Shown piece after piece: positions 1 through 12,947 of a stretch of DNA of 12,947 bases. The stretch is from Octopus sinensis (Eukaryota). A model generated the notes under the pieces. It was not told the origin of the DNA and did no database searches. It saw only the letters and a program-made list of their open reading frames with translations. Positions within the stretch are counted from its first letter, which is position 1. Every line of letters starts with the position of its first letter. Both the position numbers and the translations under genes were made by a program. The stretch covers positions 1-12,947 of the forward strand of contig NW_021826402.1 in assembly GCF_006345805.1 (NCBI RefSeq), given 5' to 3'.

Positions 1-213
1 CTACCCACCCCCAAAAAAAACCCATCTGTTTTATATAAATGAGCAAGCTGTTTGTACATTCACAAAATTTGAAGTTCGAGAAAGGAACGAAAGCGCTAAT
101 AATAAAGAACAACTTCAGTACTGATATCAATGTTATCGACTCTCTTCATCAAAACTGCTCGTCTTATTATTAAATTAGAAACAATTATTATTATTATACT
201 GTATTATTAACAT

Positions 214-412
214 GGTGAGCTGGCAGAATCGTTAGCACGACGGACAATAAATGCTTAGCAGCATTTCGTCCATTCTGAGTTCAATTCCGTCGACTTTGCC
301 TTTCTTCCTTTCGGGGTCGATGAATTAAGTACTAGTGAAACACTGGAGTCGATGTAAGCGACTAGTCCTCTCCCACCAAATTTTCAGGCATTTTGCCTTT
401 AGTTGAAAGGAG
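214..412 (+). mobile_element. tRNA-derived SINE, family A (octopus-type), degenerate copy
   Basis: Head GGTGAGCTGGCAGAATCGTTAGCAC, B-box-like GAGTTCAATTCC, core GTCGACTTTGCCTTTC..CCTTTCGGGGTCGAT..AAGTAC. Homologous to copies at 422, 1281, 5965, 6393, 10481 and 11154. Confidence 0.85.
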
Positions 413-421
413 TATTTTATG

Positions 422-599
422 GGCAGGATCGTTAGTACGACGGAAAAATTGCTTAGCGGCATTTCGTCCGTTCTTACGTTCTCAGTTCAAATTCCGCCGC
501 GGTCGACTTCGGCTTTCATCCTATTGGGGGTCGACTTCGGTCAATGTAATTGACATACCCCACTCCATCAAACTTACTGACCTTGTGCCAAAATTTGAA

Positions 600-600
<1 letters not shown>
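422..600 (+). mobile_element. SINE family A copy with internal deletion, followed by a (TTA)n array
   Basis: GGCAGGATCGTTAGTACG..GCTTAGCGGCATTTCGTCC..GTTCAAATTCCGCC, and tail CCTTGTGCCAAAATTTGAAA as in the 5965 copy. Confidence 0.85.
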
Positions 601-650
<50 letters not shown>

Positions 651-682
651 TATTATTATTATTGTTATTATATTATTATTAT
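601..682. repeat. (TTA)n microsatellite
   Basis: Read directly. Confidence 0.98.
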
Positions 683-1243
683 TGAGTGAGAGAGCATTGC
701 ATGCATCAAGTGACACTTGGGTAAATATACGAAGCCCAGTATACTCATCATGACTACCCGTCTGATAAGGGTACACCAGGCACATGCATCACAACCATAT
801 GTGCGCGACATGGTGATCTCATATCAAGATAACCAGCGCATGACATTACAAGTGGGGCCCAGTTAGAATTTTGTTCTGGTTCGAGTAAGCCCATCCCGCT
901 CAAAAGGTCCCTGAATAAGGGTTGTTTAAGGATGTGAATGAAGCGACACACCCCTGAATTCCAAGGGAATGTATTATTCAAACCCAAAAGAATCCCTCTC
1001 AACACATGGCTATGATGCTCCCCCACTACTTCTGCTCGTGATCAGAGATGCACATATCGTCAGCCACTAAGGGACATGCTCAACTGGTTATGGTCAAACA
1101 ACTGACAAGCAAATCTGTGGTATTGAGCAGAATATTTGCTGTAGCCCATCTTTTATACCAAGACAAAACAATGTACATGATAACACTTGCAATCAGTTAA
1201 GATCAGAAGCCATGAGAACCACTACCTGGTACTGCATCAGGGC

Positions 1244-1245
<2 letters not shown>
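683..1245 (-). mobile_element. ~560-bp interspersed non-coding element embedded in a (TTA)n/(TAA)n array; orientation inferred
   Basis: High-complexity block flanked on both sides by TTA arrays (601-682, 1246-1277). Its segment 976-1140 recurs at 4962-5126 (+) and in part at 1952-2088 (-), so it is repetitive. No convincing coding frame. Confidence 0.7.
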
Positions 1246-1277
<32 letters not shown>

Positions 1278-1280
1278 GCA

Positions 1281-1456
1281 GCGGTGAGCTGGCAAAATCG
1301 TTAGCGCGCCGGGCAAAATGTTTAGCGGCATTTTGTCCGTCCTTACGTTCTGAGTTCAAATTCCATCGAGGTTGACTTTTGCTTTTCATTCTCTCGTGGT
1401 CGATAAAGTAAGTACCAGTGAAACAATGGGGTCGATTAAATCGACTAGTCTCCTTC
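1281..1456 (+). mobile_element. SINE family A copy, 3' truncated
   Basis: GCGGTGAGCTGGCAAAATCGTTAGCGCGCCGGGC..TTCTGAGTTCAAATTCC..GTCGATAAAGTAAGTACCAG. Confidence 0.88.
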
Positions 1457-1479
1457 TTGTTATAAAGAAGTTAGAAGAC

Positions 1480-1590
1480 GTATGTGTGTGTGTGTGTGTG
1501 TGTATGTGTGTGTGTTTGTGTGTGTGTGAGTGTGTGTACGTGTACGTGTGTGTACGTGTACGTGTGTGCGTGTTTGTGTGTGACTATGTG
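1480..1590. repeat. (GT)n degenerate microsatellite
   Basis: Read directly. Confidence 0.95.
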
Positions 1591-1792
1591 TTGTCTTATT
1601 AATCAGGTGATGCCTTACAACTATTTCAAGACATCTTTGCATTTCTTCAAAGACTAAAGTCTAGACAAAAATCTAGCTTTTGTAAGGCCTGAGCTAATTA
1701 ATAAAAGAAATATCGACTCTGTATTTATAAGTTATTGAGTACTTCCATTGATTTATGACTTACACTTTCGATGTTCGAGATTTGTAACAGCG

Positions 1793-1951
1793 GTGGCGAG
1801 CTGAGATGATCATTAGAGCATCAGAGAAAAAAAGGAAGAAAAAAAAAACGTTTTGTGGTATTTATTTTGCTTTCTTACATTTTCGAGTTCGATTCCCATC
1901 AAAACCAAATTTGCCTTTCATCTTTTTGGTATTGATGAAATAAAGCACAAG
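1793..1951 (+). mobile_element. Old, highly diverged SINE family A copy
   Basis: GGCGAGCTG..ATCATTAGAGC..GAGTTCGATTCCC..TTTGCCTTTCATCTTTTTGGTATTGATGAAATAAAGCAC. Confidence 0.6.
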
Positions 1952-2157
1952 TTTGCTTGTCATTTGCTTGATCTTAACCACTTGAGCATGTCCCTTGGTG
2001 GCTGACAACATGTACATCTCTGGTCATGAGCAGGAGTAGTGGGAAGCATCATATTCATGTGTTGAGAGGGATTCTTTGGGGTTTGAATAAATGTAACAAA
2101 AGCAAAGTTTGAAAGAAATATCAGCCATTTGTCATACTTTCTAGGGACAAGAAAATA
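1952..2157 (-). mobile_element. Partial inverted copy of the chimeric MITE-like element at 4866-5298
   Basis: Reverse complement aligns to 4893-5099 with about 6 substitutions and 1 indel over ~206 bp (hand count). Confidence 0.85.
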
Positions 2158-2274
2158 CAGACTAGTTGCCTACTCTGAAAATTGATGATTTTGTGTCTAA
2201 ATAAGAAACAAACAATTACACACACATACGCACACACAGCCACACACACACGCACACACACATATTTCTTTTAG

Positions 2275-2488
2275 GCGGTGCAAGACTAATAACCTGGTGT
2301 AGAATTCAATATACGTTTGCTTCAGAACGAAGTATTAGACGAGTAAGAAGAAAAAGCGATGACAAAAGAAAAAGATAGAGAAGCTTTCAACTTCATTAGC
2401 TGACAGCTGTTTCTGCTAGGAGATGCAGTGGACTCACTATTCTTATACAGGAATGCTATTCACAGTGACTTTGAAGTTTCAGCCAGCT
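2275..2488 (-). mobile_element. Short microsatellite-flanked element, possible Penelope-like terminal repeat remnant
   Basis: Minus strand carries GAAACAGCTGTC (GAAA, palindromic stem III, GUC), the 3' half of a minimal hammerhead. The CUGANGA half is not intact. Abuts (TA)n. Confidence 0.35.
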
Positions 2489-2504
2489 ATATATATATAT
2501 ATAT

Positions 2505-2802
2505 AAATCAATAAATGGTGGGGTTGTGTTGACCACACGTGGAGAAATGATAGGCAAGGAAAAATTATAAAAAGGCAGAATGCTAAATTTAAGGAAAATT
2601 TTAATGAAAATGGGTGTATGGAAAAATTTGAAAAATTAATAAAATATATATATATTAATTCATACCGGTTTTCATCACAATGTGACTTTTCAAGAATTGT
2701 AAGGTGAAAAGACAAAAATCTTTTATGTTTGACGAGGGGGAAAAAAGAAAATTACATTGTCTTTTGCAAAAGATATAGAAAAATTAGAAAATATGTCCAC
2801 CG
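2505..2802 (-). mobile_element. (TA)n-flanked element with a degenerate minimal hammerhead-like motif (2657-2698); Penelope-like terminal repeat candidate
   Basis: Minus strand: AATTC TTGAAAA GTCAC ATT GTGAT GAAA ACCGGT AT GAATT. Stem I, stem II and palindromic stem III are present; the core is non-canonical. Confidence 0.4.
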
Positions 2803-2874
2803 ATATATATATATATAAAAGCCCGTCGTATATATGTATATTATATATATATATATATACATACGACGGGCTTT

Positions 2875-2909
<35 letters not shown>

Positions 2910-3019
2910 TATATAATATATATAATATATATATATCGGTGGACATATTTTCTAATTTTTCTATATGTTTTGCAAAAGACAATGTAATTTTCTTTTTTCC
3001 CCCTCGTCAAACATAAAAG
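2720..3019. repeat. Near-perfect 300-bp palindrome (fold-back) centred on (TA)n
   Basis: Arm 2720-2802 versus arm 2937-3019: 83 bp with 1 mismatch. Inner arms AAAAGCCCGTCGTAT (2817-2831) and ATACGACGGGCTTTT (2861-2875). Spacers are (TA)n. Confidence 0.97.
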
Positions 3020-3248
3020 TGTGTGTGTGTGTGTGTGTATGTTTGTGATTGTCTGTGTTTGTCCCCCCCAACATCGCCTGGCAACCGATGCTGGTGTATT
3101 TACGTCACCGTAACTTAGCGGTTCGGCAAAAGAACCCGATAGAATAAGTACTAGGCTTACAAAGAATAAGTCCTGGAGTCGATTCGCTGGACTAAAGGCG
3201 GTGCTCCAGCAAGGCCACAGTCACATGACTGAAACAAGTAAAAGAGTA
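3019..3248 (+). mobile_element. 3' half of a second SINE family (family B, OK-like)
   Basis: (GT)n..TGTGTTTGTCCCCCCAACATCGC..GTAACTTAGCGGTTCGGCAAAAG..GATAGAATAAGTACTAGGC..GGCGGTGCTCCAGCA..GACTGAAACAAGTAAAAGAG. Recognised from memory as an abundant octopus SINE; shares the AATAAGTAC..CTGGRGTCGAT block with family A. Confidence 0.75.
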
Positions 3249-3291
3249 TATATATACATATATGCATACATATATTTATATGTATATATAC

Positions 3292-3323
<32 letters not shown>
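3247..3323. repeat. (TA)n/(TACA) microsatellite
   Basis: Read directly. Confidence 0.95.
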
Positions 3324-3324
<1 letters not shown>

Positions 3325-3520
3325 AGTTAATCCAAAAAGAAAGCACAAAAGAACACAACAACGCGAGGGCGTGGAACAAATATAGTGTTATTGGACGCTC
3401 AGGAAAGAAGGAAAGAAGGAGTTTAAACGTTTCGAGCGGAGCTCTTCGTCGGAAACATAAGAGAATGAAAGATCTAGAGAAGGGAAGACAGAGAAAAAAA
3501 TCGCTAACGGTACACATGCA
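3324..3520 (-). mobile_element. (TA)n-flanked Penelope-like terminal repeat candidate with a minimal hammerhead-like motif (3421-3456)
   Basis: Minus strand: GTTT CCGACGA A GAGC TCC GCTC GAAACGT TT AAAC. Core differs from CUGANGA at U4; stem II GAGC/GCTC; palindromic ACGT stem III; followed by a T-rich tail. Confidence 0.55.
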
Positions 3521-3532
3521 TACATATATTTA

Positions 3533-3588
<56 letters not shown>

Positions 3589-3622
3589 CTATATATATAT
3601 ATGTGTATATATATATTATATA

Positions 3623-3676
<54 letters not shown>

Positions 3677-3681
3677 TGTAT

Positions 3682-3718
<37 letters not shown>

Positions 3719-3770
3719 TTAACGTGCGTACCATGTGTATGTGTGCGTATGTATATACATATATATGTTA
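3521..3770. repeat. Compound (TA)n/(GT)n microsatellite
   Basis: Read directly. Confidence 0.97.
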
Positions 3771-4287
3771 GGGAGAAAATATACATCTGAGTAAAAATAT
3801 CTAGATGCAATGAACTCAACACAATGAAATGGAGTAGTTATATATTTCATTTTAAGCTTAAATTTCATCGATTAGGCTATTAGTTTCCCGCTTTATTGAT
3901 TTTCAGGAATGAATTTGATAAGCGAGACAATTTTACATTTTATATACGATATACAAAAACTATGTGAAGATCTGTTGAATAAGCGCTCTAACAATACAAA
4001 ATATTTTGTTGTATGTGCACGTGTGTGTATGTGATCGTGAGTGTGTGTGCGCGAATGTTTGTGGTATGTGCGCGTGTGTTTTTTCGTTGTGAATCGGGAA
4101 AAGATATAAGCATTGGCGAAAAATTAAAGATAATTTGATGTGTCGATCAAAAAGGCAAATAAGCTTTTTGCTATCTACTCTGTCTGTTGTTGCGCAGACA
4201 TATTCTTCCTCCCCACCACCCTTGTAAAACCCGCCAACGAAAATGGAATGAGCAAGCAATTGACGTCGATGAAAACGTATGCTGTGG

Positions 4288-4311
4288 TTAGGATTAGGAT
4301 TAGGATTAGGG
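4288..4311 (+). repeat. Telomere-like (TTAGGA)3 TTAGGG short array
   Basis: Read directly. Confidence 0.8.
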
Positions 4312-4338
4312 TTGCTGTGGTTTACAAAACATGGCATA

Positions 4339-4418
4339 GGCGAAGACATGGCCGTGTAATTAAGGAGCTAACTTTGTAACCACATGATTTCGGGTTCAGT
4401 CCCACTGCACGGCAACCT
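4339..4418 (+). mobile_element. tRNA-derived SINE head (family B-like), 3' truncated
   Basis: A-box-like TGGCCGTGTAATTAAG and B-box GGGTTCAGTCCC followed by ACTGCACGGCA. Confidence 0.7.
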
Positions 4419-4460
4419 ACGTGAAACCCTGTCTTGTGTGTGTGTGAGTGTGTGTGTGTG

Positions 4461-4682
4461 TCTCTTTCCAAGAAATCTAATGCCTGTGGCTTAGTTTTTC
4501 CTTGGGGCTGGCCTGTTCGGAGCGATATCGAGATTAAACAGCCGAAATTGCTAAGATGATCCGGTTCCGACTGAAGATTAGAGGCTTCGAGTGACCCGTC
4601 TGTTTTTTGTTTTTTTTTTGTGTCGTCTCTTTGTGTGTTTTTGCGTTCTTGTCCCACTTTGTAATTTATATTTTATATTTAA
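4461..4682. mobile_element. Short microsatellite-flanked element of unknown class
   Basis: Complex block between (GT)n and (TA)n, with self-complementary segments and a T-rich tail like that of 3324-3520. Confidence 0.35.
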
Positions 4683-4685
4683 TTT

Positions 4686-4703
4686 CTATACATACATATA
4701 TAT

Positions 4704-4747
<44 letters not shown>

Positions 4748-4770
4748 ATATATAATATATATATATATAT
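4686..4770. repeat. (TA)n microsatellite
   Basis: Read directly. Confidence 0.97.
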
Positions 4771-4865
4771 CAAATATAAAGTATGTTTCAAACCGTCTCA
4801 CTAGTTAGGTCTGCTTTCACCATAAGAACACATCTGTACATCGTTGGATTACACGTTTCAACTTT

Positions 4866-5298
4866 TGTCCTTGGGTAATAACTGTTATTTCCTATTTTCT
4901 TGTCCCTAGAAAGTATGACAAATGGCTGATATTTCTTTCAAACTTTGCTTTTGTTACATTCATTCAAACCCCAAAGAATCATTCTCAACACATGAATATG
5001 ATGCTCCCCACCTACTCTTGCTCATGACCAGAGATGTACATGTTGTCAGCCACCAAGGGACATGCTCAAGTGGTTAAGATCAAGCAACTGACAAGCAAAT
5101 CTGTGGTATTGAGCAGAATATTTGCTATAATGATATTTCTGCTTCTGCAACTGAGCGCTGAATCTGTCTGAACTATAATAGGCCAATTTCAAAATATTGA
5201 TGTCTAGGTCACAAAAGCAAAGTTTGAAGGGAACAGTAGTGATTTCATTTGATTTCTAGATAGAAGCAAATAGGAAATAATACTTACTGACCAAAGAC
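4866..5298. mobile_element. MITE-like element with ~90-bp imperfect terminal inverted repeats, carrying a piece of the 683-1245 element
   Basis: Left arm 4867-4957 (GTCCTTGGGTAATAACTGTTATTTCCTATTT..TTCAAACTTTGCTTTTGTTAC) versus right arm 5208-5298 (GTCACAAAAGCAAAGTTTGAA..AAATAGGAAATAATACTTACTGACCAAAGAC). Interior 4962-5126 is homologous to 976-1140. Confidence 0.7.
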
Positions 5299-5642
5299 TC
5301 CAAAAAGGCAAAAAAAATTTCTTTTAAATTTTGTTACGCAGTGTTCTAGAGATAAACGCTTGTACAACACGAGTGTCACTTTCTGAGTCTCTATGATTAA
5401 TACCCAGTGACAGGTCGAAGCGTGATAACCAATAATTACGTAGTTCTACATCAACGTGTTCGTCTCCTAGAAGGATGCTGTAACAACAGCTAGGGTGTCC
5501 ATTACCCCTAGTGATTTTATAGTTGTTGGATGACCGTTGACTCAACAAGGTTCCTCCGCCCTTTTACTGGTCTTGTTTTCAACCTGTAGTTCTCAACCGG
5601 GCGTCCATATCACCCTTGAACTCATTTGGACCCCGCTTAAAT

Positions 5643-5905
5643 TATGTTAAAACGATAGATTTGATTTTAAATTCGCTCTAGGTGCCAGGTGCTAGCTGGA
5701 AAGTGTAAGATTTTACAGATAAAATTTATCGGCTATAAATTTGTCATATTTCTACAAATTAAAAATATTTTAGTATGTTAAAAGCATGGATTCGATTTTA
5801 AATTCGCCCCAGGTGCTAGTTTGAAGGAAACATCATATAAAATTTTGCTGTTAAAATTATGTGTAATAAATTTATTAAACTTCTACAACGCACAAACTAT
5901 TTTAA
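5643..5905 (+). repeat. Diverged tandem duplication, period ~131 bp
   Basis: TATGTTAAAA..GATTTTAAATTCGC..CCAGGTGCTAG..TTCTACAA..TATTTTA starts at 5643 and again at 5774. Confidence 0.75.
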
Positions 5906-5964
5906 CAATTTTTTATACAATTATTTAAAATATTTACTATTTAGTACTATTCAATTATAAATAA

Positions 5965-6150
5965 GGCGGTGATCTAGAAGAACCGTCAGCACGCCGGACA
6001 AAATGCTTAGCATCATTTCATCTGTCTTTATGTTCTGAGCTCATCCTTTCGGGGCTAATAAAATAAGCACCAGTTGAACACTGGGGTCGATATAATAGAC
6101 TTATCCCTACCCCGAAATTGCTGGCCTTGTGCCAAAATTTGAAATCAATA
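5965..6150 (+). mobile_element. SINE family A copy with internal deletion
   Basis: GGCGGTGATCTAGAAGAACCGTCAGCACGCCGGACAAAATGCTTAGC..CTGGGGTCGAT..CCTTGTGCCAAAATTTGAAA. Possible target-site duplication AATTATAAA (5953-5961 and 6154-6162). Confidence 0.85.
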
Positions 6151-6392
6151 TCTAATTATAAAAGTTTAATAAGGTTATTTGAAACATTGAGTGGCTATGA
6201 AGGTCCACCTCAATAAAATAGGAATCATAGGGGTCCATAGGTAAGAAAATGGTTAGGAACCATCGTAGAGTGTCCTTCTACAATCCCACTCGTTATCAAA
6301 GCAGGTTTGGGTGAGTTGCCGGTTTTTGTTTTGCTGGTCGTAGGGCCTTTTTCAAGTTCCATGAACCAAATCCACTCATAAGGTTTTCGAGC

Positions 6393-6798
6393 AGGCAGAA
6401 ACGTTAGCACGCCGGGCGAAAAGCGTAGCCGTATTTCGTCTGCCGCTACGTTCTGAGTTCAAATTCCGCCGAGGTCGACTTTGCCTTTCATTCTTTCGGG
6501 GTCGACTAAATAAGTACCAGTTACACACTGGGGTCGATACAATCGACTTAATCCGTTTGTCTGTCCTTGTTTGGCCTCTCTGTGTTTAGCCCCTTGTGGG
6601 TAGTAAAGAAATAAGTATTTCGTCTGCTGTTATGTTCTGAGTTCAAATTCCGCCGAGGTCGACTTTACCTTTCATTCTTTCGGGGTCGATTAAATAAGTA
6701 CCAGTTACGCACTGGGGTCGATATAACCGACTTAATCCGTTTGTCTGTCCTTGTTTGTCCCCTCTGTGTTTAGCCCCTTGTGGGCAGTAAAGAAATAG
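6393..6798 (+). mobile_element. SINE family A variant with alternative tail, present as a head-to-tail dimer (184-bp unit)
   Basis: 6431-6614 and 6615-6798 align ungapped with ~12 mismatches (hand count). Tail AATCCGTTTGTCTGTCCTTG..TAGCCCCTTGTGGG.AGTAAAGAAATA. Confidence 0.92.
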
Positions 6799-7230
6799 GT
6801 TAGTCTGGGGATATAGCATAAGACATTCGCCCAGTGTATCATCCATTGCTATTGAACCCAAAGAAACTTCACACCCATACGAAGACGCCTGCGTCTATTT
6901 AAGTAAACTTGATATTTGCTTGGGAGTTGGTCAAGGTGACAACTTCAGGTTCGGAAGAAAAATATCAATAATACGGAGTCTTTGGAAGGAAAAGAAAATC
7001 AATATTCTCCCTGTATTTGGATTATTGATGAAATTAGTGTTGACGCGCCGGTGTAACGATTTCAAATTGCTCCTGCCTCACCTCAGCTCGCAGTAACTTG
7101 AAATTATATTAAAATGATAGATTCGCCCTAGGTGATAGGTGCTAGCTGGGAGGCAACTTAATTTTACTTCATACAATTTTAAGATAACTGCCCCAGAGCA
7201 TTTATTAATTTGTAGATTTCCTTGCCGTAT

Positions 7231-7231
7231 T

Positions 7232-7327
<96 letters not shown>
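7231..7327. repeat. (ATG)n followed by (AAT)n microsatellite
   Basis: Read directly. Confidence 0.98.
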
Positions 7328-7328
7328 C

Positions 7329-7558
7329 GGAGCCATCCACATTAAGAGTGACACCGATAGGCTGTACTTGTCCAGAAGAAAGGCTGGGAGGGGTTTGATC
7401 AGTTACCAGGACTGTATGGAAGTAGAAGGAAACAGCTTATGTTGTTATATATATAAAAAAAAAAATAGATGCGGAGCCATAGCTGAAAACGTTCGAAGAA
7501 GGCCGACGTCATCAAAATTGAAAATTGTGTAATGAGAGAAAAATTTAATCAGGAAATG

Positions 7559-7602
<44 letters not shown>

Positions 7603-7720
7603 GAAAAAAAGTATGGAAAGAACAAAAAAAATGTAAGGTCAGTTTGCAAGAGAAGTGAACGCCAATTCGGATACAGAGTTACCGATGGCTATGGATGAGG
7701 AAGAGAGACCTGAAGATGGA
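7329..7720 (+). pseudogene. Decayed fragment of an R4/Dong-like non-LTR retrotransposon ORF (region C-terminal to reverse transcriptase)
   Basis: Translates as GAIHIKSDTDRLYLSRRKAGRGLISYQDCMEVEGNSL, then after frameshifts and a (CA)n insertion KKM*GQFAREVNANSDTEL/WLWMRKRDLK. These match the HxxSDxDRLYLxRxxGGRGL and MxGQF..WxWxxxxDLK motifs of R4/Dong-type elements. Starts directly after a TAA array. Confidence 0.82.
7559..7600. repeat. (CA)n microsatellite inside the retrotransposon fragment
   Basis: Read directly. Confidence 0.98.
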
Positions 7721-7837
7721 CTGGAGCAACGCGAAATTAAGTGTCATGATGAAGGGCACAACGTGCCGACGAGAATCGAATTCTCGGCCTTGCGACCGTG
7801 AGCTGAATACCCTAACCACTAAACCACGTGCTTTCAC
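7721..7837 (-). mobile_element. tRNA-derived SINE head (family C-like), truncated
   Basis: Minus strand GTGAAAGCACGTGGTTTAGTGGTTAGGGTATTCAGCTCACG..GAATTCGATTCTCG..TTGTGCCCTT; A-box and B-box-like motifs. Confidence 0.78.
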
Positions 7838-7892
7838 TTCAGTTGATCAAACCGATGAACACTCATCGTAGAGAGTGACTGAGATCCATTTA

Positions 7893-8010
7893 CATTTTAC
7901 GAACGATTATATTAACAGATGTCTCGTTGCTTTTTCTACGACAGTAGGATGTTGTTTGAGTGAGGTTTTGACTGCTGTTACCAGCAGTTAGAGAGACCAT
8001 ATAGAGGTTT
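7893..8010 (-). CDS. Candidate internal exon of an extracellular protein (unverified)
   Basis: Long CT tract then CCTCAG acceptor. Open frame (E)NLYMVSLTAGNSSQNLTQTTSYCRRKSNETSVNIIVRK with three N-x-S/T sequons; possible donor AAT|GTAAAT. Confidence 0.3.
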
Positions 8011-8024
8011 TCTGAGGCTTTAGC

Positions 8025-8446
8025 CAAAGAAAAGAGGGAGAGAGGGAAGAGAGAAAAGTAGGTGATAGCGAGAAGGGGAGAGAGGAGAGAGAGAGAGAAT
8101 AAGAAAGAATGGAGAGAGAAAATAGAAGACAGAAATGAGAGAGAAACAAGGGAGGGGGAGAGCGAAGGAGAGAGAGAGTAGGAGAGAGGTTGATGGAGAG
8201 AGAGAAGGAGTGAGATAGTGAGAGAGAGAGGGAAAGAGGGGAAGAGAGGGAGAGGGTGAGAGAGAGAAGACGGAGAGAGGTTGATGGAGAAAGAGAAGGA
8301 GTGAGATAATGAGAGAGAGAGGGAGAGTGGGGAAGATAGGGAGAGGGTGAGAAAGAGAAGACGGAGAGAGAGATGAACTGAAGGACAGAGAGAGCGGGAG
8401 AGAAGGAGTGAGAAGGAGACAGAGACACAGAGAGGGAGAGAGGGAG
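8025..8446. repeat. Polypurine (GA)-rich tract with a ~91-bp higher-order unit
   Basis: GGTTGATGGAGA..GAAGGAGTGAGATA..GAGAAGACGGA at 8188 and 8279, partial third copy near 8370. Confidence 0.9.
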
Positions 8447-8637
8447 TGATCGTCTCTTGATGGAATTGACGGGCATCAATCACATTTCTACAAAATAATT
8501 AAATATTTGCTAATTGGACTTATTTTCCTAATTAATTGATACGATAGACTAAGATCTATAATTTGAGAATCGTCTTAGGCATTGAGCAGATTCATACGGC
8601 AAAGTGGAATGATAGTAATTTACTAATTCATTCTTAA

Positions 8638-9360
8638 ATACACACACACACCACACACACACACACACATACGTATACACACACATACACACACACATAC
8701 GTATATACACACATACACACAATTATACACGCATACGCATACACAAACACACACATATATTGACAAATTAGCTTTTATACGGACTTAAATGCACACTTTC
8801 ACACAGATATACAAACATATATAACATATATAACATATATAAACATATATATAACGTATAACATATATAAACATATATAACACGGGTACACATAGTCATA
8901 CACGAACGTACACGGACACATGTACACACACACACAAACGTACACATCCACAGATACACACATATGCACACACACGTATATTCATAGATACATACGCAGG
9001 TACAAGTGCACGCACATATATATATATACATTTATACACGCATACATGTGCACAAACACACGCACACACGCGCATACATATACAGTCAAATTTACTCTCA
9101 TACGAACTTCGATGCACACATACACGTACACATGTACGCATCTACGTATATATGTGCTTGTATAAGTACATGCATATACACACGGTTATACATGCACACA
9201 CACATACAAATACCCACGCATACATATGTAACACGCGTACACATACACAGACGCGAACATACCCGGACGCACACACGCGGACACATATGCACAGAGACAG
9301 ACTTACGCATCTACGGATACACAAACATATGTCCATTGAAGTACGCGCATATGTCCAAAC
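8638..9360. repeat. Degenerate (CA)/(TA)/(CG) alternating purine-pyrimidine low-complexity tract
   Basis: Read directly; accounts for all ORFs at 8768-9395. Confidence 0.92.
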
Positions 9361-9369
9361 ACATTAGTG

Positions 9370-9744
9370 AAGCACTCCGTCGGTTACGACGATGAGGGTT
9401 CCGGTTGATCCGAATCAACGGAACAGCCTGCTCGTGAAATTACGTGTAAGTGCTGAGCACTCCACAGACACGTGCACCCTTAACGTAGTTTCCGGGGGAT
9501 ATTCGCGTGACACAGGGAGTGACAAGCCGGCCCCTTGAAATACAGGTACAACAGAACAGGAAGTAGAGTGGAGAAAGTTGTGGTGGAAAGAGTACAGCAG
9601 AGGGATCATCACCATCCCCTGCCGGAGCCTCGTGGAGCCTTTAGCTGTTTTCGCTCAATAAACACTCACACGCCCGGTCTGGGAATCGAAACCGCGATCC
9701 TAACCGCGAGTCCACTGCCCTAACCACTGGGCCATTGCGCCTCC
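9370..9744 (-). mobile_element. Near full-length tRNA-derived SINE (family C, OR-like)
   Basis: Minus strand head GGAGGCGCAATGGCCCAGTGGTTAGGGCAGTGGACTCGCG..GGTTTCGATTCCC with good A and B boxes. 3' hairpin GTTCCGTTGATTCGGATCAACCGGAAC. Possible target-site duplication CAAACACAT (9356-9364 and 9748-9756, low complexity). Confidence 0.88.
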
Positions 9745-9759
9745 TCACAAACACATATA

Positions 9760-10039
9760 TAGGGTGCAGTGAATAAATTGTCGTCTAAATTACGCAAAAA
9801 TAAACAAAAAAACAGACATCTTATTTTAACAGATATATTTACCGAAATTACATAAAAATATTTTGAAATACTAAAGAGTAAATTTATTCAATAAAATCGC
9901 CGTTGGCTTAAACCACGGCCTCCAGATGACTTCGGAACCACCTGCAACTCTTCTGGGCGATCTCCTTGTTTAAGTTTTTGTATGCTGACATAATCCTTGC
10001 CTTCAGTTCATCTTTGGTATTACAAGGTGTTATGTTGGT
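9760..10039 (-). mobile_element. Tc1/mariner-superfamily DNA transposon 3' end: transposase C-terminal pseudogene plus terminal repeat
   Basis: 10039-9884 translates as TNITPCNTKDELKARIMSAYKNLNKEIAQKSCRWFRSHLEAVV*ANGDFIE*, the typical C-terminus of these transposases with one internal stop. End TA-TAGGGTG resembles TA-CAGGGTG. Confidence 0.88.
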
Positions 10040-10051
10040 TAGGAATTGAGA

Positions 10052-10135
10052 AGTACTACACTTTATCGACCCCGAAAGGATAAATTCCTAACCCTTTCCC
10101 CACAAAATATTGCTGGTCTAGTGCCCAAATTAGAA
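10052..10135. mobile_element. Two short SINE family A fragments in opposite orientation
   Basis: TTTATCGACCCCGAAAGGATAAA (minus-strand core) joined to CCCCACAAAATATTGCTGGTCTAGTGCCCAAATTAGAA (plus-strand tail). Confidence 0.55.
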
Positions 10136-10480
10136 TGTACTACTACGACGACACCAAATACTATTAATTACAAGAACCGTGGAAATTCCGCGCTTATTTT
10201 GAAAACTAGACGGTTATTAAATGTTTGTAGAGAGAACGATATAAGACATTTTTTTCTTTTGAAATTGTAAATATATTCTCTCAATCATTTTAATCTTGAA
10301 ACGATGTCGAGCTCCCTTAGGAAGTACAATAGATGCAGTGTTTGGAGAGAACATATATCTTTGTGAGAAACTTGCCACCTCTTCTGCCTTGAGAGTTTTA
10401 ATAGATATTATCTTTACAACAAGGTGTAAACCATTTCAACTATGGAACAAAATAACAGACATAATCACTAATATACTGGC

Positions 10481-10670
10481 TTGAAAATTTGGTACAAGGC
10501 CAGCAAGTTTCAGGGGAGAGGGTGTAAGTCGATTACATCGACCACCGCTCAAATGATACTTATTTTATCGACTCCAAAAGGAGGAAATGCAAAGTTGACC
10601 TCGGCAGGAATTGAACTCAGATCGTAAAGCGGACGAAATGCCGCCAAGCATAATTACCTAGCTCACTGAC
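10481..10670 (-). mobile_element. SINE family A copy
   Basis: Reverse complement of ATGCTTGGCGGCATTTCGTCC..CTGAGTTCAATTCC..GAGGTCAACTTTGC..GTCGATAAAATAAGTA..GGCCTTGTACCAAATTTTCAA. Confidence 0.85.
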
Positions 10671-10740
10671 TTATAACCAACTAATTTATTCTGCGACGGA
10701 ACGACTACAATCGTAAAGCAAGTTTTAATTTACTGAGCAA

Positions 10741-11152
10741 ATAACGCCGTATTCGGTGTTCTAACAAGGCATCCACGTTAAGTTGGATATAAAGATTACC
10801 TTTTAGTATTAACACTATTTCCGTCGCTATTCATTGATTTTTAATAAGCCTGCTGGATATTTGCGGCGTCAGTATCTGAAAAGATACGGATATTCTATAT
10901 ATCATAGCAGCGAGTTTTGACTAGCATGCGGTGACCGGACGCTTTCCACTGATGATTTCCAGTAGAATGAAATTACGTGATATGGGATTTCCGTTACCCA
11001 TGACAAAGGATTCTCGTCTGTCGTGATCTATGTATGAGCTTTTATGAGAGGATCGCTCAAGGATAATAACGCAGTATCCGGTGTTCTAACAAGACATCCG
11101 TATTAAGTTGAGTATAAAAATTGCCTTCTGGTATTTATATTGCTTCCATCAC
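10741..11152 (+). mobile_element. Retrozyme-like or Penelope terminal-repeat-like element: 325-bp-period direct repeat (about 1.27 units) with internal hammerhead
   Basis: 10741-10827 and 11066-11152 align ungapped, 68/87 identical. Hammerhead motif and long self-complementary helices lie between them. Confidence 0.65.
10944..10987 (+). ncRNA. Type I hammerhead ribozyme motif
   Basis: Stem I TTCCA (10944-48)/TGGGA (10983-87); CTGATGA (10949-55); stem II tTTC-CAGTA-GAAt; GAAA (10969-72); stem III ATTACGTGAT (near palindrome); AUA cleavage triplet ending at 10982. Stem I extends further outward. Confidence 0.75.
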
Positions 11153-11153
11153 A

Positions 11154-11365
11154 GGGCGGTGAGTTGGCAGAAACGTTAGCACGCTGGGCGAAATGCTTAG
11201 CGTCATTTCGGCTGTCATTACGTTCTGAGTTCAAATTCCACCGAGGTCGACTTTGCATTTCATCCTTTCGGGGTTGATAAATTAAATACCAGTAGCGTAC
11301 TGGGTCGATTTAATCGACTGGCCTCCTCCCCACAAATTTCGGGCCTTGTGCCAAGAGTAGAAAAA
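11154..11365 (+). mobile_element. Full-length SINE family A copy with 16-bp target-site duplication
   Basis: GGCGGTGAGTTGGCAGAAACGTTAGCACG..GGGCCTTGTGCCAAGAGTAGAAAA, flanked by ATATTGCTTCCATCAC at 11137-11152 and 11366-11381. Confidence 0.95.
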
Positions 11366-11406
11366 ATATTGCTTCCATCACTAATGCTTCCATACAATTG
11401 CTTCCA

Positions 11407-11660
11407 TCTACTACATATGTGGGAAATTCTATGTTGGGTGTGTTTGTGGCGTTGTTGGCTAACTTCTCCTACATCGTTTTATCGATTTTGATGAAATTTG
11501 ACACGTGAGTAGATCCCATGTCTGGAATCCTCAGATTATTGAAAAATATCAGTTATAAGGCCCCTGGAAGGGATCTTTATGTATCAAATACATTTCATTT
11601 TAACAGCCAAGGGAAATAAGTCATTGGCCCAGATCTTAACTGCCAAGGGAAATAACCATT
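11407..11660 (+). mobile_element. Possible Helitron-like non-autonomous element, 5' part
   Basis: A|TCTACTACATA start, GTGTGTTTGTG, CGATTTTGATGAAATTTGACAC motif, and internal 20-bp direct repeat TTAAC.GCCAAGGGAAATAA (11600, 11636). No hairpin-CTAG 3' end identified. Confidence 0.3.
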
Positions 11661-12347
11661 CATTTCCCTAAATCATTTGGTATAAATCAAATTGAGGATG
11701 CTTATTTCTTAGTATTTGAACTTTTAGAGTTATTTTCGCAGTTTATCCAGTACAATCTTTAAACCTGAAGAGGGTGGTGTTGGAGAGGTAAGGGCAAGTG
11801 CGACAGCGTGGGCGGGAGCAGGATTGGGAGGTGGGTTAAGGAAGAAGCTATCGATCGATCGATCGATCAAAACATGTATAGTAGACACACAATCATATCA
11901 AATTTACTTAATTCTTCCTAGATTTAAAAATTAGTGAACAGACATAATCGATTTTCAAATCTTAACAAGTTCACATCAAAGGTGGCTAGATCACATGACC
12001 AGTCCCTGATATTGTTTTGACAGCGGGAGGCTCAACGGAGACTCTTCCGTTTCATCAGTTCAGTCGACTTCTCGTCGGGCGACCAGCTGTGTGCGCATAA
12101 ACCATGAATTGCATTTTGCATATGGGTGTGAATGAGCGTACGTGCATTAACTTACAGACGCGTTACGAGATGTATTATAATCTCAATGGCTTTTAATGTC
12201 TACCACTGTTGGAATCTATGCTTTTTGTGTGGGCGAAGTAACCATTAAATATAAGTGAGATAAATAGTAAATAAGTTGAGCAACTGACTACTAAAAGTTT
12301 TGAGTTTCTATTATTACAGACATTAAAATATCTGGTGTCAGTTCGAT

Positions 12348-12461
12348 TGTGTGTGTGTGTGTGTGTGTATGATAGTCTGCATGTGCGTATTTCTGTATGA
12401 GAGCAAGGTCATTTCGTACGTCTATGTATGTGAATTAATTGAGTGGATGCATGCTTGTGTG

Positions 12462-12493
<32 letters not shown>

Positions 12494-12734
12494 TGCGTGT
12501 GTGTGTGTATACAATACTTATATATATACACATAATTTAATATATATATATTGTGTGTGTTTGTGTGTGTGTGCATGCGGTTTGTATACAATATTATAAT
12601 ATACACACAATAGTTATATATAGATATATACTATATATATATATTAATAATAACCACGATAGGGAATAAATCCAAACTTACAGGGAAAACTCAGATTTAA
12701 TATAATCTTATATATATATACTATACATCTATAT

Positions 12735-12776
<42 letters not shown>

Positions 12777-12810
12777 GTGTGTGTGTGTCTGAGTGTGTAT
12801 TTGTATGTAT
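12348..12810. repeat. Compound (GT)n/(GTGC)n/(TA)n microsatellite region with a short unique island at 12645-12706
   Basis: Read directly. Confidence 0.9.
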
Positions 12811-12947
12811 GTAATTCTTTTCGAATAATGGGCCTCGAAGCACTCATAAAGCTAATTAATAGTTTATTAAGATAGGGTTGAAAAACCCTTTTTGACCGAA
12901 AAACTCGACGGCTGCCCGTGTAACTCTGGAAACCACATCTCCTAAAG

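Follow-up and report, generated by a model that had tools for sequence, protein, structure and literature searches.

A short non-coding element in the genome of Octopus sinensis is likely a fossil copy of a new, probably octopus, family of retrozymes mobilised by Penelope-like elements. The element lies in the window, the 12,947-nucleotide stretch of contig NW_021826402.1 that was analyzed here. We give a probability of about 0.75 to the reading that the locus is a retrozyme-type copy, likely inserted by a Penelope-like reverse transcriptase (RT) from circular or multimeric RNA. The copy amounts to 1.27 units, is old and decayed, and carries one hammerhead that is probably inactive.

The first-pass annotation of this DNA had described an ungapped direct repeat with a period of 325 bases, and the alignment agrees. 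Positions 10741-10827 and 11066-11152 are identical at 68 of 87 positions (78%), 17 of the 19 mismatches are transitions, and a repeat-finding program recovers the same pair (86 nt at 79%). These stretches belong to two copies of a terminal segment on the plus strand. The first copy spans 10741-10831, as delimited by repeat comparison and contig depth; the second spans 11066-11152, near what we infer to be the common 3' end of the family. The first copy and the sequence up to the start of the second make one permuted unit (10741-11065, plus strand), which is non-coding and has 40% G+C.

Between the repeats lies a complete type I hammerhead core with three stems, as the annotation had proposed, and it can be read directly in the sequence. 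The motif occupies 10925-11002 on the plus strand including its extended stem I, and the predicted cut falls after 10982. It has C3 U4 G5 A6 N7 G8 A9, G12 A13 A14 A15.1 and U16.1 H17, and stem I is open. Stem I (10944-48/10983-87) extends outward to 10925/11002 past an internal loop and is followed by the core CUGAUGA (positions 3-9; CTGATGA in the DNA) at 10949-10955. Stem II (10956-10968) consists of three pairs and a 5-nt loop, with U-U at 10956/10968 where a standard 10.1-11.1 pair is missing. The remaining segment (10969-10982) holds GAAA at 10969-72, the palindromic stem III at 10972-10981, and A17 at 10982. A custom RNA-motif descriptor that tolerates U-U matched once on the plus strand and not at all on the minus strand, and only 2 of 1000 dinucleotide-shuffled windows yielded any match to it, but the Rfam hammerhead models gave zero matches in the whole window at E ≤ 1 and none in 10700-11200 at E ≤ 10.

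We profiled the family in public sequencing runs. Of 24 runs, 20 hold part of the stretch and five hold at least half of its sampled words; none is recorded as RNA. The 15 runs that contain less than half of these words were excluded as support, save X12 and X16, which were aligned. Contigs of four runs were aligned to 10672-11152 at 80% likeness, and three of these (X4, X16, and X12) represent three organism labels. The labels yielded 1078, 1290, and 2387 aligned contigs, of which 750, 819, and 1271 are less than 90% alike to the locus copy and are therefore mostly other copies. The fractions running into unlike flanks are 0.63, 0.40, and 0.16. Since most contigs are diverged and many enter unlike flanks, the copies are dispersed, and the family is large and many-copy, although summed contig depth gives no copy number. 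Run X23, whose RNA origin is only guessed, contributed 30 contigs at low depth, none at least 95% alike, and shows neither expression nor silence. Exact pattern scans of metagenome contigs, viral contigs, and prokaryote genomes, collections unlikely to contain DNA of this animal, were empty.

The contigs also establish how the unit is arranged. Loose ends at 10740 (65, 65, and 85 in X4, X16, and X12, with agreement of 0.69-0.73) match 11043-11064 of the window. This is the sequence before the second repeat, so the unit junction preceding the terminal segment is present in other copies. The junction after the terminal segment is crossed by the pieces 10743-10979, 10772-11020, 10780-11020, and 10793-10991, and a further part of the unit is covered by the piece 10898-11046. 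Joints from 11134 to 10837, from 11150 to 10838, and from 11152 to 10838 preserve the 325 register. With both junctions found in other copies, the unit closes on itself and leaves no room for an ORF, and the family is a multi-copy one in head-to-tail (circularly permuted) order. The contig alignment thus bears out the proposal of an ORF-free, circularly permuted unit represented here by more than one unit length. No contig with two hammerheads occurs among the 32 pieces listed of ~5190; the longest of those listed is ~250 bases and none spans the stretch. At the locus itself, tandem hammerheads are absent and the descriptor scan finds a single motif.

The annotation's unit of 325 bases holds for the copy at 10741 but not for the family, whose unit is ~342 bases according to contig loose ends. 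The difference arises because the locus copy is without 17 bases at ~11043: the gap site, relative to other copies, lies at 11040-11046 (plus strand) between short TATG repeats, and loose ends before 11043 carry ~17 extra bases in 36 contigs of X16 and 54 of X12. The 5' end of the insertion, at ~10740, is probably truncated. Contig depth is zero across 10672-10722 in all four aligned runs and climbs at 10723-10756, and contig cover starts at ~10736-10740; we take the uncovered 10672-10722 merely as the edge of the family.

The right end, previously placed at 11152, had to be moved to ~11385. A SINE-like repeat lies inside the 3' end of the element (11153-11365, plus strand) and aligns with four other copies in the window. 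An exact 16-base duplication brackets it (11137-11152 equals 11366-11381), and it was therefore inserted into the second repeat copy. We take this dispersed repeat to be an octopus SINE. Beyond it are the final 4 bases of the element (11382-11385, plus strand), as judged by comparison with 10806-10845 and with loose ends behind 10816. Two short imperfect duplications of the final ~14 bases of the element follow on the plus strand to 11413, in a period-14 array at 11368-11413; these could be products of RT re-priming or of later slippage. Target-site duplications of retrozymes, where they occur, are longer than 4 bases; none was found around the element, which is an old copy, and its flanks match at best at 7 of 8 bases.

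The repeats also give an indication of age. At 13 of the 14 listed variant entries within them, the alternative letter is that of the other copy (7/7 in the first and 6/7 in the second), which means that the repeats started out alike when the element inserted and then drifted separately. Their Jukes-Cantor distance is 0.26, or ~0.13 each. Each repeat has thus diverged by about 12% from one family sequence. A divergence of 0.12 corresponds to ~33 million years on the scale reported for Octopus vulgaris (PMC13282606), by which measure the insertion would be old.

Letters in other copies bear on the hammerhead itself. The majority letters come from per-position depth shares in the best 40 of 214 variant entries; in one run or several, these entries attain roughly half of the depth or exceed it. 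Stem III had been described as one base off a perfect palindrome, and the family majority supplies that base: position 10974 is C in 77, 74, and 92% of the depth in X4, X16, and X12, which completes the 10-base palindrome. In stem I, the majority C at 10945 (62-82%) and G at 10994 (72-86%) yield standard pairs, so that at all three positions the majority letter replaces a wobble or mismatch. Position 10943 varies between U and C (C in 42-59%), and 10988 between A (46-66%) and G (28-48%). Taken separately per position, these shares are compatible with a sixth pair of stem I that comes in two alternative forms.

The U-U at 10956/10968 had been regarded as a sign that this copy may be inactive. 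We set aside decay of the locus copy as its explanation, as no majority change is visible at that pair. There are no variant entries at 10956/10968 or in the core at 10949-10955 among the 40 listed of 214, and since these high-share entries include none there, U-U is probably a family trait. An axolotl retrozyme, HHR_Amex2, is described as having the same U-U at the base of helix II and as cleaving weakly on its own but well once dimeric (PMC7229834). U10.1-U11.1 is reported in natural hammerheads as the best tolerated mismatch (PMC3088659).

Folding predictions distinguish the lone motif from a pair of motifs. In the lone motif, a predicted hairpin of 10953-10959 with 10969-10975 buries the core (probability 0.83, or 0.99 with the majority letters), and the active fold lies 6.3-6.4 kcal/mol above the lowest-energy fold. 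With two motifs, a 10-pair stem III is predicted to form between them (probability 0.97-0.995), abolishing the core-burying hairpin. Even so, the best dimer fold is lower in energy than the double hammerhead by ~6 kcal/mol, with locus letters as with majority letters, under an energy model that leaves out magnesium and loop-loop contacts. Stem II is predicted to be weak (pair probability 0.003-0.011) in all monomer and dimer folds; outer stem I pairs have a probability of 0.96-1.0 and inner ones of ~0.6. At best, these predictions support dimer dependence of the motif. Folded as a circle, the unit of this decayed copy is not clearly more stable than 60 shuffles (z = -1.2), unlike retrozyme circles, which have been described as highly self-paired.

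Depth along the unit is strongly uneven. The terminal segment reaches 6.6, 8.1, and 6.9 times the depth of the hammerhead, and 7.8-9.6 times with both copies summed. The hammerhead region has fewer majority differences and so should recruit contigs at least equally well. Loose ends behind 10797-10829 are mixed and AT-rich, with agreement of 0.45-0.65, poorer than that of the ends before 10740. Four of the 15 listed joints switch strand, each in a single contig of X4. The depth excess, mixed flanks, and strand-switch joints come from summed contig depth rather than mapped copies. This pattern suggests many 5'-truncated insertions with a common 3' end ~160-190 bases downstream of the predicted cut, and the locus copy likewise ends there. 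Penelope-like insertions are described as marked by 5' truncation, partial tandems, and inverted 5' pieces (PMC8557442).

The unit has no frame of at least 80 aa in 10741-11065, and none of three tested frames overlapping it has a Pfam match; its length (325 bases, ~342 in the family) and G+C (0.40) fall within the 150-450 bases and under 50% G+C of ORF-free retrozymes. No RT or GIY-YIG match at E ≤ 1 was obtained in 19 of the 29 frames of at least 40 aa in 9750-12340, or in three frames elsewhere in the window. An RT and GIY-YIG frame between pseudo-LTRs, as in an autonomous Penelope-like element, is therefore not seen at the locus among these 19 of 29 nearby frames. Flanking frames gave three faint Pfam matches with E about 0.1, well short of the cut-off, which we attribute to chance.

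The strongest competitor to a retrozyme, which we nevertheless consider unlikely, is that the locus is a pseudo-LTR piece of an autonomous Penelope-like element, with two 5'-truncated 3' ends in partial tandem and no mobile unit of its own. Penelope-like insertions are indeed described as partial tandems that are truncated on the 5' side and whose terminal repeats carry hammerheads, and O. vulgaris is rich in such elements, with 190 families making up 6.83% of its genome (supplement of the O. vulgaris repeat paper). An autonomous element sharing the terminal segment could also be an alternative source of its 7-10-fold depth excess. However, in such a piece the junction from the terminal segment to 10832 onward should be private to this insertion, whereas independent copies ~80-85% identical span it, with the register kept, under three organism labels. 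The 19 neighboring frames without RT or GIY-YIG also speak against it, as do the canonical proportions of the motif (stem I of 5-6 pairs plus extension, a short stem II, and stem III present), since animal Penelope elements are described as typically carrying minimal motifs. The first-pass annotation had posed the choice between retrozyme and Penelope terminal repeat as a clear one. Its retrozyme side is favored by the lack of an RT or GIY-YIG match in the 19 nearby frames and by a short junction common to other copies, but the dichotomy is not sharp, because animal retrozymes have been proposed to be non-autonomous Penelope derivatives.

Spread as DNA is improbable. A hammerhead-bearing satellite, copied by unequal exchange or duplication and without an RNA intermediate, would be in keeping with the lack of a target-site duplication at the locus, and local amplification of such units into satellites has been proposed (bioRxiv 10.64898/2026.07.22.740005). 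Yet the copies are dispersed and mostly diverged, many have unlike flanks, and the strong excess at one end suits 3'-primed reverse transcription better than DNA exchange. We give least credence, and very little, to a real repeat family whose hammerhead, a chance resemblance or one long dead, took no part in the spread. The unmatched Rfam models and an energy model that disfavors the active fold would fit this, but the motif arises in so few shuffled windows, and majority letters improve pairing in stems I and III, which chance would not lead one to expect.

The retrozyme reading places the locus in a known class. The annotation had suggested a possibly undescribed cephalopod family. A large, ORF-free family with a predicted hammerhead is upheld, but the class itself is known, with metazoan retrozymes already reported from mussels, corals, and salamanders. 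Like the locus, metazoan non-LTR retrozymes are described in PMC7229834 as non-coding, of 150-450 bases, with G+C under 50% and a type I hammerhead; unit sizes given there are 350-390 bases in mussel and 330 and 350 in axolotl, and the U-U of HHR_Amex2 is a further likeness. For those retrozymes, multi-hammerhead tandems, cleavage, and circular RNA have been demonstrated, whereas the locus is known from DNA sequence and is an old, lone copy broken by a SINE. They also differ in that the text of PMC7229834 describes no preferred 3' end of the kind suggested for the locus family. Octopus, squid, and cephalopod are absent as terms from its main text.

The retrozymes of Li, Clavereau and Pollet (2026) likewise have ~300-360-base units in several classes and occur as dispersed monomers and multimers. 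The sample described in the available text of this preprint (bioRxiv 10.64898/2026.07.22.740005) is without molluscs. It proposes that Penelope enzymes mobilise non-LTR retrozymes, as non-autonomous Penelope-like derivatives. It defines an active retrozyme by two consecutive units with complete hammerheads, so that the locus counts as a monomer and not as active, and it reports that eight of nine predicted Xenopus dimers failed to cleave. We found no sequence link from the locus family to a named Penelope element.

Hammerheads of Penelope-like pseudo-LTRs resemble that of the locus in being type I with a palindromic helix III suiting a dimer (PMC4209133, PMC8557442), and the elements share partial tandems and 5' truncation with it; inverted 5' pieces are a weak sign here (PMC8557442). 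The locus differs in having no RT or GIY-YIG frame in or near the unit, as sampled above (PMC4209133, PMC8557442), in its short helix II, compared with 7-8 pairs, and in being without the extra base and G10.1-C11.1 pair of minimal motifs (PMC4209133). The repeat-type hammerhead of Aedes is described as forming a 10-pair stem III as a dimer, like the locus palindrome, and the repeat-type hammerheads of Perreault et al. (2011), as far as compared, are unrelated to the locus in sequence; these authors discarded most repeat copies with a mismatch adjoining the core, except where their activity had been measured (PMC3088659). Four short family motifs are absent from one supplementary file of Craig et al. 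(2021), where the Octopus entries are Naiad elements only, and two are absent from the supplementary file of the O. vulgaris repeat paper. We found no literature report of cephalopod hammerhead retrozymes, though subscription papers, Repbase or Dfam entries, and supplements could hold one. If correct, our reading extends hammerhead retrozymes to cephalopods, within a class already known, including from mussel.

Published models of transcription, cutting, circularisation, and helper use (PMC7229834, PMC7761336, bioRxiv 10.64898/2026.07.22.740005) lead us to propose the following route. Tandem copies would be transcribed and cut after 10982, probably in a double hammerhead held together by the 10-base palindrome, and the unit-length RNA would be circularised by a host ligase. 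A Penelope-like RT would then prime at a preferred site ~160-190 bases downstream of the cut, and reverse transcription would usually stop within about 100 bases. For the locus copy it would have passed the cut site and continued beyond one full unit. Because the copy runs through the cut site, a cut linear monomer is ruled out as template; because it also passes a full unit, the template would be a circle or an uncut multimer. The 190 Penelope-like families of O. vulgaris mean that candidate helpers exist in octopus.

A more specific version of this route is tentative, and we consider it rather doubtful: the shared 3' end may be the RT priming site inside the circle, and the hammerhead may be a built-in dimer switch. 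The 7-pair hairpin 10953-10959/10969-10975, which involves U10.1 and half of the palindrome, would lock the core in a lone unit. The circle then could not cut itself, and the core would be released only when two palindromes of a multimeric transcript pair with each other. If true, 3' ends ~160-190 bases downstream of the cut mark Penelope RT priming within the circle, and thousands of old fragments may record the RT start site on the RNA. The motif would also offer a simple test of how the circle avoids self-cutting, a point left open by PMC7229834.

The window is animal DNA rich in microsatellites, in which one dispersed SINE-like repeat recurs several times. Whole or in part, it is present at least six times, at 10485-10672 (minus strand), 11153-11365, 6374-6798, 5956-6120, 1271-1460, and 200-560. 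One of these places includes a tandem duplication of 184 bases (6431-6797, 93%), and the hammerhead element lies between two copies in inverted orientation (arms 10554-10627 and 11218-11291, 82%). A second dispersed repeat, presumably also a SINE, occupies 9365-9750 on the minus strand. Its head, near 9670-9745, resembles a tRNA; ARAGORN detected no tRNA gene. The stretch 9365-9465 is predicted to form a multi-way junction (z = -3.6 on the minus and -2.5 on the plus strand) without CUGANGA, and a 12-mer at 9435-9446 is also present in the GAAA/stem III of the hammerhead. The hammerhead-like segment 9372-9455 was rejected, as it has no CUGANGA and no descriptor match.

Other repeats in the window include a near-perfect inverted repeat at 2720-3019 (95-base arms, 99%) with a TA-rich core, which is either MITE-like or a fold-back of recent origin. 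At 1946-2157/4893-5105 and 976-1143/4962-5129 there are inverted arms (119 and 94 bases, 96-97%), separated by about 2.7 kb; a third related copy is located near 976-1143. They are possibly the terminal repeats of a DNA transposon. A short frame fragment at 7330-7530 (plus strand), without a significant Pfam match, resembles the part of R4/Dong-type LINEs that follows the RT domain. At 8168-8370, a GA-rich microsatellite contains a tandem duplication of 91 bases (92%).
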